From IMG/VR virus record IMGVR_UViG_3300042870_001966: a stretch of DNA of 64,000 nt; one strand, given 5' to 3'. Below are positions 1-64,000 of the stretch, piece by piece. Every line of letters begins with the position of its first letter. Position 1 is the stretch's first letter. Origin of the DNA: a virus (Duplodnaviria > Heunggongvirae > Uroviricota > Caudoviricetes). The translations under genes were made by a program, and so were the position numbers. The notes under the pieces were generated by a model. It was not told where the DNA came from, ran no database searches, and saw only the letters and a program-made list of their open reading frames with translations.

Positions 1-1
1 T

Positions 2-439
2 GAGTCATCAGCTGGCCACGATACGGCCGGTGTAGCAATATTATACAATCAAAAAATTTTACTAGTTCATCCAACTAATGGAAGTTGGGTTAGACCAATC
101 ATGGGAATTCCAAAGGGCAAGGTCGAAGCTGGCGAAGACCTAATGAATGCTGCTCTACGAGAACTTAGCGAAGAGACAGGAATCTATCTTTCTCCAGATA
201 AATTAGAATTGCCCGTGCAGACAGTTGAAGTTTACGATAAAGACGGCAAGTACAAGAATGCACTACACTATTTCGTTTTCCGAATTGAGGATCTATCTGA
301 GATTGAGCTGGAGTCATTAACTATTCCAAAGAGCCAACTTCAGGCAGAAGAGATTGACTGGGCCGGATTCATCGATATCAAAGAGGCTTACTCAAAAGTT
401 TCGCGAGCCCAACTTATAATTTTAGACAGACTTTCCTAA
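2..439 (+). CDS. NUDIX hydrolase (5'-truncated; frame is open from the window edge)
   Basis: Nudix box GKVEAGEDLMNAALRELSEETG. The upstream frame reads ESSAGHDTAGVAILYNQKILLVHPTNG with no stop. Confidence 0.9.
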   Translation, partial: ESSAGHDTAGVAILYNQKILLVHPTNGSWVRPIMGIPKGKVEAGEDLMNAALRELSEETGIYLSPDKLELPVQTVEVYDKDGKYKNALHYFVFRIEDLSEIELESLTIPKSQLQAEEIDWAGFIDIKEAYSKVSRAQLIILDRLS

Positions 440-492
440 AACTAGTTCAAGTTTCCTAGTAGAATAATAATCTAAACAATATCTTTATTCAA

Positions 493-1059
493 ATGGAAAA
501 CTCACAAGAACTAGCAACCGACTTATTAGTTGAAGAAACTGTAATGGTCGAAGAAACTTCTCCAGAAATGGAACCAACACAAGAAGGCGGCGAAGAGCCT
601 GTACAAGAAATGTCAGAACTTGACATGCTTATCAATCGTCGTACTGGATACTTCCCAGTTAAATTAGAATTAGCTGATCTTAAATGGATCAAAAATGCAT
701 GCAATGGAGGTAAATTTACTTTCACTGGCCCTAATGAAGCATTCATGGTAATGAATTGTTTCTTGGGATTCTCTTCTGCAATTGCGCGATTGGAGCAGGA
801 ACAGGACGAAAACACTGAATCGAGTGGAGCAGTTCAAATTCAGGCATCTGCCCTAGAAGCTGCAGCAATTCTACTTAACAAGTTCGAAGGATCTAGCCTT
901 GAATCAGCACAACGTGTATTTCGTATCGCAGTAGCTCTTAACACTTCAGTAATGGAAATGAAAGAGCTTGATCGTATTATCCAAACTATCAAAGTTGGAA
1001 TGGCGAAACAAGACGAACTTGATAACTTGGCTAACGAAGAGGTTGTAAACCCTAGCTAA
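493..1059 (+). CDS. hypothetical acidic protein
   Basis: 188-aa ORF preceded by AGTAGAAT middle-type motif and followed by a terminator. Confidence 0.75.
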   Translation: MENSQELATDLLVEETVMVEETSPEMEPTQEGGEEPVQEMSELDMLINRRTGYFPVKLELADLKWIKNACNGGKFTFTGPNEAFMVMNCFLGFSSAIARLEQEQDENTESSGAVQIQASALEAAAILLNKFEGSSLESAQRVFRIAVALNTSVMEMKELDRIIQTIKVGMAKQDELDNLANEEVVNPS

Positions 1060-1077
1060 TAATTTATAAATTTTATG

Positions 1078-1103
1078 AAAAAGCCGCGACAGCGGCTTTT
1101 TTT
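1078..1103 (+). terminator. intrinsic terminator
   Basis: aaaaagccgc-gaca-gcggctttttt hairpin plus T-tract. Confidence 0.85.
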
Positions 1104-1107
1104 GTTT

Positions 1108-1115
1108 AGTATAAT
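1108..1115 (+). promoter_or_regulatory. middle-type promoter -10 (AGTATAAT), representative copy
   Basis: The same motif recurs at 4863, 7679, 10059, 24938 and 58204, each 6-7 nt before an ATG. Confidence 0.75.
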
Positions 1116-1122
1116 AATCAAT

Positions 1123-2412
1123 ATGAAAACATCAGATTTTAAACAGGTTGCCGAGTTCATTGAAGAAATGAAGGCTACTTCTTCAACCAACGATAAAAAG
1201 GAGATACTTAAAAAGTATGATACCTCGACCTTGCGTAAGTTATTTGAATACGTATACTCTCCGTTTAAGCAGTACTACGTTACCTCAGATAACTTGAAAA
1301 AGCGTCAAGATCTTACTGTCGATAGTTACGATAACTTGTTTCAATTACTTGACGATCTGAATGAACGTCGTGTCACTGGCCATAATGCTATACAGGTAGT
1401 TAATGGTTTTATTGCCAAGAATCAGGAGTTCGCAGATGTGATCTATGATGTGATAGATCGTAACTTAAAGACTAGAGCTACGGCTACTTTAATTAACTCA
1501 GTAATGCCCGGAACGGTTCCTACTTTTGATGTCGCTCTCGCTGAGAAGTTTGACGGAAATGAAAAGAAGGTAAATTTCGAATCTGGAGAATGGTGGGCAA
1601 GTCGTAAGCTTGATGGAGTTCGGTGTATTACAATAATTGACGAACACGGAGAACCTAAATTTTATTCACGAGCGGGCAATGAATTCTTAACTCTTTCAGT
1701 TTTAGCAGAGGACATTAAGAAACTTGGTCTCAGAAACAAAGTATTGGACGGAGAAGTTTGCGTTATGAAAGAAGGTGGACTTGAAGATTTCCAAGGAATT
1801 ATCAAGGAGATCGGCAGAAAGAACCATACGATTCAGACTCCAAAGTATTACGTATTTGACTTCTTAGAAATGGCTGAATTTAATAATCAAGCAGGGGAAG
1901 TTTCTCTTTCAGCTCGATTAATTATCTTAAATGCAATCGTAACTGACTTAACCTATGCAGAACCACTTCCACAATTTCAAATAAAATCGGTTGACGAATT
2001 TGAAAAGATTGTAGCTGATGCAACTGAAATGGGTTACGAAGGAGTAATGATGCGTAAGGATATTGGTTACGAAGGCAAACGCTCAAAGAATCTGCTTAAA
2101 GTTAAAAAGATGCACGATGCAGAATACGTCGTAATTGATCTTGAATCTGACGTAAATCGTATCATTGACATGGGAAAAGAGGTTGAGGAGGTCATGTTGA
2201 AAGCAGTAATCGTAGAGCATAAAGGCAATACAGTTAGAGTGGGTTCAGGTTTTAATATTGAACAGCGAAGATACTATCACAAAAACCCAAATGAAATTTT
2301 AGGTAAAACAATTACCGTTCAATTCTTTGAAGAAACTACTGATCAACACGGAGCTCATTCCCTAAGATTTCCAGTATTCAAAGCAATCCACGGTCAAAAG
2401 AGAGAATTTTAA
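1123..2412 (+). CDS. lig: ATP-dependent DNA ligase (T4 gp30-like)
   Basis: Adenylation motif SRKLDGVRC, plus EGVMMRK and RFPVF. Start moved to ATG 1123, downstream of the terminator and promoter. Confidence 0.93.
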   Translation: MKTSDFKQVAEFIEEMKATSSTNDKKEILKKYDTSTLRKLFEYVYSPFKQYYVTSDNLKKRQDLTVDSYDNLFQLLDDLNERRVTGHNAIQVVNGFIAKNQEFADVIYDVIDRNLKTRATATLINSVMPGTVPTFDVALAEKFDGNEKKVNFESGEWWASRKLDGVRCITIIDEHGEPKFYSRAGNEFLTLSVLAEDIKKLGLRNKVLDGEVCVMKEGGLEDFQGIIKEIGRKNHTIQTPKYYVFDFLEMAEFNNQAGEVSLSARLIILNAIVTDLTYAEPLPQFQIKSVDEFEKIVADATEMGYEGVMMRKDIGYEGKRSKNLLKVKKMHDAEYVVIDLESDVNRIIDMGKEVEEVMLKAVIVEHKGNTVRVGSGFNIEQRRYYHKNPNEILGKTITVQFFEETTDQHGAHSLRFPVFKAIHGQKREF

Positions 2413-2419
2413 TTTATAT

Positions 2420-2899
2420 ATGAGCAAACGAATAATTGTAGTCGGCAGAGCCGCAAGCGGAAAAGATTTTCTTCGTAAAAAATTCGAAGATAGAGGTTTT
2501 AGGTACGCAGTAAGTTACACAACACGCCCTCCACGCGAAGGGGAAGTTGAAGGAAGAGATTACTTCTTCTTAAGTCCAGAACAGGCAGCTGATCTAATTA
2601 AAAATGACGAGTTCTATGAATACGTTGAGTTTAATGGCTGGATTTACGGAACTACTCGTGACCAATTCGATGAGGATGACGTATTCATCATGACACCTAG
2701 TGGCTTAGCTCACCTGTCTGATGATGCGCGTAAAGAGTCATTGGTAATATTCTTTGATATTGCTGAGGATGTTAGGCGTCAACGTATGATGGACCGAGAC
2801 ATGCCCGGTGATTCAGTAGACAGACGATTAGAGGCCGATCGTAAAGATTTTGAAGGCTTCACAAATTATGATATAAAAATAACTAACCACGATTTCTAA
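2420..2899 (+). CDS. gmk: guanylate kinase
   Basis: P-loop GRAASGKD, YTTRPPREGEVEGRDYFF, YGT. Confidence 0.9.
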   Translation: MSKRIIVVGRAASGKDFLRKKFEDRGFRYAVSYTTRPPREGEVEGRDYFFLSPEQAADLIKNDEFYEYVEFNGWIYGTTRDQFDEDDVFIMTPSGLAHLSDDARKESLVIFFDIAEDVRRQRMMDRDMPGDSVDRRLEADRKDFEGFTNYDIKITNHDF

Positions 2900-2900
2900 T

Positions 2901-3329
2901 ATGGCATTTGAACTAAACGGAATAATCATTGAGATTTTCCCAGCACAGACTTTCAATAAAGGCTTTCGTAAGAGAGAATTTGTAATTGAATCGGGAGATA
3001 AGTACCCGCAAAAAATTGTATTTGGACTTGTACAGGACAAATGTGACATGATTGATTCTTATGGAATCGGAGATACTGTCTCAGTTGCGTTTGATGTAAA
3101 AGGCCGAGACTGGACAGACAAGTCAGGTCAGACAAAATACTTTAATAGCCTTGAGGCTTACCGAATCAACGGACAGCAGAGAGCTAACGTAAGTAAACCT
3201 GCTTCTGATTTTAATGATGAGGACGATGACGAAATCTTCCGTAGCCTTGGAATTGAGACCTCTGCACCAAAAAAATCAACATCGACTCAGTCTACTTTGA
3301 CTGATGACGATTTACCATTCGACTTTTAA
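2901..3329 (+). CDS. DUF3127-like OB-fold protein, probable ssDNA-binding protein
   Basis: FRKREFVIE..YPQKIVF..QDKCD..G..V.V.FD..GR.W pattern and an SSB-like acidic tail DDDLPFDF. Confidence 0.75.
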   Translation: MAFELNGIIIEIFPAQTFNKGFRKREFVIESGDKYPQKIVFGLVQDKCDMIDSYGIGDTVSVAFDVKGRDWTDKSGQTKYFNSLEAYRINGQQRANVSKPASDFNDEDDDEIFRSLGIETSAPKKSTSTQSTLTDDDLPFDF

Positions 3330-3331
3330 TT

Positions 3332-3958
3332 ATGAAATACGTATCGATTGATATTGAAACGACGGGTCTTGATCCAGAGACCTGTCAAATTTTACAGATT
3401 GGAGCTGTCATTGAGGACACCCTAAATCCAGCCTCATTGGAAGAACTACCTAAATTTCAGTGTATTGTGGAACACACTACGTATGTAGGAAGTCCATTTG
3501 CCCTATCTCTAAACTCTTGGATTCTAAAAATTCTTGGCGGTTTAGAGAATCTAACAAAGGACGAACGTCTCGCATACCGAAAGTATCATAACATTTTACC
3601 GGTTGGACTAGTAGCCCACTCATTTCAAATGTGGCTAGCTTCAAATGGTATCCCAGCTGAGGCGACTGGTTGCGTAAAAATTAATGCAGCAGGTAAGAAC
3701 TTTGCAAGTTTTGACAAAGTATTTCTGCAGAAACTTCCAAACTGGAGTTCAAACGTGCAGATTAGACAGAGAATCTTGGATCCAGCCATTCTGTTAATGA
3801 ATTGGAAAACTGACGAGAGCTTACCTAATTTACAGACGTGCATGGATCGATGCCAATTATCTGGAGAAGTAACCCATGATGCTCTGCAAGATGCATTAGA
3901 TGTAGTTAGAGTCATCCGAACTGTAACTAGTAATTATAACTTTGTTAATATTAATTAG
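3332..3958 (+). CDS. DEDDh 3'-5' exonuclease
   Basis: DIETTGLD, NFASFD, HDALQDA. Confidence 0.85.
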   Translation: MKYVSIDIETTGLDPETCQILQIGAVIEDTLNPASLEELPKFQCIVEHTTYVGSPFALSLNSWILKILGGLENLTKDERLAYRKYHNILPVGLVAHSFQMWLASNGIPAEATGCVKINAAGKNFASFDKVFLQKLPNWSSNVQIRQRILDPAILLMNWKTDESLPNLQTCMDRCQLSGEVTHDALQDALDVVRVIRTVTSNYNFVNIN

Positions 3959-3994
3959 GCTGAAATAGATAACATTATAAAAATATTACGTGTT

Positions 3995-4585
3995 ATGATT
4001 AAGACCTTTAAAACTTTTACAAATGAAGCACTTAGTCCAGCTATTTTAACTAGTTCAATTAATGAGTGTACAGCTAATCAACTTAAGAGTATTTCTGAAT
4101 TTAAAAGTACTTATAAAACTGAGTTAGATAAAGCAAATAAGATTGTTAACGTATACCAGGTAATTGATAAATTTAGTACCTGGCTAGTTGGTAAAACTCC
4201 AGCAATGGTCCAAGCTGCTCTATTAAATTCGCCAGGAACTGCTGATAAACTGGTAATTGAGGCATATACTTTCATTTATATGGAAATACAAAATCAATTA
4301 AAGTCAATTGGTACACTTAAAAAATCAGCACTTAAATTACTGGCTCCATCCGCTGCTGACTTTGATTCGCAAAAAACTGACTCAGACTTAGTGAATCAAA
4401 TTATACAATTAGTGGAATCGTTATTTGATGTAGGCTTTATGATTGGTTACAAATTTGACAGTAAGTCAATTGAGGCAAATAATGCTTCAAACTGGTCAGT
4501 TTCTTTTACCAAATCTCTTAATTCTAGGAAATCTTTAATATTCAAAAATATTAAACTATTAATTCGTAACTTTTTATATAACTAA
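3995..4585 (+). CDS. hypothetical protein with CTS-like N-terminus
   Basis: Begins MIKTFKTFTNE. Confidence 0.7.
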   Translation: MIKTFKTFTNEALSPAILTSSINECTANQLKSISEFKSTYKTELDKANKIVNVYQVIDKFSTWLVGKTPAMVQAALLNSPGTADKLVIEAYTFIYMEIQNQLKSIGTLKKSALKLLAPSAADFDSQKTDSDLVNQIIQLVESLFDVGFMIGYKFDSKSIEANNASNWSVSFTKSLNSRKSLIFKNIKLLIRNFLYN

Positions 4586-4591
4586 TTGTCT

Positions 4592-4864
4592 ATGACAAAA
4601 TTAAAAGAATGTTTATTATTATTTGCAATTCAGCTTGTACTGTATGGAATTTTATGCATAAATTTTAGAGCAGTTGCTGAAACTCAATATCACTTAGCAG
4701 CAGTTAGTGATTTTACAATAGCTTCACTAAATTTTTTCGTAATCCGAAAAATTGCAAAGAGCGAAGATTCACTACACCAATGGTTTGGTTATGTTACTGG
4801 CTCAGTAGCCGGGTCATATTTAGGAATTTGGTTATCGGTTCAACTAGCCAATACAATTTTGTAG
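4592..4864 (+). CDS. small membrane protein
   Basis: About three hydrophobic segments. Confidence 0.65.
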   Translation: MTKLKECLLLFAIQLVLYGILCINFRAVAETQYHLAAVSDFTIASLNFFVIRKIAKSEDSLHQWFGYVTGSVAGSYLGIWLSVQLANTIL

Positions 4865-4876
4865 TATAATAACTAC

Positions 4877-5851
4877 ATGAAAGATACTAACGTCCGTTTG
4901 GGTTACTGTTGCATTAACTTGTCTCTAGCCGACCAAAAAATTACAGCCAATCGAGGTATGATCCGTAAAACCTTTCAAGAAAAGGGCGTTTCATATTGTG
5001 CTGAGCTTGCGCATCAAAATATAAAAGATGTTCTAAAAATTCTACAATGGAATTTAGCTAATGGCATTTACGTATATCGAATGTCAAGCGATATTTTTCC
5101 ATGGATGTCAGAGTACGAAATTACTCAGCTTCCAAACTTTATGGAAATCTTGCCAGACATGCAGGCAATCGGCAAGTTTGTAATTGCAAACGGCATGCGA
5201 ATCTCAATGCATCCAGGCCAGTTCGATGTTCTGCCATCTCCCAATCCAGCGGTTGTCACAAAAACAGTCAAGGATCTGGACCAGCATGCGCAAATTATGA
5301 CCTTAATGGGCTTGCCAATTGACCATAATTATCCAATTAACATTCATGTCGGTGGGACCTATGGCGATAAGGAGTCCGCTGCTCAACGATTCTGTCAGAA
5401 TTTTCAACGTCTCCACGAAAATACTAAGGCCAGGCTTGTTGTCGAAAACGACGATAAGGCTACACAGTACTCGGTACTCGATCTTTTTCAATTAGTCTAT
5501 ACGAATATTGGCACGCCAATTACATTTGATTTCCATCATCACCGTTTTAACACCAGCGATCTTACTGAGGAAGCTGCACTCGCCCTAGCTGCCACTACCT
5601 GGGGACGCGTGACTCCGCTCACTCATTACTCTAGTAGTAAAAAAACATTTGAAGATCCGTCAGTTATTGCCAGATCCCATGCTGATTACGTTTACGAACA
5701 GATAAATACTTATAATCGCAGTTTCGATATTGAGATAGAGGCCAAGGCAAAAGACCTAGCCGTACTTAAGTATCGTGACTCTTCTGTGAGTCTTCTTGAA
5801 AACTACTTGGAGTTCGATGATAAAAGATACTTTGAAAAAATAGCAGACTAA
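4877..5851 (+). CDS. uvsE: UV-damage endonuclease (UvsE/UVDE)
   Basis: RLGYCCIN, YRMSSDIFPW, SMHPGQF, ENDD, FDFHHH, HADY, EAKAKDLA. Confidence 0.93.
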   Translation: MKDTNVRLGYCCINLSLADQKITANRGMIRKTFQEKGVSYCAELAHQNIKDVLKILQWNLANGIYVYRMSSDIFPWMSEYEITQLPNFMEILPDMQAIGKFVIANGMRISMHPGQFDVLPSPNPAVVTKTVKDLDQHAQIMTLMGLPIDHNYPINIHVGGTYGDKESAAQRFCQNFQRLHENTKARLVVENDDKATQYSVLDLFQLVYTNIGTPITFDFHHHRFNTSDLTEEAALALAATTWGRVTPLTHYSSSKKTFEDPSVIARSHADYVYEQINTYNRSFDIEIEAKAKDLAVLKYRDSSVSLLENYLEFDDKRYFEKIAD

Positions 5852-6112
5852 ATGACTGATCAAACTACTGAAGACTGCGGATGCGGTTCAACGCCAGCAA
5901 CTCCAAAACCTACGGTACTTAGCCGAATCATCGATAAAGTGTTTGTTAGTGAAGATCTAAAGAATCACCGAATGTCCATTTGCAAACAGTGTCCTCATTT
6001 TGGAGAGACCCTATCCCAATGTGGAATATGCGGCTGTTTTCTTGAAGCAAAGACTCGACTGGTAGGATTTCACTGCGCGCTAGATCAAATAGGCGAGCAA
6101 CCTAAGTGGTAA
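5852..6112 (+). CDS. small Cys-rich (Zn-binding) protein
   Basis: CKQCPH...CGICGCF...C. Confidence 0.7.
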   Translation: MTDQTTEDCGCGSTPATPKPTVLSRIIDKVFVSEDLKNHRMSICKQCPHFGETLSQCGICGCFLEAKTRLVGFHCALDQIGEQPKW

Positions 6113-6170
6113 TAAATAATCTTGAAATTTACTTTTAATTTCCTAGAGTCAATCACTGACTCTTTGAAAA

Positions 6171-6428
6171 ATGATAACCCTATGGACAGTGAGAGTCAAA
6201 ACTTGGAGACAAACCTTAATGGCCAACCTGGCAACATGGTGCATGATGATCGCACTGTTCTTCAATCCGTTCGGTTTCGATATCGTACAGTATTGGCTAA
6301 TGCAGGTAACTGGCAGTTTATGGAGAGCCAACTTCGTTTTGTACTGCATAGCGGCACTATTCTTTGGCTGCTCTTTCTACTTTCGTTGGCGATATAAAAA
6401 ACTTGTTAAACAAAAAAGGACTCTTTAA
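6171..6428 (+). CDS. small membrane protein
   Basis: Two hydrophobic helices and a basic C-terminus. The overlapping 6122 ORF looks less protein-like. Confidence 0.55.
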   Translation: MITLWTVRVKTWRQTLMANLATWCMMIALFFNPFGFDIVQYWLMQVTGSLWRANFVLYCIAALFFGCSFYFRWRYKKLVKQKRTL

Positions 6429-6440
6429 GAGTCCTTTTTT
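6412..6440. terminator. bidirectional intrinsic terminator
   Basis: aaaaaaggactc-ttaa-gagtcctttttt between convergent genes. Confidence 0.85.
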
Positions 6441-6458
6441 GTTAGTTATATTAACCGA

Positions 6459-7601
6459 TTAAACTGTATACAGACTACTTACAATTGGATAATTAGCGGA
6501 ATGTAAAAGTTGCTGTAAATCCCTATGGCCAGCAGCTGAATCATTAGCTAAGTGTATTTTAAAAGACTTAACGGTCTGTACTTGCTCACTATATGTTCCA
6601 GCATTTAAATGTGATCCAACTACCCATTTAGTAGTGTTTGTCCAGGTAATAGGCGTAATTACTGATAAATTGCGGCTCTCTCCGCCGTTCGCTCGAATGA
6701 TCGGAGTTTCTCCAGCTTTATGAGCGAAGGTAATGTACGTGGACGGTTGAGTTAGAGCCAAGTCATAGTCGACTTGATAACAAATCGATCCACTGATATT
6801 CAACACCTGAATACCTGAATCAGCTGTTCGAACTTGGTAAATTGCTTTATTTGCGACAGTGTCATATAATTCAAAAAGTGTTTTGTCAGGTACAAGTTCT
6901 CCAAATACTCCCTCAAATACAAAGCCATTCGAGTAAACGCTTGCAGCCGTTGCTGTGGTCTGTACAAGACCGCCTGCTCCTCCTAATACAAATCCGCCCT
7001 CCGAGCCAAGGCCGTTACCATTTGGGGTGACTCCAGTCGCGCTAATTAAATTAAAATCTTTAACTTTGAATGCAGCTGGAGCGTGTGTTCCAAATCCAAC
7101 GGATGTTGTGGGATTTGCTAAGTTAAACATTTCAGTGTCTCCTCCGCCGTAATAGCTTCCCAAGTAACCTGATTCAATATTCGCAACCGTTTGACAACCA
7201 GTCAGTGACTCTGCGAACGTATATTCTGGGTAATCACAGTTAATTAGTGCATATTTGCCGCTGGCCTTTAACCAGGCAAGTGTCTCTGTGTAACTCATCA
7301 GTGCATAATTATTTGCACTTCGGTCAGGTAGTCTACTTACTAATTCGGCGATTTTGTCAGTGTAGGTTCCAGTTCCATCGATCCACCAGATACGCGGTAC
7401 TGCATTATCTTCGGTGTCTATTCCTCTACTAAAAGTATCTGAATACAGAACTATATTTGTGTTTGGAGAAATACCCGCTCTCCATTTTCGAGCAGTGTCC
7501 GCTCGGTAATCCTTAGGAGTAAGTCCCAAAGAAACGGTTCCTATATGAATCGCTGCCGGTGATTGGCTAAGGCGATTATAACATACTGGATTTGGTGTCA
7601 T
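6459..7601 (-). CDS. putative virion/tail-associated protein
   Basis: 380 aa, Gly/Thr/Ser-rich and beta-type. Late ATAAATAA motif upstream at 7624-7630. Confidence 0.55.
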   Translation of the reverse strand: MTPNPVCYNRLSQSPAAIHIGTVSLGLTPKDYRADTARKWRAGISPNTNIVLYSDTFSRGIDTEDNAVPRIWWIDGTGTYTDKIAELVSRLPDRSANNYALMSYTETLAWLKASGKYALINCDYPEYTFAESLTGCQTVANIESGYLGSYYGGGDTEMFNLANPTTSVGFGTHAPAAFKVKDFNLISATGVTPNGNGLGSEGGFVLGGAGGLVQTTATAASVYSNGFVFEGVFGELVPDKTLFELYDTVANKAIYQVRTADSGIQVLNISGSICYQVDYDLALTQPSTYITFAHKAGETPIIRANGGESRNLSVITPITWTNTTKWVVGSHLNAGTYSEQVQTVKSFKIHLANDSAAGHRDLQQLLHSANYPIVSSLYTV

Positions 7602-7692
7602 AGTGTATAAAATTATTTGAATTTATTTATTTGCGAAAGTTTAGCAAGTCTTCGATGTAACCTTTTATTCTCTACTGTAGTATAATAATAGC

Positions 7693-7932
7693 ATGAGCTT
7701 TAATAAATATTTTATTCCAGAACCAGAAGTGGTTGCTGATCTAGTAAAGAAGAAAGGGCCAAAGGCTTTTATCTCCAGAAAAATAGATGCAGTGATCGGA
7801 AATCCAGTCAGCATAGATATACTAGATCACATCTATGAAGAGGTGACCTTAGGTAAAGATGATGCAACTGTGATGCAGAGCTTGCGTAAAAAATTTCCAA
7901 CCTATTTCAATGGCGAGTCCGTTAAGAGCTAA
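7693..7932 (+). CDS. hypothetical protein
   Basis: ORF directly after an AGTATAAT motif. Confidence 0.7.
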   Translation: MSFNKYFIPEPEVVADLVKKKGPKAFISRKIDAVIGNPVSIDILDHIYEEVTLGKDDATVMQSLRKKFPTYFNGESVKS

Positions 7933-8197
7933 TGATGTCTGTTTAGTAACACTAAGAGTTGGTGAAACTGAAGTACATAGCGGAGTTTCAAGCACATTCC
8001 GGTCAGCCTATAAACTTGCACTATTTGAGCAGGGCATCTCATTCCCAAATCTGCCAGAGCGTGCAGCCCTAACTGTAATGAACCGAAACGGTCAAGTATT
8101 TCTTTGGGATACTGGGAAATTTCAATACGAGGAGGAGGCCAGATGGTCGCCAGTCGGTAAAATGGCAATAATTCAAAAAATAAAAGTAAAGAGATGA
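7910..8197 (+). CDS. hypothetical protein
   Basis: Overlapping operon-style ORF. Confidence 0.6.
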   Translation: MASPLRANDVCLVTLRVGETEVHSGVSSTFRSAYKLALFEQGISFPNLPERAALTVMNRNGQVFLWDTGKFQYEEEARWSPVGKMAIIQKIKVKR

Positions 8198-8451
8198 ATT
8201 TAGAAAAACACGTAGTTATTTGTGACTGTCACTGTCCAGAACACCAGTTTATCCTAATCAAGGACACCACTGATCAAGAGGTTTGGTTGGAGGTCCACCT
8301 ATGTCCAACTCCAGGCTTCTTTCGGAGATTATGGGCAGGCTTAAGGTATGCATTTGGCTACCGGTCCAGGTATGGACACTTTGATAATATCCTGGTAACG
8401 CCAGAAGATCAGGCAAAAATAGTTGACTTGTTACAAACTAAACCACAATAA
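8194..8451 (+). CDS. hypothetical protein
   Basis: ATGA overlap with the previous ORF, CDCHCPEH motif, terminator at 8451-8477. Confidence 0.7.
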   Translation: MNLEKHVVICDCHCPEHQFILIKDTTDQEVWLEVHLCPTPGFFRRLWAGLRYAFGYRSRYGHFDNILVTPEDQAKIVDLLQTKPQ

Positions 8452-8496
8452 AAAAGGGAGCAAGTGCTCCCTTTTTTCTTTTTAATATCTGTAAAC

Positions 8497-8694
8497 TTAT
8501 TCAATAAGTCCCAATATTCTTGATTCCTGAACTGCCTCTAACTGACATGGGGAAATTCCTTCTCCAAATCTGTCAAGTAATTTCTGTTCAGCTTCTCCTA
8601 CTGAGCTTGCCTCAACTAAGTACTGTTCACGAATCTTTTTTGTTTTGCCGTTGTCGTCTTCCGACTCGAATCTTAATTTTGCTAAGTAATACAT
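8497..8694 (-). CDS. DUF4494-like protein
   Basis: Y.AKLRFE..DDNGKTKKIREQYLVEA.S..EAE resembles the Bacteroidota DUF4494 N-terminal domain. Confidence 0.7.
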   Translation of the reverse strand: MYYLAKLRFESEDDNGKTKKIREQYLVEASSVGEAEQKLLDRFGEGISPCQLEAVQESRILGLIE

Positions 8695-8739
8695 AATTTA
8701 TAAATTTATAGAGTGTTATACTGAGAATCTGGATTAGGT

Positions 8740-9216
8740 TTACTGTTTAGCAGCTGCTTGATTAGATCTCATCGATAACCTTTTACCAGGAGACTCAAAA
8801 CTAGATTTTACAGGATTGGCTTGCATAATTTTATTATCCTTTACCTCTTTGTCCTTCTTGAATACTTTATCGCCATTCATTTTCTTGGTCTTCTTCTTTT
8901 CGTTAAGATCAGAACCTTCTGCATACTGAGCCAATAGAGTATCAGCTTCATCTGCGAATTCTTCAGCAATTGCCTCTCCCATTTCGTCATTAATCATAAC
9001 AATTAAGTCATTCTCAAGGTCTGTTAATCGGGTAGCAGTGCCGTATTTTTCAGAGTAAGGGTCAATATCAATGCCTGCTGAGCTGTATTGATTCGCCAAT
9101 TCAATTAATTCTCTAGCCGTTTCGTGATAGAATCGGTCTGACTTCATATCCGCTTTTTGGTGAAAATCGTCAAAGCTTTCTTCGAAACTTTCAAATAGTG
9201 CAACGTATCGTTTCAT
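8740..9216 (-). CDS. hypothetical protein with CTS-like N-terminus
   Basis: MKRYVALFESFEE; late promoter at 9245-9251. Confidence 0.75.
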   Translation of the reverse strand: MKRYVALFESFEESFDDFHQKADMKSDRFYHETARELIELANQYSSAGIDIDPYSEKYGTATRLTDLENDLIVMINDEMGEAIAEEFADEADTLLAQYAEGSDLNEKKKTKKMNGDKVFKKDKEVKDNKIMQANPVKSSFESPGKRLSMRSNQAAAKQ

Positions 9217-9253
9217 TATGTTTTTGGTATAATTTTAATAAATTTATTTATCC

Positions 9254-10060
9254 ATGCCAGAAGGACCTGAATGTAGAAGAGTGTACGAAGGAATTGCCGA
9301 ATTTTCCAAAGGAAAGACGGTTACTCAATTTGAAGTATTAGGCGGCCGCTTCCTAAAGAGAGCACCGGACCTAGTCGTTAGCCCCAGTTTACCCACCAGA
9401 GTAGTGGGCGGTGGAGTTAAAGGCAAATTCATTTGGCTTGAATTAAGTGACGAGACCTGCCTCTGGATAACACTGGGAATGAGCGGGTTCTGGTCAACTG
9501 ACTTGAGACCACACAGCCATTTCCGTATAGGCTTCGATGATGGCACTTCGTTATATTTCGTTGATCAACGCAGATTCGGTACACTAAAGTTCATGCAAAC
9601 TTCAGATCTTGCAAAAAAACTGGCCGGCTTGGGGCTTGATATGCTAAACGATCAGACCTCAAGCATGTACGATTTTGTTAGAAAAGTTGAGTTACCTAAG
9701 GCTCAGAAGAAAACTGTAGCTGAAGCTTTAATGGACCAGTCGCTATTTGCCGGGGTCGGTAACTATATCAAATGTGAAATGCTTTACCGGTGCAGAATAT
9801 CCCCATATCGACTGGTCAGCGACCTAACTCAGGAAGATATTTGTGGATTATGGAATTGGGGAAAATTAATCATGCGATCTTCCTATACACAAGGCGGCGC
9901 CAGTATCCGAAATTATCGACAGGTAACTGGTGAGTCAGGTGGATTTACCTTTGACTTTGAAGTGTATGCACAAAAGACCGATCTATTGGGCAATCTGGTG
10001 GTTAGGGAAGAAACCTTAGACGGAAGAACCACTCATTGGGTTCCAAGTCTACAATTATAG
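9254..10060 (+). CDS. Fpg/Nei-family DNA glycosylase/AP lyase, zinc-less
   Basis: N-terminal MPEGPE, GKFIW, LGMSG, DQRRFG, H2TH motif DQSLFAGVGNY. C-terminus GRTTHWVP has no CxxC pairs. Confidence 0.92.
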   Translation: MPEGPECRRVYEGIAEFSKGKTVTQFEVLGGRFLKRAPDLVVSPSLPTRVVGGGVKGKFIWLELSDETCLWITLGMSGFWSTDLRPHSHFRIGFDDGTSLYFVDQRRFGTLKFMQTSDLAKKLAGLGLDMLNDQTSSMYDFVRKVELPKAQKKTVAEALMDQSLFAGVGNYIKCEMLYRCRISPYRLVSDLTQEDICGLWNWGKLIMRSSYTQGGASIRNYRQVTGESGGFTFDFEVYAQKTDLLGNLVVREETLDGRTTHWVPSLQL

Positions 10061-10072
10061 TATAATAGTAGC

Positions 10073-10432
10073 ATGAAAGATATTATCGACCTCGGAAATG
10101 AGGTATTTAGTCATCTAATAAAACAACACAGGGAACTTGAAGAGTCTCGTACGCTATTCCTGTATGGAATTACAATGGGAAATACGTGGTTTGTAATTGA
10201 TTCAGCTAATTGGATTATAGTAGAAGAAGCAGGTTTAACCTATAATTTTGAGGATCCTGAAATTGCCAAATTAGATGCAGCCTGGAAGGACTCTAAATTT
10301 CAAAAAGAGTTAATCGCGGCTCAACGGATAATGAAGGAGATTAGCCCTCAATCCAGAAACGTTAATCCACAGGACGGAGATACTTTTGAATTTTGGAATA
10401 ATGAAACTCCTTGGCGAGAAATAAACTTATAG
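10073..10432 (+). CDS. hypothetical protein
   Basis: ORF 6 nt after AGTATAAT. Confidence 0.7.
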   Translation: MKDIIDLGNEVFSHLIKQHRELEESRTLFLYGITMGNTWFVIDSANWIIVEEAGLTYNFEDPEIAKLDAAWKDSKFQKELIAAQRIMKEISPQSRNVNPQDGDTFEFWNNETPWREINL

Positions 10433-10434
10433 CA

Positions 10435-11124
10435 ATGGCAATAAACCTTTTTAATGTAGAAAAGATACGTCAGCAATGGATCGAAAAAAACTTCATTTCT
10501 TTTGAGGATTTTTTGGTGGATGCTGATGCTGAGCAAATTCAACAATATTACTTTAATAAGCCTGCTGATTATTGGGATTTGGCAATTTATCCAGACCAAT
10601 ATAACTTGTCAGCAGCCTATCCAATTTATAGATGCAAGCCTGGAGATCCTTCCATTCCAGAAAGATTAGCATACATTAGGGAATTAAATGATCAAAACCA
10701 ATTCTCCTACACGTATAGAAGAACAGAAGATCATCATTATAACTTGGAAGTTTTTAAATCAGCTGAATTCATTGAAGCTCTTGAGTACATTACTGGATAT
10801 TCTGGAATTACGCTTGATCCTAATTACACGTTTATGAATTGCTATGAGGAAGGCCATTACAATGGACCTCATACTGATGGAGTAAATGGCCGAATTGCGT
10901 TTGTGTATCACCTTTCCAAAAATTGGAAACCGTGGAACGGTGGACTTTTTGTTAGAATGGATTGGGATTGGAAAAACGCGGATGCAATAGTGGTTCCTAA
11001 ATTTAATAACTTGGTTATGTTTAATGTATTTGGAAATGCAGCTAGTGGAGCTCCGCATTTCGTTACTGAAATTGCTCAAGGTTGCAAAAATAAAAGAATC
11101 AGCTTTACTGGCTGGTACAAATAA
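10435..11124 (+). CDS. 2OG-Fe(II) oxygenase (prolyl-hydroxylase-like)
   Basis: HTD...H...R triad: PHTDG, WKPWNGG, PHFV, RISFTGW. Confidence 0.85.
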   Translation: MAINLFNVEKIRQQWIEKNFISFEDFLVDADAEQIQQYYFNKPADYWDLAIYPDQYNLSAAYPIYRCKPGDPSIPERLAYIRELNDQNQFSYTYRRTEDHHYNLEVFKSAEFIEALEYITGYSGITLDPNYTFMNCYEEGHYNGPHTDGVNGRIAFVYHLSKNWKPWNGGLFVRMDWDWKNADAIVVPKFNNLVMFNVFGNAASGAPHFVTEIAQGCKNKRISFTGWYK

Positions 11125-11132
11125 TTATAATT

Positions 11133-11366
11133 ATGGCAGACTTAGATACTCAAATAGAACAATTTGAAAACGTTAGCTACCGAATGAGAGCTGAAGGTAT
11201 GCACTATTGCTTTGAGCACTATTCAAGTTTCGAAGAGGTAAAGGATCCTAAATTCCATGAACTTAGAGAGGCTTACTTAAAAGCGGCTAGCGAATTAAAG
11301 AGTTACGTAGATACTCGAATTGAAGAATTAAACCAAGAGTCCAATGGATTGGACGATTTATTATAA
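11133..11366 (+). CDS. hypothetical protein
   Basis: 77-aa ORF in operon. Confidence 0.7.
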   Translation: MADLDTQIEQFENVSYRMRAEGMHYCFEHYSSFEEVKDPKFHELREAYLKAASELKSYVDTRIEELNQESNGLDDLL

Positions 11367-11386
11367 ACCTAAAAAATAGAAAAAGT

Positions 11387-11536
11387 ATGACACCAGATCA
11401 AGCAAAGGATGCACTAATCGAGGTATTGATGGACCAAGTTGCAGACCTAACAATAATGTCTAAAATTGAATTAGGCGATGATGTAATTGCAGAAATTAAA
11501 AGATTAAGAGAAATTATCAATGAACCGACTCGATAA
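11387..11536 (+). CDS. small hypothetical protein (not in ORF track)
   Basis: MTPDQAKDALIEVLMDQVADL...EPTR*, 49 aa, fills the gap before thyA. Confidence 0.6.
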   Translation: MTPDQAKDALIEVLMDQVADLTIMSKIELGDDVIAEIKRLREIINEPTR

Positions 11537-12686
11537 ACAATACACCGATCTTCTTCAATCGATTTTAGATTATGGAGTGGAGAAGAGTGACCGAACCGGT
11601 ACTGGAACAATTTCAGTATTCGGTAGACAGATCCGTCATAAAATGAGTGAAGGGTTTCCTTTACTTACAACTAAGAAGATGCCATTCAAAACAATTGTAA
11701 CTGAATTATTGTGGTTCTTGCGTGGTGATACAAATATTAAGTATTTGGTTGACAATAATTGTCATATTTGGGATGGTGATGCTTATAAGAAATACAAAAG
11801 TACAGCAGACCATACATTATCAATAATGGAGTTTATTGATACAATAAAAAATGATTCGTTAAGAGCAAAGACCTGGGGTGAATTAGGTCCAATTTATGGT
11901 AGACAATGGAGAAATTGGGGCGCTATATTTGATGGAGGAGTAGACCAAATCCAAAACCTAATCAACGACCTTAAAACAAATCCAGACTCAAGACGATTAA
12001 TGGTAAATGCATGGAATGTAGGTGAATTAGACCAAATGACACTTCCACCTTGTCATTATGGATTTCAATGTTATACAAGAGAATTAAGTTTAGAAGAAAG
12101 AAGATCCTTAGTCAGTCAAGAAATGTTTAATCAAATCTATAATGGAGGTGGGCCGGATACCTTATCCCATTCTGAAATCAATCAATGGAATGTTCCAACC
12201 AGAGCAATCTCCCTTATGTGGAATCAACGTTCAGTAGATACATTCTTAGGCCTTCCGTTCAATATTGCAAGTTACGGACTTCTTCTAGAAATCATTGCAA
12301 AAGAAGTTAATATGATTCCTGATGAATTGATTGGAAACTTAGGAGATACTCATTTATATTTGAACCACATTGAACAAGCAAAGGAACAAATTGGTAGAAA
12401 GTATACACCAGAAGAAAGGGAGACCATGTTAAAGGATGCTATGAGCTTGCGTTTATATAACAAAGCAGTTAATGAACTGATGCCATTCGGTGGAGGTATG
12501 TCTGAGTACTACGATGCTTATAAAATTCCGTACCGTACAAGAGAACCATTTGAGTTACCTAAGTGCAATATCAAATTGCATTTTAAAAACGAACCATCAT
12601 TCACGCCAGAACATTGGTTAATTGATGATTTTGAATTAGTCGATTATCAATCACACCCATCAATTAAAGCACCACTAAGTAACTAA
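11520..12686 (+). CDS. thyA: thymidylate synthase with two insertions
   Basis: DRTGTGT, FPLLTTKK, ELLWFLRG, LPPCHY, RSVDTFLGLPFNIASY, GDTHLYLNH. Confidence 0.96.
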   Translation: MNRLDKQYTDLLQSILDYGVEKSDRTGTGTISVFGRQIRHKMSEGFPLLTTKKMPFKTIVTELLWFLRGDTNIKYLVDNNCHIWDGDAYKKYKSTADHTLSIMEFIDTIKNDSLRAKTWGELGPIYGRQWRNWGAIFDGGVDQIQNLINDLKTNPDSRRLMVNAWNVGELDQMTLPPCHYGFQCYTRELSLEERRSLVSQEMFNQIYNGGGPDTLSHSEINQWNVPTRAISLMWNQRSVDTFLGLPFNIASYGLLLEIIAKEVNMIPDELIGNLGDTHLYLNHIEQAKEQIGRKYTPEERETMLKDAMSLRLYNKAVNELMPFGGGMSEYYDAYKIPYRTREPFELPKCNIKLHFKNEPSFTPEHWLIDDFELVDYQSHPSIKAPLSN

Positions 12687-12806
12687 CATGAAAACTGAAA
12701 CTTTATCCAGGATCAAAAGACTTGAACAGTTTTGGGATTTGTACATTGGCTGGTTTTTCGTAAACGGTCGTAAGCAGGATCAGTACTTTATTAAAATTAA
12801 AAACAA

Positions 12807-13166
12807 ATGGAATCTATGATACTAGTAAAATTTAGAGACATTGACCCAGATACTGGATCAATTAGTCAAGAAGGAACCGTTGCAACGTGTGCGGATGAAC
12901 AATTAGCTAACTGGGTTAAGTCTGCTCTTGGGAGAGATAACGCTGAGAACGGCGATCCTAATCGTGAATTCTATTTAGACGATCAAGCGAATCGCGAAGC
13001 TACATACGAAGAGAGAGTTGCATGGTTCGTTGCAAACTATTACGAAACTGGAATGGAGTATGATGCTCTGCTTGAATCAATGAAAGAGGTTAACCTTGAC
13101 TCATTCGAATGGTATGATGAAACGATAAGTATTCCAACTCACTTTAAGAATTACCGCTTAAATTAA
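12807..13166 (+). CDS. hypothetical protein
   Basis: 119-aa ORF. Confidence 0.7.
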   Translation: MESMILVKFRDIDPDTGSISQEGTVATCADEQLANWVKSALGRDNAENGDPNREFYLDDQANREATYEERVAWFVANYYETGMEYDALLESMKEVNLDSFEWYDETISIPTHFKNYRLN

Positions 13167-14416
13167 GCAACTTCTGCATCTAGGCTCTTAGCGAAGGCGC
13201 TTGCTTTCGCTATAGCTTCTCTACCGACAGTTGATCCCAATGAAGAGCCCCATCCGGCATTTGCCTGAACGTAGTCTTGTACTGCACTGTCTAAGTCAGT
13301 ATATGCATTTGGATCTTTTCCTTTGCGATCAAACGAATCAATGAAATAAATTACTGCGAATTCTGCTGCAACTTCAGGTTTTTCCAATTCTTCAGGATTC
13401 TCAACAATATTAACTTTTCCAAGTTTAGCTCCCATTTGGTCGTATATTCTTTGAAGATTTTCGTAATTTCCTTTAAACGTTATTCCATTAAATCCACGGC
13501 CTCTATACTTAGCTCCGTCTCCTGGAGAAACGTTTCCGTATTTTCCACCGTATACTGCTTCCCAAAATAGGCTATCGAATAATTCTTGGCCTTGGGTCCT
13601 CCAACCCTCAATTTGTTCATCGGTGTATTGGGATAATTTGCTTGGAAATACCTCACGTATTCTTGAAATAGGGGTACCGAAATAAGAAATTTCACTAGTT
13701 AAATTAGGAGACTCTTTTGAAATAACTCCAAGTACTGCCTTTCTAGCAAATTCATTAGTTATTCCGTTTTGATCCATCGCCTTTAGTAAGGCATCCATAT
13801 TTTCTTCAGGGAATTTTGAGGTAGATTTAAAATTCTGCCCTTTTCCTGGGGTAAGAGTTGTGTGTTTATCTAGATCAGCTTGTGAAAAGTTTTTATCTTT
13901 AAGGGCTGTGATTAGTCGGTTAATAAGATTTGCATCAATTAAAACAGAGTCAGTAGTTCGACCGGCTCCCTCTTTACCAGTCTTTGCAAATTCAACGCTG
14001 CCTTTGTGTTCCCAATGCCAAGACTCTCTTGGAATATTTGTGAATCCATAAGTTGCAGCATTGTCCTTCAACCACTGAAGAGCTTCAGCACTAAGGTCTA
14101 AGTCAAGAGCGCTTCCCCATCCGTGATTGGAAGTTCCAGGAACTGCCGCAAGTCCTCCATTTTTATAGAGACCTTTACGTGCAGCGACATCAACTTGCGA
14201 ATCGTAATCTCTGTACGAGTCAGTAATTCCCCAAGTTATTCCGTCTGCTTCGGCAGCAGCTCTCATTTCTTCGTATGCTTTCGCTGCAATTGAATTTAAT
14301 TTATGACCTTTAGTCGGTTGTCCTGCACCAGCGATAGGTTCTAATCCAGTAGTATCAAGTCGGCCATTTGCGGCTTCAGTTAAAAACTGTTTGAAATTTA
14401 ATATCTTATTTTCCAT
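13163..14416 (-). CDS. dual-domain peptidoglycan hydrolase: M15/VanY-type peptidase plus GH19-like lysozyme, CTS-like N-terminus
   Basis: SYRDYDSQ, PGTSNHGWGSALD and ESWHWEH (M15); DGAKYRGRGFNGITFKGNY (GH19-like). Start MENKILNFKQFLTE at 14416. Confidence 0.85.
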   Translation of the reverse strand: MENKILNFKQFLTEAANGRLDTTGLEPIAGAGQPTKGHKLNSIAAKAYEEMRAAAEADGITWGITDSYRDYDSQVDVAARKGLYKNGGLAAVPGTSNHGWGSALDLDLSAEALQWLKDNAATYGFTNIPRESWHWEHKGSVEFAKTGKEGAGRTTDSVLIDANLINRLITALKDKNFSQADLDKHTTLTPGKGQNFKSTSKFPEENMDALLKAMDQNGITNEFARKAVLGVISKESPNLTSEISYFGTPISRIREVFPSKLSQYTDEQIEGWRTQGQELFDSLFWEAVYGGKYGNVSPGDGAKYRGRGFNGITFKGNYENLQRIYDQMGAKLGKVNIVENPEELEKPEVAAEFAVIYFIDSFDRKGKDPNAYTDLDSAVQDYVQANAGWGSSLGSTVGREAIAKASAFAKSLDAEVA

Positions 14417-14771
14417 TATCTGAAGTGCTGATTTTTGTAGTATCCTCATTGAATTTCTGAATAGCTATTGCTGTTTCTGGTCCAAAATAACCATCAACTC
14501 CGTGTTCAGGTAATTCGTAACCTAAGAACTCTAGCGCTGCTTGAATGTCTTCTACTAATTTAGAATAGGTATAGGTTCCGCCGTTTTGGACAGCTACTGA
14601 TTTTCCAGAATTTGCAAAATCCTCCAATGTAGCATAGAACGCTTCGACCTTATCGTCTAGGAGTGTGCCGTCTTCTTTTTTCTGAGCAGAGGTCTCTTCC
14701 TTCTTGCCGGTAAGCCAGTCCCAAAAACCCTCATTTGTTTTTTCTGTGAATTGATTAAAATTATGAATCAT
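14406..14771 (-). CDS. peptidoglycan-binding (PG_binding_1) protein with CTS-like N-terminus
   Basis: VEDIQAALEFLGY...VDGYFGPETAIAIQKF; starts MIHNFNQFTE; late promoter at 14811-14817. Confidence 0.8.
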   Translation of the reverse strand: MIHNFNQFTEKTNEGFWDWLTGKKEETSAQKKEDGTLLDDKVEAFYATLEDFANSGKSVAVQNGGTYTYSKLVEDIQAALEFLGYELPEHGVDGYFGPETAIAIQKFNEDTTKISTSDNGK

Positions 14772-14822
14772 GTTAAACTTTACCTGTTTATTTTGTAATA
14801 GATACTAAATTATTTATCCTTA

Positions 14823-15578
14823 ATGAGTGAGAAAATAAAGAGAGTAGAGTTAAACGGATTTAGGTATTACGAAGTATCTGACTCATCTGGGATAATTGGC
14901 ACATTCCCAAGCGTCACTTCAGTTCTTGGAGAAACCTCCGATAAGACAGGTCTTGATGCTTGGCGAAACCGGGTAGGACATGAGGCAGCTGATCGAATAG
15001 GTCGAGATGCCGCCAATCGCGGAACGGTCATGCACAGGTTGTGTGAACTCTATTTAAGTTTGCCCGCGTCTATGAAACCCAAGGATCGATTAGAAGAGTG
15101 TCTTTTGCTATCTAGGTTAGACGATGAAATTGACGAGTTTGACAGTAGAGCCAAAATTGTGGGTGGAATGTTATTCTACAACTTCGTTAAGTCAAACTCA
15201 TTCGATGAAATAAAGAGAGTAATTGCACAAGAAAGATTTCTATGGACTCCAAGAGACGGCGGTTATGCTGGCACAGTCGATAATGTTTCTGAGTTAATAA
15301 CTAATGACGTTGCAATAGTTGATTTTAAAACAGCGCGTAAACCCAAGGAAGAGAAATGGATTGAGGATTACAAGCATCAGGTCGCTGCGTATTCAGTTGC
15401 CGTTTGGGATAGAATGCAGATCAAAGCTGTTACTTGCCGAATTTGGATCTCAAACGAAATGCACCTTCAACCCCAGTACTTTAGAATGGACCAGGTCGAA
15501 ATGCGTGAGTACTATTATAAATTCAGAGAAAGATTAGCTGACTTTTATAAAAAGAATCCTCCTATTACAATTCAATAG
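14823..15578 (+). CDS. PD-(D/E)XK exonuclease (Cas4/MGME1-like phage nuclease)
   Basis: PSVTSVL, GTVMH, YAGTVD, IVDFKT, YKHQVAAY. Confidence 0.85.
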   Translation: MSEKIKRVELNGFRYYEVSDSSGIIGTFPSVTSVLGETSDKTGLDAWRNRVGHEAADRIGRDAANRGTVMHRLCELYLSLPASMKPKDRLEECLLLSRLDDEIDEFDSRAKIVGGMLFYNFVKSNSFDEIKRVIAQERFLWTPRDGGYAGTVDNVSELITNDVAIVDFKTARKPKEEKWIEDYKHQVAAYSVAVWDRMQIKAVTCRIWISNEMHLQPQYFRMDQVEMREYYYKFRERLADFYKKNPPITIQ

Positions 15579-17535
15579 GCTGACCTGATACTTTACGTAA
15601 AAGATCTAATCTAACTGGTGTAGGTCGAGTAGCTCCACCGAATGTATTTAAGTAGATAAATGGCTGATTTGCTGTATTTCGGGTAGTGTAATCGCAACTA
15701 GCAAAGATTCCCCAATTATTCATGTGATTAGCGATATAGTAACGGTCTCCTGCTCTAGCTCTTAATTTATCTTCCTCAGTTACTGTTTCCAATTCGTATG
15801 CCATCAGTCCAAGACCAGCAAATGGTCTTTCGATAATATGGCCAGTTACAACGTTTATTAATTTAGCATCGTAACCAGTGCGGTTCAATAGGTCGTCAAC
15901 TGAATCTACTGGACGAATTGATCTTCCTGCTCTACTGAATGCTACATAAACTGGGATACCAAAAGATGATCTAAACGCTTCTCTCTCTTGAGGACCTAGT
16001 ACAATGAACTTAGCAAAGTCGCCGGTTCTAATCTTTTTCAATAAGTCAAGTTCCGGTAAGAGTCCACGTGCTTCAACTCGACGTTTAAGATCAGATCCGC
16101 TCTGTGGCATTTCCGCAAATACTCCAGGTCGAGTAGCTCGTTCTGCATTTTGAGTACGTTCAGCTTCTCTTCTAGTAATAGCAGCCTGTCTTTCAGTTTC
16201 TCGACGTCTTTCAATTTCCTCAGGATCAATGAATGATCTCATGTACTCTTGTTCAACTGTTGATAAATTAACACGACTAAGATCCGGAATTGCTTCTGGG
16301 ATTACTTTAATCCATTGTGATTTATCGGTAGTCGTTCTAGTATCTCCAGCATTTCCTGGCTCAAGGTTACCATTGTCAATCTGTATAGCATTAGAAATTG
16401 AGGCAGCGACATACGAACCATTTCTATCTAAAATAACTCGTCGAATTGGTAGAGACGAATATGATGCATCGTATAAGTAGCTCTTAACTACGATAAAGTC
16501 TCCAACGTTCCATTCAGCATCAGGATCTGCTCCGTATTGTGTAATTCGGTCAGCTAGTCTTTGACGAGTTGCTGCCTCTTCACGAGTTCTACGTTCAGCT
16601 GCTTCAACTCTTTCACGTTCTCTTTGTTCTTCTTCTCTTCGTTGAGCCTCAGTTCGTGCAGCCAAGATAGCCTGAACTCTTTCAGGTGTTAATCGATTAT
16701 CCGTAACTAATGAATTAAGATAATCTCTATTTAATAGAACTAGTGATTCATCGGGTAAAATTGCAAGTAATTCATCGTCCATATCAAAACGATCAGGCTT
16801 TGTTTTATCTCTACCAATTACTCTTTCAATAAATCTGTTAGCCACATCAATTTTTGCAGCGGTTGACATGGATTTATCCATTGCCATCCAGTTGCCTGCG
16901 CCGATAATTGCGTGAGCATCATCTTCTGATGGAGAGCCATCTGGGTTGGATTTGTAAGTCAACATTGATCCCCATGCTTTATCCTTCTCAGTAGTACCAG
17001 ATGGATTAGACGAAATATAGTCTGCGTATTTTAATAGAGTTCGGTACATTTTATAACCCAAACCAGCTCCTCTTAATCCGCTTGGAATACCTCCATTTGG
17101 AAAGTGGCTTCGTTGAAAATCCGAAGGTCCTTCAGTACGAAAGTGAATTGCATTATCGTCTCCTGGGTAAACGTCTCTCCATCTTCCGAATTCATTAGCG
17201 AATCGGCTAGCGTCAACATTTTTAAGTTCAGCCATTAAGTCAACGATAGGTTGTGGAAATTTAGGGTAATAATCTCTGGAGTTTGAAGGTTTTTCCATTG
17301 TAATATCCAATCGTCGAACTCCCTTAAGGGCTCTAACTAGATCTACTGAAATTTCCGCAAACGATCGGGTCTCTGGCCTGTTTGCTAATTGTTGATTTCT
17401 GTCAATTGTTGATTGTCTAACTCTACCCATGTGACTTTGAGCAAGTCTCTCTGGTCGTTTAACTCCCATTTCGCCAACCAGGCCGTCTTGATTAAAAGCG
17501 GACTCGTTAACTATGTCTCTTAAGGAATTTATCAT
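15565..17535 (-). CDS. large late protein with a putative GNAT acetyltransferase motif and a coiled coil
   Basis: IPSGLRGAGLGYKMY fits the acetyl-CoA-binding R/QxxGxG motif A. Starts MINSLRDIVNE; late promoter at 17560-17566. Confidence 0.6.
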   Translation of the reverse strand: MINSLRDIVNESAFNQDGLVGEMGVKRPERLAQSHMGRVRQSTIDRNQQLANRPETRSFAEISVDLVRALKGVRRLDITMEKPSNSRDYYPKFPQPIVDLMAELKNVDASRFANEFGRWRDVYPGDDNAIHFRTEGPSDFQRSHFPNGGIPSGLRGAGLGYKMYRTLLKYADYISSNPSGTTEKDKAWGSMLTYKSNPDGSPSEDDAHAIIGAGNWMAMDKSMSTAAKIDVANRFIERVIGRDKTKPDRFDMDDELLAILPDESLVLLNRDYLNSLVTDNRLTPERVQAILAARTEAQRREEEQRERERVEAAERRTREEAATRQRLADRITQYGADPDAEWNVGDFIVVKSYLYDASYSSLPIRRVILDRNGSYVAASISNAIQIDNGNLEPGNAGDTRTTTDKSQWIKVIPEAIPDLSRVNLSTVEQEYMRSFIDPEEIERRRETERQAAITRREAERTQNAERATRPGVFAEMPQSGSDLKRRVEARGLLPELDLLKKIRTGDFAKFIVLGPQEREAFRSSFGIPVYVAFSRAGRSIRPVDSVDDLLNRTGYDAKLINVVTGHIIERPFAGLGLMAYELETVTEEDKLRARAGDRYYIANHMNNWGIFASCDYTTRNTANQPFIYLNTFGGATRPTPVRLDLLRKVSGQPIEL

Positions 17536-17617
17536 AATGTAATAAAAATTTCTTTGAGTTATTTATTCATGAATCCGGTGGTACTAATGTAGTAAAATAG
17601 ATAAACAAAACGAAATT

Positions 17618-18328
17618 ATGCAAAAGATCACATTCCATAAGAAATCCATTCAAGTCTCCTTCTGGGATGAAACGGCAGAAGACTGGCAAGACCGAGATAT
17701 TTCCAAATCTGAATTACCTATTACTTGGTACTTACCGTACGAAGTATTCGTTGAGGAAGGTGTAACCATTCGGGAGGTACTTACTCTATTAAAACCTTAC
17801 GCTGAACAAATTAATTTTGTTTTTATTAATTATCTAAAAACAGTTTCATTTGAGGGTCTACTAGATTCATTATTTGGAGCGGACCGTGAAGACTCAATTG
17901 AAGAGGTTGGTTTAATTTGTATGTTGTGGGTCGGCCAAGTTAAGCCACTCGACGAGGAAGATGCTGAACTTGACGCGTATCCTACTCTGATGGCACTAGA
18001 TGAATCTGGCGATGAAGGCTCTGATGAAGATGAATTCATCAGCATCCACGAAATATCAATCACCCAGCTATTAGACAAGCCTCTGGTCATCGATGATCTT
18101 CTTGAGTACGTTGACGAATCTATGGAATCGCAGTTCGGTGGAATTACGAGCTGGAGCCTTTTTGATTTTATCAGAACCCTAGCGAATGAGTTAACCACTT
18201 ATTCATTTGTTACTGGCGTTTTTCCAAAATCTGACCTGGATAATTTACCTCCACTTAGTTCAACTGAACTATTCGAGCACATGGAAGACTTGGACGATTT
18301 TTTTAAAAATAAGAATATTCGAAGCTAA
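17618..18328 (+). CDS. hypothetical acidic protein
   Basis: 236-aa ORF, D/E-rich. Confidence 0.75.
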   Translation: MQKITFHKKSIQVSFWDETAEDWQDRDISKSELPITWYLPYEVFVEEGVTIREVLTLLKPYAEQINFVFINYLKTVSFEGLLDSLFGADREDSIEEVGLICMLWVGQVKPLDEEDAELDAYPTLMALDESGDEGSDEDEFISIHEISITQLLDKPLVIDDLLEYVDESMESQFGGITSWSLFDFIRTLANELTTYSFVTGVFPKSDLDNLPPLSSTELFEHMEDLDDFFKNKNIRS

Positions 18329-18412
18329 TTCACGAAGTCTATTGGTAGAATACAGAAAGCCTGATATTAATCGGGCTTTTTTGGTATATTATATTTAACA
18401 AAAGACCTAATT

Positions 18413-19408
18413 ATGCGATCTACTAAAATAAAGACGTTTTATAATCCAAAGCAGGTTTTACAAAACGATAAAACTTCAAATTACAGCAAGTCTCCATTAA
18501 AGCCTAAGCTTTTATTGGAATACCTTGAAATGCACGGACTAATTGATAATTTTGAAATTACTTCAGAGTTTAATCCATATTCGAATGCTGATTTCAGAAT
18601 TGCCCATGAAAAAAGTTACGTGAAAGACTTTTTCAAAGGAAGGGGTCGATACTGTTCTAATGGATTGTCTTGGTCACCTCAATTCGCTGAATCAATAAGA
18701 TACACAAACTCTTCGTTGTACTCAGCGATCAGAAATTCAATCGTAAATCCAGATCAAGTAAGCTTCAGCCCAACCAGTGGATTTCACCATGCTCGCCCAA
18801 GCGGAGGCAGCGGTTTCTGTACGTTTAGTGGACAGGTAATTGCATCACTTAAAATATACGAAGAGTTTGGATTAAGCGGAGCGTACTTTGATCTTGACGG
18901 TCATTTCGGAAATTCAATTGAGGACAGCCGAACTTTTTGCAAAGACTTAAATAAGGCAGTTCCTAGAGATTTCAATATTAATCCAATAGGCCATGATGAT
19001 CGATACTTAGAAGATTTGGCAATTTGGTTGGAACGAACAAAGGCGGCGATCCTTGCCGGTAAAATTGGCTATGTTGTTTGGTGTCACGGAGCGGATTCTC
19101 ATGCAGATGACAACTTAGGAAGCCAATGCGAAACTGATTATTGGGTTGCTTGCTCTACTCTTTTTTGGAGATGGGTAAAAGAAATGGACGAATTATTGGG
19201 AAAACCTCTACCGGTTTCATGTGCTCTTTTTGGAGGTTATCGGGATGACCATTACGACTCTGTTCTAAGTCTACACACAGCGGATTTCGTTGAATGCATT
19301 ACTGAATTACTTGGATCCAAGGTTAAATATACTATAGAGGTACAGCCTCGCCAAAAATTCGGGTACAGTCATGGCAATCGATATAGCAAACGAGAGAGAA
19401 TGGACTAG
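18413..19408 (+). CDS. histone deacetylase family (HDAC/AcuC-like) Zn-dependent deacetylase
   Basis: GFHHA, SGFCTF, FDLDGHFGN, HGADSH.DD.LG, FGGY. Confidence 0.9.
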   Translation: MRSTKIKTFYNPKQVLQNDKTSNYSKSPLKPKLLLEYLEMHGLIDNFEITSEFNPYSNADFRIAHEKSYVKDFFKGRGRYCSNGLSWSPQFAESIRYTNSSLYSAIRNSIVNPDQVSFSPTSGFHHARPSGGSGFCTFSGQVIASLKIYEEFGLSGAYFDLDGHFGNSIEDSRTFCKDLNKAVPRDFNINPIGHDDRYLEDLAIWLERTKAAILAGKIGYVVWCHGADSHADDNLGSQCETDYWVACSTLFWRWVKEMDELLGKPLPVSCALFGGYRDDHYDSVLSLHTADFVECITELLGSKVKYTIEVQPRQKFGYSHGNRYSKRERMD

Positions 19409-19559
19409 AAAGTATAAAGATGTCGATAAAAAAGGAATCACATCCGCCTACTGGAATGAAGTCCTAGATATAATTAAGTACTTGGAAAGCAAGGAAGAAT
19501 ACGAAAAGTGCCAAGAGTTATGGGCGTATTACAAAGAGATTACTGGTCATATCAAATGA
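19371..19559 (+). CDS. small protein with UVR-like helical hairpin
   Basis: EEYEKCQEL; a similar motif occurs in 38801-39070. Confidence 0.55.
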   Translation: MAIDIANEREWTRKYKDVDKKGITSAYWNEVLDIIKYLESKEEYEKCQELWAYYKEITGHIK

Positions 19560-19601
19560 CTTCACACAACAATCGCCCCATTGGGGCGATTGCTTTTTAA
19601 A

Positions 19602-19910
19602 TTAAGAATTTAAAGGTTCAGGTGAAGTAGGTTCTTCTTTAGCCTTAACCTTTTTCCCATTAACTATGTTCTTAACTCCAAGTAGAGCTGCTCCAATTGT
19701 AGTGAACATTACTGATTGATTAATAATGTCAATAGACTTGTCTATAAACATTTTGTCAATGCAACCTAGAAAAAAACAGATTCCTCCAATAAAAATGATG
19801 TAAAGTCCAGCGCTTGATGTTCCAGATGTTTTACCGCTGTCGTTTGATGTCATTTCACCGAATGAAAACTTCTTAATGTCTCCGAGATTTTGAATTTTCA
19901 TATTAGCCAT
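19602..19910 (-). CDS. two-TM membrane protein, possible holin
   Basis: Two hydrophobic helices and a charged C-terminus. The holin role is inference only. Confidence 0.5.
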   Translation of the reverse strand: MANMKIQNLGDIKKFSFGEMTSNDSGKTSGTSSAGLYIIFIGGICFFLGCIDKMFIDKSIDIINQSVMFTTIGAALLGVKNIVNGKKVKAKEEPTSPEPLNS

Positions 19911-19917
19911 GATTTTT

Positions 19918-20715
19918 TTAGTTGACGTAATCTTGAAGTGCCACTTCAAGTGTGTCTGTGTTCTCAAGTTCTGACGATTGCTCGTCATAGTATTCGTTAT
20001 ATCGTTTCTCTAAAATTGCAGAAGCTTCACCGTATCCTAAATTCTCTAGGATTCGGATAGCTAACCAGTCAGCTTCTCTCTCCTGTCTCTCGTCGTAAGC
20101 TGCCATTCCTCGGTCAGAGCCTCCGTGATTTAGTAGTGAATGCGAAATTTCATGTGCTTCGATTGCCAACAGATGGTCGTCTCCTAGATTCTGAGACTCA
20201 ACTTCCTGTCCATCGACGAATATTGTTTTTGAAACCATATCAGCGAAAGCAATTCCTAAGCTATCAAATATTTTTGCAACTTTTGCATAGAGCTCATCGT
20301 CCGAGAAAAGAACAATGACTGTCCATTCGGGATCAATTTCGCTTTTCCAAACCGCATCCTCTGCGCTTTCAGATAAGTTATACTTCTTCATTTTTGAAGC
20401 ACGTTGACCAGTTAAGTCTCTCCATAATTCTCTGACGTCTGGCTGGGCAAGTGTATCTGCCTGAACCATTGAGTAAAATTGATTATCTGAATTCTGCATC
20501 ATTGCGAACCATTCTTCAAGGCTAGGTTTTTTAGACAGAGCCTCAATTCGAGGTTTTAGTCTTCTAAACATTGGAAATAGCTCAGTTTCGTACTTATCTC
20601 CAGTTTGTGGATTACGTCCGAATTTTCTGTTAATATCAAGTTCCGTTAACTTCCTTAGGGGTCTTGGATTATGATTTTCATTTAACCAATCGCTATATGT
20701 TGATAAAAGTTTCAT
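19918..20715 (-). CDS. HEXXH zinc-metallopeptidase-like protein with CTS-like N-terminus
   Basis: AHEISH...EREAD; starts MKLLSTYSDWLNE; late promoter at 20724-20730. Confidence 0.75.
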   Translation of the reverse strand: MKLLSTYSDWLNENHNPRPLRKLTELDINRKFGRNPQTGDKYETELFPMFRRLKPRIEALSKKPSLEEWFAMMQNSDNQFYSMVQADTLAQPDVRELWRDLTGQRASKMKKYNLSESAEDAVWKSEIDPEWTVIVLFSDDELYAKVAKIFDSLGIAFADMVSKTIFVDGQEVESQNLGDDHLLAIEAHEISHSLLNHGGSDRGMAAYDERQEREADWLAIRILENLGYGEASAILEKRYNEYYDEQSSELENTDTLEVALQDYVN

Positions 20716-20766
20716 TACAGGTTTATTTATCCCAAGCGCAGATAAATAACAAGAAAATCATAAGTA

Positions 20767-21228
20767 ATGATTCATAAATATCAACAATGGCTTGATGAAT
20801 CTGAGAAACTAGAGGCAGTTGATACGCCGGTAACACCAGACGCTCCAGTTGAAGCTCCAGCAGAAGTTCCAGCGGAACCGGTTGCAGAAGTTCCAGCTGA
20901 GACTCCAGTTGATGCCGGGATTCCAGCAGAGGCTCCGGTTGAAGACGACACAGCCGAATCAGAAATTGAAAAGTATCAAGAACTAGACACAGCTAGAAGA
21001 GATGCAATTAAAGCCTTTAAAAAGAAACAAGAAGAATTTTTAGAAATTCCTAATGAGATTCGTAAGAGTCCAGTCGAAGAGGCTGATAAAACAAAGGTCG
21101 AGACATTAAAGAGCGAATTAGTTGAACTTAATAAGACAATGAAAGACTCTATTAAAGCTTGGGACAACTTTAATTCTGAAGCCTTAGGGTTAGCAGATGA
21201 TGAGACCTCTGAAGAGTACGAACCTTAA
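20767..21228 (+). CDS. Pro/Ala/Glu-repeat protein with CTS-like N-terminus
   Basis: MIHKYQQWLDE, PAEVPAE repeats, late promoter at 20742-20748. Confidence 0.75.
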   Translation: MIHKYQQWLDESEKLEAVDTPVTPDAPVEAPAEVPAEPVAEVPAETPVDAGIPAEAPVEDDTAESEIEKYQELDTARRDAIKAFKKKQEEFLEIPNEIRKSPVEEADKTKVETLKSELVELNKTMKDSIKAWDNFNSEALGLADDETSEEYEP

Positions 21229-21248
21229 AAAATATCAACTCTGGTAAC

Positions 21249-21437
21249 ATGAAAAATTTAGTTAACAGTTTTACGAAATTCGTAAACGAGAGCTGGGATC
21301 CAAGTGATGCTTTCTCTGGTGAGACTTCAAACTGTTGCGGTGCTCCTATTATGATGGGCGATATTTGCTCTGATTGTAAAGAACATTGTGAAGCAGAAGA
21401 AGACGAAGAAGATTACGAAGACGATTATCAACACTAA
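21249..21437 (+). CDS. small Zn-finger protein with CTS-like N-terminus
   Basis: MKNLVNSFTKFVNE; SNCCGAP...CSDCKEHC. Confidence 0.7.
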   Translation: MKNLVNSFTKFVNESWDPSDAFSGETSNCCGAPIMMGDICSDCKEHCEAEEDEEDYEDDYQH

Positions 21438-21598
21438 TAACGGACTTAGGACCGTAAAGTTACGCAAGTAACACAAAATCCGAGAAAAGTGTCGCTACCG
21501 ATCTCGGATTTTTTTATGTGATTAGAATATTATGGGAAAGGTTTGGGTGTGGCCAGTGTGATCTAGTGAGTGACTGTACTGGTTACAGTAACCAAATA

Positions 21599-21802
21599 TT
21601 AGCCGAATTTTGCAATGCTCTTGTACCGCTTCTTAATATCTTCGATCTCGGCCATTGCTGCGTTAAACTTGCCCTTGATCTCATCGTTTACTGTGAAGTC
21701 TAATATAACTTGACAGTTCGGGCAAACCGATACAGGATGTTGCATTATGAATTGTAGGTCGATACCTAATGGAGTTCTACATGCTGGACAAGGTAATGCC
21801 AT
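21599..21802 (-). CDS. zinc-ribbon protein
   Basis: CPAC...CPNC. Confidence 0.7.
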   Translation of the reverse strand: MALPCPACRTPLGIDLQFIMQHPVSVCPNCQVILDFTVNDEIKGKFNAAMAEIEDIKKRYKSIAKFG

Positions 21803-21803
21803 A

Positions 21804-22517
21804 TTAAGAGGTTTTGTCAGTATGACCTACATCATCTAATTTTTGAATTAACATCTCAACCAGTCTGGAAACGGCTTCAGGTTTTTCGTCCTTTTTGAAT
21901 TTAACTTTCACGGTTGCCATGCCAGCTTTGCTATCAGAGTTTGGTGCATTACTGTCAACTGAAATATTGGTTACAGTATGCGTGTAGTCAGACGCAGTTG
22001 AGACTCCAAGCAGTTTGCAAGTCTCGTCGTCTGCTTCACCAGTCTGCGGAATCCTGTTTTTTAATTGGTAACGCATTAGGGCTTCTCTACATTTTGGGCC
22101 AATAACTCCGTCAACTCCATTCTTCTTGGCGCCGGTTTTCCCAAGTAGAGTCTTATATGGCTCTCCTAATTTAACTAGAGCCTCTTGAACTCCACGAATA
22201 GTTTGATCCTCAATCTTCTTAAAAATCGGTAAAATATTCTCTTTAAGACTGGATGGTGTCTTATCGTCTGATGCAAGTAATCTGATATCAAAGTCTATTT
22301 CCAGTTCTTCTAGTCCCATTGACGAATGGTCAGCTAAGATATAGAGAGGAATTTCCAAGGTCTTGTCTCCGAGCAAAAATGTTTTAGTCAGAGGTTCGCC
22401 TTCCGGTGTAAAGTACTTTGAAATAGTATTAATGTGTTGTCTTTCCTGAATACCGAGAACGATTAACGCTGCTTCTTGTAGACCGCCGAGTAATTCTTCT
22501 AGATTAATTTTAGCCAT
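21804..22517 (-). CDS. DUF2589-like protein with an inserted peptidoglycan-binding domain
   Basis: LEELLGGLQEA...IPLYILADHSSMGLEELEIDF...KVKFKKDEKPEAVSRL, interrupted by VQEALVKLG...VDGVIGPKCREALMRYQ...TGEAD. Confidence 0.65.
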   Translation of the reverse strand: MAKINLEELLGGLQEAALIVLGIQERQHINTISKYFTPEGEPLTKTFLLGDKTLEIPLYILADHSSMGLEELEIDFDIRLLASDDKTPSSLKENILPIFKKIEDQTIRGVQEALVKLGEPYKTLLGKTGAKKNGVDGVIGPKCREALMRYQLKNRIPQTGEADDETCKLLGVSTASDYTHTVTNISVDSNAPNSDSKAGMATVKVKFKKDEKPEAVSRLVEMLIQKLDDVGHTDKTS

Positions 22518-22624
22518 AGTTGTGCGATTTGTATTAATAATTATACTACTCAAGCTGAATCGGTTTAAACAAAAAAGAGACCAGATAAACTGGTCTCCTT
22601 AGGGGTTTATTGTCCGATTACTGA

Positions 22625-23221
22625 TTACTTGTTTGGATCAGCCGTAAGAGGAATTAAAGTTGGCTCTAACATTTGAGTCAAATAGTCAGAAAGCTTTAAC
22701 ATACCTTCAGTTGCAGGTAATTGCTCAGCGTGTACTTTTACATTGTACTTTGCAGAGTTATCTGTGCTACGTGTGTTCTCTTTGTGAGTCGCAACTTTAC
22801 CAGCCATGCTCACCGAGTACTTCATTCCCCAGAATCCGCCAGAAGCAGAAGCTTGAATTGAAGATTCAGTATCAGTGCTTGATTTGTCTACTTCAGAAGT
22901 TTTTACTTCCATTGAGAATTCAATATCAGCTGATGTGATAGCTAATGAAGGAAGTGGAACTAAAGGTAACATAGGAACCTTTGAGTATAAAGTTTGAACT
23001 GTTTGTTCGCCGGTTGTACCGTCAGTAACAACTCGGTTCATTTCTACATCCAAAGAACGAGCTTGAGTTTTGCCGTCTTTGTCTGTTACGAATGCAACTT
23101 CAGAAATATATTTCCACGTTACATCGTTTAATTTTGCTTGCCCTTTTGCCATACCTACAATCGGAGACACAATAAGGTCTTCAATTGGTAATCCAGCAAA
23201 TTGTTGTGCGATGTCTGCCAT
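22625..23221 (-). CDS. DUF2589-like protein
   Basis: FAGLPIEDLIVSPIVGMAKGQAKL, VPMLPLVPLPSLAI, KYNVKVHAEQLPATEGMLKL; late promoter at 23242-23248. Confidence 0.75.
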   Translation of the reverse strand: MADIAQQFAGLPIEDLIVSPIVGMAKGQAKLNDVTWKYISEVAFVTDKDGKTQARSLDVEMNRVVTDGTTGEQTVQTLYSKVPMLPLVPLPSLAITSADIEFSMEVKTSEVDKSSTDTESSIQASASGGFWGMKYSVSMAGKVATHKENTRSTDNSAKYNVKVHAEQLPATEGMLKLSDYLTQMLEPTLIPLTADPNK

Positions 23222-23266
23222 TTGTAATCTGGTTTTTTTATTATTTATCCAAACACAGTTTCATTA

Positions 23267-23920
23267 TTACTTAACCTTGAACCTATATCCTGTCAATTTC
23301 TCTACATCAGCTGGTTTAACCTTCCATTTATCAAGACCCACCGGTTTGTCGGGTGTATTATTAAAAATATAAGCCTCAAACGTTTTTGTCCTCTTAATAA
23401 AAATAACTTTCCAACATTTAGTCGGCACTGACGTCGTTCCAATTTTCTTGGCTGCTCCGACTGAACCGCACCATACCATAACTGAATCGTATTGGCTAGC
23501 AAGTTCTCTGGTTCGGACCTCTAATCTTTTCCAGTCTCCAGCATTTAAGGAATGGTATTGAGGAGCCATGTTTGAAAAGTAGAAGCACTCTTCTTGTAGA
23601 ACTGGGCTGCACTGGTTATCTGCAGCCGGGCACATGTGACCTCTATCGGTTCCTGAACCTACATAATCTTCCATAAGATCAGTTTCAGCTGGAAGTAATG
23701 GATCTGGCGCGAATCTGTCCTTGCGTGCAACCTTTGAGCCTGGACATTCAAGACGGGCTTTTGTGTCCCACCATTCAACCTTAAGAGAATAGTGTAACTG
23801 CTTACTATAATAAGCAGTATAGCCTTTGTGTTCTAATTTAACAGTAGTTGGCTCTGGAACAAAGCCAGTAGCCGTAATTAATAAAATTAGTGATACTATG
23901 AATAATTTAACGGTTTTCAT
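23267..23920 (-). CDS. secreted DNA/RNA non-specific endonuclease (NucA/Serratia-type)
   Basis: DRGHMCPAAD, NMAPQYHSLNAGDWKRLE; N-terminal signal-like MKTVKLFIVSLILLITATG. Confidence 0.9.
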   Translation of the reverse strand: MKTVKLFIVSLILLITATGFVPEPTTVKLEHKGYTAYYSKQLHYSLKVEWWDTKARLECPGSKVARKDRFAPDPLLPAETDLMEDYVGSGTDRGHMCPAADNQCSPVLQEECFYFSNMAPQYHSLNAGDWKRLEVRTRELASQYDSVMVWCGSVGAAKKIGTTSVPTKCWKVIFIKRTKTFEAYIFNNTPDKPVGLDKWKVKPADVEKLTGYRFKVK

Positions 23921-23925
23921 ATTCT

Positions 23926-24888
23926 TTATTTAAGGAAATTTTTAATATTAGTCATTGTTTTTTTATTACTAATAATATCTTTATTTACTTTATCAACAAT
24001 GTATTGAGTAGTAGCCGGTCTTGAATCTGACATGTCGCTTTTCTTTTCATCATCAATCTCTAATTGAACTCTTAAATACTTTTCTAATATTTGTTGACAT
24101 TCGTAAACAACTGATTTAGAAGAGGCTTGCATCATAACTGTTGTTATAGGTTGTGCCCAATTAGCTATACCCCAACTTTCAGTTTTAATACCTAACGATT
24201 CTGAATGATTTCCGGTGCCTAACGATAAGCATTCAATATCTTCTATCTTAATACCCGGTCTTGTTTTAAGAACTTCAGCAACTGCTGCCATTGCTGGATT
24301 GTTAATGTAAACACCACCATCCACTAAGATCCGGTCTTTGCCATCAAACACCATTTCGTATGACGGTAAGTAGGTCGGCGCGGCTGACGTAGCCCGACAA
24401 ACATCTTTTAATCTAACATCAAATCGTTCTTTAGACCATTTAGCAGTTCTAGTTTTAAACATAATAACTTCATTGTTCTTTAGGTCATACGAACTAACGA
24501 TGATAGGCTTTAGTGATTGCGATATCATCATATCACCAAAATAATTTTCCAATAAACCGTCTAAACCTTTTGGAGAGAATTTAGGATTAAATACTGAATT
24601 AACTCCTCTAATTACTTTAGCTAATATATTTTTACTATAAGGGAAAATAACATTACCTTTAGTTGTGTAAAGTTCTATTAGCTGGTCGATTGTTAAATAA
24701 GGATTAACTCCGTCTTTCGTACAAGTTAATCCGCATGCAATAATACCGCCAGTTGAGGTACCTACTATGACATCAAATAATTCGTGTATTTTTTTACCTT
24801 GCTGATTTTCAATTTCTTTAAGGATAAGTAATGGAACGATTCCTCTTAATCCACCACCGTCTATTGATAATATTCTAACTTTACTCAT
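23926..24888 (-). CDS. patatin-like phospholipase
   Basis: DGGGLRG, GTSTG (catalytic Ser), DGG; late promoter at 24921-24927. Confidence 0.92.
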   Translation of the reverse strand: MSKVRILSIDGGGLRGIVPLLILKEIENQQGKKIHELFDVIVGTSTGGIIACGLTCTKDGVNPYLTIDQLIELYTTKGNVIFPYSKNILAKVIRGVNSVFNPKFSPKGLDGLLENYFGDMMISQSLKPIIVSSYDLKNNEVIMFKTRTAKWSKERFDVRLKDVCRATSAAPTYLPSYEMVFDGKDRILVDGGVYINNPAMAAVAEVLKTRPGIKIEDIECLSLGTGNHSESLGIKTESWGIANWAQPITTVMMQASSKSVVYECQQILEKYLRVQLEIDDEKKSDMSDSRPATTQYIVDKVNKDIISNKKTMTNIKNFLK

Positions 24889-24951
24889 ACGTGTATTTTT
24901 ATTTTTATTTTTTACTAGGTTATTTATCCGGATTTTAAGTATAATAACTAT

Positions 24952-25497
24952 ATGAAAAAGCTAATACATATCATACTTTTTAGTTTTGCGATTAGCGCAA
25001 CTGCTCAAGATTCTGAAAATAAAATCTTTTTAGAATTGGTGAATGCTCACAGAGCAAGTCACGGGCTTAGTCCAGTAGAATACTCAGCTACTCTCGACTC
25101 TGCTGTAACTCTTCATGTCAATTGGATGATACGTGCTGACACATTGGAGCACTACGAATATCCATTAACTCCAGATGGAATTTACTACACCGGCCCTCTT
25201 ACCCGAATTGAAAAATTTGATCAGGACTGGAAGAAACACTTTTCACGATATAGTTTCAGAGAAAATGTCGGTGCTCATTATAAAATCAGCAGTAATTATA
25301 ACTCACTAAAATCGGTTAACGTTGATAAATCAACCGTTATTATAATATTCAACGAATGGGTTAAATCAGCTAGTCATAATGCAGCGCTGCTCGACCCAAA
25401 AGTAACAGTAGCAGCATTCGATATAAACGGCGGCTATGATACTCAAAAGAACCGATTCTCAGCATACGCAAACTGTCTGTTTGCGGTTAAGCTATAA
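24952..25497 (+). CDS. secreted CAP/SCP-domain protein
   Basis: Signal peptide; LVNAHRASHGL, ENVG, WVKSASHNAALL. Confidence 0.8.
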   Translation: MKKLIHIILFSFAISATAQDSENKIFLELVNAHRASHGLSPVEYSATLDSAVTLHVNWMIRADTLEHYEYPLTPDGIYYTGPLTRIEKFDQDWKKHFSRYSFRENVGAHYKISSNYNSLKSVNVDKSTVIIIFNEWVKSASHNAALLDPKVTVAAFDINGGYDTQKNRFSAYANCLFAVKL

Positions 25498-25500
25498 CAA

Positions 25501-25527
25501 AAAAGCCGAACTAGGTTCGGCTTTTTT
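25501..25527. terminator. bidirectional intrinsic terminator
   Basis: aaaagccgaa-ctagg-ttcggctttttt. Confidence 0.85.
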
Positions 25528-25543
25528 CTGGTGTAAATTAGTA

Positions 25544-27163
25544 TTAAAATATCGGGCATGCAGTAGAGCTTCCACCTTTATACATTGGTACTTTAGGTAA
25601 AGCGGTTCCGAATTGAATTCTAGGTAACTCAATTTGGAATGATTCATCAGACCATGTAATTACTGAGTTCCATTCTCCACTAGGAGTTGCAGTTGACTTA
25701 ACTGGAGTAGGTTCGGTTGATGTGATTGTATACGTTAACTGGAAGAACGCAACTGCATATCTCCATGGTCCGTAAGTTGCTTGGTACTCTGGAGTTCTTG
25801 CTCCAGGTTTACCCCACTTAGCATCAGTTTTATCTTTATCAGTCCAGTCAGGACCTCTATTCGGTTCAGCTAAATTTTTAGCATCAACGGTTGGTGCAAT
25901 AGTTATTCCGTTTTCAGTAAGAGCGGCAGCTAGCGCGCTATTAATAGACGCAAGTCTATCGTTTGCTAACGCAACGTTATTTTCCTTCTTTGAGGTTTTA
26001 TCAGCTGACTTGTAAGTCGTTCCTACTTGTGAAGTACTTGCATAACCCCAAGTTGAAACAGCTGTAATTGTACCGCCGGCTGCTTTAACTGCATCTACTG
26101 CAGATTTAACAGTTGCGGCTAATTCAGCTTGAGCAGTAGGTTGAATAGTCACTCCATCATCTGGAAATAACTGTAAACCCTTTTGGAAAGCTGGGCTCTT
26201 AGCGTTACCGTTTGCACTTTCAGGATATGAAAAAGCCTGAACAACTGGGGCAGCTGGTGCAGCTGGTGTTCCAGCGACAACTGTAATTTTTTCGTTCTTT
26301 GGTGCAATGTATAAATTCGTAGCAACTAAAATTGCTTTATCGAAAGTTACATTAGGATCCTTTTTACGAGCAGCATACGCTTCAGCTTTTGCTTTAAAGT
26401 TATCTAGCATAGACTTCTTTTCAGTATCGCTTAACGACATTGAGGCTATCCAGTATTGACTGACTGTTGCTTTATTGGTTCTCTGTGCAATCAGGAATTT
26501 AGCAGAAGTTAAAGGATCTACCATTAATTCCTTGCTTGCATTAGTATTTAATCGGTAAGCAGTTAGTGCTTTCTTAAGAGTATCCATGACCTGAGGCTTG
26601 GCTAGTTCAGCAATCACATCAATTTTTTTACCGCCAGTATCGAATACTCCATCAGTTAGAGCACCTGGTATAATTGAACCGAATAGAGCTGATGTTCTTA
26701 ATTCGAAACCTTCAGTCTTTGCAGTCTTTAATAAGTCAACCGCTTGTTTAAGTTGAGCTAGCTTTTCTGGAGTTACCCCAGCCTTTGCACCGTTTGCAAT
26801 AATTGAATCTGCTACTTTATAAAACATATCTGCTCTAGGAGCTGCACCCTTAACCGTACCGCCGCCTGTCCAGTAATATATCGATTTTAGGGAACGTAAT
26901 CTGTCAGTTTTAGCAGATGAACTCTTTTTAAGAAGCGATTTGAATAAGTTGAGGTCGCCCTCTCCGTTTTTCCACCATTGCATTACAGATTCGTAAGCTG
27001 GGTGAGCTTTTATTTCAGCAGAGTCTGCTGCCATTGCTGCATTTACTAAACCTGCACGATCGCCAGCTTTGTAAAGAGCACCAATATCAGTTCCTTCAGC
27101 TTCTGCGATTAACAAGTTTTCGTTTAACCAGCTAGAGTAGCCTTTAATAATTGAATGTTTCAT
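25544..27163 (-). CDS. Ala/Thr/Lys-rich late protein, CTS-like N-terminus, C-terminal OmpA-like domain
   Basis: MKHSIIKGYSSWLNE; FPDDG...GYAS...NNVALANDRLASI; late promoter at 27195-27201. Confidence 0.65.
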   Translation of the reverse strand: MKHSIIKGYSSWLNENLLIAEAEGTDIGALYKAGDRAGLVNAAMAADSAEIKAHPAYESVMQWWKNGEGDLNLFKSLLKKSSSAKTDRLRSLKSIYYWTGGGTVKGAAPRADMFYKVADSIIANGAKAGVTPEKLAQLKQAVDLLKTAKTEGFELRTSALFGSIIPGALTDGVFDTGGKKIDVIAELAKPQVMDTLKKALTAYRLNTNASKELMVDPLTSAKFLIAQRTNKATVSQYWIASMSLSDTEKKSMLDNFKAKAEAYAARKKDPNVTFDKAILVATNLYIAPKNEKITVVAGTPAAPAAPVVQAFSYPESANGNAKSPAFQKGLQLFPDDGVTIQPTAQAELAATVKSAVDAVKAAGGTITAVSTWGYASTSQVGTTYKSADKTSKKENNVALANDRLASINSALAAALTENGITIAPTVDAKNLAEPNRGPDWTDKDKTDAKWGKPGARTPEYQATYGPWRYAVAFFQLTYTITSTEPTPVKSTATPSGEWNSVITWSDESFQIELPRIQFGTALPKVPMYKGGSSTACPIF

Positions 27164-27248
27164 TAACTATGTCTATTTTTATTTTGTACTAGGTTATTTA
27201 TTCGAGTTTTTAGGTATAATAACTATATAACCAAGTAATAAACAAGCC

Positions 27249-27752
27249 ATGAAAAAATTAGCAATCCTATTCGCAATCCTAATCTCAATCTCTGCCCAAG
27301 CGCAACAAGTTAGATCTAGTAGATTAGACTCTTTGATCTGGCAAGAAATTAACGTGTACCGTTTGGGCTTGGGTGGTTCACCAGTAACCAAATTCAATAA
27401 TGGTGCTTTACGTAAAAGAAGTTATCAGTTAACTAATCTTAATGCAGGTAGACCTGAAATTGATCATACCCGTGGAGACAGTACTTTTGTTGGATATAAT
27501 ACTGAGTGTATCTACATGTATAAGACTAGTGGGACAACTGTTTCTAAAAAATACAGTGTGAATGCTTTAACTGATGAGGTATTGCAGGAAATCGCAAAAA
27601 TTGTGGTACAGGCTTGGATCGATTCGCCTAATCATAATTTTAGAATTGCAAGTAAATTTGCAGCTGAGTCAACGATTACCACAGTTATGGAATTTGGCAA
27701 AGACTCATTTAGAGTAACTGCATCTTACCATGCACTAGATAAAAAGTATTAA
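27249..27752 (+). CDS. secreted CAP/SCP-like protein
   Basis: Signal peptide; INVYRLGLG, VQAWIDSPNHN. Confidence 0.7.
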   Translation: MKKLAILFAILISISAQAQQVRSSRLDSLIWQEINVYRLGLGGSPVTKFNNGALRKRSYQLTNLNAGRPEIDHTRGDSTFVGYNTECIYMYKTSGTTVSKKYSVNALTDEVLQEIAKIVVQAWIDSPNHNFRIASKFAAESTITTVMEFGKDSFRVTASYHALDKKY

Positions 27753-27823
27753 GTAAAACACTAATCAAATAAAAAAGGGACTGATATTTCTATCGGTCCC
27801 TTTGTGTATTAAGTTTAAACTTA

Positions 27824-29077
27824 TTATTTAGCGGCTGCTGCAGTTAAAGTAAGTTTCAATTCAAAGAATTGAGCTTTTCCTCTAACGTTAGTAGTTGCAT
27901 TTCCAGTTGAAACAGCAGTAGTCTTAGTAGTTTCTACAGCTTTAGGCTTAACTGCATTTTTTTCAATGTTTAGGTCAACGAAACGGTCAGCTGCATTTGC
28001 AGGTTGACCACTTGCACCGATTGACCATGCAACTTCGTATGCATCAAAACCTGGATGTCCTTTTGCTTTAAGTCCAGAGTTAAGAGCATTCATGAAAGCA
28101 ACACCACGACGGTAAGCAAGATCTTGATTTTTAGTTGCATCATCCTTTGGAGTTACTGCACCAGTTCCGTCAGCCTTAGGCATTTGTTTACCGTTCCATT
28201 CAGTACTTGCACCAGAAGTTAAAGTAAATTTATCAGGGCGTGATCCTGCTGGGAATTTAGCTAAACATAACTCTACTGCTTTTGCAACCTCAGCTTGAAT
28301 AGCTGGAGTAACTTGGTCAGAACCAGCTGCGAATTCTGCAGCGAATTTGCCAGTAACTGCATCGGAACCTCCAGTTTGAGCAACGTCTACTTTAAGATCC
28401 TTACCTGCAGCAAGGTCGCCAAGTAATTGTTGAGTGTACAAATATAGATTGTCAGCGTCTACTACTGGAGTAGTTGTAATATCTAGGTAACCGTCTTCTC
28501 CCATTCTTTGGCTCAAGATGAATTGACCTTGACCCATTTCAAATGCATTTTGGTTATATGCGTTAACAAATCCCAACAACATACCTGTACTAGAGGTTGC
28601 TTTACTCCAACGTGGATCAGTATCAATTTCCAGTGAATTAATCCCAATTCGACCCTGAGTCATGATTCTACCTGTACCGTCAGCTCCAGGATTGTAGTCC
28701 ACCGTTGTTTTGCTGTAGGCAATTTTTGATTGACCTGCAATCAAACTATCAAGAGTAGCGGTAACTACTTCGTCTAGGCTCTTACCGCCAAAGATTCCCA
28801 AGAAACCTTTTTTAGCCGTTTGGCCGTGTTTAGCAAGGCTTCCCAAAATTTCTTGATGAGCCTCTTTCTTTTTAATGTTTTGGATGTTAGACTTTGCAAC
28901 CTCTTGCGTGAATAGTCTAAATTGTGCTCCAGCTTGACTTGCGATGTACTGATCGTATTTTGCCTCGTCAATGCTAAAGTCATCAGTACTGAGAGTAACT
29001 GAATCGATTGACCAGTTTTCGTTTATAGCGTTTAGGTTTTCGTTTAACCATTGGCTATAGCCTTTAATTAAGTTCAT
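27824..29077 (-). CDS. late protein, CTS-like N-terminus, C-terminal OmpA-like domain
   Basis: MNLIKGYSQWLNE; FAAGSDQ...GAS...NQDLAYRRG...DRFVDL; late promoter at 29100-29106. Confidence 0.7.
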   Translation of the reverse strand: MNLIKGYSQWLNENLNAINENWSIDSVTLSTDDFSIDEAKYDQYIASQAGAQFRLFTQEVAKSNIQNIKKKEAHQEILGSLAKHGQTAKKGFLGIFGGKSLDEVVTATLDSLIAGQSKIAYSKTTVDYNPGADGTGRIMTQGRIGINSLEIDTDPRWSKATSSTGMLLGFVNAYNQNAFEMGQGQFILSQRMGEDGYLDITTTPVVDADNLYLYTQQLLGDLAAGKDLKVDVAQTGGSDAVTGKFAAEFAAGSDQVTPAIQAEVAKAVELCLAKFPAGSRPDKFTLTSGASTEWNGKQMPKADGTGAVTPKDDATKNQDLAYRRGVAFMNALNSGLKAKGHPGFDAYEVAWSIGASGQPANAADRFVDLNIEKNAVKPKAVETTKTTAVSTGNATTNVRGKAQFFELKLTLTAAAAK

Positions 29078-29342
29078 AGTATACTAAAATATTTTAAGTT
29101 ATTTATCTTGAGCAGGTTCCCATTTTTTTATTACCTGAACAGCTTTCCGACTGATTAGGCGACCGTCTCACCGGTACATAATAGTCACGGGTCTTCCGCA
29201 GCTTCACAGAGGTCTCCACGTCGCGGCCCCGCCTAGGGGGTTTTTGCGGCGGTGCAGGCACGCCCAATCTTTTTCAGGCCGGGCGACCAATTGCCGGGAT
29301 TCTTTGGTACCTTAACCTTAAATCAAAAATAATTTGTTTAAC

Positions 29343-29723
29343 ATGAGAAAATCAAAAGCAACCGCAGCTACCAAGGTATCTGCACCAGCGGTAAAGGCCG
29401 CAACTCCTTCAACAACAAAGACCGCAAAAACTGCGAAGTCTAAAAAATCTACTGGGTCTACTGTTTCAGCGGTAACCGTAACAGCTACCGTTTCAACGGG
29501 TCGTAATGCTGGCCGTAAAGGTATGAGTTACGCAAAGTTAACTCCAGCTCAAAAGTTAGAGGTAATCTCTGCTCGCAAACGTCGTGGAGATAACTCAATG
29601 GTAGCTACGAAATTAGGGGTAGACTCTAAATTGGTAAGCGCTGTCGTAACTGGCCGTAAGTCAGACATGCGAGTTATGAATGCCCTATACAATACTGTAC
29701 GTGGCCGTAAGGTAACTGCATAA
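29343..29723 (+). CDS. basic DNA-binding protein: Lys/Ala/Thr-rich tail plus HTH-like domain
   Basis: MRKSKATAATK...KTAKTAKSKK, then VATKLGVDSKLVSAVVTGRK. Confidence 0.65.
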   Translation: MRKSKATAATKVSAPAVKAATPSTTKTAKTAKSKKSTGSTVSAVTVTATVSTGRNAGRKGMSYAKLTPAQKLEVISARKRRGDNSMVATKLGVDSKLVSAVVTGRKSDMRVMNALYNTVRGRKVTA

Positions 29724-29747
29724 CACAACACTTAGCCCAAAACAAAG

Positions 29748-29777
29748 AAAGGGGATCCTCAGAAGGGATCCCTTTTT
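29748..29777. terminator. intrinsic terminator (near-identical copy at 43398-43428)
   Basis: aaaggggatcc-tcagaa-gggatcccttttt versus aaaaggggtcc-tcagaa-gggacccctttttt. Confidence 0.85.
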
Positions 29778-29891
29778 GGGGTATATAGATAACTTCATGA
29801 AAACGGTATATGTGTGGCTGGGGGTTACCCTGTGGTTCCTAGCTATTATAGTCTACTCCGGATTGAAGAGGATAGAACGTAGAGGTTAAGG

Positions 29892-30323
29892 TTATCTTAA
29901 GAGATCCAGTCGGGGTACAGATCGCCCGCTGGGTACTTCCCGCCAGGTCTTGTCTCCCAATTCCCAAATAAGATCTACATCGTGTTCTTTAGCTAGATTC
30001 ATGATAAACCCGTCAACAAACTCAACATCTCCAGGCTCGTCGGCCTTGACCATGCGAATAAGTTCAGCCGGTGGATACTCGTACCAAGAGTCCTCACCGT
30101 CAGCATTGGGAGCCGGATAGGCCTCCATGAACCAACACTTCATAAAGGTTTCTAGATTACCGGAAAAATCCTTTCGACCAATCTTTTCCCAGTCTACCCG
30201 GACTATCAGCACACGAAACCCAGGAATGGGAATCCCCAGCCTATGGAGTTCCATCTGATCGGTGTAATTCTGAGCCGACTCAGTTAGCGCAAATCCATTG
30301 AAATCGGTAATATAATTCTGCAT
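29892..30323 (-). CDS. hypothetical protein with CTS-like N-terminus
   Basis: MQNYITDFNGFALTE; exact TATAAATA 5 nt upstream of the ATG. Confidence 0.75.
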   Translation of the reverse strand: MQNYITDFNGFALTESAQNYTDQMELHRLGIPIPGFRVLIVRVDWEKIGRKDFSGNLETFMKCWFMEAYPAPNADGEDSWYEYPPAELIRMVKADEPGDVEFVDGFIMNLAKEHDVDLIWELGDKTWREVPSGRSVPRLDLLR

Positions 30324-30328
30324 GTGGT

Positions 30329-30336
30329 TATTTATA
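30329..30336 (-). promoter_or_regulatory. T4-late-type promoter TATAAATA, representative copy
   Basis: Exact T4 late consensus; about 20 ATAAATAA copies precede late/CTS genes in this window. Confidence 0.8.
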
Positions 30337-30339
30337 CAG

Positions 30340-30910
30340 CCCCTACCCGGGGGAGAATTTGCTCCAGGCAGAGAGTCTAGCTCGGGGAGAATTTCTAAAA
30401 AGCTATTAGGTAGACGAGGTTTCCTCGGGTAGTTTAGACCGGGAATCCGCAGATACCAAGGACCTCGACGGAAATCGGCTGCATTGGCCAGAGCGCTATT
30501 CCCAGGCCGTGGAGAAATCAGAAGAAAGTAAAGTGCAGCACACCGCCTCCTGGAGTACTTTTTTTATGTCAGCAAGGTCACTCCTGGAGCACTTATTCAG
30601 CTGCCCGGTACCACTCCTGGAGTCACCTGGGTACTGCTCCTGGAGTCACCTGGCCGGTGACCCTGGCCGGCTCCTGGGGGCTGTCCTGGCCGGTACTATT
30701 CAGCCGGTACTGGACCGGTCCGGCTACTGATCTGGTCCGGACTCCGGCAGATCTTAGCTAGTTCGGATCCAGCTGGCCGGGTCTAGAGCAGGCTAGTCGT
30801 TATTCCGCCCGGCCAAAAGTTGTTAGACCCCGCCGAAAGTTGTTAAGCCCCGCCGAAAATTAGCAACTACCCGTCTTTCTGCTCTAGAGCTTAGAACTTT
30901 GGTCTACCGC
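30340..30910. repeat. GC-rich non-coding island with CTCCTGGAG repeats and a tandem AAAGTTGTTAnnCCCCGCCG repeat
   Basis: CTCCTGGAG four times in about 30547-30646; two 20-mers at about 30816-30856; dense CCGG. Confidence 0.7.
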
Positions 30911-30941
30911 TGTGTATAAGAAATATAATTACAGATTAGAG

Positions 30942-31253
30942 ATGAGTCAAGTTACAGAGTATTTAGTTGCGGAATTCCTAAGAATTCTAGACCGCAGCGG
31001 CCGGGACTGGCACCGTATCCAATGGGCAATACGCGGATTGGAAGCAGAGGTCCGGGCGTCAATCGCCCAGGACGATCCTTGGTCCGAGGAGTTAGAAGAG
31101 TATTTAGAGTCCAGAATCGTGGAAGCCCTGGTCCTCGCAAGAACCGAGGCAATAGGCTTAGAGGAGTTTGAATGGGCGCATGAAATAACGGCCAGGCTGG
31201 TAGAGCTTGGAATAGAACCTAAAAAAACCGAATCTGAATATGTACAATGCTAA
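30942..31253 (+). CDS. hypothetical protein
   Basis: ORF; start placed at MSQVTEY. Confidence 0.6.
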   Translation: MSQVTEYLVAEFLRILDRSGRDWHRIQWAIRGLEAEVRASIAQDDPWSEELEEYLESRIVEALVLARTEAIGLEEFEWAHEITARLVELGIEPKKTESEYVQC

Positions 31254-31437
31254 CCGACCGGATGTTATAGACCAAGAGATAATTCTCGAGCTTAACGGGC
31301 CGGGTCTAATTGACTGGACCGGAATACAGGCCAGACTCCTGGACAAGAAGATAAATGTAGAACGCGGACTTCTGCATAGACGTTGCAAAGAGCTGTTACG
31401 CTCTAGAGCCAGGGAACCTTGGCTATGGAGAGAGTAA
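31240..31437 (+). CDS. hypothetical protein
   Basis: Overlapping ORF. Confidence 0.55.
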   Translation: MYNANRPDVIDQEIILELNGPGLIDWTGIQARLLDKKINVERGLLHRRCKELLRSRAREPWLWRE

Positions 31438-31474
31438 GATATAATATTATTAAACAAAAATAACCCATAGGATT

Positions 31475-31693
31475 ATGAATTCAAAAAGAACAGAACAGAT
31501 TGCAACTATACTTGGAGCTCTAGCGATTGGCTTGCTGGCTTCTATCGTTGTTGCTTTTCCAGTAAAATGGTTGTGGAACTGGTTGGTACCCGAAATTTTT
31601 GGTGCTAAACCAATTAGCGCAGTGCAGGCTTGGGGTCTAGTATTCCTTGCCCATCTTATTTTTCCAAAGACCAAGTTAGAGTCTAAGAAATAA
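31475..31693 (+). CDS. small membrane protein
   Basis: WLWNWLVPEIFG..PIS..QAWGL, two TM segments. Confidence 0.7.
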   Translation: MNSKRTEQIATILGALAIGLLASIVVAFPVKWLWNWLVPEIFGAKPISAVQAWGLVFLAHLIFPKTKLESKK

Positions 31694-31737
31694 GAGTAAA
31701 TCTTTTTAAAAAATAATAGACCCTGGATTTTTTAGAT

Positions 31738-32349
31738 TCAGGGTTTTTTATTTAGGGTCTGCTCGCTTGAAGCCTGCACAGTTAAGCATTTACCCAATGT
31801 ATTAGATGTTATTGGACCGTAGTGCATAATGCCAATCGCTAGCGCTGAAGTCGAAGACGGCTTGGCCGGAACCAGATAAGCAATCACTCCGCCGGTAGTC
31901 ATTTCCCAAGTAAAACCAAAATTAGAGTTTGGGTTCCATGCGGTTGAGGTTGAAATCCTAAAAATTCCAACCTCTACTCCAGCTCCAGCCGGTATGGTGG
32001 GCGCGGTCTCGTTGGTAAAGATATTAGTTGCGGAAGAGAAATTTAACTTTCGCTGGCCTGAAATATAGGGCAAGTTAGCAGTTACTCTAGGCCAGCCCAA
32101 CCAGGACCGGTCAATATTATTATTCAGTGCTTTCCATGTTATAGTTCCAGTTGTTATCTTTGGGGAATGAACTCCTCGAATAATCAACGCGTTAAATTTA
32201 ACGGTTGTCGTATTGGTATTTGTTAATCTAATCAGGAAGTCTGCCGTGTTTTCAGTTGAGGCTAACCATTCCATGTCTAGTCTGATTGAGACGGTTGGCG
32301 CGATGCTAGTTAACTCTTGTAATCTTTGGGTCTTTTTGTCTATACTCAT
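31738..32349 (-). CDS. hypothetical beta-rich protein
   Basis: 203-aa Thr/Asn-rich ORF; the only - strand gene inside the early block apart from the recombinase. Confidence 0.6.
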   Translation of the reverse strand: MSIDKKTQRLQELTSIAPTVSIRLDMEWLASTENTADFLIRLTNTNTTTVKFNALIIRGVHSPKITTGTITWKALNNNIDRSWLGWPRVTANLPYISGQRKLNFSSATNIFTNETAPTIPAGAGVEVGIFRISTSTAWNPNSNFGFTWEMTTGGVIAYLVPAKPSSTSALAIGIMHYGPITSNTLGKCLTVQASSEQTLNKKP

Positions 32350-32473
32350 TGTTTTTATTATTTTTTAAATTTGAGCTAGACGTTTCAACAACGGTTATAC
32401 TTTTATATATTACCGGTTAATAACTCTACTGAAAATAATTCACAAAAAGTTTTTGGGTCTCAAAGATTAGTAT

Positions 32474-32481
32474 TATATTTA
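32474..32481 (+). promoter_or_regulatory. early host-type promoter, -7 element TATATTT(G/A), representative of 13 copies
   Basis: Copies at 32474, 32796, 34240, 35042, 35522, 35769, 36209, 36345, 36915, 37457, 39627, 40370 and 40520, most with an upstream TTTTAGT(C/G)TCAA. Fits the Bacteroidota sigma-A TAnnTTTG consensus. Confidence 0.8.
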
Positions 32482-32508
32482 CAGTATAACCAATTAAACT
32501 ACAGTACT

Positions 32509-32736
32509 ATGGGCAATGAAGTAATCGCAAAAGACAAGCAGGACTGGTGGAGACTTGTAAGACAGGATCTAGCCCAGTGGAATCTAAAAAACCACAATGA
32601 AGATAACCTAAGTATTCAAGATTGGATAGGCGAGGTGGGTCCGAAGATCCACGGAGGTATTGCGTTTAGAGACAGATACGGAGATTGGGATGTATCCCTT
32701 TCGGACCATGATGAAGATGAAGAAGACTCTTGGTAA
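32509..32736 (+). CDS. early hypothetical protein
   Basis: Follows an early promoter. Confidence 0.7.
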   Translation: MGNEVIAKDKQDWWRLVRQDLAQWNLKNHNEDNLSIQDWIGEVGPKIHGGIAFRDRYGDWDVSLSDHDEDEEDSW

Positions 32737-32837
32737 TTGTTAATAACTTCTGAAAAATAAATCACAAAAAGTTTTTTAGTCTCAAAAGTTCTTGTTATAT
32801 TTACTTTATAAATCAAACCAATTAAAAACAAAACATT

Positions 32838-32978
32838 ATGAAAAAGGGAATTATCTTAGAAGGAGTTATGATGGTATGGGCGTTCACGCTAATGGCAATG
32901 GTCGTAGTAGGAATTGGATACGCAGCATTTAATGTCTTAACTGGAAACGTACACGGAACTGCAAGTTTTGAATTTTAA
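32838..32978 (+). CDS. small early membrane peptide (not in ORF track)
   Basis: MKKGIILEGVMMVWAFTLMAMVVVGIGYAAFNV..., 46 aa, after an early promoter. Confidence 0.6.
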   Translation: MKKGIILEGVMMVWAFTLMAMVVVGIGYAAFNVLTGNVHGTASFEF

Positions 32979-32996
32979 CCCGTAAAATCTAGCGAC

Positions 32997-33173
32997 ATGA
33001 CAGACAGACAAAAAGCAGTAGCCAGCCTTGAAAATCTTAGAGCACAAGGAATTCAAGAATCAGCGATACTCGATTTCATTATTAACGATTACCTAACCGG
33101 TTCAGAAGCAAGAGCCACGTTAGTAGCAGCAGAGTTAGAGTTACTTCCATTTACTGGATTCGAAGAAGATTAA
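32997..33173 (+). CDS. small early protein (not in ORF track)
   Basis: MTDRQKAVASLENLRAQG..., 58 aa. Confidence 0.6.
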   Translation: MTDRQKAVASLENLRAQGIQESAILDFIINDYLTGSEARATLVAAELELLPFTGFEED

Positions 33174-33241
33174 CCATTACTGAAGAACTGATGTACTGGG
33201 CCGAGAGATCGGCCCTTTCTTTTTTTGGTAAGATATACTTT

Positions 33242-34189
33242 ATGAAGAAGATAGATTCAAAGAATATAGTTAGAACAGTTGCTGATAACCGCGAAAGCTT
33301 TAACCGGTATTTGCAGGAAATCCGCCGGACTCCGGTTCTCTCGAGCGAGGAAGAGATAGCATTGTTTAGGCGGTTTAAAGCTGGAGACCCGACCGCGGAA
33401 CAGCGGATTATAAAAGCGAATCTGCTTTTTGTAATTACGGTTGCCAAACAGTATTCAAGCCTAGTCAACAAGACCAGCCTAACACTGGAAGATCTGGTTT
33501 CTGAAGGTAATCTTGGTCTGGTCAAGGCGGTTCACAGGTTCGAGCCGGACCGTGGGTTTAAGTTTATATCATACGCGGTTTTTTGGATTAAACAAGCAAT
33601 ACTAGATTGTCTTCAACATAATGTCAAGACGGTTCGTGTTCCAAACTCTGCCCAACTAATTGTAACTCGGGCTCTAAAAGCGGCGGAGCAGGTTGAGCAC
33701 AAGACCGAGCGTAGCGCAACGTTTGAAGAAATAGCAGATATCGTAGCGGCGGATCCAGCAATGTCAGATACCAAGGTAACTGCGTCTAGAATAGCTGAGG
33801 TCTTAACCGCAACAAGTTGGGAAAAGAGTCTTAATCAAAAGATAGACCCGGACTCGAACGAAGAATTTATAGACAGCCTTGCTTCAAGTATATCAACTGA
33901 TTCAGATCTGCTTGGTCTCGAGAAAGAGTCTGTGGTTGAAGCAATGCTCAAAACCTTGAAAGGAGATAATCGCTTGTTTATAGTAAAGCATTACGGTCTC
34001 GATGGATACCAACCGACTCCAATAAAGACAATAGCGGAAGAATTCGATTGCAGTGTCGAGACGGTTAGACAACGGATTAAATTATCTTTTAAATTATTAA
34101 AGAAGAATCAAAAAGATAAGTTAAGATATTTTAATCCTAATTTCCGAGAGTCAGCCATTGCATATACCCCGTTTGGCAGCGGTTGGTAA
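33242..34189 (+). CDS. RNA polymerase sigma-70 factor (RpoD/RpoS-like)
   Basis: Region 1.2 YLQEIRRTPVLS; region 2 NLLFVITVAKQY, DLVSEGNLGL, GFKFISYAVFWIKQAI; region 4 HTH. Confidence 0.92.
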   Translation: MKKIDSKNIVRTVADNRESFNRYLQEIRRTPVLSSEEEIALFRRFKAGDPTAEQRIIKANLLFVITVAKQYSSLVNKTSLTLEDLVSEGNLGLVKAVHRFEPDRGFKFISYAVFWIKQAILDCLQHNVKTVRVPNSAQLIVTRALKAAEQVEHKTERSATFEEIADIVAADPAMSDTKVTASRIAEVLTATSWEKSLNQKIDPDSNEEFIDSLASSISTDSDLLGLEKESVVEAMLKTLKGDNRLFIVKHYGLDGYQPTPIKTIAEEFDCSVETVRQRIKLSFKLLKKNQKDKLRYFNPNFRESAIAYTPFGSGW

Positions 34190-34273
34190 ATTGTTAATAA
34201 CTCTAGGATAAAATATTTTCTAGTATCAAAGATTATTATTATATTTGTATTATAACAACTAAAACCAGAAACC

Positions 34274-34444
34274 ATGCAAAAATTCTTAGCTAAATTATTC
34301 TTTGGAGAACCACAAGGAGAAACAATTGATTTAACGTACGGAACTCTACGCGTTGCGCGCACAGTCGAGCCGGACGAGAAATTAGGATTCAACGAGTTTT
34401 GGACCAGCGTCTATGCGGAAAACAAAAGATTAAACGGATACTAA
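34274..34444 (+). CDS. small early protein (not in ORF track)
   Basis: MQKFLAKLFFGEPQG..., 56 aa, after an early promoter. Confidence 0.6.
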   Translation: MQKFLAKLFFGEPQGETIDLTYGTLRVARTVEPDEKLGFNEFWTSVYAENKRLNGY

Positions 34445-34535
34445 GCTATCCGAATCTCTTTCTCTAGAAGCCGGGTCCAATGGGTCCGGCTTTTTAGTAT
34501 AATAATTATATAACAAACGGAAGGAGAAACAGACC

Positions 34536-34814
34536 ATGCAAAATATAAGCTCAGATAAAACAAAGATCTTATTGGATTTAACCGATCTAGCACAGAGCTT
34601 GATTATCGGCGGTCTAAAAAAACAAGAACCTGAATTATTGGTAATCGGCAAGACTCTACTCGCAGCAATTGGTGCAGTAGAAACGGAAGAAGGAATTCAG
34701 CTTTTGGAATCTATGATTAAAGAATATTCTGCTCGAGCAAACGAGCCGGTGCAGAAGAAAGAAGAAGACTCGTTAAGCTCAATGCTTGCTGGTCTTGGAA
34801 TAAGTCTTAACTAA
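34536..34814 (+). CDS. hypothetical protein
   Basis: After AGTATAAT at about 34496. Confidence 0.7.
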   Translation: MQNISSDKTKILLDLTDLAQSLIIGGLKKQEPELLVIGKTLLAAIGAVETEEGIQLLESMIKEYSARANEPVQKKEEDSLSSMLAGLGISLN

Positions 34815-34819
34815 GACAA

Positions 34820-34927
34820 GGAGAGAATCCTCGTTGGAACGAGGTATTTGACAAAAGTGAGGACGAAACGCTGTACGTCAAACAGTTGCTTGAGTTCGTC
34901 CATCCGGTTCGAATCCGGATCTCTCCA
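34820..34927 (+). ncRNA. tRNA-like RNA with no canonical anticodon arm
   Basis: Acceptor GGAGAGA/TCTCTCC-A, T-arm CCGG-TTCGAAT-CCGG; the middle has extra helices (cctcgt/acgagg, ggacgaa/ttcgtcc). Confidence 0.65.
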
Positions 34928-35091
34928 CAACAACTATTGGTTTGGTTGATTGATACCTCATTGGAATCTTAAGATAAGATTCCTTTGTGGGTTAAAGAGA
35001 AAATATTTAAAAATAAATTTTTTAGTGTCAAGTATTCTTTTTATATTTGTACTGTATAATAATATTAATTAACTTTAAAACCAAAAAAGAA

Positions 35092-35469
35092 ATGGAAATT
35101 AAATTAAATCAAAAAGAAGCAGAAGAATTTTTTCATACTGCTCTTTGCAACGGGCTAGGCTATATGTCAGGCTATGGATTAGATCTTACTTTCGAGAAGG
35201 CGGATTACGAAGAAGCGCGCAAGAAATTGGAATCTCCTTGTTACGAAGATGTCTTGTTACAGATTTTACGAGACGGAAAAGGTCTAACTATGGTAGACGA
35301 AGAATGCGAAGGAGAATATACGCGAACGATTACGTTAGCTGATGTCCATGCTCGAGTGGATAAAACTCCATTGAGATTCTTGTTGCAAATGGTTGAAGAA
35401 AACGACGATGCGGAAACGGCGGACGTAATTATTCAAACCGTATTTTACGAAGACATTATCTTTGGATAA
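35092..35469 (+). CDS. early hypothetical protein
   Basis: After an early promoter. Confidence 0.75.
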   Translation: MEIKLNQKEAEEFFHTALCNGLGYMSGYGLDLTFEKADYEEARKKLESPCYEDVLLQILRDGKGLTMVDEECEGEYTRTITLADVHARVDKTPLRFLLQMVEENDDAETADVIIQTVFYEDIIFG

Positions 35470-35554
35470 AACTTTTTTGAAAATAAATGAGCCGAGATTT
35501 TTTAGTCTCGGCTTTTTTTGTTATATTTGTATTAACCAATTAAAACAAGAAAAT

Positions 35555-35716
35555 ATGTACAGTTTAAAATGTAATTACTACACCAAAGAATTTCGCTCAA
35601 TCTCCGAATTACTGGACGACGTGCTCTCGAGCGGCATGGACCCAAACTATGAAATTACCTGCGACGGCCGCGGAACCGGCGAAACCGCATGGGACCTCAT
35701 CGGCGACGAAGCCTAA
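35555..35716 (+). CDS. small early protein
   Basis: MYSLKCNYY..., after an early promoter. Confidence 0.65.
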   Translation: MYSLKCNYYTKEFRSISELLDDVLSSGMDPNYEITCDGRGTGETAWDLIGDEA

Positions 35717-35780
35717 AATTATTTTAAAAATAAATGAGCCGGGATTTTTTAGTCTCGGCTTTTTTAGTTATATTTGTATT

Positions 35781-35903
35781 ATGAAAAATCAAGAACAGAA
35801 ACCAGCTTGCCAACACGTAAATACCTACGTTGCGGTTCGTCATGCTTCAGGAATGAAGCTCGTAAAATGCAGAGACTGCGGTAAATCAGTATACTGCGGA
35901 TAA
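35781..35903 (+). CDS. small early Zn-ribbon peptide
   Basis: CQH...CRDCG. Confidence 0.55.
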   Translation: MKNQEQKPACQHVNTYVAVRHASGMKLVKCRDCGKSVYCG

Positions 35904-35930
35904 TTATTAATCTTTTAAAATCTAGAAACT

Positions 35931-36167
35931 ATGGCGTCTAACATAACATTTACAGTTGAATACACGGATTCACGATCTCAAACCGGTAGAATTTCCGCAA
36001 GTGTTGATATTCCAATGGAGCTTCATGAGAGCTTAAATCGAGACATGCAGTTCGGTGGTCAAACATTTTCCCGATGGATAGAGAATAATTTGATTCCTAA
36101 CATTATATCCGTGATCGATCCCTCGAGACCGTGGAGAGTTGTCGATCCATCCATCCAACGAGTTTAA
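35931..36167 (+). CDS. hypothetical protein
   Basis: 78-aa ORF. Confidence 0.65.
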   Translation: MASNITFTVEYTDSRSQTGRISASVDIPMELHESLNRDMQFGGQTFSRWIENNLIPNIISVIDPSRPWRVVDPSIQRV

Positions 36168-36219
36168 AAATAATTCACAAAAAGTTTTTTACTGTCAAGT
36201 ATTCTGCTTATATTAGCTT

Positions 36220-36269
36220 TATAATTAAACGGTTCGCCTAACAAGCGCAGAGGGTATACTCCGACCTAC
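36220..36269 (+). repeat. 50-bp repeat, copy 1 (candidate small RNA)
   Basis: 49/50 identical to 40381-40430; both lie directly after an early promoter. Confidence 0.85.
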
Positions 36270-36376
36270 AATAAACTTTTTAGATTGTTAATAACTTTTC
36301 TGAAAATAATTAGCCAAAAATTTTTTATTGTCAAAAGTTCTTGTTATATTTACTTAATCAATTAATTATTACCAAT

Positions 36377-36820
36377 ATGATAAATCCTAATCACTTCGCT
36401 ATCGCTGCCCTTGCTGGAAAAGCACAGTTGACTATTACTAATCCAACTACAGGCCAATGGATAAAAATCAAGATGAAACGCCGCAAGGACCGTACAACTG
36501 GCCAGCTAAGCAACTGTTACTTCATGAGTCTTGCTCTATTGGGCGACGGCGAAATCGGCTACCGCTACGTTGGAGCCTTCTTCTCGGATACTCGTCGCTT
36601 CAAGCGAGCAGCGAATATTTCGGATAGAGAAATCCAAATCACGGACTGGTTGGTGAGAGTGCTATCGAATCCAGCTAGCCTACGCAACACAGAAATCCAG
36701 CATGCTGGTGCCTGTTGCAAGTGCGGCCGCAAGTTAACCCACCCGGAAGTATCGAGTCTGGTTTTGGATTGGACCGGAATGTTTTCAATCGACTTACGGA
36801 CCTGGAACTTTTGGGTCTAA
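36377..36820 (+). CDS. DUF6011-like protein, C-terminal motif apparently frameshifted
   Basis: CCKCGRKLTHPE; the expected SIExG and GPEC appear in other frames. Confidence 0.55.
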   Translation: MINPNHFAIAALAGKAQLTITNPTTGQWIKIKMKRRKDRTTGQLSNCYFMSLALLGDGEIGYRYVGAFFSDTRRFKRAANISDREIQITDWLVRVLSNPASLRNTEIQHAGACCKCGRKLTHPEVSSLVLDWTGMFSIDLRTWNFWV

Positions 36821-36953
36821 GAGTTCTATCCCAATTCGGATTCCTGCCTACCGCATAGTCGGACTCCCTAGTAAAATAAGTCATAATAAATTTTTTAGTG
36901 TCAATTATTCTTTTTATATTTGCTATATCAATTAACTCTTAAATCAAACCAAC

Positions 36954-37394
36954 ATGAAAAATCAAATCATTAACTCAGAAAGAATCGGCCAAGTAGACTT
37001 TATAACAGGTCAAGCAGGCGAATACCGCGCAATCGTTAAAGTTCAGGCCGGATTCATGACGGTAGTAAACGACCATGGAATCCAGTCTAAATGGTCTAGC
37101 GGCGCAAGCTGGAAGACAGCAATGGATGTTTTCCGCGGATTCAAGAAGGGAGCTTTACAAACCATCGAGTTCAGAGCGGAAGGCTTTAATACATGGTTAA
37201 CTGTCTTCGCCCGCAAAGGTAACACGATAATCCTAATGGATACTGCAATGTTTCTTGAAATGGAGGTAGGCGATATCAATCAGGACTGGTCTAATAGTAA
37301 TCTATACAGTCAAACTAATTACAGACTGTGTAACGCTAAGACTTGGGCAGACAAAGCGTTCGTCCGAAACAGCCAAGAGGAAGTAGCTGCTTAA
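36954..37394 (+). CDS. early hypothetical protein
   Basis: After an early promoter. Confidence 0.75.
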   Translation: MKNQIINSERIGQVDFITGQAGEYRAIVKVQAGFMTVVNDHGIQSKWSSGASWKTAMDVFRGFKKGALQTIEFRAEGFNTWLTVFARKGNTIILMDTAMFLEMEVGDINQDWSNSNLYSQTNYRLCNAKTWADKAFVRNSQEEVAA

Positions 37395-37494
37395 CTCCCT
37401 AGTAAAACTTTTTAAAAATAAGTCATAAAATATTTTTTTATATCAATTATTCTTTTTATATTTGTATCATATTAATCAATTAAAAAATCAAACC

Positions 37495-38223
37495 ATGAAA
37501 AATACAAGATTCGAAACAAGTGCGGGACTACCCCAATACTTTAAAAGCCTGGACGGATTGGCTAGACCGTTAAGTAAATGCGAAGAAGGAGCGTTAGCTG
37601 ACAGAATCCAGTTAGGAGATGACGAAGCGCTTAACTCCCTAGTCACCGCGAACCTTAAGTTCGTTGTAACCTTAGCCAACAAGTTTATTGGTATGGGTCT
37701 GCCAATCGATGACCTCATCCAAGAAGGAAACGCTGGTCTAATCGAAGCCGCTCGCAAGTTTACGTCAGACAAAGATGTTAAGTTTATTACTTACGCTCAG
37801 TTCTGGATTCGCAAGCGTCTTAACCTTGCTCTTTGCGACTTGGGAAGAACCGTTAGAATTCCAGTAAATCAGGAATACGATCTTTACAAACGTAAAATGA
37901 AAGGCGAAGAAATCAATCTTACTAACGTTGCGATTGACAAACCAGTCGGGGACGAGGACAGTGCAACAACAATCGGCGACTTGATTCTTAAGACCGATTT
38001 CGCTGATCCATTCGAGAACCAAGAGAGAGACATGATTCTTGCCCGATTACTTGGCAAATTAAAAGCAAGCGATCGCCAAATCGTAGAGTTATTTTATGGA
38101 TTGGTTGGCGATGGATTATCAACAAAAGAAATTGCAGAGTTAATTGGTAAGACTCCATCAGAAGTAAATCGTTCTCTTAAAGTTGCTAGAGCGCAAATGA
38201 GAAAGGAGGTAGTATCATGCTAA
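37495..38223 (+). CDS. second RNA polymerase sigma-70 factor
   Basis: NLKFVVTLANKF, DLIQEGNAGLIEAARKF, VKFITYAQFWIRKRL, region 4 STKEIAELIG. Confidence 0.92.
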   Translation: MKNTRFETSAGLPQYFKSLDGLARPLSKCEEGALADRIQLGDDEALNSLVTANLKFVVTLANKFIGMGLPIDDLIQEGNAGLIEAARKFTSDKDVKFITYAQFWIRKRLNLALCDLGRTVRIPVNQEYDLYKRKMKGEEINLTNVAIDKPVGDEDSATTIGDLILKTDFADPFENQERDMILARLLGKLKASDRQIVELFYGLVGDGLSTKEIAELIGKTPSEVNRSLKVARAQMRKEVVSC

Positions 38224-38432
38224 CAATGGAACACGCAAGTACCATGGCCGAGATGGCGGTAGATATACTCTTTGCAGAAGGAGATCTATTTAAAGGTAAG
38301 GTAGATAAGGACTCCCTAGTAAAAGAGATCCAGGCAGCAACCTTAAAGAAGCTGGTTATAGAAGATTCAGACTTCTTAACCGAAGAAGAGTTCCAAGCCT
38401 GTCTGGAAAATGCCAAGAAAAACAGTAACTAA
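38217..38432 (+). CDS. hypothetical protein
   Basis: Coupled to the sigma gene. Confidence 0.7.
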   Translation: MLTMEHASTMAEMAVDILFAEGDLFKGKVDKDSLVKEIQAATLKKLVIEDSDFLTEEEFQACLENAKKNSN

Positions 38433-38450
38433 TATTTAAAATCTAAAACC

Positions 38451-38711
38451 ATGTATAAATTAGGAAACAAATGGTCGCACAACTTCGACTACGACGGAAT
38501 GCTAAAGGCTGGCTCGGAAGTAACAGTGGATACTTCTCTAGAAGACTTGGAAAAATTGCACGATTCTTTTGAAGATGTCAATTACCATACGGAATCCGAA
38601 CCGCTTTGGAACGCAATCATTGCCAAGCGAAACGGATTCGACGGACCGTACTTTACACAGAGTATTAACGAGTTCTCGAGTCTATGCAAAGAGTGTTTAA
38701 CTGAACAATAA
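38451..38711 (+). CDS. hypothetical protein
   Basis: 86-aa ORF followed by a terminator. Confidence 0.7.
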   Translation: MYKLGNKWSHNFDYDGMLKAGSEVTVDTSLEDLEKLHDSFEDVNYHTESEPLWNAIIAKRNGFDGPYFTQSINEFSSLCKECLTEQ

Positions 38712-38800
38712 TAATCCATCTTTTAACTAAAGGGGTCAAGGCGAGAATCTTTGACCCCTTTTTTAGTATAATAGATATAGCCAAAATAAATAAAAAGGTT

Positions 38801-39070
38801 ATGTCAGACTTAAATAATTATACAAAGATTCTATTGGACCTCATCCATCTAAGACAGACGGATTACTCGGCCTTTATGAATCGCTTGTACGAAGCCTTGA
38901 CTGGAGAATTTAAAGATGTAATACATGATAAGAGTCCAGTTGAAGATAAGACTCAAGCAATATGGACTATGATAAAACATTTTGAGAAGAACGAAGAGTT
39001 CGAGAAATGCGCTGACTTGAAGAAGTTAGCTGACGAATTAGATCCAACCTATAAACCCGTAAACCACTAA
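38801..39070 (+). CDS. protein with UVR-like C-terminus
   Basis: EEFEKCADLKK; AGTATAAT upstream. Confidence 0.65.
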   Translation: MSDLNNYTKILLDLIHLRQTDYSAFMNRLYEALTGEFKDVIHDKSPVEDKTQAIWTMIKHFEKNEEFEKCADLKKLADELDPTYKPVNH

Positions 39071-39249
39071 CCTATGCCAATGTGTATCCTAGCAGGAATC
39101 CTAGTTATAGTAGCTATCCTGTACAATTTCAAGAAAGAAGAATATTAATAATTGATTATTGGTTTGATCAGTTGATAAAGAAAGGGTTCTCGAAAGGAGC
39201 CCTTTTCTGGTTTCTTAGTATAAGATATAAAAGATAATACTTATTACAA

Positions 39250-39558
39250 ATGGCAGTTGCATTAATTAAACTTACAATGGGTACCCGAATTCTAGAGTTT
39301 ACCCCAGCCCAGGTTCAGGTAATTGAATATAATTCTGGAGAAAACAATATCCGTATTGCTCTTGTCGGCGGATACACAATAGACTTCGTAACGCCCAGCC
39401 CGGCCGACGCGTTGGCCAAGCTGACCTTGCTCGAGACAGCTATGAACAGTGGAACCGGTATTGCGTCTATCAACGATCTCAACACGGCGGCTACGACAAC
39501 AACTACGACCGCTGCTCCTCCTACTACGACCTCTTCTCCTGGCGGACCGTCCGCTTAA
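39250..39558 (+). CDS. hypothetical protein with Thr/Pro-rich tail
   Basis: AATTTTTTAAPPTTTSSP. Confidence 0.65.
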   Translation: MAVALIKLTMGTRILEFTPAQVQVIEYNSGENNIRIALVGGYTIDFVTPSPADALAKLTLLETAMNSGTGIASINDLNTAATTTTTTAAPPTTTSSPGGPSA

Positions 39559-39663
39559 CTTCAAATTGTTAATAACTTTAGTTGAAAATAATTGTGAAAA
39601 AGTTTTTTAGTCTCAAAGATTCTTTTTATATTTACTCTATATTAATCAATTAAAAAACAAACC

Positions 39664-40053
39664 ATGGAAAAATTAGTTTTAGTTAGATTCGGACAAGCAC
39701 CAAGTCCAGTAGTATCAAGAGCATTAGCACCACACATCGTTGGTCAAGCAGTTGCCGTTCCTGTCCCAGGCGCGATCCTTTCAGTATTCAATACAGATTC
39801 TAATTTGGATCGGGTATGCGATGACATCAAGGAGACCGGAGCGTTCTTCATCTTAGCTCGATTCAACGATATCAATATCGAGTTACCGGAAGAACTTATA
39901 CAAGTAATCCACAAAGCAATGGGGACCTCAACTCCAACTCCTCACGAGACCGAAAGAGTCTATACAATGGACGAGTTGTTAGACCTCATCTCGAAAAACG
40001 GAATTGATTCTTTAACCCAAGATCAACGTCAACAATTAGAGAACCTCGGATAG
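39664..40053 (+). CDS. early hypothetical protein
   Basis: After an early promoter. Confidence 0.75.
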   Translation: MEKLVLVRFGQAPSPVVSRALAPHIVGQAVAVPVPGAILSVFNTDSNLDRVCDDIKETGAFFILARFNDINIELPEELIQVIHKAMGTSTPTPHETERVYTMDELLDLISKNGIDSLTQDQRQQLENLG

Positions 40054-40095
40054 GGGTTCTTTTCTCGGTTAAATATAATCAAATAATTAATTCTT

Positions 40096-40308
40096 ATGAA
40101 AGAGATTCTAAGGTTATACATCGAAACAAAAGGTCAAGAGACCTGCGTTAAAGACCCAAAGGAAATGATAAAGATTCTTTCCAAATCCAAAGCAGACATA
40201 GACCTAGACTTCGAGTACGGCGGTCGTGTAAAGATGGGTTCAAGTCGAGAGTTCATAGGCCAAACAGTAAAGGTCGGAGACCACGAACTTGAAATACCAG
40301 CCCACTAA
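40096..40308 (+). CDS. hypothetical protein
   Basis: 70-aa ORF. Confidence 0.65.
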   Translation: MKEILRLYIETKGQETCVKDPKEMIKILSKSKADIDLDFEYGGRVKMGSSREFIGQTVKVGDHELEIPAH

Positions 40309-40380
40309 TTGTTAATAACTTTCCCGAAAATAATTAACCCCGGATTTTTTAGATTCGGGGTTTTTTTTGTATATTTACTC

Positions 40381-40430
40381 TATAATTAAACGGTTCGCCT
40401 AACAAGCGCAGAGGGTAGACTCCGACCTAC
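40381..40430 (+). repeat. 50-bp repeat, copy 2 (candidate small RNA)
   Basis: See 36220-36269. Confidence 0.85.
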
Positions 40431-40558
40431 GTGGTACCCAGAAGTTATGAACACTCAATTGTTAATAACTTTTTTTAAAAATAATTCACAAATAATTTTT
40501 TAGTGTCAAAGTTTCTGCTTATATTTGTACTATATTAATCAATTAAAAACAAACCAAT

Positions 40559-40816
40559 ATGCAGACATCATTTCAGCCAATCACACCGGAAGTTTTAAAA
40601 CAAAGACTCCACGTAGCAATCACGAAGTTCTTCTTCGTAAAGAAAGATGGATCCCTAAGAGAAGTAATGGGAACCACTAATTTGAACCACATCCCCGCGG
40701 ATAAACACCCACAGGGCGTACGAGAAACGCCACCATCTGTAATCGTGTTCTGGGATCTCTTAGCGGGAGATTGGAGAAGCGCTAAAGTAGAAACTCAATT
40801 CTTTATTAACCACTAA
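40559..40816 (+). CDS. SH3-like beta-barrel (WYL_2/DUF2693-like) protein
   Basis: FFFVKKDGSLREVMGT...FWDLLAGDWRS. Confidence 0.65.
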   Translation: MQTSFQPITPEVLKQRLHVAITKFFFVKKDGSLREVMGTTNLNHIPADKHPQGVRETPPSVIVFWDLLAGDWRSAKVETQFFINH

Positions 40817-40829
40817 AACCAAAAGGATC

Positions 40830-40997
40830 ATGGCAACACAAGAAGCAATAGACGAAGCAAAGGAATTATTCGGCGAGGACGTCGTATTCCAAGTAATGGA
40901 GGTAGTCGCAATGTCTGACGCAGACGGAGCCTACACAATGTTCGAAGATCAAGGAATGTTTGAATTCGCTGAGGCTGTAGAGTTCCTCTATTTTTAG
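40830..40997 (+). CDS. small acidic protein (not in ORF track)
   Basis: MATQEAIDEAKELFGED..., 55 aa. Confidence 0.6.
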   Translation: MATQEAIDEAKELFGEDVVFQVMEVVAMSDADGAYTMFEDQGMFEFAEAVEFLYF

Positions 40998-41063
40998 AGA
41001 AAACTGTAGCCCAAATAGATAAAACTGTAGTACATTAGTATAAACAATCAAACCAAAATAATT

Positions 41064-42197
41064 ATGCAAGAACTTAAAATCGGAAAAAAAGAGTTAACTG
41101 TTAGAAACTTCTTCGAGCGCCACCACAACGGCCGAGTTCCTAACCTAACCGTACAGCAACTGTACACGCAGTTCATGACGCAAGAAGCTGACTGCACAGG
41201 AATATCATACGGATTATTTAACGGCGTAATTAAGAAACTACGCTTCGAGACGGGAGACTCCCTAGTCCCCGGTCCAGGCCAAAGCACTGTCGCACGTCCA
41301 ACCGCCGAAGCCCAAGCAGACGCAGACGTTGAGATCAGCGACGAGCCAGAGATCTTCGAGATTGGAGCAATGGATTTTCCAGACTTCAAGAAGTTCTTAA
41401 CTGGATCTGTGTTCGACAAGTTAATGTCTGACCATGACGAAGAAGGAGGAGTATTCGCTGGTACTGCCAATATTGTTATCGGAGAGTCGGGAGTTGGTAA
41501 GTCAACTATTACATTAGACCTCTTAGCTAAGATTAAACAGAAGCAACCGGATGCGAAGGTCCTCTACATCTCAAGTGAAATGACACGTAACGATCTTTAC
41601 TTCTATTACAGAAAGATGCCGATCATCGAGACAATCCCAACCCTCTTGATTATGGATTATCTAATGGGTCGTTTCGACAAGACCTTGGAGAAGGCAATCA
41701 ACGGAGACTACGACGTAATCCTAATCGACTCGCACCAAGACATTATTGTAAAGCTGAAAGATGTTCTAGGCTGGAAGAGTACCAAAGCCGAGACATGGTT
41801 AACTAACCTCATCATCGAAGCTGCGGACAAGAAAGGAAAAGCAATCTTTGCAATCCAACACATGACTAAAGGCGGACAGTACGTAGGCTCGACCTACCTC
41901 AAACACGCAACCACAAGCATGATGGAAATCCGCAAGGACGAAGCCGGCCGCCGCTACGCTGAATTTACAAAGAACCGCCGTGGAGGTAGCCTAGTCGGCA
42001 AGCGATTGTACTACTCCCTAGTAGACGGAGAGGTTAAATGGGACGAGAACGCATGGAGACAGGAGAATGTTGTAGCAGATCTTGCGGAACAAGAGTCTGA
42101 CCGCCGTCAACGATTGGAAGGAGAGTTCAACAATCTTTTCCTAAGCGTAAAACGCCCAGCAACTGACGAGACCCCGACCGCAACTGAAGTAGAATAG
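41064..42197 (+). CDS. RadA/Sms-like RecA-fold ATPase (no Lon-type C-domain)
   Basis: Walker A GESGVGKST, YISSEM, Walker B ILIDS, HMTKGG..VGS..LKH, KNRRG. Confidence 0.8.
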   Translation: MQELKIGKKELTVRNFFERHHNGRVPNLTVQQLYTQFMTQEADCTGISYGLFNGVIKKLRFETGDSLVPGPGQSTVARPTAEAQADADVEISDEPEIFEIGAMDFPDFKKFLTGSVFDKLMSDHDEEGGVFAGTANIVIGESGVGKSTITLDLLAKIKQKQPDAKVLYISSEMTRNDLYFYYRKMPIIETIPTLLIMDYLMGRFDKTLEKAINGDYDVILIDSHQDIIVKLKDVLGWKSTKAETWLTNLIIEAADKKGKAIFAIQHMTKGGQYVGSTYLKHATTSMMEIRKDEAGRRYAEFTKNRRGGSLVGKRLYYSLVDGEVKWDENAWRQENVVADLAEQESDRRQRLEGEFNNLFLSVKRPATDETPTATEVE

Positions 42198-42252
42198 TCG
42201 GAAACTGTTGAAGAAAATTTAGTATATTAATCTTATAAAAAACAAATAGAAA

Positions 42253-43371
42253 ATGATAAGTCAATCGCAATTCGATCAAGCCAAAGCGGACCTAGCAGGA
42301 AACAATCCACTAGTGAAACGCGTAAAATTATCTGATATTGTCCTTAACGACAATTCAATCAAACACAACTCTATCGAGATAGAGGGTTCACGTGTCCCTG
42401 TGTCCAACAAGTTCTTTAATAGACTAGGTCAAATGGTTAACCTTAACGCCGGCCTAATCAATAAGATGAACAAGAACGAGGACAAGGATATTGAGACCAA
42501 GTTGTTGCAGACTATAAAGTCTTATTCAGAAACCAGAGACGGAGCAAAAGAGTTCCTTCTTATCGGAGACGCTGGAAGCCATCAGGTAACCAATATTGTC
42601 CGAGCTGATAAGTACAATAGATTGTCTAATGAGACTCTATTCGCGACAGCCGAGACCATGATGAATGAAATCCCGGACATGCATATCGAGTCAATCGACA
42701 ACAACGGGCCAGGCGGAGTAAGTATAAACCTTATCCACGGCAGCCAAGTTGGCTACGAGAGAATCGGTAAGGACGAGGTCTTCAGATTCGGAGTATCCTT
42801 GGTAAATACCGGAACCGCAAGTCGAGTGGACGATTTCTTCTACCGTCTGTCATGCGCAAACGGTGCAGTCGCTAGAAACCTAAACACTGCGTTCGAGTTT
42901 GGAAACGGCGACGATGCTTTCCGCAAGTTGCTAGACCAAATGAATGGTTGGGCCAAGACCGGGTTCGTACCTAAAACTTTCCAAGACAGATTGGAGCGAG
43001 CAATGGTAACCAAAGCAAGCTACGCCGAAGTTGAGCGAGCTCTACACTCGGTAACTGGAGCTATCGATAATAAAAATTTCGATATGCACGCTAAATTAGT
43101 ACGTGGAGCTGAGGAACAATTCTTTCCAGAGTACGATGCGGCAACCAAACGAATCTTCCGTGCAGGCTTTAACTCTATGCAGTTGACCGATGCTCAAAAG
43201 AAGTTCATCAAGACTGATGCAACTATCTGGGACGTTGTTAACGAGTTGACATGGATTGGAAGTCACGATACAATCTTCGACCTGAAGAACAATAAAAACT
43301 TCAAGGTAGCGGGTGGAAGCCTCTTCACTAAAACATGGGACCTTGAGCACGCAGGATTAGCTCAAATCTAA
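42253..43371 (+). CDS. DUF932-like protein
   Basis: FGVSLVN...YRLSCANG resembles the DUF932 RLxCxNG motif. Confidence 0.6.
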   Translation: MISQSQFDQAKADLAGNNPLVKRVKLSDIVLNDNSIKHNSIEIEGSRVPVSNKFFNRLGQMVNLNAGLINKMNKNEDKDIETKLLQTIKSYSETRDGAKEFLLIGDAGSHQVTNIVRADKYNRLSNETLFATAETMMNEIPDMHIESIDNNGPGGVSINLIHGSQVGYERIGKDEVFRFGVSLVNTGTASRVDDFFYRLSCANGAVARNLNTAFEFGNGDDAFRKLLDQMNGWAKTGFVPKTFQDRLERAMVTKASYAEVERALHSVTGAIDNKNFDMHAKLVRGAEEQFFPEYDAATKRIFRAGFNSMQLTDAQKKFIKTDATIWDVVNELTWIGSHDTIFDLKNNKNFKVAGGSLFTKTWDLEHAGLAQI

Positions 43372-43730
43372 ACACTAAATACAACTATGACTACCCTAAA
43401 AGGGGTCCTCAGAAGGGACCCCTTTTTTGTGTGAATAGGGATCACTCCCTAGTCCCATTACCCCTGACCAACTGATCTCTTAAGGTAGTTCTTAGCCGCC
43501 TTGCTGCGAGAGCTCTTGCTCTTTGCATGCACGCCCGGACGTTTACGTTTAGAGCTCGGTCTGTGTACAGAACCGGTAGCTCCCGCTTTTGCTTTAGCCA
43601 TCAGTGATATTATATTTTCTTATTATTTAATCCCAAAATCCGTGCAGTCCCGGCATGGGTTCTGGACCCTACCCCAGCTCGAGGGGTTTTCGCGCACAGT
43701 AACCTTCAACCGCCGGAAATAAATAACCTT

Positions 43731-44240
43731 ATGAAAAAGGAATTAGCAGCAGAGGATCTTGATTTTATCAGATTCTGTATAGAAGAACTGGAGATCGAGA
43801 CCAGCCCCAATATCAGCATAGGCGACGACCATAACAAGGCCAAGCAGGTCCGAGCTATGGGTTACTATACACCAGTGGATAACCAGATCTGGGTACTACG
43901 CGGACTCCGGGTAGCAGCTGACTGGTACCGGACCCTAGCCCATGAATTGGTACATTGGCGCCAGCGCGAGTTGGGCCAGCAGATGGATGGTTCGGATGGG
44001 TCAGACCTGGAGAATGAAGCTAATTCTAAAGCTGCAGTCCTACTACGTGAATGGGGCAGAAGGGATGAAGCAATCTATAGCGAACCAGTGGTGGAGACTC
44101 AGGATGAAATGAGTAGTCCACGGACGCAATACTACCTGGAGTACTATGGTAACCTTAGCCCATCAGGCTTCAGTCTCTCTACTGTAGGCGAAGAGGTCCG
44201 GATTACAATTCCCCCATCAGATTCCTGGCCTCAAGTATAA
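43731..44240 (+). CDS. HEXXH zinc-metallopeptidase-like late protein
   Basis: RTLAHELVHWRQ...ENEAN; ATAAATAA 5 nt before the ATG. Confidence 0.7.
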   Translation: MKKELAAEDLDFIRFCIEELEIETSPNISIGDDHNKAKQVRAMGYYTPVDNQIWVLRGLRVAADWYRTLAHELVHWRQRELGQQMDGSDGSDLENEANSKAAVLLREWGRRDEAIYSEPVVETQDEMSSPRTQYYLEYYGNLSPSGFSLSTVGEEVRITIPPSDSWPQV

Positions 44241-44841
44241 GGTTAGTAAGGTCGTCTTTAATCTCGTCCCTGTACTCTTGTCTGTGCAGGGTTTTTTGTA
44301 TAACATGTAATTCAACACCGTGCCAGGTTAGGAATCTCTCGAATAGATCTGCACCAGCAAAACGAGCCATCCGGTCCGGGGTTTCCATAACAACCATCGA
44401 GACCCGCTTGCGCAGGACAGACTCCATAATCTTGTCGAATCCGCCCCTACCTTCTAGGCTACCGGCCTTACCGATATCCCCTATAACCTGGTCTACCCTG
44501 ATCCCGGCCCGGGTACAGTACTCTAGGACCCTGTCCTGCTGAGCCTGCAGCCGCTTCTGGCTAGAGACACCGGCCTTGCCCTGGTCCGGGATTCCAGCCG
44601 CCCGGCAGTATACTATCACCTCTCGAGTTTGAGGTAGTCTACTCCCTAGTAGGTAGAGTAGCTGCTGCTTGTCGTAGTAGGTCCGCCCGTTTATAGAGTT
44701 CTTCCACTTATCCACCCGGCCCTGGGCTACGTAACCTTCTAGAGTCTTCAACGAAACCCCTAGGAATTCCGCGGCCTGCTTCTTGTACATGAGTTCCCCG
44801 CTAGGGAAGGGTCTTAGTTCTTGTGTTTGTTCCTGTTCCAT
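44203..44841 (-). CDS. IS607-TnpA-like serine recombinase (N-terminal HTH plus resolvase domain), atypical active site
   Basis: AAEFLGVSLKTL HTH; YCR-[AAGIPDQGKAG]-VSSQKRLQAQ; DIG..GS; VVMETPDRMARF; late promoter at 44847-44853. Confidence 0.8.
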   Translation of the reverse strand: MEQEQTQELRPFPSGELMYKKQAAEFLGVSLKTLEGYVAQGRVDKWKNSINGRTYYDKQQLLYLLGSRLPQTREVIVYCRAAGIPDQGKAGVSSQKRLQAQQDRVLEYCTRAGIRVDQVIGDIGKAGSLEGRGGFDKIMESVLRKRVSMVVMETPDRMARFAGADLFERFLTWHGVELHVIQKTLHRQEYRDEIKDDLTNLILEARNLMGEL

Positions 44842-44855
44842 GGGGTTATTTATCC

Positions 44856-45340
44856 GGGTACCCAGCTGCTGGTCGAGAAGTCCACGGGCCCGGGTTCCCG
44901 CGGTTTCCGGCTAGACCCCGCCTACTCGGGCCCCTCTAGACTCTGGGGCTTCCGGTCGGGCCGCGGAGCCGAGGCAGGGGTTACTCCCTAGTCCCCATAA
45001 ATGCACAGTCTGTATCCTTTGGGCGCTGCCAGCTGCCTGTACTCCCTAGTCCCGAGTAGGCCGGTGGTTGGCTGGGCAGGCTGGGGTCCGGGTCCTGGCC
45101 TAGGTAAGAGTCCGGTACCTTGGTCTTGGCTAGTCTAGGTCTGGGTCTATAGGATAGGGTTCTGAATAGGGTTGGGTATAGGGTCTGGTATACCCGTTAT
45201 TTTTCTTTTTATGTATATAAGTAGACAGAGTCTTGCCTATAGAGTTTCTTCTTAGAGTAGTATAATTTCTTAGAGTAGTAGGGCGCGCCTCTAAGCTTTG
45301 GGACGCAAACGTACCCATGGCCCGGGCCTGGACCCATTGG
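44856..45340. other. GC-rich non-coding island
   Basis: Dense CCGG/GGCC, two ACTCCCTAGT copies, G-runs at 45143-45183. Confidence 0.65.
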
Positions 45341-45356
45341 GTATAATAGACTCTAT

Positions 45357-45447
45357 AGTCAGGTGGCTTAAAGTTGGTTCGACTCCAAAAATAGGATATG
45401 GTATCGTTGCGATCGGAAACTTACAGGTTCGAATCCTGTCCTGACTA
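45357..45447 (+). ncRNA. tRNA-like RNA 1 of the AGTCAGG family
   Basis: Acceptor AGTCAGG/CCTGACT-A, T-arm ACAGG-TTCGAAT-CCTGT; no valid D or anticodon arm. Confidence 0.65.
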
Positions 45448-45521
45448 CAAAAGAATGAGTTCACAATTTACCGATGCACTCCATTATGGATTCACAATAG
45501 GTTAATGCACCTCATTCATTT

Positions 45522-45647
45522 AGTCAGGTGGCGGAATTGGTTAGACGCATGAATAAAGGTTAATAGTAAGGATAACGTGAGTAACCTCGAAAGACCCGTT
45601 AAGACTGCTCATAAGTTATCATACAGGTTCGAATCCTGTCCTGACTA
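45522..45647 (+). ncRNA. tRNA-like RNA 2 of the AGTCAGG family
   Basis: Same acceptor and T-arm, Leu-type D-arm TGGCGGAATTGGTTAGACGC; anticodon arm replaced by a long stem (gataac/gttatc, gtgag/ctcat). Confidence 0.7.
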
Positions 45648-45781
45648 CGCAAAAAACAGGTAGACGGAGTTTCCCTACCCTGCAAAGGCCGGGTTTTACA
45701 AGTCTTTTTTAGGTATAATAGAAAAACATAAAAGTATAATAATTGTGCATCATAAAAATATAACTTTTAAAAACAGGAACA

Positions 45782-46042
45782 ATGAAAACTGTCTATAAAT
45801 ACGAGGTACCTTCAATGGACTGTACCGTAAGATTACCTAAAGGTGCAAAGCTCCTAACCCTAAAATTACAGAGGGGTACCCTAAACCTTTGGGCTCTGGT
45901 CGATCCAGCCTGTGCTGAATTGGAAGATCGCCATATCCTTATTGTTGGTACCGGCTGGGATGTTGAAGACACCATGCGCTACATCACGACCTACTTTGAC
46001 GAGTATTTCGTGTGGCACGCTTTTGAATTAATAAAAGAATAA
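45782..46042 (+). CDS. conserved phage hypothetical protein
   Basis: MKTVYKY...LWALVDP...GTGW...WHAFE. Confidence 0.75.
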   Translation: MKTVYKYEVPSMDCTVRLPKGAKLLTLKLQRGTLNLWALVDPACAELEDRHILIVGTGWDVEDTMRYITTYFDEYFVWHAFELIKE

Positions 46043-46052
46043 ACTTTAAACC

Positions 46053-46256
46053 ATGTTAGAACAAATCCTATTCTCAGCAACCTTTGTATTTGGAGTCTTG
46101 AGTCTCTTGACCCGTACCAAGCTATTTGATACTACTCTTGGCGGACTGCTCGATACCCTGTACTGGCGTAAGCTACCTCCAGTCTTTCAGTGGATTGACG
46201 TGATCCTATTTCTACTGTGCCTTGGCTATCAGGCAAATTACTGGCTCTATAATTAA
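46053..46256 (+). CDS. small membrane protein
   Basis: Two TM segments. Confidence 0.65.
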   Translation: MLEQILFSATFVFGVLSLLTRTKLFDTTLGGLLDTLYWRKLPPVFQWIDVILFLLCLGYQANYWLYN

Positions 46257-46270
46257 TAAAAGAATAAACT

Positions 46271-46621
46271 ATGGTAAATATTAGCGCACTACTTACTGGC
46301 ATCATATTTGGATTCCTTGCCCAGTCCCTAACCTTCTTTCAGTTGCAAGGCTCGCTGAAGTTTGAGTGGTTCAAGAATCATTACTGGTTAACGGTCCTCA
46401 TGGGGATTCCGGTCTCGATGCTGTTCATGTACTCAGTAAAGAACATGGTGATCGCATTCAACGGGCAGTTGTGGCCGTCCAGACTAATAGGCTTCTCGAT
46501 AGGAGCTATTGTGTTTACGTGGTTAAGTTGGGCCATCTTTAGCGAGCCAGTAACCCCAAAGACCTGGGTCTGCCTGACTCTCGCAATGACAATCCTATTA
46601 ATACAATTATTTTGGAAATGA
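46271..46621 (+). CDS. four-TM protein, DMT/SMR-like
   Basis: Four hydrophobic helices; FSEPVTPKTWVCL resembles a DMT C-terminus. Confidence 0.6.
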   Translation: MVNISALLTGIIFGFLAQSLTFFQLQGSLKFEWFKNHYWLTVLMGIPVSMLFMYSVKNMVIAFNGQLWPSRLIGFSIGAIVFTWLSWAIFSEPVTPKTWVCLTLAMTILLIQLFWK

Positions 46622-46662
46622 TAGAGCCCGGAGGAAGAGGACCCCAAAGAACCCAATAAATT

Positions 46663-46857
46663 ATGACACCGATATATTTTCAACCAAAAGGAATCAACCC
46701 TAAATACTGCGAAGTGGGTATGATTTCAGAAACGGATCCTAACTACATTTGGTACCTAGACGAACCGTGTAAAATTCTAGTTAGCGCAGTAAAAATTATA
46801 GACACAGCAAACGTATTTTATAATAAAAAAAGCAGGTCACACGAAGTAAAATTATGA
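46663..46857 (+). CDS. hypothetical protein
   Basis: 64-aa ORF. Confidence 0.6.
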   Translation: MTPIYFQPKGINPKYCEVGMISETDPNYIWYLDEPCKILVSAVKIIDTANVFYNKKSRSHEVKL

Positions 46858-47309
46858 CACAGAAAAGATTAACCCGAGAACAGAAGCTGCAGCATGCTGT
46901 GGCTGACTTAATTAACCAGATGTTTACCATTGCCGGTCATTCAGTAACCTATGACGAGATCAAGGACCGCAAGGATGCCTGGTACCAGGAATGGACCATG
47001 ACCTTTGCACAGGCAGAGGAATGGAAGGCATGGGGCGTCGCCTACCTGCGTAAGCACCTGAAAATGCGCAAGCCTCAGGCCGAGAAGGAAATGATGTGGG
47101 TCAATTTACAATGGGGTCTTAAGTACACGGACTGGCCGGGATCGGAAGAGTCTGCTGATAAAGAACAGATCATAAAGGCAATTACTCAACGAATCAAGGA
47201 GGAACAGAAGAAACACGAACGCAACATTCCTGACTGGCACGAGATTGCGGCACGAAAGATCTATGCAACCTTTGACATAACTACTAAACCTGAGTCAGAT
47301 GAGAAGTAA
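46854..47309 (+). CDS. hypothetical protein
   Basis: 151-aa ORF with ATGA overlap. Confidence 0.7.
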   Translation: MTQKRLTREQKLQHAVADLINQMFTIAGHSVTYDEIKDRKDAWYQEWTMTFAQAEEWKAWGVAYLRKHLKMRKPQAEKEMMWVNLQWGLKYTDWPGSEESADKEQIIKAITQRIKEEQKKHERNIPDWHEIAARKIYATFDITTKPESDEK

Positions 47310-47491
47310 AGTAGTAGAGAGACTGCTTAAGGAAATGGAGAACGATCCATGGCCAGTCAAGCTCAAACGTTGGTGGAGAGTCAAGTTGTGGGTATGGACC
47401 TGTAGAACCCGATTTATCTGGGACCTGAGCTATCAACACAACATTTTTAAGAAGCGAAAGTAGCAGGCCCAGCTCTTGTATAAATAATTCC

Positions 47492-47995
47492 ATGTTTAAG
47501 TACATTGCCGAAATATTAAAGAGCTTTACTCCAGCGCAGCGTATAACTGCCCTACTTATCCTGGTGTTTACGATTGTGATCGTGACGCTTGGACCTTCCA
47601 CTATTGACCGCCACACGAACACGTGCGATGAACTTAATATTAGAATCGCAAGTCAGGAGAAACAAATCATTGCTCTTACCTCACAGGTCGAGCAGCTCAA
47701 CTCAAATCTAATTTCCGGCCAGACCGAGTGTACGGCCAACCTGATTCAAAAGCAGCAAGAGATCATGAGTATCGTTAACCAAATGATTGATGAGACTCAG
47801 CGTAATATCAATTCTAAAAAGGTGCATGAAAGACGAATCATGCACGAAGAAATCGCACAGGACCCAAACGAGCCAAGGATGGCCTATTCAGTAGAGCCTG
47901 AACCTATACAAGTCCAGGTACCGGATGGCAAAGAGACCCTAATCAAACTTAAGCAGCTAAAGACCAAGCTTCAAAAGACAATCGAAAAACAGTAA
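47492..47995 (+). CDS. membrane-anchored coiled-coil protein
   Basis: N-terminal TM followed by a heptad-rich region. Confidence 0.65.
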   Translation: MFKYIAEILKSFTPAQRITALLILVFTIVIVTLGPSTIDRHTNTCDELNIRIASQEKQIIALTSQVEQLNSNLISGQTECTANLIQKQQEIMSIVNQMIDETQRNINSKKVHERRIMHEEIAQDPNEPRMAYSVEPEPIQVQVPDGKETLIKLKQLKTKLQKTIEKQ

Positions 47996-48037
47996 CTCTT
48001 GCTAATAAATAATCCTGTAAAAAAATACTAAATTACA

Positions 48038-64000: not shown

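Follow-up and report, generated by a model that had tools for sequence, protein, structure and literature searches.

A 10-nucleotide word, ACTCCCTAGT, occurs ten times on one strand and in one region of a huge phage genome, is clustered in the same manner in related phages, and is most likely a protein-binding site. We put at about even chances the more specific proposal that a transposase of the IS607 family encoded at 44203–44841, domesticated and inactive, has these sites, of the form ACTCC[C/G]TAGT, as its cognate, oriented targets, and would build on them an assembly over the surrounding gene module. The original prediction of ten exact plus-strand copies in the window (the whole 64,000-nucleotide stretch that was analysed), with none elsewhere in it and none in reverse complement, was borne out by counting and holds for the entire 271,290-bp phage genome. 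All ten copies lie on one strand inside 8.2 kb, or 3% of the genome, and the even spread over both strands that had been named in advance as evidence against a signal was not seen. Dinucleotide shuffles of the window gave an expectation of 0.13 copies, and 0 of 100 shuffles attained ten; genome-wide, ~0.17 copies per strand were expected from composition (Poisson P ~4e-15 for ten), and the probability of the nine other copies all landing within 8.2 kb is ~2e-14. The clustering is far beyond chance. When one repetitive gene was masked, no other 10-mer of the genome was as frequent as ACTCCCTAGT, tRNA T-arm words excepted. Copies with one mismatch were absent from the window, copies with two mismatches were at chance level there (36 in total against 44 expected), and 8-letter sub-words were absent from the other strand of the genome, except for TAGGGAGT, found once. 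Since neither one-mismatch copies in the window nor opposite-strand sub-words other than the single TAGGGAGT were found, recognition of the word is all-or-none. Whole-genome GC skew and gene-strand maps revealed no origin-like turning point at the cluster. A literature search on the word returned unrelated nucleosome-positioning DNA only, and no description of such a system was found in the literature searched.

The copies, all on the plus strand, lie both inside and outside genes. Copy 1 (36863–36872) is intergenic, with an AT-rich promoter-like repeat unit just downstream, and copy 2 (37394–37403) overlaps the stop codon of ORF 36954–37394, upstream of the promoter-like unit of a sigma gene. 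The five copies originally placed within coding sequences, those starting at 37634, 38311, 41257, 42013 and 44641, were all found there. Copy 3 (37634–37643, codons AAC-TCC-CTA-GTC) lies in the gene of a sigma-70-family factor with regions 2 and 4 (37462–38223, plus strand) and copy 4 (38311–38320) in ORF 38217–38432; both are shared with the relative L012. Copies 5 (41257–41266, encoding G-D-S-L-V-P) and 6 (42013–42022, in Y-Y-S-L-V) belong to a gene of a RadA/Sms-like AAA_25 ATPase (41064–42197, plus strand). All four of these sense-strand copies share the frame xAC-TCC-CTA-GTx. Copy 7 (43444–43453) is intergenic, 15 nt past the terminator hairpin that follows a DUF932-like gene (42253–43371, plus strand), and its position carries no motif in the five closest relatives. 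Copy 8 (44641–44650), found in all relatives examined, is antisense within the recombinase-like, or transposase-like, gene (44203–44841, minus strand). Copies 9 and 10 (44983–45050, starting at 44983 and 45041) make up a phased array of two units, 58 bp apart, which lies 142 bp upstream of the start codon of the transposase-like gene. Around isolated sites, a mild rise in G+C was seen upstream (0.49–0.51 vs. ~0.45).

The array of copies 9 and 10 is contained in a GC-rich island (44842–45130), which is real, with 65% G+C against 40% in the window. The copies had been thought to lead up to this island as to a destination; the island is nothing separate, being itself the phased array of ACTCCCTAGT in front of the transposase-like gene. 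The arrays of relatives comprise 2–5 units at 56–58 bp and lie no more than 500 bp upstream of the gene. Short inter-site spacings are quantised, with 25 cases at 56–58 bp and 4 at 63 bp, and the range from 64 to 233 bp is empty. Spacer sequences differ despite the fixed 56–58 bp spacing, which fits a fixed protein footprint. When the island was scanned against Rfam and for tRNAs, just two tRNA-like RNAs came up, both located downstream of it.

The word or its variant ACTCCGTAGT clusters on one strand, over 8–22 kb, in ~22 related phage contigs. The 156 distinct sites in these contigs are all co-oriented, bar one stray copy, and they stay within 8–22 kb even where the contig is as long as 128 or 253 kb. 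The word is kept exact in the relatives, while flanks and synonymous sites drift. In an alignment of six genomes at ~75% DNA identity, no other invariant runs are as long as those at the three shared motif sites: a 14-nt run at copy 5, the longest of the alignment, a 12-nt run at copy 8, and an 11-nt run at copy 6, the last site being retained in relatives as far as ~60% protein identity. All six genomes use the same Ser and Leu codons at both sites of the RadA-like gene; outside these sites, among columns with an invariant residue, the codon is kept in just 1 of 13 for Ser and 2 of 23 for Leu. Because the longest invariant runs coincide with motif sites and the site Ser and Leu codons are unchanged in all six genomes, selection, as read from these alignments, acts on the word itself. 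Conservation at homologous positions, the lack of which would have spoken against the original prediction, is present and includes synonymous sites. In a logo of the 156 sites, information was limited to positions −2 to +11. The full site is ~12–13 bp long, with inverted arms, (T)ACT and AGT(A), and an asymmetric centre, CC[C/G]T. The C and G forms of position 6 occur side by side within single genomes (L019, L024), so no clean covariation of protein and motif is demonstrable.

The density of sites is highest at the transposase-like gene. It reaches 4.4 per kb over the 500 bp immediately upstream and 1.7 per kb within the gene, falls to a tail of 0.2–1.3 per kb over ~12 kb on the gene's 3′ side, and on the other side is ~0.2 per kb within 3 kb, then zero. 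Co-occurrence is also seen beyond the close relatives: a phage with the RadA-like gene but without the transposase-like gene has no motif cluster, and the more distant homologues P0015 (L055) and P0031 (L056) again lie among co-oriented copies of CTACGGAG. Among public phage isolates, the sole match was a 34%-identical RadA-like protein, which is not accompanied by a motif cluster; no similar subterminal word was found at the nearest canonical IS607 TnpA (L057), whose contig is short. Of the two candidate binders put forward originally, the distribution of sites thus points to the product of 44203–44841; the product of 29343–29723 has no recognisable domain.

The 44203–44841 protein has 212 amino acids, with Pfam matches to HTH_17 (residues 21–63; an Xis-like winged helix) and Resolvase (residues 94–188), the order of IS607 TnpA, in which an N-terminal DNA-binding domain precedes a C-terminal serine-recombinase fold. 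The TnpA model NF033518 covers residues 21–202 with 90.7 bits (E = 8.4e-26), under the curated NCBIfam cut-off of 110 bits. By sequence comparison, the protein can be classified as a diverged IS607 TnpA homologue, not an equivalog. It matches PDB entries 3lhf, 3lhk, 3ilx and 6dgc by sequence and fold (TM ~0.7), and its N-terminal domain matches the folds of Xis (PDB 4j2n, TM 0.70) and RacA (PDB 5i44, TM 0.60). When aligned with seven canonical TnpAs, which carry YARVST or YSRVSS around the nucleophile, the phage protein has YCRAAG, with Ala82 in the nucleophile column, and an 11-residue loop insertion follows. In most of the clade, the nucleophile column of YxRVS(T/S) is occupied by Ala, Pro or Gly, and since the nucleophile is replaced, binding rather than strand exchange is to be expected; three members (L012, P0015, P0022) retain the serine, so some homologues might still be active.

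An IS607 insertion sequence is a mobile unit with tnpA, usually tnpB, and two ends, found at variable locations and in multiple copies. The phage gene is present in 20 of 20 relative loci that span its position, as well as in the window, in constant orientation relative to the motif, and in the relatives that cover the position it has a fixed syntenic place beside the DUF932-like and RadA-like genes. As no TnpB-sized ORF adjoins 44203–44841 and synteny is fixed in relatives, the locus does not appear to be a mobile IS607 insertion sequence. A literature search on domesticated IS607 in phages returned nothing. Equally constant in the module are the sigma gene, an 89-aa ORF (38801–39070), the RadA-like gene and the DUF932-like gene, and the gene content between the sites differs among relatives. 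The link between protein and motif is one of co-occurrence, and any of these equally constant genes could encode the reader.

IS607-family TnpA binds multiple 9-bp direct-repeat motifs beside tnpA and oligomerises along DNA, as described in 2018 in eLife for TnpA and the transposon-end direct repeats of IS1535, IS607 and ISC1926; the end motifs are phased at ~10–11 bp, with the DNA helix, lie within ~60 bp of the terminus, and have an inverted set at the other end (PMC6188088). The phage protein resembles these transposases in family and domain order (HTH, then resolvase fold), and the sites resemble their ends in being direct ~9–10 bp motifs by the gene's 5′ end; by analogy, cooperative, filament-like binding would be expected. 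The differences are a replaced nucleophile serine and a gene devoid of TnpB, transposon ends and mobility. Moreover, the phage copies are scattered over 8–22 kb, also within genes, in one orientation and with no inverted set, and the array spacing of 56–58 or 63 bp is unlike the 10–11 bp phasing of IS607 end motifs, which counts against our proposal.

According to this proposal, the protein would be a domesticated serine transposase that has retained its winged-helix DNA-binding domain and a resolvase-fold domain for oligomerisation. Protomers would dock in a single orientation on the 56–58 bp phased array before their own gene, as is the case for IS607 transposases at the direct repeats of a transposon end, and also on single copies across the next 8–20 kb on the gene's 3′ side. 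The oligomerising remnant of the catalytic domain could then assemble a higher-order complex with a set orientation over the sigma, RadA-like and DUF932 module, and this complex may act via looping, spreading, or as a polar roadblock. The strict co-orientation of sites kilobases apart counts against this model as it stands, since simple binding would not require it; it suggests instead a tracking process or strand-specific chemistry.

RacA of Bacillus subtilis uses a MerR/Xis-type winged helix to read the ram word, present in a couple of dozen copies, and organises one region of the chromosome. The phage system is similar in fold and in having a short, regionally concentrated word within and outside genes. 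It differs in that ram sites are GC-rich inverted repeats without polarity, spanning hundreds of kilobases, and RacA has no resolvase-fold domain. The Xis proteins of lambda and mycobacteriophage Pukovnik (PDB 4j2n) share the winged-helix fold and bind head-to-tail repeats cooperatively; however, Xis sites are few, lie ~10–20 bp apart, and serve integrase-mediated excision, whereas the phage units are 56–58 bp apart and many sites are kilobases away.

The original prediction was of a polar protein-binding or translocation signal of the KOPS, Chi, parS or Ter kind, or one for DNA entry or packaging. The polar, selected and sequence-specific character of the word stands; several of the named classes do not. 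KOPS and Chi are genome-wide by definition, over-represented across the replicon with strand skew, parS is a palindrome read by ParB, and Ter sites form two opposed groups. The phage word is like Ter, KOPS and Chi in being short, specific and functionally oriented, and like parS in clustering in one region, partly inside genes. Unlike KOPS and Chi, it is not genome-wide, either here or in the 128- and 253-kb relatives; unlike Tus–Ter, it has one orientation only; and unlike parS, its centre is asymmetric, with no ParB family match among the module proteins scanned. Nothing supports a signal for packaging or DNA entry, and the contig ends overlap by 131 bp, closing the genome into a circle, the expectation for a circularly permuted T4-like genome.

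Could the word instead be a transcription signal on DNA, read by RNA polymerase with a phage sigma or accessory factor as a one-element promoter or, on the non-template strand, as an ops-like element for pausing or antitermination? The sites point the same way as the module's plus-strand genes, the sigma gene lies within the cluster with copies upstream of it and inside it, several intergenic copies in relatives directly follow terminators or precede ATAAATA-type late-promoter-like words, and T4-type phages have strict late promoters of a single element, which can be located within genes. We nevertheless consider this reading unlikely. No second conserved element was found within 40 nt on either side of the 156 sites, and TAnnnT, TAnnTTTG and ATAAATA are not enriched at any fixed offset, so a two-part promoter of the sigma-70 type was rejected; the intragenic location of half of the ten copies is also unlike such promoters. 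Both phage sigma factors carry region 4, which implies two-part promoters. Some copies are just 1–6 nt ahead of a start codon, copies 8–10 and all arrays lie beyond a plus-strand terminator (44268–44291), in or upstream of a minus-strand gene, and neither promoters nor pauses would readily account for four or five copies in tandem at 57 bp. An action of the word in plus-strand transcripts, where it would be a site of RNA processing, binding or base pairing, would also account for co-orientation with the coding strand and for the exact sequence, as expected for base pairing. It is very improbable, for three of the ten copies lie where plus-strand transcription should have already ended. A phage guide or antisense RNA was rejected as well, as the genome has no complementary 8-mer apart from the one chance TAGGGAGT. 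The array of a relative folded no better than shuffled controls (z = −0.8 and +1.0 on the two strands), which disposes of a structured RNA there, and the flanks show no stem-like covariation: positions −1/+10 to −5/+14 pair no more often than independence predicts, the observation on which a hairpin or cruciform was also rejected.

Strand-specific DNA chemistry, with the word as a nick or priming site for an enzyme encoded elsewhere in the phage, is quite unlikely in our estimate, even though exactness and the absence of degenerate copies resemble nuclease recognition and co-orientation would follow naturally if breaks were kept on one strand. T5, phiKMV and tf have interrupted genomes with site-specific nicks, at short consensus words on a single strand in T5-like and phiKMV-like phages; known nicked phages spread such sites genome-wide, unlike the confinement to 3% of the genome observed here. 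Arrays of 2–5 sites at 56–58 bp before one gene are without parallel among nick sites, and no nuclease gene was seen in the module. The least probable of the alternatives is that the sites are recombined by a still-active serine recombinase, so that the intervening gene blocks could be excised or shuffled. The family of the neighbouring gene, direct repeats whose short inverted arms enclose a 4-bp centre, the variable gene content between sites, and the three serine-retaining homologues are compatible with it. However, the nucleophile is replaced by Ala82, with the 11-residue insertion, and by Ala, Pro or Gly in most of the clade; two sites lie in the essential-looking RadA-like gene, in the same codons clade-wide, where recombination would delete gene segments; and no contig was found with an inter-site segment missing and a single motif at the joint.

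If the proposed binding of the transposase homologue to these sites is correct, this would be, to our knowledge, the first IS607-type serine transposase that a virus has domesticated as a sequence-specific DNA organiser. Its cis code would be clear, a single exact word in a single orientation and a single genomic region, and this code makes the proposal directly testable. The word is a diagnostic marker of the module, and the protein–site pair could serve as an orthogonal DNA-targeting part. A broader and decidedly more tentative view is that the protein reads an oriented “address code” in a clade of huge, T4-like freshwater phages, as a chromosome-organising or polar-barrier system in which the array would nucleate a filament, and the filament, by capturing single sites of the same orientation, would fold or insulate the 8–20 kb sigma and replication/recombination module or act on it as a polar block. 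Such a system would be comparable in role to RacA–ram, ParB–parS or Tus–Ter, but derived from an inactivated serine recombinase. The sites' strict polarity is a hint of coupling to some directional process, be it replication, transcription or DNA translocation. The system belongs to widespread uncultured huge phages, and since it is conserved across lineages in which the putative reader is only ~30% identical, it is probably important for their infection cycle.

A pattern search of the window confirmed the ten exact copies of ACTCCCTAGT of the original prediction (36863, 37394, 37634, 38311, 41257, 42013, 43444, 44641, 44983 and 45041), all on the + strand and with no reverse-complement copy, as had been stated; dinucleotide-preserving shuffles of the window contained 0.13 copies on average. 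The window belongs to a 271,290-bp virus record rated complete by CheckV, and this whole genome has no copies beyond these ten, on one strand throughout. From base composition, 0.17 copies would be expected on each strand of the genome (Poisson P ~4e-15), and the probability of all copies falling within 8.2 kb by chance is ~2e-14. After masking of a highly repetitive gene that lies outside the window, ACTCCCTAGT was the commonest genomic 10-mer after tRNA T-arm words. A mismatch search found no single-mismatch copy in the window, and two mismatches added matches at chance level only. On the opposite strand of the genome, 8-letter sub-words of ACTCCCTAGT are absent except for a single TAGGGAGT, and just one sub-word has an extra copy (n = 1) on the same strand. 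Because one-mismatch copies are lacking in the window and sub-words are nearly absent elsewhere in the genome, ACTCCCTAGT is an all-or-none word. The k-mer spectrum of the genome is dominated by a ~13-kb highly repetitive coding-like stretch at ~198,600-211,600, outside the window, where GTTCCAGAAGAACC, for example, occurs 82 times, on one strand only.

Relatives were collected as IMG/VR contigs found by search with the RadA-like protein (gene 41064-42197). Five were close (84-90% identity in this protein, ~75% in DNA), and 17 further ones were more distant (49-72% protein identity). Each carries 4-12 copies per fetched locus of ACTCCCTAGT or, in the most distant group, of ACTCCGTAGT; all run the same way as the RadA-like gene, except for a single stray reverse copy with an atypical flank. 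The sites are similarly confined in whole-contig scans: two 128-kb contigs have 8 copies in 12.5 kb and 15 in 22 kb, respectively, and a 253-kb relative genome (94% complete) has 12 in 11 kb. A six-genome alignment of 41000-45200 has only 35% invariant columns, and its longest invariant runs fall at the three shared motif sites (14, 12, and 11 nt), a length of 12 nt being also reached by two intergenic runs. The two motif sites of the RadA-like gene have the same TCC (Ser) and CTA (Leu) codons in 6/6 genomes, while elsewhere in this gene the codon is kept in 1/13 invariant Ser and 2/23 invariant Leu columns. Since the motif codons are fixed while other Ser and Leu codons drift, selection acts on the word as nucleotides and not through the protein. 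The original prediction had looked to relatives for conservation of the word and its synonymous sites, and both were found.

A logo built from 156 distinct sites has an invariant core, ACTCC-S-TAGT, with T or G at −1, A excluded at −2, A or C but never T at +10, and T rare at +11; no other conserved position was found within the 40 nt examined on either side. Within the core, (T)ACT and AGT(A) form a short inverted repeat on either side of an asymmetric CC[C/G]T centre, and the C and G forms of position 6 can occur together within one genome (contigs L019 and L024). Distances between neighbouring sites are sharply quantised, at 56-58 bp in 25 cases and 63 bp in four, with none below 56 bp and none between 64 and 233 bp. 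The short spacings form arrays of 2-5 units inside a GC-rich island (65% G+C in this genome), the spacers being constant in length and variable in sequence.

The array lies 140-200 bp upstream of the start of a − strand transposase-like gene (44203-44841 here), which carries one internal copy of the word in every relative. When 15 non-redundant loci were pooled by position relative to this gene, site density was 4.4 per kb at 0-500 bp upstream of its start, 1.7 per kb inside it and 0.2-1.3 per kb along ~12 kb on its 3′ side; on the upstream side it was ~0.2 per kb at 0.5-3 kb and 0 beyond 3 kb. The product combines HTH_17 at its N-terminus with a resolvase domain at its C-terminus, and is spanned in full by the NCBIfam IS607-family transposase model (E = 8e-26), at 90.7 bits and below the cut-off of 110 bits. 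Its best solved relatives are, without exception, IS607-type TnpA catalytic domains; an AlphaFold model (mean pLDDT 77) matches the same structures at TM ~0.7, and its N-terminal domain is similar to excisionase and RacA. When the protein is aligned with seven canonical TnpAs, YCRAAG stands in place of the Y-x-R-V-S-(S/T) motif, and the nucleophile serine column is occupied by Ala82, after which comes an 11-residue loop. Other members of the clade have Ala, Pro, or Gly in this column, Ser being kept in three. Because no TnpB lies beside the gene, and because its place adjoining the DUF932-like and RadA-like genes is constant in the relative contigs that cover this position, it is not part of a mobile element.

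More distant homologues of the transposase-like protein were found by a profile search of 1.8 billion proteins. Two of them, for which DNA was fetched, lie among copies of CTACGGAG (the motif core in reverse complement) that share one direction and have the same orientation relative to the gene as here; one contig of 1.6 kb has seven such copies, and the other has five along 2.6 kb. A third has the same gene neighbourhood, and the motif cluster is missing from a 484-kb phage whose RadA-like gene lacks a transposase-like neighbour. Contig L056, from a relative further removed, has a second type of repeat, unlike the 8-mer core scattered downstream there: three tandem units of 29 bp (CTGCTCTATTC..., 2436-2504), ~260 bp upstream of its transposase-like gene. 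Proteins P0016 (1015 aa), P0029 (623 aa), P0122 (415 aa), and P0041 (270 aa) have 17, 8, 6, and 5 tandem profile matches, respectively, all to the N-terminal HTH region of the transposase-like profile. Judged by these matches, they are evidently many-copy proteins of this HTH domain, and might read arrays of sites.

Several further features of the region were noted. Two + strand genes of the module encode a WYL_2 protein of Sm-like SH3 barrel type (40559-40816; E = 2e-16) and the DUF932-like protein (42253-43371; called from language-model features only, with a score of 0.98); the latter gene equals the transposase-like gene in constancy across relatives. Two phage σ70-family genes lie 3 kb apart on the + strand: 33191-34189, with regions 1.2, 2, 3, and 4, and 37462-38223, with regions 2 and 4 only, the latter alone being within the motif cluster. 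Two + strand tRNA-like RNAs (45357-45447 and 45522-45647) have a common acceptor stem (AGTCAGG...CCTGACT) and T-arm, with inserts of 41 and 65 nt in place of the D and anticodon arms; Rfam scores both as tRNA (30.9 and 37.2 bits), ARAGORN neither, and a TATAAT hexamer (45342-45347) lies 9 nt ahead of the first. Intergenic units of ~100 bp (32734-32845, 36163-36365, 36873-36944, 37406-37507, 39562-39670, and 40457-40549), each a terminator hairpin with an AT-rich promoter-like stretch containing TATATTTG, lie between small ORFs and have matches at many places in relatives. Similar promoter-stem-loop cassettes are said to mediate gene shuffling in T4-type phages. TAnnTTTG-type words between genes would be in keeping with a huge T4-like phage of Bacteroidota. 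Words of the type ATAAATAA, similar to the T4 late promoter TATAAATA, are found a few nucleotides ahead of start codons in the window (43719-43727, a 9-nt invariant run of the six-genome alignment) and in relatives (e.g., L026:15493 and L027:14615); in lineages with the G variant, several copies of the motif immediately precede them.

Co-orientation of the sites with genes and the sigma gene within the cluster would suit a transcription signal, but the word has no partner element, some copies are just 1-6 nt from start codons, three lie past a + strand terminator, in or upstream of the − strand gene, and arrays are hard to interpret in this way; we regard such a role as unlikely. Strand-specific nicking would account for polarity and exactness together, yet leaves both the confinement of the sites and the arrays unexplained, and is somewhat less probable still. 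A site acting at the RNA level is highly improbable: complementary 8-mers are absent from the genome bar the single TAGGGAGT, no stem-like covariation was found in the site flanks, and the RNA fold of one relative's array was no better than that of shuffled sequence on either strand. Least probable of all is active recombination at the sites, given the missing nucleophile serine and the retention of sites inside conserved genes.

Of the signals suggested by the original prediction, a KOPS/Chi-like one fails on its defining features, as all copies lie within 8.2 kb of the genome, and a parS-like site does so with its asymmetric centre. A packaging or DNA-entry signal found no support; the two ends of the genome contig are identical over 131 bases (position 42 = 271201), so that the assembly, though labelled linear, circularises, and this overlap is as expected for a permuted T4-like genome.

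IS607-family TnpA nucleates on several 9-bp direct-repeat motifs adjoining its own gene, binds cooperatively, one unit per motif, spreading along DNA, and forms dimers that pair two DNA segments (PMC6188088). The phage protein is homologous to it, but falls short in curated score, nucleophile, and mobility alike, and is predicted to resemble its DNA-binding half; the phage sites differ from IS607 transposon ends in spacing, spread, and polarity. Regional clustering of one word recalls the logic of RacA-ram and ParB-parS, and polarity that of Tus-Ter, though the phage system is a member of none of these, and no paper describing it was found in the literature searched. In the simplest reading, the phage protein would be a domesticated, catalytically inert descendant of an IS607-type transposase, and the 10-mer its recognition site; we give an even chance to the 10-mer being the binding site of the 44203-44841 protein. 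The phased array would be a former transposon-end array, now a nucleation centre, and secondary docking would take place at the scattered co-oriented copies.

The oriented site system is real, strongly selected, and tied to a dead transposase. Docking of the protein would tie the sigma/RadA-like/DUF932 module into one oriented nucleoprotein structure, which may act by DNA looping, by silencing or insulating the region, or as a polar barrier against a tracking machine, an organiser or barrier role that we propose only tentatively.
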